From an uncultured Eubacteriales bacterium (GTDB lineage Bacteria > Bacillota > Clostridia > Christensenellales > CAG-917), in NCBI GenBank assembly GCA_900548005.1, contig URIZ01000006.1, positions 7,816-71,815 of the forward strand: DNA of 64,000 nt. Reading direction: 5' to 3'. A program made the position numbers and the translations under genes. Numbering within the stretch: the stretch's first letter is position 1; each line of letters begins with the position of its first letter. A model generated the notes under the pieces. It saw nothing but the letters and a program-made list of their open reading frames with translations, made no database searches and was not told the origin of the DNA. Positions 1 to 64,000 of this stretch are shown here, piece by piece.

Positions 1-448
1 CGTCGGTGAGGGCTGCGTTGAGCGAGCCGTAAGGCACGTTTGCAGCGGTGTATGCAACAGACCACACACAGTACATAACAAGCACGTATGCAAATCTGCC
101 CCAGTAGGAGAGTGCTCTGACGTCAAGGAACAAAAGCACCGTCGTAAGTGCGATTGCAAAGGCGCCACAGAAAATCCAAGGAATATATTTGCCACGTCTA
201 CCAGGCTTTCTTGCGTCAACCAACGCGCCGATGATGGGATCGTTGATTGCGTCAAAAATCTTTGAAACGATGACGATGATTGACCAATGTCCCATTGTAA
301 GTCCAAGACCTTGGGTGACAAACAACATCAAAAAACTGCTGATAAGTTGGAAACTCATGTTGCAACCGAAGTCGCCCATCATGTATCCAATCTTATCTCT
401 ATTGCCAAAAGGTCTATCAATGGGGGTATTGATTTTCTTCTTTTTCAT
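1..448 (-). CDS. GPH-family glycoside/glucuronide:cation symporter, N-terminal 149 codons (gene continues past the left edge)
   Basis: My reverse-strand translation from ATG at 446-448 reads MKKKKINTPIDRPFGNRDKIGYMMGDFGCNMSFQLISSFLMLFVTQGLG...SKIFDAINDPIIGALVDARKPGRRGKYIPW and stays open to position 1. The DKIGY-x-GDFG and DAxNDPxxG motifs are typical of MelB/GusB/UidB-type symporters. It is absent from the ORF track because no stop lies inside the window. It sits directly upstream of the GH2 gene. Confidence 0.75.
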   Translation of the reverse strand, partial: MKKKKINTPIDRPFGNRDKIGYMMGDFGCNMSFQLISSFLMLFVTQGLGLTMGHWSIIVIVSKIFDAINDPIIGALVDARKPGRRGKYIPWIFCGAFAIALTTVLLFLDVRALSYWGRFAYVLVMYCVWSVAYTAANVPYGSLNAALTD

Positions 449-466
449 AATATCTCCCTTCCTTGC

Positions 467-2731
467 TTATTTTTGGGGCTTCTTGATTTTGTTCAGCATT
501 TCGTTGACTTCAAAGAGCATGTCAGCTGTCACTTTGTCTCCTGCCAAGCCTGCGATACGTTCAATGGTCATACTGCTTGCAAGCTTCATCATACCCTTGC
601 TGATTTTCACTTCGCCTTTTGACTGGCTGTCAGGGCCTGACATCATGATTTTGACCACTCTGTCTATAAGACTATTGATGAGGGCTTCGCCTTCTTCGGT
701 TGCCATAATGTTACCAAGTTTGTCCTTGATTGAGAAATATCCTTCGGGGAACTTGAAGTCAAATTCGTTGTTTTTGTCAAACCAGTTGTCCACCTTTGCC
801 TCTGTCTTCAAGATATATCCTTGATAAGGCTTTCTCACGTACTTGATTGATGCTTCATCACTGACGTCACCGCTGACTGCCTTGATCTTGGTTGCACCGA
901 GAATCTTGAGAGGCACTTCAAAGGTGAAGATATACTTGCCTTCTTGAGTTGCAAATTCCTTGCCATTGACGTAGAGAGTCACCTTGTCGCAGTTGCTGTA
1001 CACCTTGACTGTGGTGGTCTTTTCTGCACGGTAGTAATATCTCTTTGAGGTGATGTGGACGAAAGGATCGGTGGTCCAGTATGCTTTGTAGATGTAGAAG
1101 CTGTCCTTCTTTATCTTTCTATCGTAAGTGACGAGGCCCTTGTTGTTGCGTCCTGCAACACCGCCTTCGTTTCTGCCGTCAACGCCGAAGTCAAACATAT
1201 TCCAAACGTGGGTTGCCCAGAGGTAAGGACGTTCTGCAAAAATGCGGAGGAGGTTTTCGTGATAATATGCTTGATATTCTTCACTGTAGTCACCTTGCTT
1301 GGGGTCTGAGTTGTGCCAAGTGAGAATTGCTTCACAGCCGTATTCGCTGATGCCGATTGTTCTGTCGGGGCGTGCTGCTCTAAAGTCGTCAAGCCATTCT
1401 GCGTTGCCGTTGACGTCGCCCATATACCAGCCGAAATAGTGGTTGTATGACATGATGTCGGGGAGGTCGATGATGGGAGAGTTTATGTCAAGCATTGTCA
1501 CGTTTGCCATGGTTGTGGGACGAGTTTTGTCCATATCGTGGCAAAGGTCGTTGAGTCTGTGGTGGAGTGCCATCATCTCTTCACTTTCACCGGTGATGGT
1601 GATTTCATTGCTCAGTCCCCAACAGAAGATTGATGCGTGGTTGTAGTTTTGTGTGATGAGTTCCTTCATTTGGCTCACTGCGTTTTCATCGCCGTTGGCA
1701 AGATGTGATGAAATGTAGGGGATTTCTGCCCAGACCACCATACCGTATTCGTCGCAGAGGTCATAGAAGTATTGGTCGTGTTGATAGTGTGCAAGACGGA
1801 TTGTGTTTGCGCCCAGTTCTTTGATGAGGTCGATGTCTTCCTTGTGTTCCTTTTCGGTGATTGCCCAACCCATATCTTGTCTGTCTTGGTGACGGGATAC
1901 GCCGTGGAGGGGATATTTTCTGCCGTTGAGCCAGAAGCCGTCTTTGTCTGCCTTCATTGTGCGGACACCAAAGCGGACAACTCTTTCATCGCTGTCGTTG
2001 TCTGTGGTGAGAGTGACTTTTGCTGTGTAGAGTGCAGGGTTTTCAACGCCGTCCCAAAGAATGGGATTTTCAAGGGTGTAGGTGAGGGTTGTTTTTGCAG
2101 TTGCAGGTGCTTCTGCCGTTGCCACCACTTCGCCATCAAAGAGGATGTCGCACTTTACTGTCCCGCCGTCGGTTGCACCGGTGATATAGCTGTTCACCGT
2201 GACTGTTGCACTGCCGTCTTCGTTGACGATGGGTGTCACTTTAACGCCTTCTCCGCCCAGATAGTCAAGGTCAAATCTCACTGCGGGTGCTTCGATGATA
2301 TACACGTTTCTGTAGATACCGCCAAAGAAAGTGAAGTCTGCCATTTGAGGATAGACTCTGTCGTTTGCGGAGTTGTCTGCGGACACGATGATTGTGTTTT
2401 CGCCGTCAACAAGTTGGTCGGTGATGTTGGCACGGAAGGTTGAAAAACCGCCTTCGTGATATGCAACGGACACGCCGTTGACAAACACTTCACTCATTGC
2501 GTTGACACCACGGAATTCAAGATAATACACCTTGTTTTCCTTTTTGGTGAGAGCGATTTTCTTTCTGTAGAAACACTTGCCACGGAAATAATCGTTTCCG
2601 CCGTCTTGACCGTCAAGGTTGTTCCAAGTGTGGGGCAAATTGACTTTGATGCTTTTAATTGCGTCCATTTCTTCAATGCTGTTGCAGTTTTTGAAGAAAC
2701 GCCATCCTGTGTTGATAAGTACTCTGCTCAT
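467..2731 (-). CDS. Glycoside hydrolase family 2, probable beta-glucuronidase
   Basis: 754-aa ORF with SD AAGGAGAG upstream. GH2 hallmarks are present: acid/base WGLSNE and nucleophile ISEYG. GRNNKGLVTYDRK aligns with the E. coli GUS GGNKKGIFTRDRK segment that holds the N-x-K glucuronate motif. The gene is embedded in a hexuronate operon. Confidence 0.8.
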   Translation of the reverse strand: MSRVLINTGWRFFKNCNSIEEMDAIKSIKVNLPHTWNNLDGQDGGNDYFRGKCFYRKKIALTKKENKVYYLEFRGVNAMSEVFVNGVSVAYHEGGFSTFRANITDQLVDGENTIIVSADNSANDRVYPQMADFTFFGGIYRNVYIIEAPAVRFDLDYLGGEGVKVTPIVNEDGSATVTVNSYITGATDGGTVKCDILFDGEVVATAEAPATAKTTLTYTLENPILWDGVENPALYTAKVTLTTDNDSDERVVRFGVRTMKADKDGFWLNGRKYPLHGVSRHQDRQDMGWAITEKEHKEDIDLIKELGANTIRLAHYQHDQYFYDLCDEYGMVVWAEIPYISSHLANGDENAVSQMKELITQNYNHASIFCWGLSNEITITGESEEMMALHHRLNDLCHDMDKTRPTTMANVTMLDINSPIIDLPDIMSYNHYFGWYMGDVNGNAEWLDDFRAARPDRTIGISEYGCEAILTWHNSDPKQGDYSEEYQAYYHENLLRIFAERPYLWATHVWNMFDFGVDGRNEGGVAGRNNKGLVTYDRKIKKDSFYIYKAYWTTDPFVHITSKRYYYRAEKTTTVKVYSNCDKVTLYVNGKEFATQEGKYIFTFEVPLKILGATKIKAVSGDVSDEASIKYVRKPYQGYILKTEAKVDNWFDKNNEFDFKFPEGYFSIKDKLGNIMATEEGEALINSLIDRVVKIMMSGPDSQSKGEVKISKGMMKLASSMTIERIAGLAGDKVTADMLFEVNEMLNKIKKPQK

Positions 2732-2753
2732 ATATTCTCTCCTTTATTATAAT

Positions 2754-3773
2754 CTATCTTTGCACTCTACCGCTTCCGCCGTTTTTGATGAGTGACTGTA
2801 CTTCCTTGACACCGACACGATTGAAGTCGCCTTCAATGGTGTGTTTCAGTGCGCTTGCTGCCACTGCAAATTCGAGCGCGTCTTGGTTGGTGTAGCCGTT
2901 GGTGAGGCCGTAGATGAGCCCTGCACCAAAGCTGTCACCACCACCGACTCTATCTACGATGTGCAGTGAATATTTGTTTGAGAAGTGCGCTACGCCGTCA
3001 GCGTAAAGCATTGCAGACCAATCGTTGTCGTTGGCTGAAAAACTTTCGCGGAGAGTGATTGCCACTTTCTTAAATCCGAATTTGTCAGTGAGTTTTTTGG
3101 CTACACCCACGTATCCCTCACGGCTCAATGCACCCTTTTCAATGTCGGTGCCGTCCGCTTCAATACCGAAGACGTCCTTTGCGTCTTCCTCATTGCAAAT
3201 GCACAGGTCAACGTAAGGCATAAGGCTTGTCATAACCTCTTTCGCCTTTTCTCTTGACCAAAGTTTTTTGCGGTAGTTAAGGTCACAACTGACGCTTAAT
3301 CCCTTTGCTTTTGCAACTTTAAGTGCGTTTAAGGTCACTTTGGCAAGTTCATCACTGATGGCGGGAGTGATGCCTGTGAAGTGGAACCAGTCTGCTCCGG
3401 TGAAGATTTTGTCCCAGTCAAAGTCGCTGTCGGTTGCTGTTGAAATTGATGAGTGCGCTCTGTCATAGATGACGTTTGAAGGACGGCAAGATGCACCCTT
3501 CTCCATATAATAGACCCCCATTCTTTCACCGCCACGTGCGATGAATTTTGTGTCAACGCCAAAGCCACGAAGCTCTCTGATGCAGGCTTCTGCGATTGCG
3601 TTTTCAGGGAGTTTTGTCACAAATGCGGCATCTCCGCCAAAGTTTGCAATGGACACTGCAACGTTTGCTTCACCGCCACCAAAAGTGCCGTTGAGGACAG
3701 GGGTTTGGAAAAGACGGTTGTAGCCCTCAGGGGCAAAACGCAACATAATTTCGCCAAACGTAATTACTCTCAT
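2754..3773 (-). CDS. kdgK: 2-dehydro-3-deoxygluconokinase (PfkB family)
   Basis: 339-aa ORF. N-terminus MRVITFGEIMLRF...GGGEANVAVS and C-terminal DRVGGGDSF motif are typical of KdgK. Its start overlaps the eda stop by ATGA. Confidence 0.9.
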   Translation of the reverse strand: MRVITFGEIMLRFAPEGYNRLFQTPVLNGTFGGGEANVAVSIANFGGDAAFVTKLPENAIAEACIRELRGFGVDTKFIARGGERMGVYYMEKGASCRPSNVIYDRAHSSISTATDSDFDWDKIFTGADWFHFTGITPAISDELAKVTLNALKVAKAKGLSVSCDLNYRKKLWSREKAKEVMTSLMPYVDLCICNEEDAKDVFGIEADGTDIEKGALSREGYVGVAKKLTDKFGFKKVAITLRESFSANDNDWSAMLYADGVAHFSNKYSLHIVDRVGGGDSFGAGLIYGLTNGYTNQDALEFAVAASALKHTIEGDFNRVGVKEVQSLIKNGGSGRVQR

Positions 3774-4387
3774 ATATACTCCTTTGCGATTTCCACCGCA
3801 CGTCTTGATGCGGTTTCGATGTCGCTTTCAGTTCCTTTCATCATCCAGCTTCCACCTGCGCCAATGACAAATTTTTGTCCAAGGAATTCGTGGAGATTGC
3901 TTTCACCAACACCGCCTGTAGGCACAAAGCGGACGTCAGGAAATGCTGCTGACAATGCTTTCATTGTTTTGATTCCGCCAAAGTCACTGGCAGGGAAAAA
4001 CTTGAGGACGTTGAGACCAACTGCCTTTGCCATCATAACCTCTGTGGGGGTGATGACGCCGGGGATATAGGGTACGTCACGGGAGATACACTCTTCTGCC
4101 ACTTCCTTTGAAAAGCCGGGGGACACAACAAACTTTGCCCCAATGTCAAGGGCCTTCACGCATTGTTCTCTATTGATGATTGTGCCAACGCCCACAAGCA
4201 TATCGGGGAAAGTCTTGACTGCCAGTGCAAGGCAATCGGGTGCACAAGATGTACGGAAAGTGATTTCCGCCACGTTGATGCCCCCACGCTTCAATGCGCT
4301 GAGTTTGGGGATTGTTTCGTCAATGCTGTTAAGCACCACAACGGGCACTACTTTGTTTGTGTTGAAAAATGAAAAGTCCATAGTCAC
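3770..4387 (-). CDS. eda: KDPG / 4-hydroxy-2-oxoglutarate aldolase
   Basis: 205-aa ORF with Eda-like pattern (VVPVVVL...RGGINVAEITFRT...GAKFVVSPG...VRFVPTGGV). It lies between the SDR gene and kdgK. Confidence 0.9.
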   Translation of the reverse strand: MTMDFSFFNTNKVVPVVVLNSIDETIPKLSALKRGGINVAEITFRTSCAPDCLALAVKTFPDMLVGVGTIINREQCVKALDIGAKFVVSPGFSKEVAEECISRDVPYIPGVITPTEVMMAKAVGLNVLKFFPASDFGGIKTMKALSAAFPDVRFVPTGGVGESNLHEFLGQKFVIGAGGSWMMKGTESDIETASRRAVEIAKEYI

Positions 4388-4389
4388 CT

Positions 4390-5232
4390 CTACACACCTG
4401 AATATGCGCTGAAACCGCCGTCAATGGGAAGGACTACACCAGTGATGAAACCTGCTGCTTCTTCACTCAAAAGGAAGAGAGTTGCGCCCACAAGTTCCTC
4501 AACTTCGCCAAATCTTTCCATAGGGGTTGCGTTCAGAATTTTCTTTGTTCTGGGAGTTGCGTTGCCCTCTGCGTCAAAGAGCAATGCTCTGTTTTGATTG
4601 GTCACAAAAAATCCCGGCGCAATTGCGTTGACACGGATGCCCACCTTTGCAAAGTGCACTGCAAGCCACTCTGTAAAGTTGCTGATGCCTGCCTTTGCCG
4701 CGCTGTATGCAGGGATTTTGGTGAGAGGTGTAAAGGCGTTCATTGATGAAATGTTCAGGACGGAACAGCCCTTTCTTCCAACCATACCTTTGCAGAAAAC
4801 TTGGGTGGGGAGGAAACTGCCGATGAAGTTCAGTTCAAAGACAAATCTTACCCCGCCTGCGTCAAGGTCAAAAAAGTCCTTGTCCACTTGTTTTTCAAAG
4901 GTGCAGTATTCATTGTCCGTGGTGGCACGAGGGTTATTTCCGCCTGCGCCGTTGATGAGGATGTCGGTGACACCCAAATCCTTTTCAATTTCTTCACGGA
5001 CGGCTTCAAGATTTTCCTTGTCAAGGACGTTTGTCTTGTATGCCTTTGCCACACCGCCTTCTGCGACTATTTCATTTGCCACAGCCTCTGCTGCTTCAAG
5101 ATTGAGGTCAAGGAGTGCAACCTTTGCGCCGTTTGATGCAAGGGCCTTTGCAAGGCATCCGCAGATGACTCCGCCTGCTCCTGTGATGACCACAACTTTA
5201 TTGTTCAAATTGATGCTGATAGGTGTTTTCAT
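4390..5232 (-). CDS. SDR-family oxidoreductase, probable D-mannonate/fructuronate oxidoreductase (YjmF/UxuB type)
   Basis: 280-aa ORF with Rossmann motif VVVITGAGGVICG and catalytic YSAAK. Its position between uxuA and eda fits the missing reductase step. Confidence 0.7.
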   Translation of the reverse strand: MKTPISINLNNKVVVITGAGGVICGCLAKALASNGAKVALLDLNLEAAEAVANEIVAEGGVAKAYKTNVLDKENLEAVREEIEKDLGVTDILINGAGGNNPRATTDNEYCTFEKQVDKDFFDLDAGGVRFVFELNFIGSFLPTQVFCKGMVGRKGCSVLNISSMNAFTPLTKIPAYSAAKAGISNFTEWLAVHFAKVGIRVNAIAPGFFVTNQNRALLFDAEGNATPRTKKILNATPMERFGEVEELVGATLFLLSEEAAGFITGVVLPIDGGFSAYSGV

Positions 5233-5266
5233 AATTATCCTTTTCCTTTTAGGGTTTTGTTTCGAT

Positions 5267-6319
5267 TTATTTTGACTGCTTGTTGAATCTGTTGAGGGTT
5301 TCCCATACGCCGTTGATATAACTTGCGCCCAGTGCTCTATCGTAAAGACCGTATCCGGGCTTGCCTTCTTCCCCCCAAATCATTCTGCCGTGGTCGGGGC
5401 GGAGATAGCCGTCAAAGTTGTTGTCATAGAGGGCTTTCATAATGCCGAGGATGTCAAGCGTGCCTGCGGATTGGTCGTGAGCACACTCCTCAAATCCATT
5501 GTCGAAGACACGGATATTTCTCACGTGCATAAAGTGGATTCTGCCCATCTTTGCGTACTTGTCGACCATTGCAACAAGGTCGTTGTTTTTATCTGCACCC
5601 AGTGAGCCCGTGCAGAAAGTGAGACCGTTATTGGGGCTGTCAACAAGGGAGAGGAATCTGTCGATATTCTTCTCGTTGGTGATGATACGAGGCAGGCCAA
5701 AGATATCCCACGGTGGATCATCGGGGTGGATTGCCATGTTGATGCCACACTCCTCTGCAACGGGGATTATGCGTTCAAGGAAGTAGCCAAGGTTTTCCCA
5801 CAACTTTTCACTATCCACGGCTTTATATTGCTCAAACAGACGTTTTAAGTCCTCTTTTTGATAACTTGCGTCCCAACCGGGCAAGTTCATATCATCAACC
5901 AAAGGGTCCTTGCCGTCGAGTTGTTCGCCGTAGTATACAAGGCTTGTTGAGCCGTCTTCTGCCAACTTGTCCAGTTGTGTTCTTGTCCAGTCAAAGACGG
6001 GCATGAAGTTGTAGCAAATGCACTTGACACCCACTTCACCAAGACGACGAATATTCTCGCAGTAGTTGGCGATATACTTGTCTCTTGTGGGGAGGCCAAG
6101 TTTGATGTCTTCGTGGACGGGAACGGACTCGATGACTTCTGCTTTAAGTCCGTGAGCCTCTGCTTCTCTCACAAGAGTTGCAATGCTTTCTCTGGGCCAC
6201 ACTTCGCCTACGGGCACGTCGTAGACTGCTGTCACAACACTGTACATATTGGGGATTTGTCTTATGTAGTCAAGGGGGATTCTGTCACCAAGACCATACC
6301 ATCTAAAAGTCAGTTTCAT
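5267..6319 (-). CDS. uxuA: Mannonate dehydratase
   Basis: The track ORF extends to 6352. I place the start at ATG 6317-6319 (MKLTFRWYG..., the canonical UxuA N-terminus), which has GGAG 7 nt upstream and abuts the uxaC stop. Confidence 0.9.
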   Translation of the reverse strand: MKLTFRWYGLGDRIPLDYIRQIPNMYSVVTAVYDVPVGEVWPRESIATLVREAEAHGLKAEVIESVPVHEDIKLGLPTRDKYIANYCENIRRLGEVGVKCICYNFMPVFDWTRTQLDKLAEDGSTSLVYYGEQLDGKDPLVDDMNLPGWDASYQKEDLKRLFEQYKAVDSEKLWENLGYFLERIIPVAEECGINMAIHPDDPPWDIFGLPRIITNEKNIDRFLSLVDSPNNGLTFCTGSLGADKNNDLVAMVDKYAKMGRIHFMHVRNIRVFDNGFEECAHDQSAGTLDILGIMKALYDNNFDGYLRPDHGRMIWGEEGKPGYGLYDRALGASYINGVWETLNRFNKQSK

Positions 6320-6320
6320 A

Positions 6321-7706
6321 TCAAACTCCAAAATATTTTTTTGCATTGTCAATGCAAACGTTTTTCACAAGATTTTCAAGGGTTTCCTTGTCGTCGGGAT
6401 ATTCACCGCTTTCAACCCACTCACCAACAAGTGAGCAGAATATTCTGCGGAAATAGTCGTGTCGAGCGTATGAGGTGAAGCTTCTGCTGTCTGTGAGCAT
6501 ACCGTTGAAAAGACCAAGCCCGCCTGTTGAAGCCAGCACCCTCATCTGCTCTTTTATGCCGTCACGATGGTCCATAAACCACCAAGCTGCACCCAGTTGA
6601 ATCTTGCCTCTTTCTCCTCCTTGGAAGTCCCCGATGAGGGTGGCAAGAGGATAATAGGCGGTGGGATTCAGAGTGTAGATTATTGTCTTAGGAAGGCCTC
6701 CGTTTTGCTCAACGTAGTCAAGGAAATCCCTTGCATTGTTGACGTTGAGGACGTTTGCCACACTGTCACCGCCCACGTCAACGCCACATCTGTCAAAAAG
6801 GGCTGTGTTGCAGTTGCGGATGACACCTACGTGCAGTTGCATCACCATGCCTCTGTCACGAAGCATCTTTGCAATGTGTGCCATAAGGGTAAACTGGAAT
6901 TCCGCCTTGTCTTCATCATCAATGAATTTTTCATCAAGTCTATCTTTAATGATGTCGTCGCATTTACTGACGTCTCCGTATCCAAAGGGGAAATCTTCCA
7001 TGCCGATGTCCACTGCGGTTGCGCCGTTTGCCACAAAGAAATCAAGGCGTCTTTCAACTGCTTCAAGAAGTTCATTGAATCCTTTGATTTCAACCCCTGC
7101 CACTTCACCCAGTTTCTTGACGTAGTCTGCATAGTCAGGCTTGTCGATGTTGATGAGACGGTCTGCTCTAAAACAAGGAAGCACCTTGAAGGGGTTGTCT
7201 TCACCTGCAATTGCTCTATGGGCGGAAAGGTCGTCAACGGGGTCGTCTGTGGTGACAACTGCACAAACGTTTGAACGTTCAATCAGTTTCTTTGCAGAAA
7301 AACTGCCGTCAGCCATCTTTTCAAGGGTGCGAGTCCAAATCTCCTCTGCGTTTTTAGGGCAAATAGGGAGAGTGAGGTCAAAATACTTTTTCAGTTCAAG
7401 GTGTGCCCAGTGATAGACAGGGTTGCCGATGAAGTGAGGCAAAGCCTCAGCAAAGCGGAAAAACTTCTCTTTGTCGTCGCCGTCACCGGTGATGAACTTC
7501 TCGTCAACGCCGTATGCTCTCATAATGCGCCACTTGTAGTGGTCGCCGTTGAGCCACAATTCCGTCAAATTTGAAAAAACCTTGTCGCCAAGGATATCTT
7601 GGGGAGCAAGGTGGCAGTGATAATCAAAAATAGGCAGGGACTTTGCGTATTCGTAAAGTTCCACTGCTTTGTCGTTTTCAAGAAAAACTTTATTGTCAAA
7701 AAACAT
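6321..7706 (-). CDS. uxaC: Glucuronate (uronate) isomerase
   Basis: 461-aa ORF. N-terminal FLENDKAVELY...LPIFDYHCHL is characteristic of UxaC. Confidence 0.93.
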   Translation of the reverse strand: MFFDNKVFLENDKAVELYEYAKSLPIFDYHCHLAPQDILGDKVFSNLTELWLNGDHYKWRIMRAYGVDEKFITGDGDDKEKFFRFAEALPHFIGNPVYHWAHLELKKYFDLTLPICPKNAEEIWTRTLEKMADGSFSAKKLIERSNVCAVVTTDDPVDDLSAHRAIAGEDNPFKVLPCFRADRLINIDKPDYADYVKKLGEVAGVEIKGFNELLEAVERRLDFFVANGATAVDIGMEDFPFGYGDVSKCDDIIKDRLDEKFIDDEDKAEFQFTLMAHIAKMLRDRGMVMQLHVGVIRNCNTALFDRCGVDVGGDSVANVLNVNNARDFLDYVEQNGGLPKTIIYTLNPTAYYPLATLIGDFQGGERGKIQLGAAWWFMDHRDGIKEQMRVLASTGGLGLFNGMLTDSRSFTSYARHDYFRRIFCSLVGEWVESGEYPDDKETLENLVKNVCIDNAKKYFGV

Positions 7707-7892
7707 TTTTTTCTTCCTTTTTTAGGTTGCGTCTTTTGCAGCGTTGTTGTCGTTTTGCAACCACAACGGCGTATGCATGGATGAGATAATATTCACTTTA
7801 TAGTTGTATTATACTACTGCATTTTTTGTCAGTAAATTGACAAAATTGCGAAATAACTTGCAAATCTTGCTGTATTGGATTAAAATTGAATT

Positions 7893-8756
7893 ATGAGAGA
7901 AAATATCACCACAAAATGGCAATCTTCACAGCTTATGTCAAAGAAAGATTTCGAAGTAAATCTTTACCGTGATAAGTATTTCAAAACCGTTGAGATGCAC
8001 TCCCACGATTTTTATGAGGTATACTGCTTCATCGGGGGGGCAGTTGATTATATCGTTGAGGACGGCCTATATCGTTTGCAAGCGGGGGACGTTTTGCTCA
8101 TCCCCCCAAACTATCTGCACCAACCCAACGTCAAGGACGGAAGCAAGTCCTATGACCGCATCGTGCTGTGGATAAATCCTGCCTACGTCAAGCGTCTTTC
8201 CTCCCCCTCAACCGACCTTGCCACCTGCTTTCAAAAGGCAAAGGAAAAGGGTGCTTATCTTGTGAGAAACTCCGCTCTTTCTGACAAACTTGTGACCGAG
8301 CTTATTGCAGTCATCGAAAATGAAAACTCCAACTCTTTTGGCGCGGACTTGACTGCAGAAAATCACGTCATCACCGCCCTCACCCTTTTAGGTGCTCATT
8401 ATCTTAAAAACAGGCAAGCAAAACAGGCGGAACAATCCGAGATTATATCCCGTGCAATCGAGTATATTTCCGAGCATCTAACTGAGCCAATCACCCTTGA
8501 CGACATATCAAACGCACTGTATACCAACAAGTATTATTTTGCCCACCTTTTCAAGGAAGAAACCGGCGTTTCACCCCACAATTATATCCTGAAAAAACGC
8601 CTGCTTATGTCCAAGGAATTGATTGAGCAAGGTCTGTCCATAACTGACGTTTACGTGCGCTGTGGATTCTCTGACTACACCCACTTTTTCCGCGCCTTCA
8701 AAAAGGAATTTGACCTGACTCCAAAGCAATATTTCCACCTTATGAAAGCCATCTAA
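7893..8756 (+). CDS. AraC-family transcriptional regulator (cupin sensor + AraC HTH)
   Basis: 287-aa ORF, divergent from the uronate operon. The N-terminal cupin-like part (HSHDFYEVYCF) is followed by a C-terminal AraC-type double HTH (YYFAHLFKEETGVSPHNYILKKRL...GFSDYTHFFRAFKKEF). Confidence 0.88.
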   Translation: MRENITTKWQSSQLMSKKDFEVNLYRDKYFKTVEMHSHDFYEVYCFIGGAVDYIVEDGLYRLQAGDVLLIPPNYLHQPNVKDGSKSYDRIVLWINPAYVKRLSSPSTDLATCFQKAKEKGAYLVRNSALSDKLVTELIAVIENENSNSFGADLTAENHVITALTLLGAHYLKNRQAKQAEQSEIISRAIEYISEHLTEPITLDDISNALYTNKYYFAHLFKEETGVSPHNYILKKRLLMSKELIEQGLSITDVYVRCGFSDYTHFFRAFKKEFDLTPKQYFHLMKAI

Positions 8757-8842
8757 AACCTTATAATAAACTATTTGGTTGATCAAATAATACTATATAA
8801 TGACAGAATCGAGATACGATTTACAAGCCCGATAACAAAGAG

Positions 8843-8867
8843 TCCTGACGATTGTCAGGGCTTTTTA
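8843..8867 (+). terminator. Candidate rho-independent terminator after the AraC gene
   Basis: CCTGAC-GATT-GTCAGG hairpin followed by GCTTTTTATTA. Confidence 0.45.
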
Positions 8868-8972
8868 TTATACTCAAATTCAACGACTATTTCTTGTTAC
8901 GACAAAATTACAGGCATATTTGTCGACGAGCCTTTTTATTGCATCGTGAAACTTTAATTCCCCCAAAATAGC

Positions 8973-9012
8973 AAAAAAAAAGAATACAAGTTGAGGGGTT
9001 CAACTTGTATTC
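8973..9012 (-). terminator. Strong rho-independent terminator (minus strand)
   Basis: 13-bp perfect stem GAATACAAGTTGA/TCAACTTGTATTC with loop GGGGT (8982-9012). On the minus strand it is followed by a run of nine U (A9 at 8973-8981 on the plus strand). Confidence 0.6.
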
Positions 9013-9126
9013 TGACCGGTGGAAAGGATTTGAACTAATCCGCACCGTAAGGAGTGGTTGGTGTTTTTTCAAGGTTGAAACGCAGTTTGTGTCGGCGGTT
9101 TATAACGTAAAGTATCTCAAAATGGA

Positions 9127-9705
9127 TTGTTTGGTCTAGGATTGCAAGATAAAATCCCTAACTTGCAAGAACGTATCGACCATATCTTCCACAAGCAACT
9201 TTTCGGCATTGCAATCACGGAACTAACAAGTCTGTTATCCCGCCGTAGCCTGTATTGCTCAAAATATCCAAACGGCGAATACTCGATTTCTCATTTCGAC
9301 ACCGCCGAAGGCAATACCCGTTTTCGCAAAGTAAACCACGTTTTTGTCGGCGGCAAGTGCAAATATTGCGGTGCGTCAGAAGCCCAATGGAAACGAGAAG
9401 AAGGCAAAGAAACTCACGCATATGAATTTATACACACAGAAAACCCGGAGAAAATATTCAATATGAAATTTGACGTAATTATATCTAATCCACCTTATCA
9501 ATTATCAACATCGGAAATAGAAGGAAAAGCAAATGCAATACCTATCTATCAGTTGTTTGTAAACATGTCAAAAAAACTTTCACCAAATTATTTTACAATG
9601 ATTATTCCTTCACGATGGATGACTGGTGGAACTCGTGCATTGGATGAGTTTAGAGATATGATGATTAAAGATCAAAGAGTTTCTGTATTTATAGACATTT
9701 GTTGA
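9127..9705 (+). pseudogene. Fragment of an N6-adenine DNA methyltransferase (Eco57I/TaqI-like, NPPY class)
   Basis: 192-aa ORF with motif IV DVIISNPPYQ and downstream IIPSRWMTGG..LDEFR. There is no SAM-binding motif I, and stops lie just upstream in frame. The only start is TTG. The ORF ends in three consecutive in-frame stops, TGA-TAG-TAA (9703-9711). Confidence 0.6.
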
Positions 9706-10287
9706 TAGTAAATATTTTTTTTGCAACTTCATTCTTCTGCGCCATATAGTCGTGCGGTTGACGTTCATAAGTTGTGTGACTTCGAGATAAGTCAATCCCG
9801 ACATATAGGCGCAAAGAACGTCATATTCGCCTTGCGTCAAATTCATTCTTTTTATGAGTGCGTCAACGGCGGTATAATCGTTGTTGGATTCATCGTCGAT
9901 AAAAGTTATGTGCGACGACGCAACGCTGTCGTTTATGACGGTTGTGTGCTCCAAATGGCGAGTGAATTGCTTGTCTAAGTATCTATCCGTAAACCGGAAG
10001 CACGCTTGCTTAATCGATATAATGTTTCCACGAGTAGTTGTATAAGTGTCGCCAAGCCTTTTGCCTATGTGTTCGCAAAGGAAAAGTATTGCGGTTTGCG
10101 CTATGTCATATCCGTCCGAGTATTCGGCAAGAGAATCGTTTGATTTATTACAATCTTTGATAAGTCCGTCATAAAGACGATATAAGTCTTTGCCCGAACG
10201 GCACATAACGGTTCTTATAGTAAGCAACGCTATCAATTCGCCGATTTTCTTAATGTTGTCGGCGGCTATAACAACGTCATCGCCCAA
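9610..10287 (-). CDS. Sigma-70 region-4-like HTH protein (resembles Tn916 Orf7-type element regulators)
   Basis: C-terminal LTQGEYDVLCAYMSGLTYLEVTQLMNVNRTTIWRRRMKLQKKY looks like a sigma region 4 / LuxR-type HTH. The last ~30 codons run antisense into the methyltransferase fragment, so the native C-terminus is probably lost. The start (TTG) is uncertain. Confidence 0.4.
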   Translation of the reverse strand: MGDDVVIAADNIKKIGELIALLTIRTVMCRSGKDLYRLYDGLIKDCNKSNDSLAEYSDGYDIAQTAILFLCEHIGKRLGDTYTTTRGNIISIKQACFRFTDRYLDKQFTRHLEHTTVINDSVASSHITFIDDESNNDYTAVDALIKRMNLTQGEYDVLCAYMSGLTYLEVTQLMNVNRTTIWRRRMKLQKKYLLSTNVYKYRNSLIFNHHISKLIQCTSSTSHPS

Positions 10288-10532
10288 TATGTATTGTTCT
10301 TTCGCAACGATTTTGATTTGTGCTTGAGTGTCATTATACTTAAAATTTCATTAGCCGAAAACTCGAGCGCAAAATTGTCCCTTAATTCAATCACAATCTC
10401 CTGAATGGTCATGCCGTCGCCATAATGCTCGCGTAAAACTTCCGTTATCAATCTTTTGAGCTTGTTTTTAAATGTTGTTGACTGATTATCATTTAGAATT
10501 AGTGATAAGCGAAGAAAATCTTTTTTTTCCAT
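10266..10532 (-). CDS. Small hypothetical protein (88 aa), first gene of the element-remnant operon
   Basis: ATG is preceded by GGGGAG 4 nt upstream. The ORF overlaps the next ORF by 22 nt. No motif recognised. Confidence 0.45.
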   Translation of the reverse strand: MEKKDFLRLSLILNDNQSTTFKNKLKRLITEVLREHYGDGMTIQEIVIELRDNFALEFSANEILSIMTLKHKSKSLRKNNTYWAMTLL

Positions 10533-10843
10533 AAATCTCCCCTTCTTGCGTATTTTTTTTATTATAAATCAAAAATTATTATTTTTCAATGTTTTTCCTT
10601 TTTTAGTGCTTTTTTTTAACGATCTATCATTACCTCGCTCGTCAATTATAGTGTTTAAATCCGAAAAAATATAATTGATATACTTGTAATGTTGGATTAG
10701 AGCCTTATTCTGATTTGCAACTATGTATTTTTTTCCCTTCATAATAAAAATATATGTTTGCGTTTGATAAAAAACAACGACATATTTATTTGTAAAATAT
10801 CTATCATTTTAAAAATAAGATTTATGCAAAATAATCCAAGAGA

Positions 10844-10877
10844 ATAAAAAACCAATCCGCCACCGGTGCGGATTGGT
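10844..10877 (-). terminator. Rho-independent terminator directly after the tRNA-end copy
   Basis: ACCAATCCGC-CACCGGT-GCGGATTGGT hairpin (10851-10877). On the minus strand it is followed by UUUUUAUU. Confidence 0.55.
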
Positions 10878-10881
10878 AAAA

Positions 10882-10904
10882 TGTGGTGGAGATAAGGGGA
10901 TTCG
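10882..10904. repeat. Exact 23-bp copy of the tRNA-Ala 3' end (att-core-like direct repeat)
   Basis: TGTGGTGGAGATAAGGGGATTCG at 10882-10904 matches 11192-11214 at 23/23 positions. Identity begins in the T-loop and runs through CCA plus 2 nt. Confidence 0.95.
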
Positions 10905-11159
10905 TAGGAAGCGACCTGGACGCTTCCGTAATAGCGAAGAGAGTGAACTTGTTCACTTCTCTGAGCGTCTACGCTCAACAAATCGTGCTTTGCACTGCGC
11001 CTTTCGCGGACACTTCGTGTCTGATTTGTTGGCTATGAAACTGCACTCGATGTCCGCAAATGCTACGCGCTTGCGTCTCTCTTCGTTTGTTATCAGCCCG
11101 AAGGGGTTCATGTTGCAAAGCAACACCACGATGAAATCGTGGGAATCCCCTATCCCACA
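10882..11159 (-). ncRNA. Candidate tRNA-Ala-end-mimicking structured RNA or miniature element (unclassified)
   Basis: On the minus strand, 5' GGGAUAGGGGAUUC pairs with 3' GAAUCCCCUUAUCUCC-ACCA (14 bp, two 1-nt bulges, G3.U70 kept). There are at least 6 internal hairpins and a 9-bp long-range helix CAACAAAUC/GAUUUGUUG. It has its own downstream terminator. No ORF has an RBS. Confidence 0.35.
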
Positions 11160-11160
11160 T

Positions 11161-11192
11161 AAAAAAATATCGTACATTTGTACGATATTTTT
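11161..11192 (-). terminator. Rho-independent terminator of tRNA-Ala
   Basis: Stem ATATCGTAC/GTACGATAT with loop ATTT. On the minus strand it is followed by U7. It starts 2 nt after the tRNA CCA. Confidence 0.7.
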
Positions 11193-11214
11193 GTGGTGGA
11201 GATAAGGGGATTCG
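11192..11214. repeat. tRNA-proximal copy of the 23-bp direct repeat
   Basis: Identical to 10882-10904. Overlaps the tRNA-Ala T-loop through CCA. Confidence 0.95.
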
Positions 11215-11269
11215 AACCCCTGACCTTCGCATTGCGAACGCGACGCTCTACCAACTGAGCCATATCCCC
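11194..11269 (-). tRNA. tRNA-Ala (anticodon CGC), CCA encoded
   Basis: Hand-folded cloverleaf: GGGGAUA UG GCUC AGUUGGUA GAGC G UCGCG UUCGCAA UGCGA AGGUC AGGGG UUCGAAU CCCCU UAUCUCC A CCA. G3:U70 identity pair present. 76 nt. Confidence 0.93.
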
Positions 11270-11314
11270 ACGAATTTCGCGGCTGTGACAGCCTGTGATT
11301 TTCGCTTGCTTGGT

Positions 11315-11342
11315 TATTATATCACATTATGCGATTTTGGCA
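11315..11342 (-). promoter_or_regulatory. Candidate sigma-70 promoter for tRNA-Ala
   Basis: Minus strand reads TTGCCA, 16-nt spacer, TGA-TATAAT (extended -10), about 45 nt upstream of the tRNA 5' end. Confidence 0.45.
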
Positions 11343-11393
11343 ACGGAATTTAAGCAAAAAAATAATTTCGCGCCACTTTTTCTATGCAATTCG

Positions 11394-12422
11394 TCATTTG
11401 AGCGGAACGGTTGCTTTGGCATCGAGGGACAAATCGCTCTCTTGCATGCCGCTTTTGATCATAAAGCAAGCCGCCGCACCGATCATAGCAGCGTTGTCGG
11501 TGCAATATTTCAGTTTTGGATAATGCACTTCCGCGCCGTGTTTTGCAAGATCGTCGAAACGCGCGCGCAATTCTTCGTTTGCACTGACGCCGCCTGCGAC
11601 GGCGATTTTGCGTATTCCGGTGCGCTCGATTGCGATTTTGAGCGTATCCACGAGTTGCGCCGTTGCGGATTTTTGAAAACTTGCCGCCACGTCCGCTTTG
11701 GAAATCTCCTGCCCTTTCTGTTGGAGATTGTGCACGAGATTGATGACGTACGTTTTCAAGCCGCTATAACTGAAATACAACTCGTCCTTTTCCGAAAAGT
11801 GCGGTTTTGGCATATCGAAGACCGCGTTGCCTTCCTTGGCGAGTTTTTGGATTTCAGGGCCGCCGGGATATGGCAAACCGAGCACTCTTGCCACCTTGTC
11901 GAAGGCTTCTCCGCACGCGTCGTCTCGGCTTTGAGCGACAAGCTGAAGATGCTCATAGTCAAGCACCTTGACGATTGCGGTGTGTCCGCCGCTTGCGAGC
12001 AAGCAAAGATACGGCGGTTCGAGCGTGGAATCGATATAGTTTGCGGCGATATGTCCTTTGACGTGCGATACGGCAAACAAAGGCTTGCCCCACGCATACG
12101 CGAGCGATTTTGCAAAGTTCACTCCCACAAGCAACGCTCCGAGCAACCCCGCGCCGTAGGTGACGGCAACGGCGTCGATGTCGTCCTTGGTCATATTTGC
12201 CTTTTCAAGCGCTTCTTTGACGACGTTTTCGATTGCGAGCGTGTGATTTCTGCTTGCAATCTCGGGCACAACGCCGCCGAAACGTCTGTGTATCTCGATT
12301 TGCGTTGCCACAACGTTTGATACGACTTCTCTGCCGTTTCTCACGATTGCGCAAGCGGTCTCGTCACAGCTCGACTCGATGGCGAGCACCGTCAAATTTT
12401 CTTTGTTTTGCAAACTATTCAT
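11394..12422 (-). CDS. tsaD: tRNA N6-adenosine threonylcarbamoyltransferase
   Basis: The track ORF runs to 12602, but its first 60 codons are Arg-rich junk overlapping prfB. I start at ATG 12420-12422 (MNSLQNKENLTVLAIESSCDETACAIV...), a typical TsaD/Kae1 N-terminus. Confidence 0.9.
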   Translation of the reverse strand: MNSLQNKENLTVLAIESSCDETACAIVRNGREVVSNVVATQIEIHRRFGGVVPEIASRNHTLAIENVVKEALEKANMTKDDIDAVAVTYGAGLLGALLVGVNFAKSLAYAWGKPLFAVSHVKGHIAANYIDSTLEPPYLCLLASGGHTAIVKVLDYEHLQLVAQSRDDACGEAFDKVARVLGLPYPGGPEIQKLAKEGNAVFDMPKPHFSEKDELYFSYSGLKTYVINLVHNLQQKGQEISKADVAASFQKSATAQLVDTLKIAIERTGIRKIAVAGGVSANEELRARFDDLAKHGAEVHYPKLKYCTDNAAMIGAAACFMIKSGMQESDLSLDAKATVPLK

Positions 12423-12445
12423 AGCCTTTTTACGCCTGTTTTGCC

Positions 12446-13555
12446 TTATTTTTGAATGGACGAAAGTTTGAGATATTCGTTGATAAACCCGTCCAAATCG
12501 CCGTCCATAACCGCCTGTACGTTGCCGGTTTCGTAGTTTGTGCGGTGATCCTTGACCATGGTGTAGGGGCAGAACACGTACGAGCGAATTTGGCTGCCCC
12601 ACTCGATTTTTTTGAGCTGACCGCTGATTTGCGCCGCCTCTTCTTCACGCTCGCGCTCACGCTTTTCGATGAGTTTTGAGCGGAGCATTTGCATTGCGAC
12701 TTCGCGGTTTTGGATCTGACTTCTTTCGTTTTGACACGCAACGATGATGCCTGTCGGGATGTGGGTTATGCGAATTGCGCTCTCTGTTTTGTTGACGTGC
12801 TGACCGCCTGCGCCCGACGAGCGATAGGTGTCCACTTTGAGATCTTCGGGGCGAATCTCGATTTCCGCCGTGTCGATGATCTCTGGCATAACTTCAAGGG
12901 ACGCAAAAGACGTATGTCTTCTTGCGTTTGCATCAAACGGCGAAATACGCACAAGTCTATGCACGCCTTTTTCCGCTTTGAGATATCCGTATGCGTTGTC
13001 GCCTTCCACCCTGAAAGTGACGGATTTTACGCCTGCCTCGTCGCCTGCGAGATAATCGAGCTCGGTGCAAGTCCAGCCCGTACGCTCGCAATAGCGCGTG
13101 TACATTCTATACAGCATGGAGCACCAGTCTTGCGCCTCCGTTCCGCCTGCGCCCGCGTGCAAAGTGAGTATTGCGTTGAGCGAATCGTATTTGCCGCTGA
13201 GCAGCGTTGCAAGCGAAAGGCTCTCCACCGCCTCGCCCAGATCGTGCACCGTCGTCAACAATTTCTCGTCTTCGGTTTCATCGCCTTCGAGCTCTATGAT
13301 ATCCACGGTGTCGATTGCATCGTCAATGCGCGCAATCATCTTCTCGAACTTGTCGATTTTGCCTTGGAGTTGACTTATCTCGCGGCTGACTTTTTTTGCG
13401 TTGTCGGTATCGTTCCAAAATCCGTCCGCATTCTGCTCTTTTTCAAGCTCTGCGATTCTTTGGCGCATTTTGTCGGGATTTATGGACTCGTAAGCGCGCA
13501 CCATTTCGGTGCGCATCTTGCTAAGTTGGTTTCTCGGTTCGTTGTAATCTAACAT
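12446..13555 (-). CDS. prfB: Peptide chain release factor 2 (single uninterrupted frame)
   Basis: 369-aa ORF with the SPF tripeptide (RISPFDANARRHTSF) and GGQ (SGAGGQHVNKTES). Confidence 0.93.
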   Translation of the reverse strand: MLDYNEPRNQLSKMRTEMVRAYESINPDKMRQRIAELEKEQNADGFWNDTDNAKKVSREISQLQGKIDKFEKMIARIDDAIDTVDIIELEGDETEDEKLLTTVHDLGEAVESLSLATLLSGKYDSLNAILTLHAGAGGTEAQDWCSMLYRMYTRYCERTGWTCTELDYLAGDEAGVKSVTFRVEGDNAYGYLKAEKGVHRLVRISPFDANARRHTSFASLEVMPEIIDTAEIEIRPEDLKVDTYRSSGAGGQHVNKTESAIRITHIPTGIIVACQNERSQIQNREVAMQMLRSKLIEKREREREEEAAQISGQLKKIEWGSQIRSYVFCPYTMVKDHRTNYETGNVQAVMDGDLDGFINEYLKLSSIQK

Positions 13556-13640
13556 ATATTCCTGCCTGTCGTAATTGCGTTTTGCTGCCGATACAGCGGT
13601 TTTATCTTGCGGTTTTTATTCGATAAACGTTCGATTTGGT

Positions 13641-16301
13641 TTATTGATTCTTTCCGCAACAATTCTTGTATTTGAGACCGCTGCCGCACGGACAAGGATC
13701 GTTTCTGCCCACTTTCTTTTGTTGAGCGACGCTCTTTTGGGCGGTTGCGATGTTTTGTCTTACTTCGGCTTTTGAGCCGTCTTCTCTCTTTTCCACGTGG
13801 ATTTTGAGAAGGATGGACGCCGTCTCTGAGTGTATTCTCGACACCATGTCTTCAAACATATCCCAGCCTTCTTGGCGGTATGCGATGACGGGATCTCTTT
13901 GTCCGTAGCCGCGAAGTCCGATGCCTCGGCGCAGTGCGTCCATGGCGTCGATATGTTCCATCCACTTGGAGTCAACGGTCTTGAGCAGCACCACTCTTTC
14001 AAGCTCTTTGAAGTCAAAGCCTTCCTTTTCGAGAGCGTCCACTTTGTCATTGTAGTCCTTGTTGGCGATCTTGAGCACCGCTTCTTTGAGCTTGTACACA
14101 TCGTAGCAAGAGCAAAGTTCGGGCGTCATAAGATTTGTGCCTTGGGGGATCATTTTCTTTTCCAGAGCAGTGTTGAACGCCTGATAATCCCACGTCTGAT
14201 AGTCCGTCTTGTAGTCGGCATAGTAGCCGATGATTTCTTCTGCAAGGTCGTCTATCATGTCCATGATTTGCTCGTGAACGTCCATGCCGTCAAGCACTTT
14301 GCCGCGCTCTTTGTAGATAAGTTCGCGCTGAGCGTTCATCACGTCGTCATAGCTCAACACTTGTTTTCTTATGGAGTAGTTTCTGCCTTCGACAAGACGT
14401 TGCGCCTTTTCGATTTGCTTTGTGATGATGCCGTTTGAGATAGGCACGTCGTCGCCGAGATTCATAGCCTCGGCAATGGTTTTCATTCTGTCACCGCCGA
14501 AAATACGCGCGATGTCGTCTTCCATTGAGATGTAGAACACCGTGCTGCCCGGATCGCCCTGACGACCGCTACGGCCACGCAACTGGTTGTCTATACGGCG
14601 GCTTTCGTGACGTTCCGTGCCGATGATTCTCAAGCCTCCCAATTCCGCCACCTTTGCTTTTTCTTCATCACAAATGGCTTTGAATGCTTCGTAGTGGTGC
14701 TTGTACACTTCCTTTGCGGCGATGATTTCGGGATCTTGGCTTGCGTGCGGAGAAGATGCAAGCTCGATGACTTCAAGCGGATAACCGTTCTTTTCCATCT
14801 TTTGCTTGGCTTGGAATTCCGCATTGCCGCCCAGCATAATATCCGTTCCGCGACCTGCCATGTTCGTTGCGATAGTCACGGCGTTGAGCCTGCCCGCTTG
14901 AGCGATGATCTCGGACTCTTGCTTGTGGAATTTTGCGTTCAACACGTTGTGAGCAATGCCCTTTCTCTTCAAAATATTGCTGAGTTCTTCGCTCTTTTCA
15001 ACGCTTATCGTGCCCACGAGAATTGGTTGTCCCGTTGCGTGATGATCGATGATATCTTGCACGATTGCGGTGATTTTGCCGCTGACTTTGGTGTAGATTT
15101 GGTCGTGTTCGTCCACTCTTCTTGACGGTCTGTTGGGCGGAATGGTGACAACGTCAAGGCGATAGATGCCTTCAAACTCGTCTTCTTCGGTCTTTGCCGT
15201 GCCCGTCATACCCGAGAGTTTCTTGTACATGCGGAAGAAGTTTTGGAAAGTGATTGTCGCAAGCGTCTTGTTTTCGCTTCTTATGGCAACGTGTTCTTTT
15301 GCTTCGATCGCCTGATGCAAGCCTTCGTTGTAGCGGCGGCCGATCATGATACGTCCCGTAAACTCGTCAACGATAAGCACTTCGCCGTCACTGACGATAT
15401 AGTCCTTGTCGCGTTTCATCATAAAGTGCGCTTTCAACGCCGCTTGAATGTGGTGATACAAGTCGGTATTTTCAAGGTCGGTGAGATTGACGACGTGGAA
15501 GAATCTTTCCGCTTTCTCAACGCCTTGGTCGGTGAGCATAATTGATTTTTCCTTTTCGTCAATGGTGAAATCGTCACCTTCTCTGCATTGGCGAGCAAAG
15601 TTGTCCGCGCTCTTGTACAGCTCGCTCGACTTGCCGCCCCTTCCCGATATAATAAGCGGAGTTCTTGCCTCGTCGATGAGAATGGAGTCCACCTCGTCGA
15701 TGATTGCAAAATTCAGCTCGCGTTGCACCTTGTCTTGCTTTCTGACCACCATATTGTCGCGAAGGAAGTCGAACCCAAGCTCGTTGTTGGTGCAATAGGT
15801 TATGTCGCTCTCATACGCCTTGCGCTTGTCTTCCGAGCTCATCCCCGGCACGACAACGCCAACCGTAAGCCCCAAAAACTTGTAGAGCTTTCCCATCCAC
15901 GCCGCGTCACGAGTGGCAAGATAGTCGTTGACGGTGACAACATGCACACCCTTGCCCGTAAGCGCGTTGAGATACGCGGGCAGTGTTGCCACAAGCGTCT
16001 TGCCCTCACCTGTGCCCATCTCGGCGATACGACCTTGATGCAAAGCGATGCCGCCGAGTATCTGCACGTGGAAGTGGCGCATACCAAGCACTCTTTCGGC
16101 AGCTTCTCTCACAAGCGCGTATGCGTCGGGGAGAATATGATCGAGATCTTCGCCGTTTGCAAGCCTGTCTTTCAGCACCGCGGTTTGCGCAACGAGAGTG
16201 TTGTCGTCCATATCCGCATAGACGGGAGCGAGAGCCTCAACCTTTGCGGCTATCTTTTCAATTTTCTTGATTTTGAATTTGTTTTCGTTAAAAAGCGACA
16301 T
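13641..16301 (-). CDS. secA: Preprotein translocase ATPase SecA
   Basis: 886-aa ORF with Walker A MGTGEGKTLVATLPAYLNAL, DEVD box (IIDEVDSILIDEARTPLIISG) and a C-terminal zinc finger CPCGSGLKYKNCCG. Confidence 0.97.
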   Translation of the reverse strand: MSLFNENKFKIKKIEKIAAKVEALAPVYADMDDNTLVAQTAVLKDRLANGEDLDHILPDAYALVREAAERVLGMRHFHVQILGGIALHQGRIAEMGTGEGKTLVATLPAYLNALTGKGVHVVTVNDYLATRDAAWMGKLYKFLGLTVGVVVPGMSSEDKRKAYESDITYCTNNELGFDFLRDNMVVRKQDKVQRELNFAIIDEVDSILIDEARTPLIISGRGGKSSELYKSADNFARQCREGDDFTIDEKEKSIMLTDQGVEKAERFFHVVNLTDLENTDLYHHIQAALKAHFMMKRDKDYIVSDGEVLIVDEFTGRIMIGRRYNEGLHQAIEAKEHVAIRSENKTLATITFQNFFRMYKKLSGMTGTAKTEEDEFEGIYRLDVVTIPPNRPSRRVDEHDQIYTKVSGKITAIVQDIIDHHATGQPILVGTISVEKSEELSNILKRKGIAHNVLNAKFHKQESEIIAQAGRLNAVTIATNMAGRGTDIMLGGNAEFQAKQKMEKNGYPLEVIELASSPHASQDPEIIAAKEVYKHHYEAFKAICDEEKAKVAELGGLRIIGTERHESRRIDNQLRGRSGRQGDPGSTVFYISMEDDIARIFGGDRMKTIAEAMNLGDDVPISNGIITKQIEKAQRLVEGRNYSIRKQVLSYDDVMNAQRELIYKERGKVLDGMDVHEQIMDMIDDLAEEIIGYYADYKTDYQTWDYQAFNTALEKKMIPQGTNLMTPELCSCYDVYKLKEAVLKIANKDYNDKVDALEKEGFDFKELERVVLLKTVDSKWMEHIDAMDALRRGIGLRGYGQRDPVIAYRQEGWDMFEDMVSRIHSETASILLKIHVEKREDGSKAEVRQNIATAQKSVAQQKKVGRNDPCPCGSGLKYKNCCGKNQ

Positions 16302-16366
16302 ATTTCACCTTTCTATATTCGCCATAAGGCGCATGCGCCTGCGCGCACGATTTTTTTCGATTTACT

Positions 16367-16395
16367 ATTATACACTATATCGGTGTATATTTCAA
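16367..16395 (-). promoter_or_regulatory. Candidate sigma-70 promoter of secA
   Basis: Minus strand reads TTGAAA, 17 nt, TATAAT, about 65 nt upstream of the secA ATG. Confidence 0.5.
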
Positions 16396-16489
16396 CAAAG
16401 TTTTCACACCCGACAAGTTTTTATAAGTTCTCGGTTCTACAAGGTTATACATGTAAAACTTAAATGCAACTTTCCCCTTTCCTCAGGTG

Positions 16490-16865
16490 TTTTCCCTATC
16501 ACCGTTCCCCCTTGCAAGGGAACCCACGGTGACCGCGTGGCGGGGGACAACACTCAGCACTCGCATAGATAGGTATCGTTCTCTTATTATGCCACCACGC
16601 TTTGTGCGCCAGGCAGTAGCCAACAACACGGCGCAGTCGCTCGTACAAATCGTTAAGCTCGGCGTTCGATACGGTCGCCGCCGTTGCGGCTCCAATTCCG
16701 TCTTCAAATAAGCACATTCCGTTTATAAGTACGCCCTGAATAAGTTTTCGTTTCGGGCGCAACCCAAAAACTTTGTCATTGCGAGCTTGCGTGGCAATCT
16801 CGTGGAAACGGAACGACAAAATTTTTCTGCGCCCGCGCCACAATTATTCATTATTAATTATTAAT
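16490..16865 (-). ncRNA. Conserved structured non-coding element, copy A (possible raiA-motif-like RNA; unverified)
   Basis: Long sequence blocks are shared with 50381-50715 on the other strand. Helices between blocks are kept by different sequences. A nested hairpin is GGGCGCA...TGCGCCC. No credible ORF. It lies directly 3' of comFC and upstream of the secA promoter. Strand is inferred from the comFC direction and one U.G pair that would be C.A on the other strand. Confidence 0.5.
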
Positions 16866-17774
16866 TTTATCCTGCTTTTTCCCTTCTTCCATAGGAATTT
16901 TCAGTGTGGTAACCGCGCTTGTAAGCACGTTCACTTCTCTTGCGCCGGCTTTGAGCAACACTTTTGCGCACTCGTTGGCGGTTGCGCCGGTCGTAAAAAT
17001 ATCGTCAATGAGAAGAAGTCTGCGGTTTTTCACTTGCTCGAACGCGCAAGAGAATGCGCCTTCGAGGTTGATTGCTCTTTCTTTGCCGTGCAATTCCTTT
17101 TGCGCCGACGTATCTTTTATCTTCACGAGTGCGGGCAGGACGGGGATATTGAGCCTTCCGCCCACTTCATAAGCGAGCAATGCCGATTGGTTGAATCCGC
17201 GCTTTTTCTCTTCCTTTTGCGTCATTGGCACAAACACGATTATGTCCGCTTGCATGCCGCTTTTCAAAAACTCGTCCGCCATAAGCGCGCCGAGCGTTTG
17301 GGCAATATACTTCTTTCGCCCGAATTTGAGCGCGTATATCATCTTCTTTGTTTCGCCTTCATAGGTGAGCGGAGAGCGGTTTTTCACAAACGCGAATTTC
17401 TCGTATTGACAACGATTGCAGTAGTCCGACTCGTCTTTGAGCGGCATGCCGCACGACAAGCACCTATGCTCGCCCACAAACGGCAGTTTTTCCACGCACT
17501 CGGAGCAAAGACGGTATCTCGTGTCCGCCACAAGCTCTTCTCCGCACACGTCGCAAGTGCAATTCATCGGATACAGTGCGTCCTTGAACGCCGCAAGACA
17601 CTTTTTCAAAAACTCACTCGCCTTTTTCTTGCGGGCAAGACGTTTTTGTTTGCGTATTCCCTTTTTGTCTTCCGATTGTTCGATTGTTGGGGCGCATTCT
17701 TTGTTGTCTTTGTCGTCAAACAAGCCTTTTTGCTCGTCATCTGGCGCAAAATTCTTGTCACCACTCATACGCAC
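16854..17774 (-). CDS. comFC: ComF-family protein (phosphoribosyltransferase domain, zinc-ribbon N-terminal part)
   Basis: 306-aa ORF with CDVCGEEL...CSECV...CLSCG..CNRC cysteine pairs and the PRTase motif RRLLLIDDIFTTGATANE. It has a ~70-aa K/D/E-rich N-terminal extension. Confidence 0.85.
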   Translation of the reverse strand: MRMSGDKNFAPDDEQKGLFDDKDNKECAPTIEQSEDKKGIRKQKRLARKKKASEFLKKCLAAFKDALYPMNCTCDVCGEELVADTRYRLCSECVEKLPFVGEHRCLSCGMPLKDESDYCNRCQYEKFAFVKNRSPLTYEGETKKMIYALKFGRKKYIAQTLGALMADEFLKSGMQADIIVFVPMTQKEEKKRGFNQSALLAYEVGGRLNIPVLPALVKIKDTSAQKELHGKERAINLEGAFSCAFEQVKNRRLLLIDDIFTTGATANECAKVLLKAGAREVNVLTSAVTTLKIPMEEGKKQDKINN

Positions 17775-19980
17775 CGCCTTCCCACTCTCGTTGGATAAGT
17801 TCGAGCAGCAACGAATATCTTCTTGCTGTTTCGTTGTTTTGGATCATGCGTTGCACGGTCTTTCTCGCGCCGCTTATCACCACGATTTTCTTTGCGCGCG
17901 TGACTGCGGTATAAAGCAAGTTTCTTGTCTGCAACATATAGTTGGCGTCAAGCGCAATAACCACCGCGTCAAACTCGCAGCCCTGCGATTTGTGTATTGT
18001 CACGGCATACGCAAGCGTGAGCTGATCTATGTCGCTATATTCATAAATCGACACTTTATCGTCATCAAAACGCACTGTAAACTGCATAATCTGCGTATTG
18101 ATGCTTTCCACAATGCCTATATCGCCGTTGAAAACGCCACTGCCGCGCTCGATACGAGTGCCGTTTGTGACCGTCCATTCTTGCTGATAATTGTTTTGCA
18201 GCTGCATCACTTTGTCGCCTTCGCGGAATATACAATCGCCGCGCTTGACTTCCTTTTTCAAGCGAGAAGGCGGATTGATGACCGCTTGCAACTCCCTGTT
18301 GAGATTGATTGTGCCTGCGCTGCCTCGTTTCATGGGGCAAAGCACCTGAATGTCACTCGGCTTCATGTTGAGATAGTTTGGCAATCTCTTTGTGACGAGC
18401 GCGATCGTGTTTTGACAGATCTCGTCGCTTGTGTTCTTCTCTTCAAAGAAGAAATCGTCGCTCTTGTTGTCCATGTCGGGCATTATGCCGTCATTGATTT
18501 TGTGCGCGTTGGGCACGATTTTGCTCTTTTCGCTCTGACGATAAATCTGCGTGAGATAGCTCACGTTGAATTTGCCGCACTTGATCAGGTCGTTCAGCAC
18601 GTTGCCAACGCCCACCGATGCAAGCTGGTCTTTGTCGCCCACAAGCACAAGGCGAGAGCCCCTTTCCATAGCGTTGATGAGCGCATTGAAGACGTATTCG
18701 TCCACCATGCTCACTTCGTCCACGATCACCACGTCAAAAGGCAATCTCGTGTTCTCGTTGTAGGTGAAATGTCCTTCGCCGTTCTTGTAGTCGAGATCGA
18801 GCATGCGGTGTATGGTCTTTGCGTCTTCACCCGTTGCTTGCGACAATCTCTTTGCCGCGCGTCCCGTGGGGGCGCAAAGCGCAACCTTTTGTCCGAGATT
18901 CTTGAAAAGGCGCAATATACACTTGACGATTGTCGTTTTTCCCGTGCCCGGACCGCCCGTGACGATTTGCACGCCGTTTTCGATGGCTTCCTTGACAGCC
19001 GCAACTTGATTTTGATGCAACTCAAAGCCTGCGTCTTTTTCAAATCTTGCCACTTCGCACGCAACGTCCACTCTGAAATCCGCCGCTTCTTGTTGCAGCT
19101 GCAACAGCTTGCGCGCGATATTCTTTTCGGTGTTGAAATTCTTCTTCAACAGTATCGCAACGTGCTCGCCCGTGTCGTATCTTATCAAATCTCCAAGCAA
19201 CACCATGTCTTGCAGATTGTCACGCACTCTTTGCTCTATATCTTCACAATCGATACTTAAAAGTGCGATTGCGCTGCTCACAAGTTCGTTTTCGGGCAAA
19301 TAGTTGTGCCCTGCTCTTGTCGCAGCGTCTTTGAGAAGATACGTGATTGCGGCGCATATACGATAGTCGCTGTTCTTTTCTATGCCAAGTTCGCCCGCAA
19401 TCCTGTCCGCCGTGGCAAAGCCGATGCCGTCCACGTCGTCAACCAGCATATACGGATTTTTGCGAACGTTGTCTTCTGTTTTTACGTCGTACACCTTGTA
19501 GATGCGAAGAGCCATATTTATGGTTATTCCGAGATTTTGCAAGAACATAATCGCGTCTTGCATCTTTTGGATTTTGACGTAGTTCATTCCAAACTCGGTG
19601 GCGCGTTTTAGGGATATTCCGCGCACTTTTGCAAGTTCCATGGGGTGTTTCATCGCTTCGAGCGAATCCACGCCGAACATATTGACAATCGCCTCTGCCG
19701 TCACAGGTCCTAAACCACTGATAAGACCGCTTGCAAGAAATTTCTTTATGCCGTCAAGTCTGTTGGGCTGTGACACCCACACTTTTTCGGCAAAGAATTG
19801 CTTGCCGTACATCGTACGCACCTGAAACTTGCCTTCCACCCTTATGTTTTGCCCTTCGCTGACGGGCGGAAAAATGCCGACAACGGTGAAAACGCTGTCC
19901 TCGCATCTCATATCGAGCACAGTATATCCCGTGTCTTGACTTGCAAATATGACGTCTTTTATCTCGCCTTGCAGTTGCAT
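17758..19980 (-). CDS. recD2: SF1B RecD2-type ATP-dependent DNA helicase
   Basis: Start moved to ATG 19978-19980 (MQLQGEIKDV...) with GGAG upstream. Walker A VTGGPGTGKTT is present, and the C-terminus AYAVTIHKSQGCEF is typical of RecD2. Confidence 0.88.
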   Translation of the reverse strand: MQLQGEIKDVIFASQDTGYTVLDMRCEDSVFTVVGIFPPVSEGQNIRVEGKFQVRTMYGKQFFAEKVWVSQPNRLDGIKKFLASGLISGLGPVTAEAIVNMFGVDSLEAMKHPMELAKVRGISLKRATEFGMNYVKIQKMQDAIMFLQNLGITINMALRIYKVYDVKTEDNVRKNPYMLVDDVDGIGFATADRIAGELGIEKNSDYRICAAITYLLKDAATRAGHNYLPENELVSSAIALLSIDCEDIEQRVRDNLQDMVLLGDLIRYDTGEHVAILLKKNFNTEKNIARKLLQLQQEAADFRVDVACEVARFEKDAGFELHQNQVAAVKEAIENGVQIVTGGPGTGKTTIVKCILRLFKNLGQKVALCAPTGRAAKRLSQATGEDAKTIHRMLDLDYKNGEGHFTYNENTRLPFDVVIVDEVSMVDEYVFNALINAMERGSRLVLVGDKDQLASVGVGNVLNDLIKCGKFNVSYLTQIYRQSEKSKIVPNAHKINDGIMPDMDNKSDDFFFEEKNTSDEICQNTIALVTKRLPNYLNMKPSDIQVLCPMKRGSAGTINLNRELQAVINPPSRLKKEVKRGDCIFREGDKVMQLQNNYQQEWTVTNGTRIERGSGVFNGDIGIVESINTQIMQFTVRFDDDKVSIYEYSDIDQLTLAYAVTIHKSQGCEFDAVVIALDANYMLQTRNLLYTAVTRAKKIVVISGARKTVQRMIQNNETARRYSLLLELIQREWEGGAYEW

Positions 19981-20049
19981 TATTTCTCCGTTTCGTCTCA
20001 AAAAGTTGCGAAAAACGGTAGGGCTATCCTACCGTTTTTCTCATTGGTG

Positions 20050-21231
20050 TCAAAATTGATATTTTTCGACAGCTTGTTTGACTTGGTCAACCTTGTCGGT
20101 TTCTTCCCACGCAAAGCCGTCTTTTCCGAAGTGGCCGTAGTTGGAAGTCTCGCGATAGATAGGTCTGTCGAGTCTAAGGTTCTTGATAATCGCCTTCGGG
20201 CGCAAATCGAACACTTCTCTGACCACTTTTGCAAGGTCTTCGTCGCTCACTATGCCCGTGCCGTACGTATTGACGTAAATCGAAACGGGATGAGCCATGC
20301 CGATTGCGTACGCAACCTGCAACTCCGCTCTCTTGCAAACGCCTGCCGCCACAAGGTTTTTGCAGATGTAGCGAGCCATATAGGACGCACTTCTGTCAAC
20401 TTTTGTGGGGTCTTTGCCGCTGAACGCGCCGCCGCCGTGCGCGCAGAAACCGCCGTAGGTGTCCACGATGATCTTTCTGCCCGTAACGCCGCTGTCGCCT
20501 GCAGGTCCGCCGATGACAAATCTGCCTGTCGGGTTGATATAAATCTTGGTGTCGTCGTCGATATACTCTTGCGGAATGGCGCGGTTTATGACCTTGTCGA
20601 TGATTTCCTCCTCGAGCGTGTCCATATCCACGTCTTCGGAGTGTTGACAGCTCACAACGATCGTATCCACTCTTTCGGGGACGTCGTCGATGTACTCAAC
20701 GGTGACTTGCGCCTTGCCGTCGGGACGGAGCCATTCGAGTTCGCCGCTCTTTCTGACTTCGGTGAGTTGTCTTGTGAGCGCGTGAGCAAGAGTTATGGGA
20801 AGGGGCATCAATGACTCTGTTTCGTCACACGCATAACCGAACATCATGCCTTGGTCGCCTGCGCCGATTTTGTCAAATTCTTCTTTGTCGTCGGTGTCGG
20901 TTGCGTTGTCAACGCCAAGAGCGATGTCGGGCGATTGCTCGTCAATGGAGCTGAGCACCGCGCACGTCTTGTAGTCGAAACCGAGCGAAGAATCGTTGTA
21001 ACCGATGTCCTTCACCACTTCGCGCACGACTTTGGGGATGTCGCAATAGTGCTTTGTGGACACTTCGCCCATGACCATAACCATACCCGTTGTCGCGCAC
21101 ACTTCAACGGCGACTCTCGCAGACGGATCGTCTGCGAAAATGTCGTCGAGTATTGCGTCTGCGATCTGGTCGCACACCTTGTCGGGATGTCCTTCCGTCA
21201 CGCTTTCAGATGTAAAAAGTTTTCTTTTCAT
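20050..21231 (-). CDS. metK: S-adenosylmethionine synthase
   Basis: 393-aa [33 protein letters not shown] and the [17 protein letters not shown] motif are present. Confidence 0.96.
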
Positions 21232-24200
21232 TAGATTTCTTCGATGTCCTCGTCTTCAAGGCGATGGGGTGCGATGATGTCACCGGGTTGCGTTTGATTT
21301 GCGGCAACGGTGGTGATGTTCTTGTAGCACTTCATGCCCGTACCTGCCGGGATGAGCTTGCCGATGATGACGTTCTCTTTCAAGCCGACAAGCGGATCGA
21401 TGCGGTTGTTGATGGCAGCTTCGGCAAGGACTTTTGCAGTCTCTTGGAAGGATGCTGCCGACAAGAATGATTCGGTTGCAAGAGCGGCTTTGGTGATACC
21501 CAGCAACGTACGTTTTGCAGTTGCGGGAACGCCGCCGTTTTCAAGCGCTTTCTCGTTTTCTTCTTCGTAGGAGAGCAAGTCCACCAAAGTGCCGGGGAGC
21601 ATATTGGTGTCGCCTTGGTTTTCGATACGAACCTTGCGGAGCATTTGTCTGACGATGACTTCGACGTGCTTGTCGTTGATCTCGACGCCCGCGGTGCGAT
21701 ATGCGGATTGAACTTCTTTTGCAATGTATTCCTGCACGCCCTTGACGCCTTTTGCGCGGAGCATGTCTTGAGGATTGATAGAACCTTTGGTGAGCGGATC
21801 GCCTGCGCCGATAGACTCGCCTTCTTGCACGAGAATGTTGGCATTGTACGGGATTGCGTACGCCTTGGTTTCTCCGTCGGGAGCGGTGACGGTGATTTCG
21901 CGGCGATCGTCGCTGATATGCACAAGACCGCTCGTTTCGGTGATGACCGCTTTACCTTTAGGATTGCGCGCTTCAAACAATTCTTCGACACGCGGGAGAC
22001 CTTGAGTGATGTCGTCGTCGGTTGCAACGCCGCCCGAGTGGAAGGTACGCATCGTAAGCTGCGTGCCCGGCTCGCCGATTGATTGCGCCGCGATGATACC
22101 CACCGCCTCGCCGATCTTGACGGGGTTACCGGACGCCATGTTCTTGCCGTAGCACTTCACGCACACGCCGTTCTTGGACTTGCAGGTGAGCACCGAGCGG
22201 ATGAGCACACCGGGTTGATGGTGCATATCCGCGCCCGTCTTCTCCCAGTAGGAAGTGAGCACTTTATCAATCTCTTTTGCCTTGTCGGCGGAGATGAGAG
22301 TGTCGCCTTCGCAGATGATTTCGCCCGTTGCGGGATCGACGACGTCGCCGATGGTGTATCTGCCTGCGATACGGTCTGCAAGAGCTTCGATGACGCTCTT
22401 TTCATCTCTGATTGCCGTGATGAACGTGCCCTTGGTGTCGCCGCAGTCTTGTTCTCTGACGACAACGGAGTGCGAAACGTCGACAAGACGTCTTGTAAGA
22501 TAACCGGAGTCAGCCGTCTTGAGAGCGGTGTCCGCGAGACCTTTTCTGCCGCCGTGCGATGAAATGAAGTATTCCAAGACGGACAAACCTTCACGGAAGG
22601 AAGAACGGACAGGCAACTCGATGGTGCGACCGGACGGGTCAGCCATCAAGCCACGCATACCTGCGAGCTGACGAATTTGTCCCATGCTACCACGAGCGCC
22701 GGAGTTTGCCATCATCCAAATCGGGTTGAAGTCGTCAAGACCTTTCTTGAGTTCGCCTTCCACCTTGTCGGCTGCGTCTTTCCAAATCTTGATGATTTCT
22801 TTGTAACGGCCTTCGTCCGAGAGCACGCCGCGAGCGTGAAGTCTTTCGATCTTGACCACTTCTTTCTCGGCTTCGTGAACGATGAGTTTCTTGTCGCCGG
22901 GGATGTGCATATCGAAGACGGATGCCGTAATTGCACCGATTGTGGAATATTTGTAGCCGAGTGCTTTGATTCTGTCAAGCATTTCGGCAGTTTCGGTTGC
23001 GCCGTGATACTTAAAGCAATTGTCAACGATCATGCTCAGTTGCTTTTTGCCGATAGCCATTGCCTTCTTGCCGAGCACCTTTTGGATGCTTTCGCGAAGA
23101 GCGGTGATTTCACGCAAGTTCTCTTTCTTCTTGGAAAGGTCGAGATCGCCTGCGTCCTTGACGGCTTTTGCGATTTGCTCGATTTGCTCTTGAGTGAGCG
23201 CGCCTTTCTTTAATATTGAACGCGCGCGCACGCACGTATCGGCATTGACGTCGTTTGCTCTGAACAAATCAACGATTGCGTGGAATTGATTTTCGTCAAT
23301 CGCCGCGTTGATGCCGAGAATACCTTCGACTTCGAGTTGACCTGCGTTGGCAGCGTCATCTCTATCGACAAAGTGCAAGTCTTGCGGCAAGTTGTTGTTG
23401 AAGATAAAGCGACCGACCGTGGTGTGCAAGATCTTGTTGCTTGTCGTGCCGTCTTCGTTTTGGACGGGGACACGGATGTAGCAGAGCGATTGGAGCGTAA
23501 GGTCTTTGTCCTGATACGCCATCATCGCCTCGTCGAAGGAGCTGTAATAGTTGCCTTCGCCCTTTGCACCCGGCTTGACGATTGTCAAGTAGTATGAACC
23601 GATGACCATGTCCTGCGTCGGTGAAACGATAGGCTTGCCGTCGGAGAGTTTGAGAATGTTGTTGGTGCAGAGCATCAAGATTCTTGCCTCTGCTTGCGCC
23701 TCGATGGAGAGCGGAACGTGAACAGCCATTTGGTCGCCGTCGAAGTCCGCGTTGAACGCGCCGCAGGCGAGCGGGTGAAGTTTGATTGCTCTACCCTCGA
23801 CAAGCACCGGCTCGAATGCTTGGATACCGAGTCTGTGAAGCGTCGGAGCACGGTTGAGAAGGACGGGGTGATCTTTGATGATCTCTTCAAGGATGTCCCA
23901 CACTTGATTCTTGCCCGTATCGACAAATCTCTTTGCGCTCTTGATGTTGTGGCAAAGGTTGCGCTCGACAAGCTTGTTCATGATGAACGGCTTGAAGAGT
24001 TCAAGTGCCATTTCCTTTGGCAAACCGCATTGATAGAGTTTGAGCTCAGGTCCGACGACGATAACCGAACGACCGGAGTAGTCAACACGCTTGCCGAGCA
24101 AGTTTTGACGGAAACGTCCTTGCTTGCCGCGGAGCATACCCGAGAGTGATTTGAGATCTCTATTGCCGGGACCTGCCACCGCTTTGCCGCGACGGCCGTT

Positions 24201-25097
24201 GTCGATGAGAGCGTCAACTGCTTCTTGAAGCATACGCTTTTCGTTGCGCACGATGATGTCGGGCGCGCCGAGCTCTTTGAGCTTTTTCAAACGGTTGTTG
24301 CGGTTGATGACTCTGCGATAAAGGTCGTTCAAGTCACTTGTCGCAAATCTGCCGCCGTCGAGTTGGATCATCGGACGAAGTTCGGGCGGGAGAACGGGAA
24401 GAACGTCAAGCACCATCCATTCGGGTTTGTTGCCCGATTGACGGAACGCTTCCACGATTTCAAGGCGTTTGACCGCTTTGATACGCTTTTGTCCCACCGA
24501 GTTGTTGATGATGTTTTTGAGCTGTTCGCTCTCTTGCTCGAGATCCACTTCCATAAGGAGTTCCTTCACAGCTTCCGCGCCCATGCCGAGTTTGAAGTCG
24601 GACGGGGAATATTTTTCGAGAAGATCTCTGTATTCCTTGTCGGAAATGACTTGTTTTTTGTGCAGTTCGGTCGCCTTGCCGGGATCGAGAACTATGAAGG
24701 AGACGAAATACACGACTTGTTCGAGTTCCTTGGGGGAAACGTCGAGAAGAATTGCGATTCTGGACGGCACGCCGCGCAAGTACCAAATATGAGTGACGGG
24801 GCAAGCGAGTTCGATATGTCCCATTCTTTCACGACGCACTTTGGACTTGGTCACTTCAACGCCGCACTTTTCGCAGATGACGCCTTTGTAGCGGATGCGT
24901 TTGTAGCGTCCGCAATGGCATTCCCAGTCACGCGTAGGTCCGAAGATCTTCTCACAGAAAAGACCGTCCTTTTCGGGCTTTTGCGTACGGTAGTTTATGG
25001 TTTCGGGTTTTGTCACCTCACCGTAAGACCATTCTCTGATCTTATCGGGAGAGGCGATTCCGATTTGAATTGCATCAAAATTGCTAAGTTCGTACAT
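21231..25097 (-). CDS. rpoC: DNA-directed RNA polymerase subunit beta'
   Basis: 1288-aa ORF with the N-terminal zinc-binding [23 protein letters not shown] and the catalytic NADFDGD. Confidence 0.98.
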
Positions 25098-25111
25098 ATT
25101 GTCATCTCCTA

Positions 25112-28100
25112 TTACTCTTCATCGGAGCCTGTGCCGAAGAGATCGCTGAGATCGGGAGTTCCTTCGGTGAGTGCGCTGAATATGCTTTCGTCATCGTCGT
25201 CGGTGTCGAACATACTCGTGTCTATGCCGCTCTTTTCGTCTGCGCCGAAGTTGTCAAAGATGTTGTTCTCGCCGCCGAGAATGTCGATTTCTTTGAGTTC
25301 TTCATGCTTTCTCGTTGCCGGCTCGAAGTCGGTGTCGTCGTCATAGTCGCGGAGTTTGACTTCATCTCTGTCTTCGGTGAGCACCTTGACGTCAAGTCCG
25401 AGAGATTGCAATTCTTTGACAAGCACCTTGAAGGATTCGGGGATACCCGGCTCTGAGATGTTGGTGCCTTTGACGATTGACTCGTAGGTCTTGACACGTC
25501 CCACCACGTCGTCCGACTTGACGGTGAGAATCTCTTGCAACACATTTGCCGCGCCGTACGCTTCCAAAGCCCAGACTTCCATTTCACCGAAACGTTGTCC
25601 GCCGAATTGCGCCTTGCCGCCGAGCGGTTGTTGCGTAACCAAGCTGTACGGGCCGGTGCTTCTTGCGTGGATCTTGTCATCGACAAGGTGATGGAGCTTG
25701 AGGTAGTACATAAAGCCGACCGTCGTTCTGTTTTCAAACGGTTCGCCCGTTCTGCCGTCGTAAAGTTGGATCTTGCCGTCCACTTCGCCGTCTTCGTTGA
25801 CGATGCCGCATTGTTGGAACAACGCTTTGATGTCTTGCTCGTTCGCGCCGTCAAAGACGGGGGTTGCGACCTTCCAATCAAGCATGTTTGCGATAAGTCC
25901 GAGGTGAACTTCAAGAACTTGTCCGATGTTCATACGGCTAGGAACGCCGAGCGGGTTGAGCACGATTTGAAGCGGAGTGCCGTCTGCCATGAAAGGCATA
26001 TCTTCCTTGGGGAGAACTCTTGACACGACGCCCTTGTTGCCGTGACGTCCCGCCATCTTGTCGCCGACGGAGATTTTTCTCTTTTGAGCGATGTAAACGC
26101 GCACGAGTTTGTTGACGCCGGGAGCAAGCTCGTCTTTGTTCTTTCTCGTGAAGATCTTCACGTCAACGACGATACCGCTCTCACCGTTTGGAACACGCAA
26201 GGACGTGTCACGCACTTCTCTTGCCTTCTCGCCGAAGATTGCGCGCAGCAATCTCTCTTCCGGAGTAAGCTCGGTCTCGCCCTTCGGTGTGACCTTGCCG
26301 ACGAGAATATCGCCCGCTTTGACTTCCGCACCCACTCTCACGATACCTTCTTCGTCAAGGTTTTTGAGAACGTCGTCCGAAAGGTTGGGGATATCTCTTG
26401 TGATTTGCTCGTCACCGAGTTTGGTGTCGCGACATTCGATTTCGTATTCTTCGATGTGGATGGAAGTGTACAAGTCGTCGCGCACGAGTTCTTCACTGAT
26501 AAGAACGGCGTCTTCGTAGTTGTAACCTTCCCACGACATGAAGCCGATGAGCATGTTTCTGCCAAGCGCAAGCTCGCCGTGATCGGTTGCGGGACCGTCC
26601 GCAAGAACGGTGCCTTCCTTGACGAGATCGCCCTTTTCGTTGTACTTAGGAGCGTACACTCTGTCACCCTTGCTGACAATCGGATGTTGATTGATGCAAG
26701 TGGATTGGTTTGAACGCTCGAATTTGCTGAGAATATAAGTATCTTGCGTGCCGTCGTTGCATTCCACGACAATCTTGTCGCTGTCAACGTACTTCACGAA
26801 GCCGTCATGCTTTGCGATCTTGAGAACGCCCGAGTCGTATGCAATCTTATGTTCGACGCCCGTTGCAATCATCGGAGCTTGCGGTTTAAGGAGCGGAACC
26901 GCCTGACGTTGCATGTTGGAGCCCATAAGAGCACGGTTGGTATCGTCGTTTTCAAGGAACGGAATAAGCGCGGTTGCGATTGAAATCAACTGCTTGGGGT
27001 TGACGTCCATGTAGTCCGCCTTCTCTCTGGGGACTTCACGGATGTCATTTTGGATACGGCAGTTGACACGAGAATTTGCAAACTTGCTTTCTTCATCGAG
27101 CGGCTCGTTGGCTTGCGCGATGACGTATTTGTCTTCTTCGTCCGCCGCCATATACACCACTTCGTCCGTCACGACGCCCGTCTGTTTGTCCACCTTGCGA
27201 TAAGGAGTCTCGATAAAGCCGTACTCGTTGACCTTTGCGTAAGAAGACAAGGACGTGATAAGACCGATGTTTTGTCCTTCAGGCGTTTCGATCGGGCACA
27301 TACGACCGTAGTGTGAGTGGTGAACGTCACGCACTTCGAAGCTCGCGCGCTCTCTGTTAAGGCCGCCGGGGCCGAGAGCGGAAAGTTTACGCTTGTGCGT
27401 AAGCTCTGCAATCGGGTTGGGCTGATCCATAAATTGCGACAACTGCGAAGATCCGAAGAACTCTTTGATCGCACTAGTCACGGGACGGATGTTGATGAGA
27501 GTTTGCGGAGTGATTTCTGCGTTCTCCTGCGCAGAAGCCATTCTCTCTTTAATGACTCTCTCAAGACGAGAGATACCGATACGGAATTGGTTTTGGAGCA
27601 ACTCGCCCACAGCACGCACGCGGCGGTTGGACAAGTGGTCGATGTCGTCGCAAGTGCCGAAACCGTAGCGCAATCCGAGGTTGTAGTCTTCTATGGACAC
27701 GATATCGTCAAGCGTGATGTGCTTGTAGACAAGCTCGTCCACGGACGCTTTGATGGCAAGAAGAAGTTGATCTTTGTCATCGCCGAATTCGTCCATCAAC
27801 GCTTTGAGGTTGGGGTAGTAAACTCTTTCGAGAATTCCGAGGTCCTTGGGATTGCAATCGACAAAAGCGTCAAGATCGACGGTGTTGTTGCCGATGACTT
27901 TGAACTTCTTGTCCTTGCCGTCCTTGTCGGTGTAGGCAAGCCACACGACGTTGACTGCGTTGTTTTGGATCTCAAAGCCTTTCTTCTCGTCAACAACTTC
28001 ACCCTTTTGAGCGAGAATCTCGCCGGTGACGGGGCTGATGACGTCTTCTGCAAGTTTGTAGCCCGCAATACGAGTGCCCAGAGCAAGTTTCTTGTTGTAC

Positions 28101-28930
28101 TTGTAGCGGCCCACTCTTGCAAGGTCATATCTCTTGTAGTCGTAGAAAGTGTTGTGGATAAGAATGTTCGCGCCTTCGACGGTGGGAACTTCGCCCGGAC
28201 GCAAACGACGGAACAAATCGATTTTGCCTTGTTCTTCGTTCTTGCATTGAGCGTCTTTTTGGCAGGTGTTGACGATCATCTCGTCGCCGCCGAACAAATC
28301 TATGATCTCTTCATCCGTGCCGTAGCCGAGCGCGCGAAGAAGAGTGGTTGCGGTGATCTTTCTCGTTCTGTCAACGTGCACCCATTGCACGTCGTTGGAG
28401 TCTTGCTCGTATTCAAGCCATGCGCCTCTGTTGGGGATGACGGTCGTTGCATAGCGAGGCACGCCGTTCTTGTCGAGAATCTTGTCGTTGTAAACGCCCG
28501 GGCTTCTGACAAGCTGAGAGACGATAACGCGTTCTGCACCGTTGATGACAAAGGAGCCTGCGTCGGTCATGAGCGGGAAATCACCCATAAACACTTCTTG
28601 CTCCACCACTTCACCGGTTTCGGTGTTGGTCAGACGCGCTTTGACTTTGAGCGGAATAGCATACGTTGTGTCGCGGTCTTTGCACTCTTTGACGGTGTAT
28701 TTGGGTTCGCCGTCAAATCTGTGTGACAAAAACTCGAGTTTCAATCTGCCGGAGAAGTCAATGATCGGAGAATAATCTTTGAAAACTTCCGTGATGCCGG
28801 CATCAATGAAATTTGCGTAGGAATTCTTTTGCACCTCAATGAGATACGGAATCGGCAAGACGTCTTTAATTTTTGAAAAGTCACGTCTTTCGGTTGTTCC
28901 GTACATTTGATTGTGAATTCTTTGGGACAT
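25112..28930 (-). CDS. rpoB: DNA-directed RNA polymerase subunit beta
   Basis: 1272-aa ORF with typical RpoB blocks ([29 protein letters not shown]). It has an acidic ~90-aa C-terminal tail. Confidence 0.98.
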
Positions 28931-29396
28931 ATATTCACTCCTTAAAAAAATTGCCTTGGATTGCGATTTGCAAAAAAACTTTTCGGTTTCTGAAAAAAAT
29001 TTTTTCGACCGCCAAAAAATTTTTTCATAAATCTACGCTTTCGTGCGGTTTTGCCATAAAAACATAAGTCTTTATAACCCCCTACCCCCAAAAACGCTCT
29101 GTTTTAGGGGTAGAAATTTGCATTATTGCGCAGTTTTCTATTGTATAGGAAAAAATCAAGACTGTCAAGCGTCGCGCGCATAAATTTTTTATTATTTTTT
29201 AATTTATTTTATATATTTATCGCACGCGAGCACGTTGCGCGTTTCATTAAAGACAGCGGCGAGAAAAATGGTGGTTGGTGAAAATTGTATTATGGGAATA
29301 ATAGTATGGGAATATTGCTTGGAAATGGTTGTTGGTAAATTTGAGGTTGTTGAGAAGACAAATCTCGGGTTTTTATAAAAAATGAGTGCGCTCTAT

Positions 29397-29425
29397 TGAA
29401 AAATCACGGGCGGCATAGTATAATT
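29397..29425 (+). promoter_or_regulatory. Consensus sigma-70 promoter abutting the S4-domain gene start
   Basis: TTGAAA (29397-29402), 17-nt spacer, TATAAT (29420-29425). The ATG at 29431 lies only 5 nt beyond the -10 hexamer. Confidence 0.55.
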
Positions 29426-29430
29426 TTGGT

Positions 29431-29673
29431 ATGAGAATAGACAAATTTTTGAAAGTATCAAGAGTTATCAAAAGGCGCACCGTGGCGCAAGAAGCGTGTG
29501 ACGGCGGTCGCATAGAGGTCAACGGAAAAGTGGTCAAACCTGCAAAGGAAGTCAAAGTCGGCGACGTCGTGACAGTCACTTTCGGCAACAACTCGATGTC
29601 CTTTGAAGTGCTGTCCACCGATGAGCGTCAGACCAAGCAAAGCGCGGAAACGATGTATCGCATTTTGCCGTAA
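29431..29673 (+). CDS. S4-domain RNA-binding protein (Hsp15/YabO/RqcP-like)
   Basis: 80-aa ORF. MRIDKFLKVSRVIKRRTVA... closely parallels the YabO/RqcP N-terminus as I remember it. Confidence 0.85.
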   Translation: MRIDKFLKVSRVIKRRTVAQEACDGGRIEVNGKVVKPAKEVKVGDVVTVTFGNNSMSFEVLSTDERQTKQSAETMYRILP

Positions 29674-29754
29674 ACGGCGTTTTATCGTTCGTTTTGAGCG
29701 AGTAAAACGTATGTTTTTGCACTTTGTCGCAAAAACTCAATCACAAGGAGAGTT

Positions 29755-30864
29755 ATGAAAATCAATGTCGTTATCACCGCAGGCGGCACGAGCCAACGCT
29801 ATGGAGTGGACAACAAATTGCTTGCTCCGTGCAACGATTCGTGCGTGCTTGTCGAAGCAATCAAACCCTTTTTGACAACGGACGGAGTGAGCAAAATCAT
29901 CGTTGCGATACACCCCTCTTTCAGTGACGAATTTCTCAATGCGCTTGACAACGCGCGAATAGAAGACACCCGCATAATACTCACAAACGGCGGACTTACT
30001 CGCACTCAAACCGTGAAAAACGGACTTCGTGCAATCGATGACGATTGCGATTACGTCATCATTCATGACGGCGCGCGCCCCTACGTCACCAACGCGCTCA
30101 TAGACAGCGTTGTCGCAGGCGCGGCGGAAAAAGGCGTGGCGCTGCCGCTCCTTCCGCTCACCGACTCGCTTGTGTGCGTCAAGTTCGGAGTTGATCCCGT
30201 CAACAGAGCCGACTATCGCAGAGTGCAGACTCCCCTATGCGCAAGAAAGGATATCGTCATCGCCGCATACTCAAAGTGTGACGGCGAATATCTTGACGAC
30301 ATTGCGGTGATACAAAAGCACTGCCCTTGCGACGTGAGAATGATAGAAGGCGATCCCAAAAACGTCAAAATCACCACAAAAGACGACTTGAAAACGCCAC
30401 TTTCGGGCATCGGATACGACATACACCGCTTCAAAAAAGGGACGGGCATAAAGCTGATGGCAACGCTCATCCCCTGCGAATTTGCATTTGTGGCGCACAG
30501 TGACGGGGACGTTGCAATACACGCGCTTATGGACGCGATACTCTCTGCAATGGGCGAAAAGGACATCGGGCATCTCTTCCCCGTGGACGATGCAAGATAT
30601 GACGACGCCGACAGCAAAGACCTTCTCGAAGTGGTGCTTGACAAGGTGCAAAAGAAGGGATTGCGCCTTCAAAACGTGACGGTTGCCATAATTGCGGAAC
30701 GCCCGATGCTTGCGCCGTACATTGACGCTATGCGCAACAACATGTCCGCGATTTTGCATATTCCGTGCGAGAAAATCGGCATAACTGCCACCACCAACGA
30801 GCAAGTGGGTGACCTTGGCGATTCAAAATCCATAGCCGCATTTGCCACTGCGCTTTTGGCGTAA
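29755..30864 (+). CDS. ispDF: Bifunctional IspD/IspF (MEP cytidylyltransferase + MEcPP synthase)
   Basis: 369-aa ORF with SD AAGGAGAG. The N-terminal half starts VVITAGGTSQR (IspD). The C-terminal half has GIGYDIHRF...HSDGDVAIHAL (IspF). Confidence 0.9.
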   Translation: MKINVVITAGGTSQRYGVDNKLLAPCNDSCVLVEAIKPFLTTDGVSKIIVAIHPSFSDEFLNALDNARIEDTRIILTNGGLTRTQTVKNGLRAIDDDCDYVIIHDGARPYVTNALIDSVVAGAAEKGVALPLLPLTDSLVCVKFGVDPVNRADYRRVQTPLCARKDIVIAAYSKCDGEYLDDIAVIQKHCPCDVRMIEGDPKNVKITTKDDLKTPLSGIGYDIHRFKKGTGIKLMATLIPCEFAFVAHSDGDVAIHALMDAILSAMGEKDIGHLFPVDDARYDDADSKDLLEVVLDKVQKKGLRLQNVTVAIIAERPMLAPYIDAMRNNMSAILHIPCEKIGITATTNEQVGDLGDSKSIAAFATALLA

Positions 30865-31014
30865 AAAAGCGAATTTATCTCAAAAATCAGCCAAAATCGA
30901 GCGTTTTTTGAAAAATGCAACCGATAGTTGCGCATTTGACAATCAAAATCGGTGGCGCAACCGAGCTCCCATTTGCGACAATGTAGGCACAAAAAACACA
31001 AGGCAGGTCACATT

Positions 31015-31917
31015 ATGGACATCACAACCGCAAACAGATTGTACGAACTGAGAAAACAACACGGATACTCGCAAGACGAGCTTGCCGAGATGCTCAACGT
31101 GTCCCGTCAAGCCGTATCCAAGTGGGAACGCTCCGAAAGCTCCCCCGACACCGACAATCTCATCGCACTGGCGAAATTGTACGGAATAAGCCTTGACAAC
31201 CTTCTCGGCTACACCCCGCAAACGAGCGAGGCATGCGACAATAAAGGCGAAACGGCAGACGGCGCAGACAATGAAACAGACGACGATTCAACCGTAAGCG
31301 TTGAAAGCGACGGCGACAAAGTACATATCGACGAAGACGGCATCTACATCGAAGACAAAAACGGCGAGAAGGTCACCATCAAAGGCGGCATTGCAAAATT
31401 TGTCAACAAAGTTGTCGGAAGCGTGCATATTGACGGCAAAAAAACAACCGTAACCGACAAAGAAGCGCATTGCGACAAAGATGCTCCGCGCGTAGAAATC
31501 GCAGACGGCAAAATCGTGGTCAGCGAAAAAGACAAGGCTGCGCGCATAATCAACGACTGCGTATGGGGCGTATCCTTCCTCCTTTCAACGATTGCATATC
31601 TTCTCATCGGATTCCTTTGCAATTTGTGGCACCCCGGCTGGATTCTCTTCTTCGCCCCCTTCGTTCTCGGCGGAATTTCAAACACGATAACCCACCGCAA
31701 TGCAAGCGAATTTCCGATAGTGTTTCTCGCTCTCGCCGCGTATTTGCTCATGGGCTTTCTTGCAAACCTGTGGCATCCGGGCTGGGTGATTTTCATTCTC
31801 ATCCCCGCATATTACATCGTGGTCGAGCCGATAAAGAAAGCGGTCAAATCCAATCACAAAATCGAAGTTACGCTTTCAAACGACAATAGCGACAGTGATG
31901 AAGACAACGAAGACTAA
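31015..31917 (+). CDS. XRE-family HTH protein with C-terminal transmembrane region
   Basis: Start moved to ATG 31015 (MDITTANRLYELRKQHGYSQDELAEMLNVSRQAVSKWE). Hydrophobic repeats follow downstream (LIGFLCNLWHPGW / LMGFLANLWHPGW). Confidence 0.8.
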   Translation: MDITTANRLYELRKQHGYSQDELAEMLNVSRQAVSKWERSESSPDTDNLIALAKLYGISLDNLLGYTPQTSEACDNKGETADGADNETDDDSTVSVESDGDKVHIDEDGIYIEDKNGEKVTIKGGIAKFVNKVVGSVHIDGKKTTVTDKEAHCDKDAPRVEIADGKIVVSEKDKAARIINDCVWGVSFLLSTIAYLLIGFLCNLWHPGWILFFAPFVLGGISNTITHRNASEFPIVFLALAAYLLMGFLANLWHPGWVIFILIPAYYIVVEPIKKAVKSNHKIEVTLSNDNSDSDEDNED

Positions 31918-31989
31918 TCAAGTTTTTCAGCCAAAGGCACGGAGCAAATTCCGTGTCTTTTAATATTGCATAAAGTCTATACAAAACTG

Positions 31990-32018
31990 TTGACTTATGC
32001 ATAAAATGTCCGTATAAT
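31990..32018 (+). promoter_or_regulatory. Candidate sigma-70 promoter of the MATE transporter gene
   Basis: TTGACT, 17 nt, TATAAT. This leaves a leader of about 105 nt. Confidence 0.5.
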
Positions 32019-32128
32019 CGTATTGAAAAATACAAATATAAGATAAACTCATCGCCGGGTGAGAGTGTCGGTTTGCGTCGATAGGCCTTTTGAAGATGCA
32101 AACAAGACGCCTTTTTTATTGGAGAAAC

Positions 32129-33484
32129 ATGAAGAACAAGCAACCAAACGCAACGTTGAAAGAATTTGCAAAATACGTATCGGCAAACGTCATTGCCATG
32201 ATAGGTATCTCTTGCTACATTCTCGCAGACACCCTGTTTATCTCTCTCGACATGGGGGACACGGGGCTTGCCGCGCTCAACTTCTCTTCTCCGACGTTCT
32301 CGCTCGTATTCTCGCTGGGTATGCTTTTCGGCGTGGGCGGCGCGACCAAATTTGCCATACACAAGGGCGCAAAAGACACCGACAAGGGCAACAAAGTCTT
32401 CACCCACACCGTCATTATCGTGGGCGTGATTTCCTTGATATTCGTGCTTATCGGCGCGTTTTTGAACGGACAAGTGGCAAGCCTTCTCGGCGCAAGCGGC
32501 GACACCTACGAGCTTAGCAAGATCTACGTGCAGATCATCCTTTGCTTTGCGCCGTTCTTTATGTACAGCAACGTTTTTCAAAACTTCGTGCGCAACGACG
32601 GCGGCCCCAGACTTGCCATGATCGCAACGCTGTCGGGCAACCTGTTCAACATCGTTTTTGACTACGTGCTTATCTTCCCTGCAAAACTCGGCATGCTCGG
32701 CGCGGCTCTTGCAACGGGCTTTTCGCCTATCGTGAGCATACTCATTCTCTCCCTTTTCGTGATAAGGAAGAAAAACACCTTCAAGCTAGCAAAGACTCGA
32801 TTCAGTTTCCGCACGCTCGGCGACATCGCAAGGCTGGGGCTTGCCTCCTTCATTGCAGAGCTGTCCTTTGGCGTGGTGCTGCTCATCTTCAACAAACTTT
32901 TCGACTCTATCGGCGGCACGATCGCAGTTGCGGCATACGGCATCATCGTCAACGTCTATTACGTCACAAACGCGATCTTCAACGGCATATCGTCGGGCAC
33001 GCAACCCATGATCAGTTTCAGCTACGGCGAGAGCGACCACAAAAAAATCCGCAAAGTGCTGAAATACGCGCTTGTCACCACGGCTTGCACGGCGGTGATA
33101 ATCTACGTCGCGCTGTTCTTCGGCGCGGGCGGCATTGCGCAAATTTTCAACAAAAAGGGTGCGCCCGAAGTGCAAAACATCGCAACGCTCGGCATACGTC
33201 TATATTTCATATCCGTGCTGTTTTCGGGCTTCAACTTGCTCTTCTCGTGCTATTTTGCAGCGTCCAACAAGGGCTTGTATGCGCAAATCGTCACCCTTAT
33301 GCGCGGCATAATCACAATCATTCCCCTTGCGTTTATATTTGCAAATCTTTGGAACATGACGGGGCTTTGGCTTGCAACTCCTGCGGCCGAGCTCATCACG
33401 CTTGCCGTCACGCTCACAATCTTCTTCGTCAACAAAAAAAAGAACTCCGTCCCCACCCAAGCTCAGCTCTACGTCAAAGAATAA
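32129..33484 (+). CDS. MATE-family efflux transporter
   Basis: Start moved to ATG 32129 (GGAGAAAC upstream). A 12-TM-like pattern and a typical MATE N-terminus (FAKYVSANVIAMIGISCYILADTLFIS) are present. Confidence 0.85.
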   Translation: MKNKQPNATLKEFAKYVSANVIAMIGISCYILADTLFISLDMGDTGLAALNFSSPTFSLVFSLGMLFGVGGATKFAIHKGAKDTDKGNKVFTHTVIIVGVISLIFVLIGAFLNGQVASLLGASGDTYELSKIYVQIILCFAPFFMYSNVFQNFVRNDGGPRLAMIATLSGNLFNIVFDYVLIFPAKLGMLGAALATGFSPIVSILILSLFVIRKKNTFKLAKTRFSFRTLGDIARLGLASFIAELSFGVVLLIFNKLFDSIGGTIAVAAYGIIVNVYYVTNAIFNGISSGTQPMISFSYGESDHKKIRKVLKYALVTTACTAVIIYVALFFGAGGIAQIFNKKGAPEVQNIATLGIRLYFISVLFSGFNLLFSCYFAASNKGLYAQIVTLMRGIITIIPLAFIFANLWNMTGLWLATPAAELITLAVTLTIFFVNKKKNSVPTQAQLYVKE

Positions 33485-33522
33485 CGGCACGAAAAGCTCA
33501 ATCGCAAATCGTATAAAACCAC

Positions 33523-33548
33523 AAAAGCACCGACAACTCGGTGCTTTT
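33523..33548. terminator. Bidirectional terminator between MATE and cysK
   Basis: AAAAGCACCGA-CAAC-TCGGTGCTTTT. Confidence 0.65.
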
Positions 33549-33683
33549 CAAATTCATTTCAATTCTCATATCGGTTGCAAAACTCATATCGTTGTTCTTC
33601 ATTGCAACCGTTTTACGTCATCTTGCGGCGTTTTCAACGTCATCTAATAAGACGAAATTGCTTTGCATTGTTTGCTCGACAAG

Positions 33684-34613
33684 TCATTCAAACAATGTCG
33701 TTGACAAATATCTGTCCCCCGTGTCGGGGAAAAGAACGACTATGTTTTTCCCTGCGTACTCGGAGCGTTTTGCAATTTGCATCGCGCCGAAAAGTGCCGC
33801 GCCCGACGATATACCCACAAGCACGCCTTCGCTCTTTCCCGCTTCTCTTGCGGCGGCAAAAGCGTCTTCGTCACTGACGGCAATCACTTCGTCATACACG
33901 CTTGTGTCAAGCACTTTCGGCACAAAGCCTGCGCCTATGCCCTGAATTTTGTGCGCGCCGCTCTCGCCCTTTGACAAAACGGGTGAAGACAGCGGCTCAA
34001 CGGCAACGATTTTGACATCGGGATTTTTCTCTTTGAGATAGCGTCCCACACCGCTTATCGTTCCGCCCGTGCCCACGCCTGCCACAAAAACGTCCACTTT
34101 GCCGTCCATATCGCACCAAATTTCGGGCGCGGTGGTGTCATAGTGCGCTTTGGGATTTGCAGGATTGACAAACTGCCCTGCAAGGATACTTCCTTCAATT
34201 TGCTCGTGCAGCTCGTTCGCCTTGTCGATTGCGCCTTGCATGCCTTTTGCACCGTCCGTAAGCACAAGGCTCGCGCCGTATGCAAGCATGAGTTTTCTGC
34301 GTTCGACAGACATTGTTTCGGGCATGACGATGACCACTTTGTATCCGCGCGCGCATCCGACGCACGCAAGACCTATGCCGGTGTTGCCCGAAGTCGCCTC
34401 GATTATGGTTGCACCACTTTTGAGCAAGCCTTTGCTTTCGGCATCGTCGATGATTGCCCTTGCAACTCTGTCTTTCACAGAGCCTGCCGGGTTGAAATAC
34501 TCGAGCTTTGCAAACACTTTTGCTTGCAGTCCGTGCGCCTGTTCTATGTGCGACAACTGCATGATCGGCGTGTTGCCGACAAGCTCGTCAACGGACTTGA
34601 ACACTCTTGACAT
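33684..34613 (-). CDS. cysK: Cysteine synthase A (O-acetylserine sulfhydrylase)
   Basis: Start moved to ATG 34611-34613 (AGGAG upstream). NPAGSVKDRVA PLP-lysine motif and the GTGGTISG loop are present. Confidence 0.92.
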   Translation of the reverse strand: MSRVFKSVDELVGNTPIMQLSHIEQAHGLQAKVFAKLEYFNPAGSVKDRVARAIIDDAESKGLLKSGATIIEATSGNTGIGLACVGCARGYKVVIVMPETMSVERRKLMLAYGASLVLTDGAKGMQGAIDKANELHEQIEGSILAGQFVNPANPKAHYDTTAPEIWCDMDGKVDVFVAGVGTGGTISGVGRYLKEKNPDVKIVAVEPLSSPVLSKGESGAHKIQGIGAGFVPKVLDTSVYDEVIAVSDEDAFAAAREAGKSEGVLVGISSGAALFGAMQIAKRSEYAGKNIVVLFPDTGDRYLSTTLFE

Positions 34614-34719
34614 AAGCACTCCTTTCGGCACAAATCGCCGCTTGTTTTTATATCGCCATTTTGCACAATCGCAAGATAAAGCAATCGTTTTGGCTCAATA
34701 AAACTCGTTTTTGTGCAAA

Positions 34720-35340
34720 TCAACCTATTTCTCTGACATACTCGTCCGAGTATTTGCGGGAGTACGGCACGGGGTTTATGCGCTTGAACACCGCAAATGT
34801 GACAAACGAGCAGAGCACGCACCACGTTGCGTCCGTGGGCAAGAACACAGCGCATCCCACCATCCACGCTTTTGCCATGGACATGGGCGAGCCGACGTAG
34901 AAGTTGAGCATGAGATACATGTACATCACACCCACCGTGTAGCATATCGCAAGCGCGCTGAATGCGCCTGCAAGCATACGCCAAATGTTGGGACGAGCGG
35001 AGTTTTTGAAGCCCCTTGCGATGTATCCGCACACCGGCGCGCCGATCAAAAAGCCGAGAATATAACCGAACGTGGGTTTTAGCACATAGTATATTCCGCC
35101 GCCTGCCGTGAACACGGGCAAGCCTGCAAGCCCCATAATAATGTATATCAGAATGCAAAAAAATGCGTCCGTTCCGCCAAGCATAAGCCCCGCAAACATA
35201 CAAAAGGCAAACTGCATGGACACCGGCACTATGCCGATGGGAAACTTGACGAACGCGCCCACAATAACCAGCGCAAGAAATATTGCGATTCTGACGAGCC
35301 TAACCGTTCTCGACAAAGCTTTTGATGAAGTTTTCAACAT
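34720..35340 (-). CDS. bioY: Biotin transporter BioY
   Basis: Start moved to ATG 35338-35340, overlapping the birA stop. BioY-like TM pattern (GLMLGGTDAFFCILIYIIMGLAGLPVFTAGGG). Confidence 0.85.
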   Translation of the reverse strand: MLKTSSKALSRTVRLVRIAIFLALVIVGAFVKFPIGIVPVSMQFAFCMFAGLMLGGTDAFFCILIYIIMGLAGLPVFTAGGGIYYVLKPTFGYILGFLIGAPVCGYIARGFKNSARPNIWRMLAGAFSALAICYTVGVMYMYLMLNFYVGSPMSMAKAWMVGCAVFLPTDATWCVLCSFVTFAVFKRINPVPYSRKYSDEYVREIG

Positions 35341-36104
35341 AGTATTTTCACTTCTCCGATGCGTAAATTCTCTATTTTCCCGTCCCCGTATCTCACGATA
35401 AGTCCGCAATCTTCGTCAATGCCGACAGCCTCTGCCGCGATCTCGGATTGCTCGTCCTTGCACACGTCGATTTGCTTGCCGACGAGCATGGACAATCTCC
35501 TATATTTTGCGGCGACGTATTCTTTGTCAAAATCGTCAATCAGCGCGCGTATGTCGTTGACGATTGCCGCCACGATCAAGTTTGCGGCATTGTCCACACC
35601 GTCCGCCACGGCGCAAGCCTTGTGCTTGATTTCTTCATCGAAACCGCCATCTTTTTCATACAAATTGACGCCGATGCCCAAGACCACTTTGTCTATCTCG
35701 CCGTTTTTTGAAGTGGCTTCGCACAAAATGCCCGCGCACTTTTTGCCGTCCACGTAAACGTCGTTCACCCACTTGACAAGCGCGTTTTTGCCACAAATCG
35801 AGCGCACCGCATCGGCTGTCGCTATCGCGCAAATCGGAGTGTAAAAAGCAATCTCTTCCTGCGTTTTGGGTGTGATAACAAGCGAGAAATACACGCCTGC
35901 GTCCTTTGGAGAATAGAACTTGCGCTCAAATCTTCCGCGTCCTGCCGTTTGCTCTCTTGCCACGATCAAAAAATCACCCTTTTCGCCGCCTTTGAGCATG
36001 GCTTTTGCGCGCGTGTTGGTGGAGTCGAGCGAGTCGAAAACAAGCACTTTCAAAGGCTTTTCAAGGCGTTTTTCAATTTCAAATCTATTTGCGGGCTGTT
36101 TCAT
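35334..36104 (-). CDS. birA: Biotin--[acetyl-CoA-carboxylase] ligase (no N-terminal HTH)
   Basis: Start moved to ATG 36102-36104 (MKQPANRFEI...). The QTAGRGRFERKF biotin-binding loop is present. Confidence 0.85.
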   Translation of the reverse strand: MKQPANRFEIEKRLEKPLKVLVFDSLDSTNTRAKAMLKGGEKGDFLIVAREQTAGRGRFERKFYSPKDAGVYFSLVITPKTQEEIAFYTPICAIATADAVRSICGKNALVKWVNDVYVDGKKCAGILCEATSKNGEIDKVVLGIGVNLYEKDGGFDEEIKHKACAVADGVDNAANLIVAAIVNDIRALIDDFDKEYVAAKYRRLSMLVGKQIDVCKDEQSEIAAEAVGIDEDCGLIVRYGDGKIENLRIGEVKILC

Positions 36105-36209
36105 TGCAAAAATTATAACATCTTTCTTGAAAAAAGTCACAAAATCGCACAAAATGCTCAACAAAAAAACGCCCGATTGCCGAGCGTAATTTTTATCGTT
36201 TTTCTCTTG

Positions 36210-37082
36210 TCAGAAAGCAAACACAAACACCATAGAACATACGATGCCCACAAGCATGCTCACCGCCGGCACTCTGCCTTCTTCCATAAGTATGGATTGC
36301 GGCAAAATCTCGCAGAAAGTGACGTAGAGCATCGCGCCGCCCGCAAGTCCCATGCAAATGCCGCTTGCAAGCTGACTTATGCCACCCACCGCCAAGCCTA
36401 TGAGCGCACCGACAACGGTTGCCGCGCCTGCAAGAGCCGTGAGCAAAATTGTCTTCCACCCCTTCACGCCGCCGCTTGCGAGCGGAGCGGAAATCGCCAT
36501 GCCTTCAGGGATGTTGTGCACTGCAATGATGATTGCAACCAAAATGCCCGTCTGCGAGTTCGACGCACCCGACGCGCCGATTGCCATGCCTTCTGGAAGG
36601 TTGTGAAACGCGATTGCAAGCAACATAATAAGCCCTGCTTTGAGCAGCGACTTCTTGTCCACCGCCTGCACCGCCGCCGTATTGCCGCATGCGTTGGCTT
36701 CCATAAGGGCGTCGTTTGCCTCGATGACCTTTGTCTCGTGGTGCAACTCTTCTATGCTCTTGTGCGTGCCTCGCATATTCTCGATGACGTCAAGCATTTT
36801 GTTCAAGCCGAAAATGATGAGCATACCCACAACAAGCGCAGATACTGCAATCAGTATGCCCGACTGCTCTATGGAGTTTTCTATCTTTGAATACTCCACG
36901 GCCTCGGGCAGCATCTCGAAAGTGACGACACCCACCATCACGCCGCCTGCAAAGCTGAGCACTCTGCCCATCACTTTGTTGCCCTTGTTTTTGAGCAACA
37001 CGCCTATAATGCCGCCAAGCCCCGTGCCGACTATACCGGCAACAAGTGACAGCACCAAAATCAGAATTTGTTGTTTATCCAT
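36210..37082 (-). CDS. ZIP-family divalent metal transporter (ZupT-like)
   Basis: 290-aa ORF. The repeated HN(L/I)PEGMAI motifs are typical of ZIP transporters. Confidence 0.85.
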   Translation of the reverse strand: MDKQQILILVLSLVAGIVGTGLGGIIGVLLKNKGNKVMGRVLSFAGGVMVGVVTFEMLPEAVEYSKIENSIEQSGILIAVSALVVGMLIIFGLNKMLDVIENMRGTHKSIEELHHETKVIEANDALMEANACGNTAAVQAVDKKSLLKAGLIMLLAIAFHNLPEGMAIGASGASNSQTGILVAIIIAVHNIPEGMAISAPLASGGVKGWKTILLTALAGAATVVGALIGLAVGGISQLASGICMGLAGGAMLYVTFCEILPQSILMEEGRVPAVSMLVGIVCSMVFVFAF

Positions 37083-37196
37083 ATATTTCTCTCTCGGCGA
37101 TATTATACATTGTCCGATGCGAATTTATCAATCTTTTTGACGGAATTTTTCGGCGAAATTTGATTTATTTTTCACATTTTCTCGCATACTATACCT

Positions 37197-38039
37197 ATGA
37201 AAGCAACAAACCATATATGCATATGCGCGCAAGCGTTTTTGGCGGCGATATTTGCTGTTTGCTTGATGTTTCTATCCTCTCCGATAGGCGTTGTCGCGGC
37301 TGCAAATTCTATGCCCGACACCTGCCCCACGCAAGAGAAGGAGCAATACAAGATGATAGCCTGCTTTTCCACCTACTACGGCGACAGCTCGCAAACTAGA
37401 AAACACAACATCGCGCTTGCAAGCCGCAAAATCGACGGCGCGGTGCTGTATCCCGAAGACGAGTTTTCCTTCAACGACACCGTAGGCGCAAGGACGATCG
37501 AGAGCGGATTTCAATCCGCGTATATCATTCAAAACGGCGAGTTTGTGGAAGGCGTGGGCGGCGGTGTATGCCAAGTGTCGAGCACCCTTTACAACTGCGC
37601 TTTGCTTGCCGACCTTGCAATCACCTGCGTGAGAGCGCACTCTCTAAAAGTGAGCTACGTTGCGGCAAGTTTCGACGCAATGGTGTCGTCAACAAGCGAT
37701 TTGCGCTTTGTCAACGTGTCGTCTTCGCCCATAACAATCAAAATGAAAGCGGACGGCAAATATCTGCGCGCCGAGATGTACGGCGTTGACAAAAAGACAA
37801 TAAAACGCCGCTCGCAAACCATCGAAAATCTGCCCTTTGAAATCGAGTATCGCGACGATCCCGACATCGAGCAGGGCAAGCAAGTCATAGACGTTTACGG
37901 AAAAGAAGGACTGCGCTCGCAAGGTTTTTTGGAATACTACGACAACGGCAAGCTCACAAAAACCGTTCTCATACGCCAAGACACGTATTCGCCTCAAAAA
38001 CGCATTGTTTTGCGCGGAGTGAAATCACCATTGACATAA
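37197..38039 (+). CDS. VanW-family protein
   Basis: 280-aa ORF with an N-terminal signal/anchor. EFSFNDTVGART...GGGVCQVSSTLYN is a VanW-domain pattern. Confidence 0.8.
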   Translation: MKATNHICICAQAFLAAIFAVCLMFLSSPIGVVAAANSMPDTCPTQEKEQYKMIACFSTYYGDSSQTRKHNIALASRKIDGAVLYPEDEFSFNDTVGARTIESGFQSAYIIQNGEFVEGVGGGVCQVSSTLYNCALLADLAITCVRAHSLKVSYVAASFDAMVSSTSDLRFVNVSSSPITIKMKADGKYLRAEMYGVDKKTIKRRSQTIENLPFEIEYRDDPDIEQGKQVIDVYGKEGLRSQGFLEYYDNGKLTKTVLIRQDTYSPQKRIVLRGVKSPLT

Positions 38040-38089
38040 AGGCTCGTTTGGCGGTATAATTTATACAATATCTCAACAGGAGTATTGTT

Positions 38090-39832
38090 ATGGATTATCA
38101 ACAAGTTTACGAGCAATGGCTTGCAAGCGACGAGCTGACGAGCGAAGACAAACGCCGTCTGCAATCGCTCGGCGAAGACGAGAAAAAAGAAATGTTCTTC
38201 TGCCCCCTTCAATTCGGAACGGCAGGCATGCGCGGCGTTCTCGATTTGGGCACAAACCGCATGAACGTTTTCACCGTCAAACGCGCAACGCAAGGTCTTG
38301 CGCAATACATCAAGACTCTGGGCAAAGAGGCAATGGACAGGGGCGTTGTCATATCCTACGACACCCGCCGTTTCTCAAGCGAGTTTTCAATCAAAGTGGC
38401 AAAGGTGCTTGCCAAAAACGGCATCAACGCCTACCTTTTCGACACGGTGCACCCCGTGCCTATGTGCTCGTTTGCAATCCGTCATTTGAACGCGATCGCA
38501 GGCGTTATGATCACCGCATCGCACAACCCCAAGATCTACAACGGATACAAAGTGTATGGCGAAGACGGCGCGCAGATGTCGCCCGAATCGACAGATAAAG
38601 TGGTCGAATTTATAGACAAAACCCCGTATTTTGACATTTGCGAAGAAAATGCCGACATCACTGCGGACAACATCAAAGGGCTTGACAACGTGCTTGTCGC
38701 GCCGCATATCACCGTCATAGGCAAGAGCGTTGACAACGCATATTTCGACACGATAAGCAAGCTCTCGTTATCCCCCGCCGCCGTTGAAAAATTCGGCAAA
38801 AACGTCAAGATTGTCTACACTCCAATTCACGGCAGCGGATATATCCCCGTCACCACCATACTTTCAAGAATGGGCATCACCGTCAACGTCGTCAAAGAGC
38901 AGGCGCTCCCCGACACCGAGTTCTCCACCGTACGCGTGCCCAACCCCGAAGAAGCAGACACTCTCCGCCTCGGAGTCAAGCTCGCAGACGAGATCGGCAG
39001 TGACGTTGTCATCGGCACAGACCCCGATGCAGACCGTATGGGCATCGCAATCCGTGACGACAACGGCAAATTTGTCCTTCTCAACGGCAACCAAATCGGC
39101 GTTCTGCTTGCCGACTACATATTTAGACGCAAGACGGAAGAAAACACTATGCCCCAAAACGGCGCGCTTGTGAAAACCATCGTCACCACCGAGCTTGCAA
39201 GAAAAGTTGCCACAAGCTATGGCGTGACCACCTTTGACGTGCTCACCGGCTTCAAATTTATCGGCGAAAAAATCAAAGAATGGGAAGAAAACGGCAAATA
39301 CACCTATCTGTTCGGCTTTGAAGAGAGCTACGGCTCGCTTGTGGGCACTCACGCAAGAGATAAGGACGCAGTTGTCGCAAGCATGATTTTTGCCGAAATG
39401 ATTTGCTATTACGATTCGATCGGCAAACGCGTCTATGACGTGCTGCAAGACATATACAAGCAATTCGGCTACTTTGTCGAAAAGGCAAAATCAATCACTT
39501 TCGGCGGTCTTGACGGCATGCAAAAAATGGCAGATATTATGACCGAAATTCGCTCCACTTCTTTCAGCGAGATCGCAGGCACAAAAGTGCTTGCGCAAAG
39601 CGACTTTGTCACTCGCAAAAAGACGTATGCGGACGGAAAGACAGAAGACATCACCCTGCCCAAAACCAACGCTTTCAAGATCCACCTTGACAACGGCGAT
39701 TGGATTTGCGTGCGCCCGAGCGGCACCGAGCCGAAACTGAAATTCTACGTTGCAACAAGCAAGCCCACGCAAGATGCCGCCACCGCCCTTGCCGACAGCT
39801 ATCTCGCCTATATGGAAAACTTGGTGAAATAA
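38090..39832 (+). CDS. Phospho-sugar mutase (phosphoglucomutase/phosphomannomutase family)
   Basis: 580-aa ORF with the active-site loop ITASHNPKIYNGYK and metal loop GTDPDADR. Confidence 0.9.
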   Translation: MDYQQVYEQWLASDELTSEDKRRLQSLGEDEKKEMFFCPLQFGTAGMRGVLDLGTNRMNVFTVKRATQGLAQYIKTLGKEAMDRGVVISYDTRRFSSEFSIKVAKVLAKNGINAYLFDTVHPVPMCSFAIRHLNAIAGVMITASHNPKIYNGYKVYGEDGAQMSPESTDKVVEFIDKTPYFDICEENADITADNIKGLDNVLVAPHITVIGKSVDNAYFDTISKLSLSPAAVEKFGKNVKIVYTPIHGSGYIPVTTILSRMGITVNVVKEQALPDTEFSTVRVPNPEEADTLRLGVKLADEIGSDVVIGTDPDADRMGIAIRDDNGKFVLLNGNQIGVLLADYIFRRKTEENTMPQNGALVKTIVTTELARKVATSYGVTTFDVLTGFKFIGEKIKEWEENGKYTYLFGFEESYGSLVGTHARDKDAVVASMIFAEMICYYDSIGKRVYDVLQDIYKQFGYFVEKAKSITFGGLDGMQKMADIMTEIRSTSFSEIAGTKVLAQSDFVTRKKTYADGKTEDITLPKTNAFKIHLDNGDWICVRPSGTEPKLKFYVATSKPTQDAATALADSYLAYMENLVK

Positions 39833-39876
39833 CAAAACACATAAACAATCTTCGACAATTTTACAATAATAGACAC

Positions 39877-39907
39877 AAAGAAACGCACCCGATTGGTGCG
39901 TTTCTTT
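39877..39907. terminator. Bidirectional terminator after the mutase gene
   Basis: AAAGAAACGCACC-CGATT-GGTGCGTTTCTTT. Confidence 0.7.
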
Positions 39908-39923
39908 TATTATTCACATTCTA

Positions 39924-40199
39924 TTATATTCTTTGCAGAACTTCCCTTGCCATCCTTTTCACTTCATATCCTGACAAACCTATCGTATTTCTGCTAAGTC
40001 TATCTACATCCATCTTCAGAACTTCGTTTAACCAATCCGCTCTCTTATCCGCTGCATTATGATAAACGGCAGTACGACTAGTATAGGTGTTAGTTTTTCT
40101 CCATGCCAAATGTGTCCTATCCACATAATCGTAATAGGCATAAGACACAAACCAAGATGCGCCCATAGTTTCAAGTCCTCTTCCGTATTTACCGTTCAT
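39924..40199 (-). CDS. Hypothetical 91-aa protein in an AT-rich islet
   Basis: ATG is preceded by GGGGGAG 7 nt upstream. No motif recognised. Confidence 0.45.
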   Translation of the reverse strand: MNGKYGRGLETMGASWFVSYAYYDYVDRTHLAWRKTNTYTSRTAVYHNAADKRADWLNEVLKMDVDRLSRNTIGLSGYEVKRMAREVLQRI

Positions 40200-40511
40200 T
40201 TTTCTACTCCCCCTTTATCGGATTTTTCTTTCATTCATATTTCGTCTTGATATTAAGTTTTATTAAAAGTGTATATCATCTCTCCTGATTTAAAAGCTAT
40301 CAACAGTATATACAATTTGTGTCTCATCTTTCTCTCCTAATACATTTTCCCCGTACATTGTAATTAGGTAATACCTAATTGTCAAGATAAAAATTTAGCA
40401 ATGCCTAATAATACACATATCATAAAGGTGTTGTCTTATTTAAAAACTGTTGAATACCATTTTCTTTGGCATACTTTGCAGGTCGATACACAACTCTTTC
40501 ATTTTTTAATT

Positions 40512-40826
40512 TTATTGAAGATTTGGATTCCATTGATATTTGTTCAAATCGACGTAGCCGTCATTGTCCACTTCGATGCCGTCCGCGCGCAAAAGAGCCG
40601 CTTGTGCATCCGCGCCGCCAAAGGCGAATGCAGGGGCGCATTTGCCAAAGCGATTGACCACTCGAAAACACGGGATATGTTCGGGATCGGGATTGAAATG
40701 CAAGGCATAGCCCACCGCTCTCGATGCGCGCGGTGAGCCGCAAAGCGCGGCTATTTGCCCATAGGTTGCCACTTTGCCGCTTGGTATTTTCTTGACCTGT
40801 CGATATACGACATCATAAAAACTCAT
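40512..40826 (-). CDS. MGMT-family (alkyltransferase DNA-binding domain) protein with variant active site PCFRV
   Basis: 104-aa ORF. VATYGQIAALCGSPRASRAVGYAL...IPCFRVVN matches the short MGMT-family pattern, except Phe replaces the canonical His. Confidence 0.8.
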   Translation of the reverse strand: MSFYDVVYRQVKKIPSGKVATYGQIAALCGSPRASRAVGYALHFNPDPEHIPCFRVVNRFGKCAPAFAFGGADAQAALLRADGIEVDNDGYVDLNKYQWNPNLQ

Positions 40827-40840
40827 AGTGCTTATATTGA

Positions 40841-40887
40841 CAAAAACGGCGGTTTATATTCGCATTGCGCCGATATAAACTGCCGTT
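40841..40887 (-). terminator. Terminator after the mrp / C-GCAxxG-C-C gene pair
   Basis: 15-bp stem AACGGCGGTTTATAT/ATATAAACTGCCGTT (one non-Watson-Crick pair). On the minus strand it is followed by UUUUUG. Confidence 0.55.
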
Positions 40888-40895
40888 TGTTTGTT

Positions 40896-41363
40896 TTATT
40901 GCTTTATTATGCCACGCTCTATAAGAAACTGTTCAAGCACTTCGGCGGCGTCTCCGCACATCTTTGCGCACGGGCGCGTGCGATAGTATTCGGGAGTGCG
41001 AGCGTCGGGAGTCGGATTGGTAGTGGCTCTTGCACCAAGAATTTCACGACAGACGATAGAGCCGTTTATCTCTTTGAACCGTCTTGCAAGCTCTTGTATT
41101 CTGGCATAATGTTGCGCCTTTTGCGCTTGCGCGTCGGGCGCATCGGGATAGGAATAACCTTCGAGCAAGCCTTCCACGATAAACATGCCGCTCACCGCTC
41201 CGCACACTTCTCTGAGCCTGCCCATGCCGCCGCCAAAGGACGAGCAAAGCATAAGTGCCTGTTTGCCTTCAAAGCCCGTGACGTCCGAAAAGGCGAGCAC
41301 CACCGCTTGCGCGCAGCTGTATCCGTCAACAAAATTCTTTTCTGCAATTTCGCGTCTTGTCAT
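40896..41363 (-). CDS. C-GCAxxG-C-C family protein
   Basis: Start moved to ATG 41361-41363 (MTRREIAEKNF...). GYSCAQAVV, CSSFGGGMG...CGAVSG and the C-terminal PCAKMC are present. Confidence 0.8.
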   Translation of the reverse strand: MTRREIAEKNFVDGYSCAQAVVLAFSDVTGFEGKQALMLCSSFGGGMGRLREVCGAVSGMFIVEGLLEGYSYPDAPDAQAQKAQHYARIQELARRFKEINGSIVCREILGARATTNPTPDARTPEYYRTRPCAKMCGDAAEVLEQFLIERGIIKQ

Positions 41364-41364
41364 A

Positions 41365-42177
41365 TCAGTTTTCGATTGCGTCAAGCGCAGGTTTGAGATA
41401 TTTCTCGGCATCGATTTTTTCCACTTCGCCCGCGTCCACGGCTTGCGCGATTGCTCTGTCCATAGGCAACTTGCCAAGCACTGCAAGGTCGAAATCTTTT
41501 GCGATCTTGTCCACGTTGCCGCTGCCGAAGATGTCAATCTTCTTGCCGCAGTCGGGGCATTCGATATAGCTCATGTTTTCAACAACGCCGTAGATGTGGA
41601 TGTTCATCTTGTTTGCCATCTTCACTGCCTTTTCCACGATCATGGACACAAGGTCTTGCGGAGATGTGACGATTATTATGCCGTCAAGTTTGATGGATTG
41701 AAACACCGTGAGCGGCACATCGCCCGTTCCCGGAGGCATATCCACAAACATAAAGTCCACGTCGTCCCACACAACGTCCGTCCAAAACTGTTTCACCATG
41801 CCGGCGATGACAGGGCCGCGCCATATCACGGGATCGTTCTCGTTGTCAAGAAGAAGGTTGGACGACACCACTTTGATGCCGAACGCGCTCTGACGGGGAT
41901 AGAGTCCGTTTTCGTCAGCGTCTATGCCGCCACTGATGCCAAAGGCTCTGGGGATGGACGGGCCCGTGATGTCCGCATCCAAAATGGCAACCGATTTGCC
42001 TTGTTTTGCTTTGCCCACGGCAAGCAGTGACGTGACGAGAGATTTGCCCACTCCGCCTTTGCCGCTGACGATGCCGATGACTTTTTTGACGTTGGAAAAC
42101 TCGTTTGTGTTTTCCTTGACGATTCTCGATGCGCAGTCTTTTCCGCAAGACTCGCAATCGTGCGTGCATTCGCTCAT
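41365..42177 (-). CDS. Mrp/NBP35/ApbC-type iron-sulfur cluster carrier ATPase
   Basis: 270-aa ORF with an N-terminal Cys cluster (CTHDCESCGKDC), deviant Walker A VSGKGGVGKS and a CPDCG motif. Confidence 0.88.
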   Translation of the reverse strand: MSECTHDCESCGKDCASRIVKENTNEFSNVKKVIGIVSGKGGVGKSLVTSLLAVGKAKQGKSVAILDADITGPSIPRAFGISGGIDADENGLYPRQSAFGIKVVSSNLLLDNENDPVIWRGPVIAGMVKQFWTDVVWDDVDFMFVDMPPGTGDVPLTVFQSIKLDGIIIVTSPQDLVSMIVEKAVKMANKMNIHIYGVVENMSYIECPDCGKKIDIFGSGNVDKIAKDFDLAVLGKLPMDRAIAQAVDAGEVEKIDAEKYLKPALDAIEN

Positions 42178-42356
42178 ATATAACTCCTTGCGCTATCGCG
42201 CCAATTTTTTTGTCCTATAAAATTATACCACCAAAGCGGAAATAATAAAAGCCTTTTGTCCAAATATTGTCGTGCGCACGCCCAAATCCGCGCGACAGCG
42301 TATAAAAACGCACCGATTTTGCAATAATTGCCGTAAATCAAAAAGGAGAATACCCT

Positions 42357-42947
42357 ATGAAACTCATCGACAGCAAAACCCTATCCAACCTTGCCCGCGC
42401 ATACGCAGGCGAAACCCAAGCCCTGACTCGCTACCGTTTCATCGAATACGGCGCGCGCAACGAAGGCTACTCCGCCCTTGCCGAAGTGGTGGACAAAGTG
42501 GTGTACAACGAGTTCAACCACGCAAGAGTGCTCTACACCTTCATTCAACAGGCAAGCAACAAAACCATCGAAAACATAGACGTGTCCGCAGGCTACCCCT
42601 TCAAAGAAAAGTGGAACCTCGAAGAAAATCTCAAACTCGCCGCCGAAGACGAAGAAAACGAAGTGAAAATCTACAAGCAGTTTGCAAAAACCGCGCGTGA
42701 AGAAGGCTTTGACGAAATAGCCGACGCTTTTGAAATGCTATCGGGCGTGGAGCACTGCCACAAACTTATGTTTGAAGACTTGCACAAGCAACTAAAAGAT
42801 GGCACGATGTACAAGAAAGACAAGCCTGTCAAATGGAAATGCTCGGGTTGCGGCTATGAAGCCGAAAGCAAAGAAGCCTGGGACGTCTGCCCCCTTTGCA
42901 AAGCAAAACAAGGCGTTGTCATGCTCAAACTCTCGGACGGCAACTGA
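42357..42947 (+). CDS. Rubrerythrin-family protein
   Basis: 196-aa ORF with a ferritin-like di-iron part (YAGETQALTRY...EFNHARV...EVKIY...GVEHCH) and a C-terminal rubredoxin-like CSGCG...CPLCK. Confidence 0.88.
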   Translation: MKLIDSKTLSNLARAYAGETQALTRYRFIEYGARNEGYSALAEVVDKVVYNEFNHARVLYTFIQQASNKTIENIDVSAGYPFKEKWNLEENLKLAAEDEENEVKIYKQFAKTAREEGFDEIADAFEMLSGVEHCHKLMFEDLHKQLKDGTMYKKDKPVKWKCSGCGYEAESKEAWDVCPLCKAKQGVVMLKLSDGN

Positions 42948-42972
42948 TTTTTCATATTGTAATTCTGCATAC

Positions 42973-43007
42973 AAAAATAGACCGTTTATTTCAAACGGTC
43001 TATTTTT
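42973..43007. terminator. Bidirectional terminator between convergent genes
   Basis: AAAAATAGACCGTTT-ATTTC-AAACGGTCTATTTTT. Confidence 0.75.
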
Positions 43008-43017
43008 GTAAATTGTT

Positions 43018-45246
43018 TTATCTTGAGTATTGATTCCCTGAACCCGTTATTAGATTTCTTGCGTCCACAACGTAAAATACAATAAATCTGTTATCGTTGA
43101 TATACACAACAAGTGCATCTACTCCTTCATAAGCGGGAGACGAAATATAACGTTTCAGATATTTTTCTTCCACATATTCGTATTTATAAGTGTCTCTTTC
43201 GCCATTCTGCACATAGTCACAATATCCATTCGACATAAAACTTATACTATTGGAACTATTGTACGTGTACTTATAATAATAGTTTTTCGGATCTCTGCTT
43301 TCTCCTCTTCCATCTGTATCTGTTGGATAAAACGTATATCCGTTCATTGTATTGAAATAATATATTTTATATCCTAATATTTCATTAACCGTCACAGCAT
43401 AAACGCCTATCTTGTTTTTGTGATTAGTCGCATCGTAATAAACAATTATTGCATCCTTATCTTTGTAATCGGAAGAACTATAATTGGATATGTTCTTACA
43501 AGCCCATTTTGCAGACACATATTCGTACTCATATTCTTGCAAATCGGCATGTCCGTTTCTCAAATAGCACCGTCCATTAGAATCAAGTGTTATGCTTGAA
43601 TACGAATTATTATTACTATACTCATAAGTCCCATAATAGTTTTTTGGATCCGTCCCCTTTGACACACTACCCGCGCCGCCCGTGGCAAATCTTGCTAGAA
43701 AAATTATGCCCGCAATAAGCATTGCGACGCCGATTATAGTAAAAACTATTCCGACAATATTCAAAATCTTTGCATCTTTTTTTGTAAATGCCTTACCCGG
43801 GGTCGCATGCTCGTCCAAATTCAACTCCAATTGTTTGCTTGTTCCCGTAGTCAAATCGTCTTCTGCATACTTTAGTTTTTTTCTGAAAACATTTTCCGTG
43901 CCGCACTTCGGACAAATTCTCGTGAACTCATACGTATTATAATAGTCTATGTATGAATGATTTTGTTGCGGATTGGGACTATTTCCTCTGCGTTCTTTGC
44001 TCTCACTGCTTACGACTTTATAAGAATAATCGCCGTATTCCAAAGATGATTTACAATTTCGGCATACACTTCGTTTGTAGGTGACCATTGATGATATAAA
44101 CATACAAATCCAAACGATAGGAACAATGATTACCGCAAGACGAAGACCTATTCCATAGCTCAAAACAATATATCCAACCGCAAGCACAATCAAACATATA
44201 TAAATCATAGGCATTTGCTTAAAATGTGCTGCTAAGTTGGTGAAATAATTCCCCTTTTTATCCTTTTTGCTAGGCTTGTTATTTTTATTTGTTTTTACAA
44301 CGTTTTTATTGTTTTTATCATCACCTTTATTGTCGTCAAAGAAATTGACTTCGTTCGTTGCACCATTCCTTCCTGTTTTCGTATCTGACGCCGCTTGATT
44401 TGCAACATCACTCTGTTTCGTCGCCAAATTCGGCGATTCGGTTTTTGGAACGTTATAGTAATTGTATTTCATTCCCATAATGACCGCACTAAGGACAGGA
44501 ACGAATTTCACGTTATTTTGTATTGAAATATTTTGCTCAAACAAGTCGGCGGATTGCTTGATTCTTTGCGACAACAATTCTGAATTGTTCACCGCCTTAT
44601 CTTTGCCCGACAATGTTTTCTTCATAAAATCAGGCAACTTCATTGCAATATAATCTTTGATTGTGGATATTCTCAAAGCTATCGGATTTTGACAATCGGA
44701 CATGCCATGAGCCAAATATACACCACGCTTTTCTTGTGGGGCAGCTAAATCTTTTGCAATTTCGTCAATCAAGTCAAAAACAACATTAATTGCAGTTGCA
44801 TCGTCACAAGCAATGGCTTTTGAAAAATAAGTCGCCACACTATCTTGCAGTTTCATATACGAATTGTTCAAATCCGGCAAAGCAATGTTCATAGGATTCG
44901 GTGTAAACATTTGTCCCACATAACACTCTTTGGACAATTCTGTCATTCTATTTGCTCCGTGAGCAATGGCAAACCCCGCATACGCACACGCAATACCGCA
45001 TGATGAATCGGTGCTTAAAATCGACTGGCACTCGTCAAACATACCGTCATAATCGGCAGCTTGTTTAAGCGTTTCGAGTTTCTTCACTCTTTCTTCGTTG
45101 ATTTTCGCAATCGTTTCTTCAACATTTGGAGCATCTGACTCGATACTCACGGGTGAGCCACAATAAATACAGAAACCTTTCTTAAAATTCTCGTCCAATT
45201 GCAATTCTCCACCACAATTAGGGCACTTGAAGATCTTTACTCCCAT
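43018..45246 (-). CDS. Large AT-rich hypothetical membrane protein: two zinc ribbons, 3-4 TM helices, tandem C-terminal Tyr-rich repeats
   Basis: Start moved to ATG 45244-45246 (AAGGAG 8 nt upstream). It has CPNCGG...CIYCG and CRNC...CPKCG ribbons and a K/N-rich linker. The TM segments are MIYICLIVLAVGYIVL.., AVIIVPIVWICMFISSMV and ILNIVGIVFTIIGVAMLIAGIIF. The duplicated unit starts DPKNYYGTYEYS.. and DPKNYYYKYTYN... Confidence 0.75.
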   Translation of the reverse strand: MGVKIFKCPNCGGELQLDENFKKGFCIYCGSPVSIESDAPNVEETIAKINEERVKKLETLKQAADYDGMFDECQSILSTDSSCGIACAYAGFAIAHGANRMTELSKECYVGQMFTPNPMNIALPDLNNSYMKLQDSVATYFSKAIACDDATAINVVFDLIDEIAKDLAAPQEKRGVYLAHGMSDCQNPIALRISTIKDYIAMKLPDFMKKTLSGKDKAVNNSELLSQRIKQSADLFEQNISIQNNVKFVPVLSAVIMGMKYNYYNVPKTESPNLATKQSDVANQAASDTKTGRNGATNEVNFFDDNKGDDKNNKNVVKTNKNNKPSKKDKKGNYFTNLAAHFKQMPMIYICLIVLAVGYIVLSYGIGLRLAVIIVPIVWICMFISSMVTYKRSVCRNCKSSLEYGDYSYKVVSSESKERRGNSPNPQQNHSYIDYYNTYEFTRICPKCGTENVFRKKLKYAEDDLTTGTSKQLELNLDEHATPGKAFTKKDAKILNIVGIVFTIIGVAMLIAGIIFLARFATGGAGSVSKGTDPKNYYGTYEYSNNNSYSSITLDSNGRCYLRNGHADLQEYEYEYVSAKWACKNISNYSSSDYKDKDAIIVYYDATNHKNKIGVYAVTVNEILGYKIYYFNTMNGYTFYPTDTDGRGESRDPKNYYYKYTYNSSNSISFMSNGYCDYVQNGERDTYKYEYVEEKYLKRYISSPAYEGVDALVVYINDNRFIVFYVVDARNLITGSGNQYSR

Positions 45247-45379
45247 TTCCAATTCTCCTTTGTACCAAAAATTATGCATATAGCACTGTTTTTAAATTTT
45301 ATAGGATTTTTTCCTATATGTCAATACTAAATATGGAATTTTTACTATATTTTGTTTAACAATAAAAAGGAGTGACGGT

Positions 45380-45589
45380 ATGGATATTAGAAAAAGTGTT
45401 GGAAAAAATTTGAAAATGGCACGCAAAGCCGTCGGTCTCACTCAAAAACAAATTGCCGAAGAACTTGGCAAGTATCAATCAGATTATAGCGAATACGAAA
45501 CAGGAAAAATAGAATTGGATTATGAAAAAATCATATTCCTTTGCAAAAGACTTGATATAACCCCAAACGATTTATTTGATTTTCATTAA
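45380..45589 (+). CDS. Small XRE-family HTH regulator (69 aa)
   Basis: SD AAGGAG. LKMARKAVGLTQKQIAEELGKYQSDYSEYETGK is an XRE-type HTH. It is divergent from the large zinc-ribbon gene. Confidence 0.85.
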   Translation: MDIRKSVGKNLKMARKAVGLTQKQIAEELGKYQSDYSEYETGKIELDYEKIIFLCKRLDITPNDLFDFH

Positions 45590-45590
45590 C

Positions 45591-45621
45591 AAAAAGAACG
45601 GCAAAATGTGCCGTTCTTTTT
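45591..45621 (+). terminator. Terminator of the XRE gene
   Basis: AAAAAGAACGGC-AAAATGT-GCCGTTCTTTTT. Confidence 0.7.
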
Positions 45622-45685
45622 CAAATCATAGCTTTATTGTGCGGATTTTGCGATATAAACTGTCTTTTGTGCAAAAATACGCTTT

Positions 45686-46381
45686 TTAGTTGTATCCGCG
45701 CAGATCAACGTGGGGGACGGTGTTTTCAAAATAGGTCTTGAAACGCAATGCGTCCGCTTTGTCCACGGGAGTGTAGCCGTGCGCGATGCAACCGTCGATG
45801 TCTTTGTATTTTTGCATGAAATATCTCGGCGTGTTTTTCACCATGGCGGCGATCGCTTGCATGTCTTCGTCGGTGTGAAACTCTTTGATCAAAGTCGTGC
45901 GGAACTCGTGATCCACTCCGCTTTGGTTGAGAAGGTCTATGCTTGCTTGTATCTTGGATATATCCACCCTGTCAAGTCCCACGGTGAGCGGATATTTTTG
46001 GGGACTGTTTTTCACGTCCATAGCCACGTAGTCCACAAGCCCTTTTGCGAGGATCTTTTCCACGACGTCGGGGCGAAGTCCGTTGGTGTCGAGCTTTGTT
46101 TTGTAACCCATATCTCGCACTTGTTGCAAAAACTCGGCAAGATCGGGTTGCAAAGTGGGCTCTCCGCCCGTGACGCACACGGCGTCCACGAGCCCTTTGC
46201 GCTTTTGAAGATAGTCAAACACTTCTTCACCATTCATTTGCTCCACCTTCAAATCGCCTATGACAAGGGGCGCGTTGTGGCAAAACGGGCAACGGAAGTT
46301 GCACCCGCCCGTGAAAACCGTGCAGGCGATGTTGCCGTCATAATCCACCATTGAAAACTTTTCGTATCCGCAAATTATCAT
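45686..46381 (-). CDS. nrdG: Anaerobic ribonucleoside-triphosphate reductase activating protein (radical SAM)
   Basis: 231-aa ORF. FTGGCNFRCPFCHN is the radical-SAM cluster motif typical of class III RNR activases. No nrdD is adjacent in the window. Confidence 0.85.
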   Translation of the reverse strand: MIICGYEKFSMVDYDGNIACTVFTGGCNFRCPFCHNAPLVIGDLKVEQMNGEEVFDYLQKRKGLVDAVCVTGGEPTLQPDLAEFLQQVRDMGYKTKLDTNGLRPDVVEKILAKGLVDYVAMDVKNSPQKYPLTVGLDRVDISKIQASIDLLNQSGVDHEFRTTLIKEFHTDEDMQAIAAMVKNTPRYFMQKYKDIDGCIAHGYTPVDKADALRFKTYFENTVPHVDLRGYN

Positions 46382-46488
46382 ACGCCTATTTTAGCACACC
46401 GCGCGATTTTGTTCAATGCGTTTTTGCACTTTTTGCTCTTTACATTGCGATTTTGCAATGATATAATTTTTTCATATACAGGTGGGCT

Positions 46489-47244
46489 GTGAAAAGAAAC
46501 AAAAAAACGTATTGGCTCGATATATTGAAACTGTTCGTCGTCTTCTTGAAGATCGGCGCGTTTTCGTTTGGGGGCGGATATGCAATGATTTCGCTCATCG
46601 AAAACGAAGTGGTCAACAAAAAGCAGTGGATCACAAAAACCGAGCTTGCCGACATCTTTGCAATTGCCGAGAGCACCCCCGGGCCTATTGCCATCAACAC
46701 CGCAACCTACATCGGCGTGAAGCAATGCGGCATATTGGGCGGCATAGTTGCAACGCTTGGCGTGGTCATTCCGTCATACGTCGTGATTGTTGCGCTGTCC
46801 TATCTCATAGAAGCGGTCAAAGACAACGTGTGGGCGGGCTACTTTTTCAAAAGCATACGCATTGGCGTGCTTGTGCTGATTGCAAAAGCAGTGTTTTCTT
46901 TCTTCAAGGACCTACGCAAAAACGTGGTGTCCGTCGCGCTTGCAATCACGGCGTTTTGCCTTGTTCTGCTCACAAACGTGAAAGTGACCTACATAATTCT
47001 CGCCACATTTGTCATAGGCGCACTCACCGTTGCGACAACCAATTTTGTGAAGAAGAAACTCTATCACTCGGTCGGCACTCCCGAATATTTCAACGAGCGC
47101 ATAGGCTACAAACCCCAAAAGGACGAATATGTCCGTATATCGACAAATTCCGCCGCCGCGGACAACGCTCTGCTCGAAAACAGCAAAAGCACGCTTTCGG
47201 ACGGCGAAAAAGCACAAAAAAGCGAAAAGGAGAGCGCAAAATGA
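46489..47244 (+). CDS. Chromate-transporter (CHR) family protein, first half-size paralog
   Basis: FLKIGAFSFGGGYAMISLIE...AESTPGPIAINTATYIG is the CHR signature. It has a ~70-aa hydrophilic C-terminal extension. Confidence 0.85.
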   Translation: MKRNKKTYWLDILKLFVVFLKIGAFSFGGGYAMISLIENEVVNKKQWITKTELADIFAIAESTPGPIAINTATYIGVKQCGILGGIVATLGVVIPSYVVIVALSYLIEAVKDNVWAGYFFKSIRIGVLVLIAKAVFSFFKDLRKNVVSVALAITAFCLVLLTNVKVTYIILATFVIGALTVATTNFVKKKLYHSVGTPEYFNERIGYKPQKDEYVRISTNSAAADNALLENSKSTLSDGEKAQKSEKESAK

Positions 47245-47840
47245 TATATCTCGAACTCTTCTGGACGTTTTTCAAAATCGGGCTGTTCACAATCGGTGGC
47301 GGGCAAGCGATGATCCCCATGATCTCGCAAGAAGTCGTGCAAAAAGGCTGGCTGACAATCGAGCAAGTGCAATCTTTCATCGCCATATCCGAGAGTACGC
47401 CCGGTCCTTTTGCCGTGAACATTGCAACCTACACGGGCGTGTCGGTGACATCGTCAATGGGAATCGGGCAAAGCCTTCTCGGCGCGATTTGCGCAACGTT
47501 CGGCGTGACTTTGCCGTCCGTTGTCATCATAACAATCATCGTCCTTGCCCTTGCAAACTTCATCAAACGCCCTGCCGTGCAAGAAACGTTCTCGTACGTG
47601 CGCTCCACCGTGACGGGACTGCTTGCCGCCGTGTTTGTGAGCTTTGTGCTCTCCACGCTCTTTGGGATATCCAACGTGCTTGGCAGCGAGCCTATATCCT
47701 TTGACGTGATAGGCACTTGCATATTCGTCTTTCTTATGGCGATATCGCTTGTCAAGGTGAAAGGCAAGTCCCTGCCGCCGATTGCAATCATACTCTTGTC
47801 GGCAGTGATAGGCACGCTGTGTTACGGCTTTATTCATTAG
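47241..47840 (+). CDS. Chromate-transporter (CHR) family protein, second half-size paralog
   Basis: ATG 47241 overlaps the upstream stop (ATGA). FFKIGLFTIGGGQAMIPMIS...SESTPGPFAVNIATYTG. It is hidden inside the long track ORF 46482-47840. Confidence 0.85.
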   Translation: MIYLELFWTFFKIGLFTIGGGQAMIPMISQEVVQKGWLTIEQVQSFIAISESTPGPFAVNIATYTGVSVTSSMGIGQSLLGAICATFGVTLPSVVIITIIVLALANFIKRPAVQETFSYVRSTVTGLLAAVFVSFVLSTLFGISNVLGSEPISFDVIGTCIFVFLMAISLVKVKGKSLPPIAIILLSAVIGTLCYGFIH

Positions 47841-47903
47841 AACCGCCGCCATATCGGCAGAATATACGCGTGCTTGCAACGGTTGAAAACAAAAACACAT
47901 AGA

Positions 47904-47937
47904 AAAAACGACGGAATATCCGTCGTTTAGTTTTTTT
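47904..47937. terminator. Bidirectional terminator
   Basis: AAACGACGGA-ATA-TCCGTCGTTT followed by AGTTTTTTT. Confidence 0.7.
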
Positions 47938-47954
47938 CTTTTTTGTTGTGCTTT

Positions 47955-48644
47955 TTAGACAAAGAAACGTTTTTTGATTTCACTGCCCAGCACTTGTCTG
48001 CCGAAAATCAGCGAAAACGCAATCTCTGCTAGTCCCACGCCGAGCGTTGCAAGGGATGCGATCCAGTTGTAACCCGCATAGTGCAAAGACAAGCAATAGT
48101 TGAGCGGGAACAAGGCGATCATAAACAGCGCAAGCACAAAGGAGTGGAAGGCATATCTATACCACTTTTTGGTGATGACTGCGGTGAGCAACGTCACGAC
48201 GCTCAATGCGCCTGCCGCGCAAGGTATCACGTAAGAAAGCGCGATGTAGAACTTGCCAAAGTGCAAGCACACAAGAATCGCAAGGATCATCAGCCAGAAC
48301 GTCGATCTGTAATAGAACGTTCTAAGATCCGTGCGGAAAAAGACAAATTGTCCGATGACAAGCCAGAAGAATCCCACGGACGCAAGCCCGATGTAGATGA
48401 TCGAATACACCTTGGAGATCACCGACGCAAGCAGCAAGCCCACAAGCGTGAGCACGGAGAGCGCGATAAACACGTCTCTGACGGTCTTTCTTGCGTTACG
48501 TCTTTTTTCGTTGGCGTTGTAAGGGGCAAAATCAAAGTTTTCGTCTGTTTTGTCCGTTGCCTCGACAAGTCCTGCGCCGCAAAGGGGGCAGTTGTCGTCA
48601 TATTCGGGATGATACGTTTTGCAAAGTCTACAATATTTCATCAT
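47955..48644 (-). CDS. Zinc-ribbon polytopic membrane protein (DUF6320-like, from memory)
   Basis: 229-aa ORF with N-terminal CRLC...CPLCG followed by ~6 hydrophobic helices. Its start overlaps the stop of the upstream gene by 4 nt. Confidence 0.7.
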   Translation of the reverse strand: MMKYCRLCKTYHPEYDDNCPLCGAGLVEATDKTDENFDFAPYNANEKRRNARKTVRDVFIALSVLTLVGLLLASVISKVYSIIYIGLASVGFFWLVIGQFVFFRTDLRTFYYRSTFWLMILAILVCLHFGKFYIALSYVIPCAAGALSVVTLLTAVITKKWYRYAFHSFVLALFMIALFPLNYCLSLHYAGYNWIASLATLGVGLAEIAFSLIFGRQVLGSEIKKRFFV

Positions 48645-50116
48645 TTATCTCCGTTTGTTTCGATGTACACGTCAAGACCTTCCGCCGTCAACGCTCTGAC
48701 GAACTCTTTTTCAAGGTGTGAAGATTTGAAAGTCCTTGAGAACGTCAGCACGCACTCGTCTCCGAACGTCACGCCGGCAAGTTTGTAGCCCGAGTCCTTA
48801 GGCTCTTTCAAGCAAAACTCCACTCTGTCCACAATCTCGGACAATTCTTTGGGCGGATTTAGGCGTCCGTAGTTTGAAAAGTCCATAGACACGGCTTTGT
48901 TGTCCATGATATATTTTGTGATTTTGAGCCCTATATCTTTGAGCGCAAGCGGCACAAGCGCGATAAATTTGTTGCGTTCTTCACGCATATTCGCGTTGAC
49001 GTTCTCTTGCAAATATTTTTCGTTGAGTTGCTCTTTGAAGCACTCTTTGACCGCGTCCACGTATGCTTGGATGCCGCCGTCCACGCTGTCTTTGAGCGTC
49101 ACGTCAAGATAGAACGAGAAGTTGCGCACCGTGTCGGACGGGAAGAATTTGCGAAGATTGACAGGCACTCTTGCGTTGATGTCCTTGTTGCTGCCCTCTT
49201 TCTTGCGCATATCGAACATGATGCCGAATATGATCGCAAGCACGTATTCCGTGATGGTTGCGCCGTATTCTTTCGCCTTTTGGTTGAGCTTCGATGCGGA
49301 AGTGATCACGTGAGTCATCACGCCGTGGCGAGCCTTGGGGAGCTTGGGGATATAGGTGAAATTGATCTTTCTTTTTGCGTAGTCGTGCTTTTCGGCATAC
49401 ACTTGAAAGCTGTCTTCGATCTCGGTGGGAGTGGGCAAATCGCGATAGTCCTTTGCGCTCTTGTAGTCTTCGATTCGCTTGCCAGTCTTGATCTCGTAGT
49501 ATCTTGCAAGCAAACTCATAAGGAAAGTCGAGCCGCCCGTGCCGTCCGTGATGCTATGGAAAAACTCGCATCCGATTCTGTAATCGCTGTACACCACTCT
49601 GAAAAGATAGCGTTTGCCGTCAAGCGGAATGGGTTGGAACGAATAAAGGCTCTCTTTCTCCACTCTGGGCTTGAAAGGCAATCTCTCAAAATAGTACCAA
49701 AACGCGCCGCGCTTGATGGTGACCATAAGCGTGGGAAATCTCGGCACGAGATCGTCAAGCGCTTGTTGCAAAATCTCGCCGTCTACTCTCTCCTTCATCA
49801 CCGCCGCAAAGCGGAAGTGCGTGCTGTATTCGTTTGAAGAAGATGACGGATACACTTTTGCCGCGTTGTCGAGCTTGTACCACTCGGTCGGATCGAAAAT
49901 ACTCTCCTTCTTCTTGCTCTTCACCGTGCCTTCAACAAGAGAATCGTATTGAACGCCGAAATACCTTGAAATCGCTTCCAAAGTCTTTTGATCCACGTCT
50001 TCACCGTCTTCGGCTTTTTGGATCTCTTCAACGTCGATCGACAAGCGTTTTGCAAGCTCGTCAACCGTGAGATTCTTGTCTTCTCTGAGTCGTTTTATAG
50101 ATTTTGAATACTCCAT
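48641..50116 (-). CDS. XRE-type HTH fused to a condensation/alcohol-acetyltransferase-like acyltransferase domain
   Basis: 491-aa ORF. The N-terminal IKRLREDKNLTVDELAKRLSIDVEEIQKAEDG is an XRE-type HTH. The catalytic-type motif FHSITDGTGG (HxxxDG) sits at about residue 195. Confidence 0.75.
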   Translation of the reverse strand: MEYSKSIKRLREDKNLTVDELAKRLSIDVEEIQKAEDGEDVDQKTLEAISRYFGVQYDSLVEGTVKSKKKESIFDPTEWYKLDNAAKVYPSSSSNEYSTHFRFAAVMKERVDGEILQQALDDLVPRFPTLMVTIKRGAFWYYFERLPFKPRVEKESLYSFQPIPLDGKRYLFRVVYSDYRIGCEFFHSITDGTGGSTFLMSLLARYYEIKTGKRIEDYKSAKDYRDLPTPTEIEDSFQVYAEKHDYAKRKINFTYIPKLPKARHGVMTHVITSASKLNQKAKEYGATITEYVLAIIFGIMFDMRKKEGSNKDINARVPVNLRKFFPSDTVRNFSFYLDVTLKDSVDGGIQAYVDAVKECFKEQLNEKYLQENVNANMREERNKFIALVPLALKDIGLKITKYIMDNKAVSMDFSNYGRLNPPKELSEIVDRVEFCLKEPKDSGYKLAGVTFGDECVLTFSRTFKSSHLEKEFVRALTAEGLDVYIETNGDK

Positions 50117-50380
50117 ACTTCCATTCCGTCGAAAATTTATTTCGCATTGTGCAAATACTTATTAATACAAAAAGCTGACATAATGCATTTATTAGGACAC
50201 TATCTTAACACGCCAAGTCACTTTCGTCAAACGATTTGCCTTTGCCGTCCCGTTTTTATACTTTTATTACAACCCGTCCGACATCGCGCCCGCGCATAAT
50301 GCGCACACGTATATACACGTGTACGCATTTAAAAGGAATGTGCAATTTCAAAGACGAACACGAGCCACAACGGCATAATA

Positions 50381-50715
50381 ATTAATAATTAATAATGAAT
50401 AATTGTGGAAGGCGAAGCCTTATCCAAAAGCCTATTCGGAGCGTACTTATACACGGAATGTGCTTATTCGAAGTGAGCGTTCGCAAGGCGAACGCCGAGA
50501 TAAGCGCCGAGCAAGACGGTTGTACGAGAATGCGTGGCACTGTGTTGCGCAAGCCGCCACGCAGGCGAAGTGGCATAACAAGGGGACGATACTTTTCTAT
50601 GCGAGTGCCGACTGTCTTCCCCGTGAGCGATGTACACTTTTGTAGAGAAAGCACTCTATACGAGTGGTGGAAGAAATACCGGCGCGGACCGGAAAGATGG
50701 GGCAATTCTATTTAG
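50381..50715 (+). ncRNA. Conserved structured non-coding element, copy B (paralog of 16490-16865)
   Basis: It shares the 28/28 block ATTAATAATTAATAATGAATAATTGTGG, the 31/33 block GCGTACTTATACACGGAATGTGCTTATTCGAAG, and CGAACGCCGAG, TTGTACGAG and the GTGGCATAA...TCTATGCGAGTGC...TCCCC block with copy A. Hairpins AAGGC-GAA-GCCTT, GCGTTCG-CAAGG-CGAACGC, TGCGTGGC/GCCACGCA and TCTTCC/GGAAGA are present. Confidence 0.5.
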
Positions 50716-50816
50716 GGTTTCAAACGTTCACCCCTTGTAGAGCCGTGAACAATATGCGCCTTACGGCTGGATGTTTCGACAGGCTCAACATGACGATATG
50801 GAAAATTTGATACAGC

Positions 50817-50866
50817 ACCCGAGCATGCGTAGCGGAGCGTACACGTAGTACGTGAGCAACACACGC
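50817..50866 (+). repeat. 50-bp perfect direct repeat, copy 1 (GTAC-hairpin module)
   Basis: ACCCGAGCATGCGTAGCGGAGCGTACACGTAGTACGTGAGCAACACACGC, identical to 51175-51224. Confidence 0.95.
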
Positions 50867-50870
50867 ACAG

Positions 50871-51035
50871 CCGGAACAAAAGCCGTCATCGCGGCAACGG
50901 CATCGCTTGCTTACAAGCAACGCCGAAAGCCGTATTAGGCTTGTTGTTCTGCTAACCGCGCCGAAAATCTTTGCTATCAGTTTAGTTACGGACAAAAACT
51001 TCTGCCGCAATTTCGCAAGATTGTCGGCTTGGTGT
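50871..51035 (+). repeat. 165-nt repeat module, copy 1
   Basis: It aligns by eye end-to-end with the reverse complement of 58391-58551. Differences are scattered substitutions and one 3-nt indel. Confidence 0.9.
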
Positions 51036-51174
51036 TTAGATTGGGTGGGACACCCACAAATGCGTCCCTTGCCGAAAAGCAAACGGCAAGAGCCAAGGAA
51101 GACGAGAACGAGTAGCGGAATGTACTTTGTACCAAGAGATAATCAGACACAGAGCAAGCGGCGAAAGTCAAGGA

Positions 51175-51224
51175 ACCCGAGCATGCGTAGCGGAGCGTAC
51201 ACGTAGTACGTGAGCAACACACGC
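51175..51224 (+). repeat. 50-bp perfect direct repeat, copy 2
   Basis: Identical to 50817-50866. The two copies start 358 bp apart. Confidence 0.95.
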
Positions 51225-51238
51225 GCAGGGTGACGAAG

Positions 51239-51269
51239 AAAAAAGCACGGCAAGAAATTGCCGTGCTTT
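51239..51269. terminator. Terminator after rpsI (hairpin usable in both directions)
   Basis: AGCACGGCAA-GAAA-TTGCCGTGCT. It is flanked by A6 on one side and TTTGTTTT on the other. Confidence 0.7.
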
Positions 51270-51294
51270 GTTTTCGTCGCTTGAATGCGTCTGA

Positions 51295-51705
51295 TTATCT
51301 CTTGGAGAATTGGGGTGCTTTACGAGCCTTATGCAATCCGTATTTCTTGCGTTCTTTGGCTCTGGGGTCACGAGTGAGATATCCTTCTTTCTTGAGGATA
51401 GCTCTGTATGCTTCACTGTCTGCAACGCAGAGTGCGCGAGCGATGCCGTGACGGATTGCGCCTGCTTGACCGGTGTAGCCGCCGCCGTACACGTTGACGA
51501 GAACGTCAAACTTGTCGGAAGTGCCGGTTGCCACGAGCGGTTGATTGACGATGAATTTCATCGTGTCAAGCGGGAAGTACTCGTCGAGAGTGCGTTTGTT
51601 GATGACGATATTGCCGTCGCCGGGGATAAGGCGAACTCTTGCGATTGCCGTCTTTCTTCTGCCGGTGCCGAGATATTGAACTTTCTTGGTTTTCTTAGTA
51701 GCCAT
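51295..51705 (-). CDS. rpsI: 30S ribosomal protein S9
   Basis: 136-aa [17 protein letters not shown] and the C-terminal [17 protein letters not shown] are present. Confidence 0.97.
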
Positions 51706-51720
51706 ATTTCACCTCTCCAA

Positions 51721-52185
51721 TTAGTTGAGTTTGAGCTCAACCGGGCATTGTGCCTGATGATCATGCTCTGCACCTGCGTAAACGCGGAGTTTCTTGAGCA
51801 TTTTTGCACCGAGCGTGTTCTTGGGAAGCATACCCTTGACCGCCTTGTACACTGCGAATTCAGGTTTTTCCGCCATCAATTTCTTGTATTGGATTTCCTT
51901 GAGTCCGCCGATGTAACCGGTGTGATAGCGATAGTACTTATCTTCGAGTTTGTTGCCCGTGAGAATGACTTTGTCGCAGTTGATTATAATAACGTGGTCG
52001 CCGCAGTCGACGTTGGGAGTGTATTGTGGTTTGTTCTTACCTTTCAAGATTGTTGCAACTTGAGAAGCGAGACGACCGAGAACCATATCGGTTGCGTCAA
52101 CGATGTACCACTTGCTTTCCACTTCGCCCGGCTTTGCCATATAAGACTTATTGTTTTTTGCCATTGAAGACAAATCCTTAGCCAT
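51721..52185 (-). CDS. rplM: 50S ribosomal protein L13
   Basis: Start moved to ATG 52183-52185. The TTG at 52200 in the track is part of the [24 protein letters not shown] is the L13 N-terminal signature. An internal later Met start cannot be excluded. Confidence 0.93.
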
Positions 52186-52284
52186 AGTGCTAACCTCCAA
52201 AAATTCTGTTTTTGCAAGAAATCGGCGTGTTCGGAGGGGCTAGTTCTTCCCACAGACATACTTCTTCCAAAAATATGCTTGTTA

Positions 52285-52313
52285 ATGATATTAAATTGCG
52301 CGCGATAAGTCAA
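52285..52313 (-). promoter_or_regulatory. Candidate sigma-70 promoter of rplM-rpsI
   Basis: Minus strand reads TTGACT, 17 nt, TATCAT. This leaves a leader of about 95 nt. Confidence 0.5.
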
Positions 52314-52441
52314 GCGTTTTTCCACAAAAAGTCCCGATTTTTGCACATTCGGGGCATATTGCGAGCAATCCGCTCAAAATACGCCGCCATTTTCACGCTT
52401 TTCTTGACGCCTGTTTTGCGGTTTTTCGGTTTTCTATGCCG

Positions 52442-54541
52442 TCAAAACTCAATGCTCATAGCGGCGCAATCAAGGTTTTTGGCGGGCATCTCTTGTCCGT
52501 TCACAATCGTATTTTCGCCCTTCAGCCCGACAATCTCAAAGCTGAGTTTTTCCGTCTTGCAATCATCGCTCGGCGTGACGTTCAACACATATCCGTCCTC
52601 GGTTTTTTGCATATCAAACGCGATATTTCCAATCTCGTCATACATCGTGAATGTGTTTTCTCCCGGGAAGATTTTCAACGTTAGATGCTTGAAATCTTTG
52701 CAATTGAGCCTGTCTTGCTCCCTTACGTCAAGCAAGGGGATTATGCCGCCGTCTTTGACGAAAACGGGGTATTGATCGAGCGGACATTCTATCTCGTATT
52801 CTTTGTCGCCGTCAAAGCGTTCGCCGCTGAAAAAGTGCGTCCAGTTGCCTTTTGGCAGCCACACTTGCATCTTTGTCGTGCCGTTTTTGCCGGGTTTTGT
52901 CACGGGGCATACGAGCATTTGCTCGCCGAAGAAATATTGGTTGCGCCACTTTTTCGCATACGCGTTTTTGTCATTGACGTAGTAGTACATGGGGCAAACA
53001 AGCGGCACTCCGTCCTTGGCGGTGCGGATATTTGCCGTGTACAAATAGGGCAAAAGCCTATGGCGCAAACGCATGAAATCTTCCGCAACGCTTTCCACTT
53101 TGGGATAATTCCACGGTTCTTTACTCATAGATTTATTGTTTGAATGCAAGCGGTTCACGGGTGAGAATACGCCAAACTGCAACCATCTGAGATACAATTC
53201 CTGATCGCCTTTGCCTAAAAGATGCCCGCCGATGTCGTGCGACCACCAAGTGTAGCCTGCGTTGGATGCAAGCGACGTGAAATAGGGCTGAAAATTCAAG
53301 CTCTTCCAACACACCATCGTATCTCCCGAAAAGCCGAGCGGATAGCGATGCGAGCCGAGTCCTGAATATCTTGAAAGGATAATCCCCTTCTTACCGTCCC
53401 TATTGATGTCGAGCATGTGATAGTGATTGAGCAGCCACAAAGGATCGAGCCCTTTCATCTTGGACTTTGTGCCTTGTTGCCAGTCTATCCACCAAAAATC
53501 CACGCCTTCCTTTTCGTAGGGATGGTGCAAGACGTCAAAGTATGCGTTCAAAAACTTCTCGTCCGTCAAATCGAACTCGACGGTCTTCTTGGTTGCGGGA
53601 TCTATGCCGCACGCTTTTGCCATCTCGGGATACTGCTCTTCAAAATATCTCACTCCGTCACGCGGATGCAAATTCATGGTGACGGCAAGATCTCTGTCCT
53701 TCAAATCGGCAAGGAATTTTTTGTGGTCTGGAAAGAGCTGTTTTTCAAAGGTGTATCCCGTCCACCCCGCGCCTTGAAAAGACTTGAACTCGGCGTCCTT
53801 GGGCGTGTTTTTGACAATGTGCCAATCCATATCCACAGTCGCAACCGTGAGCGGAACGCCCTTTTGGGCAAACTCGTCCATGAGCGAGATATATTCGTCT
53901 TGCGTGTATGCGTGATAGCGTGACCACCAGTTGCCAAGCGCGTATTTTGGCAAAACGGGAGTGTATCCGCAAAGCGAATAAAACTCTTTGAGTCCGCCAA
54001 GATAATCGTCTTCAAACACAAACACGTATTTGTCCGCATAGGTCTTTTCTCTTTGCTTGACAAAGCCGTCCTCGGTGAGCAGAAAAGATTTTTTGTCATC
54101 GATCTCGCTCACGCCGTTTTTGGCAAACAAGCCTTTTCTTATATGCGATATGCCGAAGTGGTCTTTGCCTTCCGCCATGCCCTTCCAACCAAAAAGCATG
54201 CCGAAAGTGCCGTCAAGCGTGCGAGCCGTGCCGCCGAGATTTTGAGCGTTGCTCGCCTTTCTCCAATCCTTTTCTTCGGGTGTCTTGACATATACGAAAG
54301 CGGTGTCCAAGTCCACGCAAAAATAATACTTATCCGTCAAAATCAACACTTTATCTTGCGTTTTTTGCACTGTAAAGTGTGGATTTGCAAAATCTCTGCA
54401 CGCAACCATCTGCGTTCTGTTGTCCGTAAACGCGCCCTTTTCGACACGTATTATCCTGTCGGAAAGCACGCTTATTCTCACGTCGTCAAACTCGATGACA
54501 TTGCTTTCTTTGCAGGGTGCAAGCGTTGTTGCAAATCTCAT
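52442..54541 (-). CDS. Glycoside hydrolase family 31 protein
   Basis: Start moved to ATG 54539-54541 (AGGAG upstream; MRFATTLAPC...). The GVDFWWIDWQQG block resembles GH31 catalytic-nucleophile regions of the WxDW type, from memory. Confidence 0.7.
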   Translation of the reverse strand: MRFATTLAPCKESNVIEFDDVRISVLSDRIIRVEKGAFTDNRTQMVACRDFANPHFTVQKTQDKVLILTDKYYFCVDLDTAFVYVKTPEEKDWRKASNAQNLGGTARTLDGTFGMLFGWKGMAEGKDHFGISHIRKGLFAKNGVSEIDDKKSFLLTEDGFVKQREKTYADKYVFVFEDDYLGGLKEFYSLCGYTPVLPKYALGNWWSRYHAYTQDEYISLMDEFAQKGVPLTVATVDMDWHIVKNTPKDAEFKSFQGAGWTGYTFEKQLFPDHKKFLADLKDRDLAVTMNLHPRDGVRYFEEQYPEMAKACGIDPATKKTVEFDLTDEKFLNAYFDVLHHPYEKEGVDFWWIDWQQGTKSKMKGLDPLWLLNHYHMLDINRDGKKGIILSRYSGLGSHRYPLGFSGDTMVCWKSLNFQPYFTSLASNAGYTWWSHDIGGHLLGKGDQELYLRWLQFGVFSPVNRLHSNNKSMSKEPWNYPKVESVAEDFMRLRHRLLPYLYTANIRTAKDGVPLVCPMYYYVNDKNAYAKKWRNQYFFGEQMLVCPVTKPGKNGTTKMQVWLPKGNWTHFFSGERFDGDKEYEIECPLDQYPVFVKDGGIIPLLDVREQDRLNCKDFKHLTLKIFPGENTFTMYDEIGNIAFDMQKTEDGYVLNVTPSDDCKTEKLSFEIVGLKGENTIVNGQEMPAKNLDCAAMSIEF

Positions 54542-54803
54542 ATTTTTTCTCCTATATGACGGCTTGTCGCAACTTCTTTTGACTGCATGCCGCCGATTTT
54601 GTGTGTAAAATATTGTATCAATTCTACCGCAAATTGTCAATATACACTGCATTTCACGCTCGCTTTTAAGCGACATGTTTCGCACTTGATTTTCACCTGT
54701 TTTTCGGCGCGTTGACACCCGCGCGCAAAGGTGATATAATCTTTTCATCATATAGGGGAGCAAAAGCGCAAATACACTCAAGAAAAGTTTGCATATAAAG
54801 GTC

Positions 54804-56285
54804 ATGAAAGAAAAGTTTCAAAAAGCGTTGAACGTTGTCAATCGCTTTATTCAATCGGATTATTTCATTTTGTTTTCCGCCGTCATAATTCTGATAGGTT
54901 GGTGTTTCAACATTTGGGCGCCCATGCTTGCGGTGCTTGCTCTTGTTGCGATACTTCCGCTGTTTTTCGCAAAAGGCACAAAACAAATTCTGTGCGTCGT
55001 GATGATGTTCACTCTCATCATAAGCTCAAACCGTCACCGCCTTGACGACTATGCGTGGCTTCTTTCGCTTGTTGTCGTTCTTCTTGCGGGTGCACTGTTC
55101 AATCTCATAAGATACAAGCGTTCGCTCTCCCTTCTCTCTCCCACAAAAATCAAAGGTTTTCACTGCTCGGTCATCGCGCTTGCAATTCCGTTTGCACTGG
55201 GCGGAGCAGGCTCTCCCACGGAAAAACCGCTTGCCATATTGGCGGCTTTTGCGCTCATTCTCGTGGCAGGCGTATCCTATTCTTTCTTTGTGGTCACCCA
55301 AGACGAGCAGGACAGAAAAGGCATGGCGGAGTATATCCTGAAAGTTTTGTTTGCCATGGGCGTCGTGATATGCGCACAGATGATTGTATATTTCTCGTCC
55401 TTTGACTCCAAGCAGGACGTTCTCAACGCAATAATATCCAAGAACATCGCGCTCGGCTGGGCAGGCCCCAACAACGTTGCGCCCGTGCTTAGCATGACAG
55501 TGCCGGCAACTCTTTATTTCTGCATCAAGAAAAACAAAGCCACGCCGCTTTTTGCGATAATGGCAACACTCGAATACATATTTATCATTTCGACGGGTTG
55601 CCGCGGCGCAATTATATTCACCACAATCGCAATGCCTGCTATGTGTCTGTACGTCATGGCAAAATCCGAAAATAAGGTGCTTTTCGGCATGACGCTCAGC
55701 GTGCTGTTCGCGGCGATTATTTTTGTCTGTGCTTATTACGGCGAGTACGTAAGCAAAATAATGACCACCATCCTCAACAAAGGTCTCGACAGCAGCGGTA
55801 GAGTGGAAATGCTTTATCCCGAAGCAATCGAAGTCTTCAAAAAATGGCCGCTTTTCGGTTCCGGTTGGGACTATCATCTCGGAGGTATGGCACACAACAA
55901 CTACACACCGTACTGGTATCACTCCACCGCTCTGCAAATCCTTGCAACTATGGGCATTGTCGGCGCAATCGGCTTTGCGTTCTTCTATTTCTTCCGCTAT
56001 CGCACCTTCCTTGTCGCACGCAAGAATCCCGCCGCCGTCATGCTCCTTTGCGGCACAATCCTGTTTGACGCCTACGGCATGATCGACACCAACTTCTTCG
56101 GCCCGACGTTCTTTATTATGCTGTTGATAATGACGTTTGCGGTGGAAATCAACCTTCCCGCGAGCAAATGCCGCGCCTTTGGCGGCCACAATCCGTTTGT
56201 TGAAATCCCCGACTTTTTCAAACGTCTTTTTGCAAAACTCTCCGTCAAGAAACTTCCGAGCGACGAATACGTCCGCGAGATATAA
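54804..56285 (+). CDS. O-antigen ligase/polymerase-like (Wzy_C) polytopic membrane protein
   Basis: Start at ATG 54804. It has more than 10 hydrophobic helices. GMAHNNYTPYWYHSTALQILATMGIVG resembles the O-antigen ligase loop. Confidence 0.7.
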   Translation: MKEKFQKALNVVNRFIQSDYFILFSAVIILIGWCFNIWAPMLAVLALVAILPLFFAKGTKQILCVVMMFTLIISSNRHRLDDYAWLLSLVVVLLAGALFNLIRYKRSLSLLSPTKIKGFHCSVIALAIPFALGGAGSPTEKPLAILAAFALILVAGVSYSFFVVTQDEQDRKGMAEYILKVLFAMGVVICAQMIVYFSSFDSKQDVLNAIISKNIALGWAGPNNVAPVLSMTVPATLYFCIKKNKATPLFAIMATLEYIFIISTGCRGAIIFTTIAMPAMCLYVMAKSENKVLFGMTLSVLFAAIIFVCAYYGEYVSKIMTTILNKGLDSSGRVEMLYPEAIEVFKKWPLFGSGWDYHLGGMAHNNYTPYWYHSTALQILATMGIVGAIGFAFFYFFRYRTFLVARKNPAAVMLLCGTILFDAYGMIDTNFFGPTFFIMLLIMTFAVEINLPASKCRAFGGHNPFVEIPDFFKRLFAKLSVKKLPSDEYVREI

Positions 56286-56292
56286 AACATAA

Positions 56293-56332
56293 CAAAAATA
56301 AATGGCTCGCAAGACAGCGAGCCATTTATTTT
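56293..56332. terminator. Bidirectional terminator between convergent genes
   Basis: AAAATAAATGGCTCGC-AAGACA-GCGAGCCATTTATTTTT. Confidence 0.75.
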
Positions 56333-56336
56333 TATA

Positions 56337-57320
56337 TCAACCATATATTCTCGTTATTTTTAAATATGCCACAGGATCTACACGCGACTTATCACTCCAT
56401 TTTATCATAATTTCAACAGGTTGTCCGCCCCACATATAATATCTTGTTTGAATCGTGGATTGCGAATCTCTTATCTGCAATGCATCATTTGCGTATATGG
56501 AAAACACAAGATTTTCATCATTTGACGAAATTTCAATGACGTAATACGCACTTTCTGTCGGGTTAAACATAAATTTCTTTTGTTGTTTTTCATTTATGTC
56601 GAGTTTTTCATAAGTATCAATTTTTATCTCATTAGTAACGGAATTTTGAGAAACAACACTACCTATTTTGACTCCTATCAACGCGACATAAAATGCTCCG
56701 ACAATTATTGTTAGTGTCAGTATTATTGAAATTGTGCACTTAGACGCATTTCCTATCAATCCAGCATCACAATCATAGTTTTCATCAAACAAGAATGGCG
56801 ACAACTTTATACCACCACAACCATATGTATATGCCAAAATGTCAAAAATGAAGAACAAAATCGCAAGGTATAATGCAATTATTGCCTGCCCCATTTTGAA
56901 AAGAAATACAAATGGATATCCGACAAAATAAACAACTCCGTTGGAAAGTATATTGTTTCCTTCTTTTCTCATGTGTTGCAACAAAAATTCAGCCGGCGCT
57001 GCAATTATTTTACTAAAAAAGCACAACAAATAAATGTTTGCCAGCACCACCAAAGATGCAATCAAAAGTGGACTGAATATTATTCCTGCAACGACCGCCA
57101 ATCCAATGGGTATTCTTTTAAATTGTTTAAAAGCAAAAAACTCTTTAACAACGTCATTTATTGTCTTAAAACAGTCATTCTTCTTGTTTTCATCATTTTT
57201 TTTGTCTGTTTTTTCGACATTTTCGGCATTTTCTTGCGAATTTACGTCTTCTTCAACAACGTTTTCTTCAACTTTGTCTTCTAAGACTTTTTCATTGTTT
57301 TGTTCATCAAAATCATTCAT
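56337..57320 (-). CDS. AT-rich hypothetical membrane protein (acidic N-terminus, ~5 TM, beta-rich C-terminal domain)
   Basis: 327-aa ORF with SD AGGGGAG 8 nt upstream. No motif recognised. Confidence 0.65.
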   Translation of the reverse strand: MNDFDEQNNEKVLEDKVEENVVEEDVNSQENAENVEKTDKKNDENKKNDCFKTINDVVKEFFAFKQFKRIPIGLAVVAGIIFSPLLIASLVVLANIYLLCFFSKIIAAPAEFLLQHMRKEGNNILSNGVVYFVGYPFVFLFKMGQAIIALYLAILFFIFDILAYTYGCGGIKLSPFLFDENYDCDAGLIGNASKCTISIILTLTIIVGAFYVALIGVKIGSVVSQNSVTNEIKIDTYEKLDINEKQQKKFMFNPTESAYYVIEISSNDENLVFSIYANDALQIRDSQSTIQTRYYMWGGQPVEIMIKWSDKSRVDPVAYLKITRIYG

Positions 57321-57355
57321 AATATTTCTCCCCTTTTAAAACCCTATAAGGTTTA

Positions 57356-58063
57356 TTATTTTTTGTTTTTCTTTTTTGCGTCGAAGGCGGCGATTTCTTT
57401 GTTGAAGTCGATCTCGGTGAGCTTGCCTTTGTTGGCAAGATAGCAATGCTTGCCAAGCGCAAAGATGTATCTGTCGTGATCAAGACTGTCGCTAAATACG
57501 TTCTCAACTTCCACATCGGGCAAAATCTCGTTCAATCTGCGCACCTTCTCTTCTTTGCGACACACTTTGCCAAGCAAGTGTCCGTTGTCCTTGCTGTGCG
57601 GACTTGCGATGCAATAGTCGATCTTCATGCGCCTTGCGATCTCTTCGATGAGAAAATCGGGGCTTGCGCTGATAAGCACGGTTTTTCTTGACGGATCGCG
57701 ATTTTCGGGCTTGAAAAAGTCATAAATATCCTTTTCATGCTTGTCCCAATACTTCTTCACCGTCTTCTCGGTGTTGACGAGCTTGACAAAATTGAACGCG
57801 ATTTTCTTGAAGATAGGCACGGGCAAAATCTTTGTGACCATCAAAAAGCCCCAAAAAAGTTGGAACGGCAAAAGAATCAACGTCCACGGACAATGCAACA
57901 TGCTCCAATACCAATAATGGAGCGCGCTGTCGTACGGGATTGCCGTTTTGTCGAAATCATAAATGTCAACCGTGATTTTTTCACCATTTTCCATAGTGTA
58001 TATTGTATCAAACTTTTCAACGCAATACAAGAGCGAAAAATCAAAACTTGAAAAATGCATCAC
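57356..58063 (-). CDS. HAD-superfamily hydrolase (HAD-IB-like)
   Basis: DFDKT motif I (DIYDFDKTAIPY), ISASP motif II and the downstream SDSLDHD. The start is uncertain: GTG 58063 in the track, or ATG 57992-57994 (MENGEKITVDIYDFDKT). Confidence 0.75.
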   Translation of the reverse strand: MMHFSSFDFSLLYCVEKFDTIYTMENGEKITVDIYDFDKTAIPYDSALHYWYWSMLHCPWTLILLPFQLFWGFLMVTKILPVPIFKKIAFNFVKLVNTEKTVKKYWDKHEKDIYDFFKPENRDPSRKTVLISASPDFLIEEIARRMKIDYCIASPHSKDNGHLLGKVCRKEEKVRRLNEILPDVEVENVFSDSLDHDRYIFALGKHCYLANKGKLTEIDFNKEIAAFDAKKKNKK

Positions 58064-58390
58064 CGCCGCAAAATTTGTATCTTAAACCACAAACCCGACA
58101 TAAGTAAACATTGTCGAAACATTCGGGTGTGGGTGTCCCACCCTATCTGTCATGTTGTCAATACAAAGCGGAGCAACTTGCTTGCAAGGGTTGCGTAGCG
58201 TATGTATTCACGTAGCAACGCCTTTGAAAAAGGCGAAACCGCAGGTTTCTATGCGCAAGCATAGCAGTTGCGAGTAGCCTGCCGAAACATCCAGCCGTAA
58301 GGCGCATATCTTGCTTTTTCTTTTCGCTACGCTAGATTCTTCGATTCTCTCAGAATGACAAGGAAAAATTTAGAATTTCACCGCTTAAAA

Positions 58391-58551
58391 ATACCAAGCC
58401 GACAATCTCGCGAAATTGAGGCAGGAGTTTTTGTCCGTGTCTGAACTGTCAAAGATTTTCGGCGCGGTTAGCAGAACAACAAGCCTAATGCGGCTCTCGG
58501 CGTTGCTTGCAAGCAAGCTATGCCGTTGCCGCAATGACGGCTTTTGTTCGG
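58391..58551 (-). repeat. 165-nt repeat module, copy 2 (inverted relative to 50871-51035)
   Basis: Its reverse complement aligns with 50871-51035. Confidence 0.9.
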
Positions 58552-58560
58552 AACAAGAAA

Positions 58561-58621
58561 GGCACGGCTTGAAACAAAACCCAACGTACATTTAGTACGT
58601 GATTTTGGAGCAAGCCGTGCC
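58561..58621. repeat. GTAC-hairpin module H-b
   Basis: 11-bp closing stem GGCACGGCTTG/CAAGCCGTGCC. Apical ACGTAC-ATTTA-GTACGT. It is preceded on the plus strand by GAACAAGAAA. Confidence 0.8.
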
Positions 58622-58682
58622 TGACAAAGTTATTCGCAGTTTGGTGTATAAACGAGCGCGATATTTAGATGAAGAACAAGAA

Positions 58683-58745
58683 AGAGCCACGCTAACGGCA
58701 ACCCTAATGTACACATAGTACATGAGTTGACGGGAGCGTGGCTCT
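58683..58745. repeat. GTAC-hairpin module H-a
   Basis: 11-bp closing stem AGAGCCACGCT/AGCGTGGCTCT. Apical ATGTAC-ACATA-GTACAT. It is preceded on the plus strand by GAACAAGAAA. Confidence 0.8.
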
Positions 58746-58775
58746 GCCGCAGTCATTCGCTAAATAGCGCGCTCG

Positions 58776-60230
58776 TTAGTCGCGCTCGTGAGCAACGTTG
58801 AAATCCTCATAATAATTCAATGGCACGCAATCAAACGTATTGTCTTTCTTCAACTCGATGCGGGTGCAACCGCGTTGAGAGTGCTTTTTGAAGATGCCGG
58901 GATAGGCGAGATAGTCAACGGACATGCCGTAGGTAAGACGGATTGAACGGTCTGCTCCTGCGGGCGTGTAGTTGACGGAGAAGTTGTTGTAGTGGTCGTG
59001 ACCGCAGAACACGCCTTGCATGCCGTGGGTGAGGCCCGTTTCAAACAACTCGTCGGATCTGCTGCCGCAGAAGACGCCGTAGGTGCGAACGCCGTTCTTT
59101 TTCTTGTCGGTCTCGCCCATTTTGCCGTAGATAAACTCGGTCTTGCCGCGCTCTGTTTCAACGGTTTTGCCTTTGGTCATGGTTTCGCCGCTGTCGATGA
59201 CGTTTGCCCAAGCGTTGCGGTACTCTTCAAGCGGAATGTGGAAGAATGCAATGTTGTTGACGGTGTTATTGTTGTTGTGGTCTTTGGACAATCTTTCGAT
59301 CTCGGTTGCGTACCAATCGATTTGGCATTGGTGGATGTTGTCATACTTCCACGCCATTCCGAAATAGTCGCCGTCCGTGTAGCTGTGGCTGTCGAAGGTC
59401 ACAACCGTTTGATTGATAGAGCCGTCGCTGTTCTTGACCACGATCATGTCGTTGCCAAAGCCGCGAGCGTCATTGCCGATGTAGTCCTTCTTGTCGCAGA
59501 AACCGCGGCGGAAAAGGCAATACTTGAAACCTGCATTCTCATAGTAATCGCAGATTTCGTCACGGGAGTAGAGGCTGTAAAGCTCGGTGTCGTGGTTGCC
59601 GAACGCAAACGTCCAATATACGCCGAGAGTTTCCATCATGTTGGAGAAGATCTTGGTTGCGTTGAGATTGTTGAACGTACCCGATTGCACAGGCACGGGG
59701 TATGCAATGTCACCGGTGACAACCACAAGGTCGGGTTGCTCTTGTCTGATCATGGTGGCAACCGCGTTCATAGCCCACGCGTCTTTTTGGTGAGTGAAAC
59801 TGCCGCCGCCGATATGTACGTCGGTGAATTGCAAGATCTTGAATTCTCTGCCGTCTTCCTTGGTGAACGTCCAATATCCGTTGCCGCTTTCCTCGGGCTT
59901 TTGGGGCGCGAGTTGCGTGTGAGCGGTGTATTCGACCTTGCTGTAGGAAGTGGCTTGTTGAATAAGACCTTTTGTGCCGACTGCCGTTGCAATTGCGCAG
60001 CCGCTGAAGAAGATCACGATTGCAAGCACAATGCTGCCCGTGATGATGAGAGCTTTTGCCGTGCGTTTTTTCTTTTGTTCGGGAGTGAGTTGCTTTTTGG
60101 CTTTTTTGCCTTTCTTTTGCGCTTTCTTCTCTTCTTGATCGGAAAGGATGCCTTCTTTTTCGAGCGTTTCGTCCGCAGTGGCGGTTTCGTCTTGCTCGGT
60201 GGCGATTTCGTTTTTGATTTCGTCGCTCAT
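58776..60230 (-). CDS. Membrane-anchored metallophosphoesterase (calcineurin-like)
   Basis: 484-aa ORF with a K/E-rich N-terminus, one TM helix, then FTDVHIG, VTGDIAYP, FGNHD and GHDH motifs. Confidence 0.85.
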   Translation of the reverse strand: MSDEIKNEIATEQDETATADETLEKEGILSDQEEKKAQKKGKKAKKQLTPEQKKKRTAKALIITGSIVLAIVIFFSGCAIATAVGTKGLIQQATSYSKVEYTAHTQLAPQKPEESGNGYWTFTKEDGREFKILQFTDVHIGGGSFTHQKDAWAMNAVATMIRQEQPDLVVVTGDIAYPVPVQSGTFNNLNATKIFSNMMETLGVYWTFAFGNHDTELYSLYSRDEICDYYENAGFKYCLFRRGFCDKKDYIGNDARGFGNDMIVVKNSDGSINQTVVTFDSHSYTDGDYFGMAWKYDNIHQCQIDWYATEIERLSKDHNNNNTVNNIAFFHIPLEEYRNAWANVIDSGETMTKGKTVETERGKTEFIYGKMGETDKKKNGVRTYGVFCGSRSDELFETGLTHGMQGVFCGHDHYNNFSVNYTPAGADRSIRLTYGMSVDYLAYPGIFKKHSQRGCTRIELKKDNTFDCVPLNYYEDFNVAHERD

Positions 60231-60330
60231 AATTTTTCTCCTTGTTTTGCTATATTGTTATAACATATTTTATTGTAACACAAAATATTTCCTTTGTATA
60301 GCGGGATTTGCAGACAAAAAACAATGCTTT

Positions 60331-61236
60331 TCAATCCCTGTTTTCGCTGCCTATGGCGCAAGCGTTCAAATCATTTTCGTTTGCATTGCCGTCTGATTGC
60401 GCATCGTCTTCGATGCGGATAAACGTGACGTCCGCATTGGTTGCCGCCATGACTTTGTCGTGAAGCTCTTTTGACACGTCTTTGCCGTCATAGCGCACAA
60501 AAACGTCGCCCACCTTTGCTCCGAAACCGTAGTCGTGAAGGACAATTTTGTCAATCGTCACGCCCAAATCGTCACAAGCGGCGGATATCGCGTTTTTCTC
60601 GTCTTGCGCGCCGTCCCCGACCACGATTGCCTTGACGTTGTCAACAACCATTTTGATTGCCACGACAACGATAAACACGCTCACCACGATGCCAAAGATT
60701 GCGTCAACGGCATAGTCCACGTTGCTGGATATGGCAAAGGACACCACGCTTGTTGCCGTCACGCCGATGTCGAGAAAGCTGTCGATCATGATTGCCTTGA
60801 TTGCGGTGGACTTGATCTTTTTGTTGGCAAAATAATACATCAATCCCATGCCGATTTTGACGGGGAGCGTGACGCTGATAAGCACGCAGTTTTGCCAGCT
60901 GAACCACACGGGCTCGGGCATCGCCAAACGGTTGATGGAGCGCAAGAAAAACAATCCGCCCACCACGACAGCCACAACGGACACGATAAAGCCCGACAGA
61001 TATTCGCCCCTGCCGTAGCCAAACGGAGCTTTTTCGCTTTTTGGCGCAAGCAGGACAATGAAAAATATGAGCGTGACTATGCACGTGATTATATCAAGAA
61101 AACTGTTGACCGCATCAAGCATAATGCAAAGGCTGTTGGAACTTAGCCCCACGTACATTTTGACGATCGCAAGAATCACGTTGACAATGATGCCGACGCT
61201 CACGAGTATGATTGATTTTTTCACGCGATCTTTCAT
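60331..61236 (-). CDS. Cation diffusion facilitator family transporter
   Basis: 301-aa ORF with six TM helices. SNSLCIMLDAVNSFLDI and the DSFLDIGV motifs are typical of CDF. Confidence 0.85.
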   Translation of the reverse strand: MKDRVKKSIILVSVGIIVNVILAIVKMYVGLSSNSLCIMLDAVNSFLDIITCIVTLIFFIVLLAPKSEKAPFGYGRGEYLSGFIVSVVAVVVGGLFFLRSINRLAMPEPVWFSWQNCVLISVTLPVKIGMGLMYYFANKKIKSTAIKAIMIDSFLDIGVTATSVVSFAISSNVDYAVDAIFGIVVSVFIVVVAIKMVVDNVKAIVVGDGAQDEKNAISAACDDLGVTIDKIVLHDYGFGAKVGDVFVRYDGKDVSKELHDKVMAATNADVTFIRIEDDAQSDGNANENDLNACAIGSENRD

Positions 61237-61541
61237 TCTATTTCACTTCCTTGTCTTCTCGCTTGCTTATTCTTTTTGCCGTGACGAGCTTTCTTTTCAA
61301 GCGGTGTATCCACATGCTCGTTTTCGGCTGTATTTGCACAAATCGCAGGTTTATCGGGTTTTTTGCGCTGATAAACGTATCTTTCAAGCTTTTTCTTGTC
61401 GCCTTGTACTCTTTTTGCAAGCACGATGGAGAGCGTTGCGACAATCACCGCAAACACGCCCACAAGCGCGGATAGGAGCGCAACGACAAAGTCTTGATTG
61501 ACTGCCGCCAATATGAAACTTGAAAAAATCACACTTCTCAT
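61233..61541 (-). CDS. Small membrane protein (102 aa) with a basic C-terminal tail
   Basis: Start moved to ATG 61539-61541, an ATGA overlap with the upstream stop (MRSVIFSSFILAAVNQDFVVALLSALVGVFAVIVATLSIVLA...). Its stop overlaps the CDF gene start. Confidence 0.55.
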   Translation of the reverse strand: MRSVIFSSFILAAVNQDFVVALLSALVGVFAVIVATLSIVLAKRVQGDKKKLERYVYQRKKPDKPAICANTAENEHVDTPLEKKARHGKKNKQARRQGSEIE

Positions 61542-63220
61542 TTCAGCGGTCTCCTTTTCAAAATCAAAGTCAGCGCAAGCGCAACCGCGGCACACGCAAG
61601 CGTTGTTGCAACCGTCAAAAGCGCAATCGTAACCGCCGTCCATTCAAAGCGTTCAACGGGCGGTTCGCCGTAAAAAGCTATCACGTTGGTTGCCGTGTCA
61701 AACTTCAACACGCCGCCCAGCGCCTCGAGATCGAGCAAGGCGTTTTCCCCTTCGACCGCAATCCATTTTGCGCCGCTCGGAGAGTTTGTCCACGCAACAA
61801 AATACGGCTCTTTTGGCTCAACCACGTTGCCATAATTGTCGGTGAGCACCACTTTGTAGGCGGCAATCGCTCTTGCTCCGTCATACGCCTTTACGTCTTC
61901 TGTCGCAACGATTTCCACCTTTGCGGTCTTGAAATTGGCAAAGCCTTCATCGCTGGACACGACAAACTTTCTGCCGTCAGCGGCGGTGATTTCCACTTCC
62001 TTGGGATATACAACGTATCTGCCGCCGTCCACAAAAACGCTGTGTCTGTTGCGGCTGACCACCGTGTAATTGGTGTTGGAACAAGCGGCATAAATTCTGT
62101 ACGAGTTGCTTGCAACGTCCTTGTTGACGTCATCCGAATAGTAAAGCGAGATTCCGAGATCGCTTATTTTATCTCCGTTTGCGAGCTTTGTCGCGTCAAC
62201 GTAAAACTCAACGCTTTCAAGCGGCACAAGGTCTTCGCCGACAAGCGAGAACGCGTCCGAGATGTAGACGTACACTTCTCTCTTTTGTACGGTCACCTGC
62301 ACGGGTATGTCGGTGACGTTGATATAGTTGCCGCTCTTTGACACGTAGTCGAAAAACACGGTGTAGCTTGTATCTCTTGCACTCGGCATAACCGCCGCAA
62401 CGTCGCCGACGCCGACAAAAGCCGCGTCCGTTTGCGCGCCGCTTACCGCAAAATGCCCGCCGTCCGAAATCATTTTTTCATCGGTGACAAGAGCTTTGAG
62501 CCTGCCTGCGATTTGCCCCACGCTTTCGCCGTACACAACGGACAAACCGTCAAAACTCGGCTTGTCAAGCGTTGCCTTTGTCACGGCACAATGCTTTGAC
62601 GGGCTGTATCTTGTCACAATATGCGTCTTGCCGTCAAAGTTGACAGTCTCGGTGACAACGTATCTCACGTCATACTCGCCAACGTCCGCGCCTGCAAACA
62701 GCAATTTGTTTGCGCCTGCCGATTGAGCGTACAAGTCTTTATACTCGCCGTCCGCCGCCTTGTATTGAAGACGAGAAGACGTTTCGTTGACAGCTGCCGC
62801 ATGCTCGCAAGTCACCGTTATGCCGCTCGACACCGAATACCGAGCGGACTCTTTGTCAAGCGTAGGCTCGGCAAGGGGCGGAAGATGAAACTCTATATCG
62901 TAATACTCGTTGAGATTGCTCTCAATATCTTCGCCTATTATACCGCGCGCGACAAGCTCCTTTTTGATCGCCTTGTACAGCACGATCGAATAGGCTTTGT
63001 CGGGGTTTGCGATGTCGATAAAACTGCCGCTTGCGCACGCATAGTCGAGCTTTGCGCCGTCAAGATACAGCTCCCAGCTTTGTCCGTCTTGCGTTTTCAC
63101 GACAAAACGGGGCTTGTCTTGCGCATTTGCAACGGGAGCTTGCACAAAAAGAGCAACGGCAAAAAGCGCGATAAACGCGCACACCAAAACTATGAAAATT
63201 GTCTTGCTTTGTTTTGTCAC
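61538..63220 (-). CDS. Cell-surface protein with N-terminal signal/anchor, MBG-like repeats and a C-terminal TM anchor
   Basis: 560-aa ORF. The signal-like N-terminus is IFIVLVCAFIALFAVALFVQAPVANA. Segments such as VTKATLDKPSFDGLSVVYGES resemble MBG/YGX-type repeats, from memory. The C-terminal anchor is WTAVTIALLTVATTLACAAVALALTLILKRR. Confidence 0.65.
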   Translation of the reverse strand: MTKQSKTIFIVLVCAFIALFAVALFVQAPVANAQDKPRFVVKTQDGQSWELYLDGAKLDYACASGSFIDIANPDKAYSIVLYKAIKKELVARGIIGEDIESNLNEYYDIEFHLPPLAEPTLDKESARYSVSSGITVTCEHAAAVNETSSRLQYKAADGEYKDLYAQSAGANKLLFAGADVGEYDVRYVVTETVNFDGKTHIVTRYSPSKHCAVTKATLDKPSFDGLSVVYGESVGQIAGRLKALVTDEKMISDGGHFAVSGAQTDAAFVGVGDVAAVMPSARDTSYTVFFDYVSKSGNYINVTDIPVQVTVQKREVYVYISDAFSLVGEDLVPLESVEFYVDATKLANGDKISDLGISLYYSDDVNKDVASNSYRIYAACSNTNYTVVSRNRHSVFVDGGRYVVYPKEVEITAADGRKFVVSSDEGFANFKTAKVEIVATEDVKAYDGARAIAAYKVVLTDNYGNVVEPKEPYFVAWTNSPSGAKWIAVEGENALLDLEALGGVLKFDTATNVIAFYGEPPVERFEWTAVTIALLTVATTLACAAVALALTLILKRRPLK

Positions 63221-63526
63221 GATGCTCTCTTTTCTTTTGCTTGTATTTTGTCACAAACGACAAATATTGTGTCTGCCCTATGGCTTGCCTATGCAAATAT
63301 TGTCGTTTTTCGCCCTTTCAAGATATATGATTATATCATCAAAATCGCCTTTTAGCAATACGGGCGCGACATAAAATACATTTTAACTTATAATATATAC
63401 AAACAAAATGTCCGTTTTATTTGAATTAGTTGCGAAATCCGCCGTTTTTAATATTGTTTTAAGACGGCAAAAGTAGTATAATAATAATCAAATTGCAAAG
63501 AAACTCATTCTTTTTAGGAGAACACA

Positions 63527-64000
63527 ATGAGAATACTGCTTGTTGAAGACGAAAAAGAATTGTCAAGAGCTCTTGCTCAAATGCTCATGAAAGACGGCTA
63601 TGACGTCGACTGCGTGTACGACGGCGCGGACGGGCTCAATTTTGCGTCCACCGGGATGTACGACATCGTGCTGCTTGACGTGATGATGCCAAAGCTCAAC
63701 GGCTTTGAAGTGCTTGCCAAACTTCGCGCAAGAAAACTCGAAACCCCCGTCATCATGCTCACCGCTCTCACCGACGAGAGAGACAAGATCGAAGGTCTAG
63801 ATAAAGGCGCGGACGATTATGTGTCCAAACCCTTCTCTTTCAACGAGCTTTCCGCTCGCATCCGCGCGGTGCTCAGAAGAAGGGGCAAACTGCTCTCGGA
63901 CAACAAACTGGAATACCGCAACGCGTCCCTTGATTTGACCACGTTTACCCTCTCCACCGACAAAGCGTCAATCAATCTCACCGGCAAAGAGTTCGAGCTG
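63527..64000 (+). CDS. OmpR-family response regulator, N-terminal 158 codons (runs off the right edge)
   Basis: My translation from ATG 63527 reads MRILLVEDEKELSRALAQMLMKDGYDVDCVYDGADGLNFASTGMYDIVLLDVMMPKLNGFEVL...DDYVSKPFSFNELSARIRAVLRR. This is a receiver domain followed by the start of a winged-helix domain. There is no stop before the window end. Confidence 0.88.
   Translation, partial: MRILLVEDEKELSRALAQMLMKDGYDVDCVYDGADGLNFASTGMYDIVLLDVMMPKLNGFEVLAKLRARKLETPVIMLTALTDERDKIEGLDKGADDYVSKPFSFNELSARIRAVLRRRGKLLSDNKLEYRNASLDLTTFTLSTDKASINLTGKEFEL

Follow-up and report, generated by a model that had tools for sequence, protein, structure and literature searches.

The gap between the metallophosphoesterase and HAD-family genes in the 64,000-nt stretch of DNA analysed here (the window) is an array of interspersed palindromic repeats from an uncultured gut Christensenellales lineage. 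The pile-up varies between strains, and its members belong to a hitherto undescribed family of long DNA hairpin repeats found in uncultured gut Clostridia; they are best read as repeats of the REP/BOX/SPRITE kind. The units, placed on the stops of genes co-directional with replication, probably serve as exchangeable transcription terminators.

Layout of the array

The HAD-family gene truly starts at the Met codon at position 57994, the longest open reading frame not being the real gene, and the gap is therefore 781 nt long; the earlier note had bounded it by the same two genes but had given its length as 712 bp. The features of the region are collected in Table 1, in which the boundaries of the modules were taken from pile-ups of HSP ends.

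Table 1. Features of the repeat array and its flanks (positions are those of the window)
Feature	Positions	Strand	Basis or remarks
Metallophosphoesterase gene	58776-60230	-	ORF list
TAA stop of metallophosphoesterase gene	58776-58778	-	within basal stem S1 of hairpin unit 1
Hairpin unit 1, full length, 127 nt	58651-58777	-	covariance model R1, fold
Hairpin unit 2, 3' arm truncated	58551-58644	-	covariance model R1, sequence; contains H-b (58561-58621)
Module M4 (161/165-nt block)	58389-58551		copies, covariation, inverted copy at 50874-51037
Module M3, contains GCC-GTAA-GGC	58276-58388		weakly structured
Module M2, contains CGCCTTT-GAA-AAAGGCG and CTATGC-GCAA-GCATAG	58148-58278		7 copies
Module M1, small hairpin GGGTGTGGGTGTCCCACCC and flank	58120-58157		distal array end; HSP end pile-ups
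Unique DNA upstream of HAD-family gene	57995-58119	-	self-BLAST coverage 0

The 63-nt hairpin described earlier as H-a is present, with its closing stem (AGAGCCACGCT, 58683-58693, pairing with AGCGTGGCTCT, 58735-58745), its inner stem CAAC/GTTG and its apex ATGTAC-ACATA-GTACAT, but it is the core of a larger unit of 127 nt, which also takes in three more helices on the outside, likewise covarying, and the upstream gene's stop codon. In the mRNA sense, unit 1 is made up of the helices S1 CGAGCGCG, S2 CTATTTAG and S3 CGAATGAC, the spacer TGCGGCA, the helices S4 GAGCCACGCT and S5 CCCGTCAACTC and the apex ATGTAC-TATGT-GTACAT, and its 3' arm bears the conserved TTTCTTGTTCTTCATC. The computed fold has an energy of -64.5 kcal/mol (z = -8.9 as RNA and -8.2 as DNA); in it the AA of the phosphoesterase UAA stop is paired, and the apex lies 61 nt from that stop. 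The covariance model R1 matched the unit (C6:66466-66592) with 134.8 bits on the minus strand, compared with 49.9 bits on the plus strand.

The second hairpin, H-b, was likewise found where it had been placed: GGCACGGCTTG (58561-58571) pairs with CAAGCCGTGCC (58611-58621), the inner stem is CAAAA/TTTTG and the apex ACGTAC-ATTTA-GTACGT. The unit to which it belongs, unit 2, occupies the second tandem position, its apex being 184 nt from the stop. Its 5' arm retains S2 CCAAACTG and S3 CGAATAAC, S4 is GGCACGGCTTG and the apex, read along the unit, is ACGTAC-TAAAT-GTACGT. The 3' arm is cut between TTTCTTGTTC and CGAACAAAAG, where M4 starts, and S2' and S1' are missing; R1 matched model positions 22-105 with 75.4 bits (C6:66365-66448). 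As had been noticed, GAACAAGAAA stands 5' of both H-a and H-b, and it is the reverse complement of the conserved 3'-arm motif TTTCTTGTTC(TTCATC) of the unit.

The 161-nt block and the ~240-nt stretch beyond unit 2 consist of interspersed modules with 7-45 copies each. The block, M4, is 90-95% identical to its inverted copy at the other repeat locus and has 24 near-full and 21 partial copies in the genome. It folds as two long helical domains and begins, in the mRNA sense, with CGAACAAAAGCCGTCA, which resembles S3 and the spacer of a unit. Thirty-eight pairs are common to both strands, at least 7 of them with double changes, and wobble counts of 74 (plus) and 71 (minus), that is G.T versus A.C mismatches, reveal no strand bias. 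A protein-coding role for M4 was rejected on account of stops or frameshifts in many copies and the lack of a conserved start. The shared peptide, which had been named as evidence against a folded nucleic acid should it prove conserved, has its frame broken in many copies and is not conserved at the protein level.

The ~240-nt stretch, previously thought to be absent from the other locus, is two interspersed modules, M2 and M3, and positions 58276-58309 recur inverted at 50752-50785. M3 has 15 near-full and 24 partial copies, with no pair showing two or more Watson-Crick types. The copies of M2 are 92-98% identical, too alike to carry covariation information. All three small hairpins that had been listed in this stretch are present, but the argument that GNRA loops favour the plus strand is not supported, as it rests on a module of seven near-identical copies that is silent on covariation. 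Copies of M1 are found at 51040-51058 and elsewhere, and in the alternative strain allele M1 follows unit 1. Alternative strain alleles regain identity at CGACAATGTTTACTTATGTCGGG, in the unique DNA upstream of the HAD-family gene.

A genome-wide family of covarying hairpins

The two hairpins had been taken as a local pair of modules; they are instead members of a genome-wide interspersed repeat family, the full unit of which is anchored on stop codons. The host genome (G000) is a 1.57 Mb Christensenellales MAG, 98.7% complete. It contains 122 GTAC-N3-7-GTAC sites (about 28 are expected) and 87 of them have the whole hairpin architecture in common. The covariance model search that the earlier note had called for returned about 88 loci, confirming that additional copies exist, and genome-wide scores were about 135 bits in the sense orientation versus about 52 in antisense. 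Repeats with at least three other copies account for 3.3% of the genome. There are 138 repeat regions, with differing combinations of modules, and convergent gaps make up 36% of them compared with a background of 18%.

The main component of the arrays is the 127-nt imperfect hairpin, with five helices (S1-S5) and an apex. The palindrome spans the whole length of the unit and its termini are typically TAAAA...TTTTA. The helices vary freely between copies while their pairing is kept. The unpaired motifs GCGAATAAC, TGCGTCA and TTTCTTGTTCTTCATC are conserved, together with GTAC and a pyrimidine-pyrimidine mismatch in S3; every copy retains the asymmetric internal loops, this mismatch and the unpaired motifs, which persist from one family of the order to another. 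Among the paired triplets, AAC...GTT, which adjoins an unpaired spacer, is the best conserved. Within the 5' arm, the presence of stop codons in all three reading frames is weakly enriched (17/56 versus 7/56 after shuffling) and was given no weight.

The covariation of the units is decisive. Double changes were found at 36 of the 41 pairs, and double-change cells numbered 451 against 141 in shuffles. Paired cells amounted to 95.3%, compared with 68.4% in shuffles, of which none in 500 reached the observed value, and with 36-47% in slid registers used as a control. Divergence preserves structure and not protein, as had been proposed from the two local hairpins. The proposal had left the choice between RNA and single-stranded DNA, and RNA as the selected form finds no specific support: at the paired columns G.T and A.C mismatches are equal in number (53 versus 53) and the two strands fold equally well. 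At the gathering threshold the only Rfam match in the whole window was a tRNA (11197-11269), and a permissive search (E <= 10) of either repeat locus gave nothing credible.

These results weigh on the possibility that the hairpin and M4 are functional structured RNAs, such as 3'-UTR elements, processed small RNAs, RNase III substrates or protein-binding platforms, with folds maintained by selection on RNA and the stop codon within the stem coupling translation termination to folding. The invariable sense orientation with respect to the host gene, the inclusion of the stop codon in the basal stem, the strong covariation, and the unpaired motifs conserved on one strand, with sense scores far above antisense, would all be consistent with such a role, and REP elements near stop codons have been reported to affect translation in E. 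coli. The balance of mismatches and of folding between the strands nevertheless makes it quite unlikely, as do the near absence of one-sided changes and the lack of a match in Rfam. A function of the RNA offers no rationale for the near-absolute replication polarity described below, and a gene-specific regulatory role sits badly with units that are replaced wholesale between strains whose proteins are identical.

Gene ends, replication and turnover

Units downstream of stops are in sense orientation in 43 cases and in antisense in 4. Of the 87 apexes, 43 lie 38-74 nt past a stop in sense orientation, with peaks at 44-49 and 56-61 nt, and tandem units follow about 127 nt further on. TAA makes up 88% of the anchored stops, compared with 49% genome-wide. 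In 18 of the 25 anchored units the distal arm pairs with the whole stop codon, and pairing reaches 1.67 nt into the gene, compared with 0.53 nt under the null.

The units occupy the place where element-free relatives have an ordinary short intrinsic terminator. Orthologous sites that are empty, in L005, L020 and L025-27, have short terminators, whereas at filled sites the unit begins with the stop, and L164 is a further site that fits the replacement of an ordinary terminator. T-rich tails are present after the stems of the units; terminator-like tails number 6, where 1.3 are expected, and 5 are on the strand of the gene. Two features count against a terminator: the 55-bp stem of the unit far exceeds the normal length, and the U-tract after S1' is short (TTTAT at unit 1).

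The units are found almost only behind genes transcribed in the direction of replication. By GC skew, 34 of 36 host genes in G000 are on the G-rich strand, compared with 67% of all genes. In the closed genome of a relative (CP091723), 84 of 85 units (60 of 61 loci) obey a single polarity switch at 741-797 kb, which adjoins dnaA at 833 kb. The top strand of the unit is on the lagging-strand template, a feature expected of an element derived from IS200/IS605. The leading-strand bias could partly be a preference for highly expressed genes; that the host genes follow the direction of replication points to a single-strand process at the DNA level behind some of the constraint, if not all of it.

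Occupancy is shared across species at no fewer than 42 of 53 orthologous sites, and at about 47 when the sites were inspected manually, where 2-3 would be expected by chance; different species have units at the same set of about 60 gene ends. Only at 12 of the 42 sites does a unit find its best match in the orthologous one, non-orthologous matches reach 95% identity, and S1 tends to remain with the site while the core moves. Within the genome, identity between units has a median of 60% and a maximum of 92.8%, with no pair reaching 97%; there has been no recent burst, and segments reassort freely between units. The family is spread patchily, in 24 of 151 genomes of the order.

The comparison of strains that had been suggested revealed alleles that differ at three loci with identical flanking proteins: where GuaA, GroEL or the phosphoesterase is identical between strains, the same stop codon bears different units. 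In two cases the unit of the other allele is in second place with its 5' arm degraded, and the order of the arrays is proximal-new, distal-old. Deletions across hairpins are flanked by short direct repeats. No near-identical donor for the alternative alleles was found. Sites trade nested segments by way of the conserved spacers, and deletions across hairpins remove tandem units; because the resident sequence is shuffled, the same stop codon carries different sequence in different strains of one species. The strain-level events may have been gains at the stop codon, or ancestral arrays may have been longer and have undergone differential loss. The strain alleles suggest that a new unit inserts at the stop codon, but such loss would explain them too. 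TA can be read on both sides of TAA-type units, not of TGA-type units, and no consistent target-site duplication was seen around the units, in comparisons that gave no clean pair of empty and filled sites at strain level.

Known mobilising enzymes were sought. The RAYT family of Y1 HUH/TnpA proteins (PF01797) had no match in G000 or in the element-rich genomes G040, G132, G038, G025 and G084, and is present in some element-poor or element-free genomes. IS110 and reverse transcriptase were absent, in a MAG that can miss mobile genes. All three tyrosine recombinases scored 39-80 bits against the integron integrase model TIGR02249 (cut-off 265); they are Xer-type or phage-type and, being ubiquitous, are uninformative as candidates. 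RAYT/IS200, IS110, reverse transcriptase and integron integrase were rejected as mobilisers, as they are absent or uncorrelated with the element. The MAG, which may miss IS copies, contained no parent IS with matching ends, no full-length IS and no ORF-bearing repeat, and its longest repeats are non-coding arrays of 450-615 nt. A phage origin was also rejected: a 16-mer scan of viral contigs gave chance hits and no model match, and a search with a two-arm pattern had no hits.

The integrase scores largely refute the idea that the hairpins act as attC-like sites for single-strand recombination in a system resembling integrons, the modules between them being non-coding cassettes. It would account for sites that are each unique in sequence with a conserved structure, for the position of the AAC...GTT triplet beside an unpaired spacer and for the age order of the arrays. 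It is highly improbable, however, as ORF cassettes are lacking, the sites are scattered over about 60 loci instead of being gathered in one array, and the AAC/GTT helix is internal to the hairpin and not basal.

It is also unlikely that the units are active, non-autonomous, MITE-like transposons with a transposase elsewhere (on a phage, a plasmid or unbinned DNA), each new copy being inserted next to the stop, ahead of the resident unit, and displacing older copies outward. Such activity would explain the different units on one stop beside identical proteins, the two degraded second-place units, the patchy distribution, the AAAA...TTTT termini, which are as in SPRITE (PMC3049150), and the lineages of units found behind different genes in two species with up to 95% identity. 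Against it are the maximum identity between units of 92.8%, with none at 97%, the absence of a near-identical donor, and the 42-47 of 53 sites that are shared between species. Target-site duplication is not consistent, TA flanks being confined to TAA-type units, the tested transposase families are absent, no repeat bears an ORF and viral contigs contain no units. That S1 often stays with its site fits conversion better than insertion.

A further possibility is that the repeats are functionless by-products of replication errors at palindromes (template switching, quasi-palindrome correction or inverted-repeat expansion), lacking any dedicated mobility and spread only by recombination and drift. 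The distal arm mirrors the last bases of the host gene above chance, and S1 of unit 1 (CGAGCGCG) directly repeats the final codons of the gene itself, which lie 4 nt upstream. Double changes without wobble intermediates, the deletions across hairpins with short flanking direct repeats and a pattern polarised by replication would also be in keeping with this origin. Palindrome correction would, however, erase the asymmetric loops, the Y.Y mismatch and the unpaired motifs, all of which are kept; one complex 127-nt architecture at about 60 separate gene ends calls for a copying mechanism, and the occupancy conserved between species suggests that units are retained. This origin is very unlikely.

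The explanation that we prefer, with about even confidence, is that the units are old, resident, recombining, terminator-like palindromic repeats that were first seeded by way of single-stranded DNA at the replication fork. The A-tract, long hairpin and U-tract, when transcribed together with the gene upstream, would form the terminator of that gene and a protective hairpin at its 3' end. Seeding of the family would have been by a strand-specific process on the single-stranded lagging-strand template, for which hairpin-dependent integration and template switching are candidates. The units may since have persisted as residents, diversified by gene conversion and unequal recombination, and M4, M3, M2 and M1 would be additional families of repeats, building up on the distal side of the hairpin units in the same tolerated 3' space. 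More speculatively, and rather doubtfully, the 127-nt unit may represent an undescribed class of mobile DNA whose folded single strand integrates at the fork, on or supplying leading-strand stops, by means of an enzyme outside Y1, IS110, reverse transcriptase and IntI; the units would then have been adopted as interchangeable terminators, and fixed gene ends would be continually re-equipped.

Repeats stand at 32 of the 52 contig ends in the genome, which, with their share of about 3% of the sequence, makes them a main cause of fragmented assemblies in this common, uncultured lineage of the human gut. As the units are hypervariable between strains with identical proteins, they are ready markers for strain typing. 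If they terminate about 60 genes, they constitute a natural system of exchangeable 3'-end parts, and if they were seeded by a single-strand mechanism, a new enzyme remains to be found.

Comparison with known repeat families

The SPRITE repeats of Streptococcus pneumoniae have termini of the form AAAA...TTTT and, after a long duplex, a tract rich in U; they are enriched near the 3' ends of CDSs and between convergent genes with no known target duplication, and have been suggested to be co-opted as terminators. BOX is modular (boxA-boxB(n)-boxC), with a strain-variable number of modules, and copies of SPRITE, BOX and RUP lie in clusters and are inserted within each other (Croucher et al. 2011, PMC3049150). 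The arrays of units and M1-M4 parallel these repeats in features and organisation. As in SPRITE, a stem is followed by a T/U-rich tract, at the 3' ends of CDSs and in convergent gaps; as in BOX, composite modules vary by locus and strain, an analogy of organisation only. The SPRITE duplex, however, is 18 bp, whereas the unit described here is 127 nt with five independently covarying helices. Unlike SPRITE, BOX and RUP, the units have a stop codon inside the basal stem, a sense orientation (43 versus 4) and, in each copy, a unique combination of stem variants. Replication polarity is 84/85, compared with about 61-63% on the leading strand for pneumococcal repeats (PMC3049150).

The REP/BIME/REPIN elements of Enterobacteria and Pseudomonas, which are associated with RAYT, are also extragenic palindromes at gene 3' ends, in mosaic arrays of conserved position and strain-variable content, with a presumed single-strand hairpin substrate and a strand-specific biology (PMC6006769). 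REP elements are 20-40 nt long and GC-rich with a conserved GTAG 5' foot, whereas the present units are 127 nt and have no such foot, and no Y1/RAYT gene was found in this genome or in other element-rich genomes. Elements of the IS200/IS605 type, with their palindrome-associated derivatives, share with the units hairpin-defined ends, no consistent target duplication, a position immediately 3' of a short motif and a strong bias to the lagging-strand template (PMC5027513). They differ in that here there is no TnpA and no full-length IS, a single long hairpin takes the place of two different subterminal hairpins, and recent identical copies are lacking.

The terminal inverted repeats of MITEs have their counterpart in a palindrome spanning the whole unit; the parent IS and near-identical copies of MITEs do not (maximum identity 92.8%, median 60%). 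Correia (NEMIS) of Neisseria and ERIC/IRU of Enterobacteriaceae are, like the units, imperfect palindromes of 100-150 nt over their whole length, with copy numbers in the tens to hundreds. Transcripts of adjacent genes include these two families of elements, which affect mRNA ends. Unlike the units, Correia has a clear TA duplication, and Correia and ERIC/IRU have a high identity between copies and are not known to be tied to stop codons or to replication direction. A stop codon within the stem, near-absolute co-orientation with replication and conserved occupancy with swapped sequence, in elements with no recognisable transposase, form a combination that has not been reported together for REP, BOX, SPRITE, Correia or ERIC.

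The gap between the phosphoesterase and HAD genes

The stretch at 58064-58775, between a metallophosphoesterase gene (minus strand, TAA stop at 58776-58778) and a HAD-family gene, was described in an earlier note as an ORF-free gap with two hairpins, H-a and H-b, and a 161-nt block that has an inverted copy elsewhere. Inspection of the sequence found all the named hairpins and modules in place, and the ORF list gave no convincing ORF there. A window-wide repeat search returned the inverted copy of the block, a recurring 34-nt piece of the gap and a third repeat locus. No Rfam match to the gap was obtained at gathering or permissive thresholds. On the HAD side the longest ORF (57356-58063, 235 aa, GTG start at 58063) does not correspond to the actual gene, whose product on record in other assemblies has 212 aa and starts at Met at 57994; the non-coding gap is therefore 781 nt.

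The source genome has 1.57 Mb in 26 contigs, and the window covers 7816-71815 of contig C6. BLAST of the gap against this genome gave hundreds of partial copies. In a self-comparison of the genome, bases with at least three other copies made up 3.3% of the total, and positions 58121 to 58782 each had 7-47 other copies. Module borders in the gap were set from pile-ups of alignment ends. An undescribed family of interspersed palindromic repeats, together with accessory modules, makes up the array at this locus.

Features of the array and related loci
Feature	Position	Basis or remark
M1	58120-58157	alignment-end pile-ups
M2	58148-58278	alignment-end pile-ups
M3	58276-58388	alignment-end pile-ups
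M4	58389-58551	alignment-end pile-ups
Two hairpin modules	beyond M4 at 58551	alignment-end pile-ups
Unit 1	58651-58777	full unit
H-a	58683-58745	core of unit 1
H-b	58561-58621	core of unit 2
Inverted copy of 161-nt block	50874-51037	window-wide repeat search
34-nt piece of gap	50752-50785	window-wide repeat search
Third repeat locus	16.5-16.8 kb	window-wide repeat search
Divergent hairpin, copy 1	50817-50870	sister locus
Divergent hairpin, copy 2	51175-51228	sister locus

Relatives located via the flanking phosphoesterase were uncultured Clostridia from the gut, with the labels Christensenella sp., CAG:475 or CAG:238, and included a closed chromosome, CP091723. Within the order the family has a scattered distribution, occurring in 24 of 151 genomes and at least 13 families. 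Convergent gaps are enriched for repeat regions, and 32 of the 52 contig ends of the source genome lie inside repeats; the family is a main cause of fragmented assemblies in this lineage. Short-read strain assemblies mostly break 40-330 nt past the phosphoesterase stop.

Several variants of the arrangement were seen. The divergent hairpins (GCGTAC-ACGTA-GTACGT apex, different arms, copies 98% identical) flank the inverted M4 of the sister locus and show no stop-codon anchoring. M4 or a similar module can itself sit straight on a stop codon (TAA-ATCC-AACAAAAGCCGTCAT...), as on contigs C17 (~18048) and C7 (~43770); at the latter site species differ in the stop codon and the module next to it together, a hairpin unit going with TGA and the other module with TAA. 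Comparison of C11 (~27266) with L143, a sequence from another strain or species, showed a unit that breaks off exactly past its conserved spacer, TCGTCAG, and continues into a module of the kind found at 16.6 kb and 50.4 kb. Conserved unpaired motifs (AG/CGA, GTCA/, CATC/, the stroke marking the break) are recurrent module junctions.

Architecture of the hairpin unit

The genome contains 122 GTAC-N3-7-GTAC sites, against about 28 expected, and 87 of these share one architecture. In the orientation of the upstream gene, the 5' arm of the unit runs from the stop codon through a variable S1, S2 (among its forms CTATTTAG, CTAAATAG, CTATTGAG and CCAAACGG), S3 (CGAATAAC or a variant of it, in every case with a Y.Y mismatch), TGCGTCA, S4 (9-11 bp, in many variants) and S5 to the apex, RYGTAC-N5-GTACRY, after which the 3' arm carries a conserved TTTCTTGTTCTTCATC. 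The 3' arm of the second unit is cut at the start of M4.

An alignment was made of 41 units: the source genome supplied 28, and the orthologous site of further strains and species the remaining 13. Double changes were present in 36 of its 41 consensus pairs, bearing out the view that structure is kept while sequence diverges. Paired cells made up 95.3%, against 68.4% in shuffles, and double-change cells numbered 451 against 141 (0 of 500 shuffles reached the observed value); slid registers gave only 36-47% pairing. Nor did the search for further copies come back empty, the eventuality the earlier note had set against its own reading: a covariance model made from the alignment found about 88 genomic loci, scoring ~135 bits in sense and ~52 in antisense. 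On the gene strand, unit 1 has a predicted folding energy of -64.5 kcal/mol (z = -8.9); the opposite strand gives -65.9.

The earlier note had also proposed selection on a fold, as RNA or single-stranded DNA. Across 56 units, 88% of cells at paired columns were Watson-Crick, and the mismatches included 53 G.T and 53 A.C. In M4, 38 pairs hold on both strands, at least 7 with double changes, and wobbles divide 74 versus 71 by strand. This parity, the even split in M4 and the near absence of one-sided changes from the unit alignment are not what selection on one strand of an RNA would leave behind; of the proposal, the preservation of paired stems stands, and selection on RNA gains no specific support. 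A coding reading of M4, as a conserved 'shared peptide', was rejected as its frame is not conserved.

Anchoring at stop codons and replication polarity

With a simple gene set of long ORFs as the basis, 43 of 87 apexes lay 38-74 nt past a stop in sense orientation and 4 in antisense. Most of the others lay ~127 nt further out, as second or third tandem units; the distances are 61 nt for H-a and 184 nt for H-b. In 18 of 25 units the whole stop codon pairs with the distal arm, and pairing reached into the gene by a mean of 1.67 nt (0.53 in the null). Of 25 anchored genes, 22 end in TAA, compared with 49% of all genes. At the orthologous phosphoesterase site, element-free species have a gap of 115-135 nt with an ordinary short terminator; in element-bearing species a unit begins at the stop codon, with stems that differ per species and sometimes a compensated apex (ATTTAC...GTAAAT or ATGTAT...ATACAT). 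The units are putative terminators and would serve the upstream genes in that role.

A derivation of the outer stem from the end of the host gene is borne out in part only: S1 is the most site-bound layer and reaches coding bases beyond chance, but the same S1 variants, with TAA or TGA, also occur in units behind no gene. On C18 (~1-130) an S1-like outer stem (TAAAAATCAACGC...GCGTTGATTTTTA) behind one gene encloses a small ordinary terminator (GGCACGCA-GGAA-TGCGTGCC) and no unit core; this may be an 'empty frame' or the ancestral condition.

Of 36 genes that host anchored units, 34 lay on the G-rich strand, compared with 67% of all genes. CP091723 has 85 units at 61 loci. Every unit below 741 kb is on the minus strand, and above 797 kb all but one are on the plus strand, so that 84 of 85 obey the polarity (p ~5e-7 per locus, 75% null). 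As dnaA is at 833 kb, the switch at 741-797 kb is taken to be the origin region, which makes the sense strand of the unit the leading-strand sequence and thus the lagging-strand template. The sole exception (~797.99 kb) is anchored on dut, convergent with guaA. The dnaA gene itself (~832.5-833.0 kb) is on the minus strand, ~36-90 kb right of the switch, which may reflect an inversion near the origin or, in this assembly, an origin that does not neighbour dnaA. Strand bias of this sort is known from single-strand transposition at the fork (PMC5027513, PMC6006769), and we infer that a single-strand process at the replication fork would have seeded the units.

Turnover among strains and relation to known repeats

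When the source genome was compared with CP091723, 55 of 60 arrays began at an ORF stop. Orthologous genes were occupied in both for 42 of 53, or about 47 after inspection of variant apexes, with 2-3 expected by chance. The mutual best match was the orthologous unit in only 12 of the 42; for the rest, the match was a unit that follows another gene, at 78-95%. On inspection, the mobile part proved to be the core (S3 to S3', often including S2), S1 more often remaining at its site, so the exchange runs through the conserved spacers. Within the source genome no two units were 97% or more identical, stem variants reassort freely, and no close donor for the alternative strain alleles was present.

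Contigs with an identical 484-aa phosphoesterase carry two alleles at that site, with flanks 98-98.5% identical, a unit on the TAA just 72% identical and different modules thereafter; in L090 an H-a-type unit is in second place with a degraded 5' arm. The groEL site also has two alleles. Strains with identical GuaA show at least four alleles of the guaA-dut gap. In one, another unit occupies the stop, the usual unit being displaced and half deleted; a further allele has an extra hairpin on the dut stop with near-repeats on its flanks. Besides gain, loss from longer arrays may lie behind these alleles. In convergent gaps each gene's stop can anchor a unit (L098/L106 guaA-dut alleles; CP091723 ~797.99 kb), and in one L098/L106 allele two stop-anchored units with a common core form a symmetric hairpin, both arms of 5'-arm type.

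Units of the family are thus anchored on stop codons in sense orientation, follow the polarity of replication, occupy conserved sites and turn over by recombination. Y1/RAYT, IS110 and reverse transcriptase genes were not found in the source genome and did not correlate with the element across 18 genomes; its three tyrosine recombinases belong to the Xer or phage types, and none is an IntI. No repeat in the genome carries an ORF, and no units were found in viral contigs. Each of the RAYT, IS200/IS605, integron and classical MITE families has defining features that are missing here, and the closest described elements are SPRITE, BOX and RUP (PMC3049150), together with REP/BIME and IS200/IS605 derivatives.
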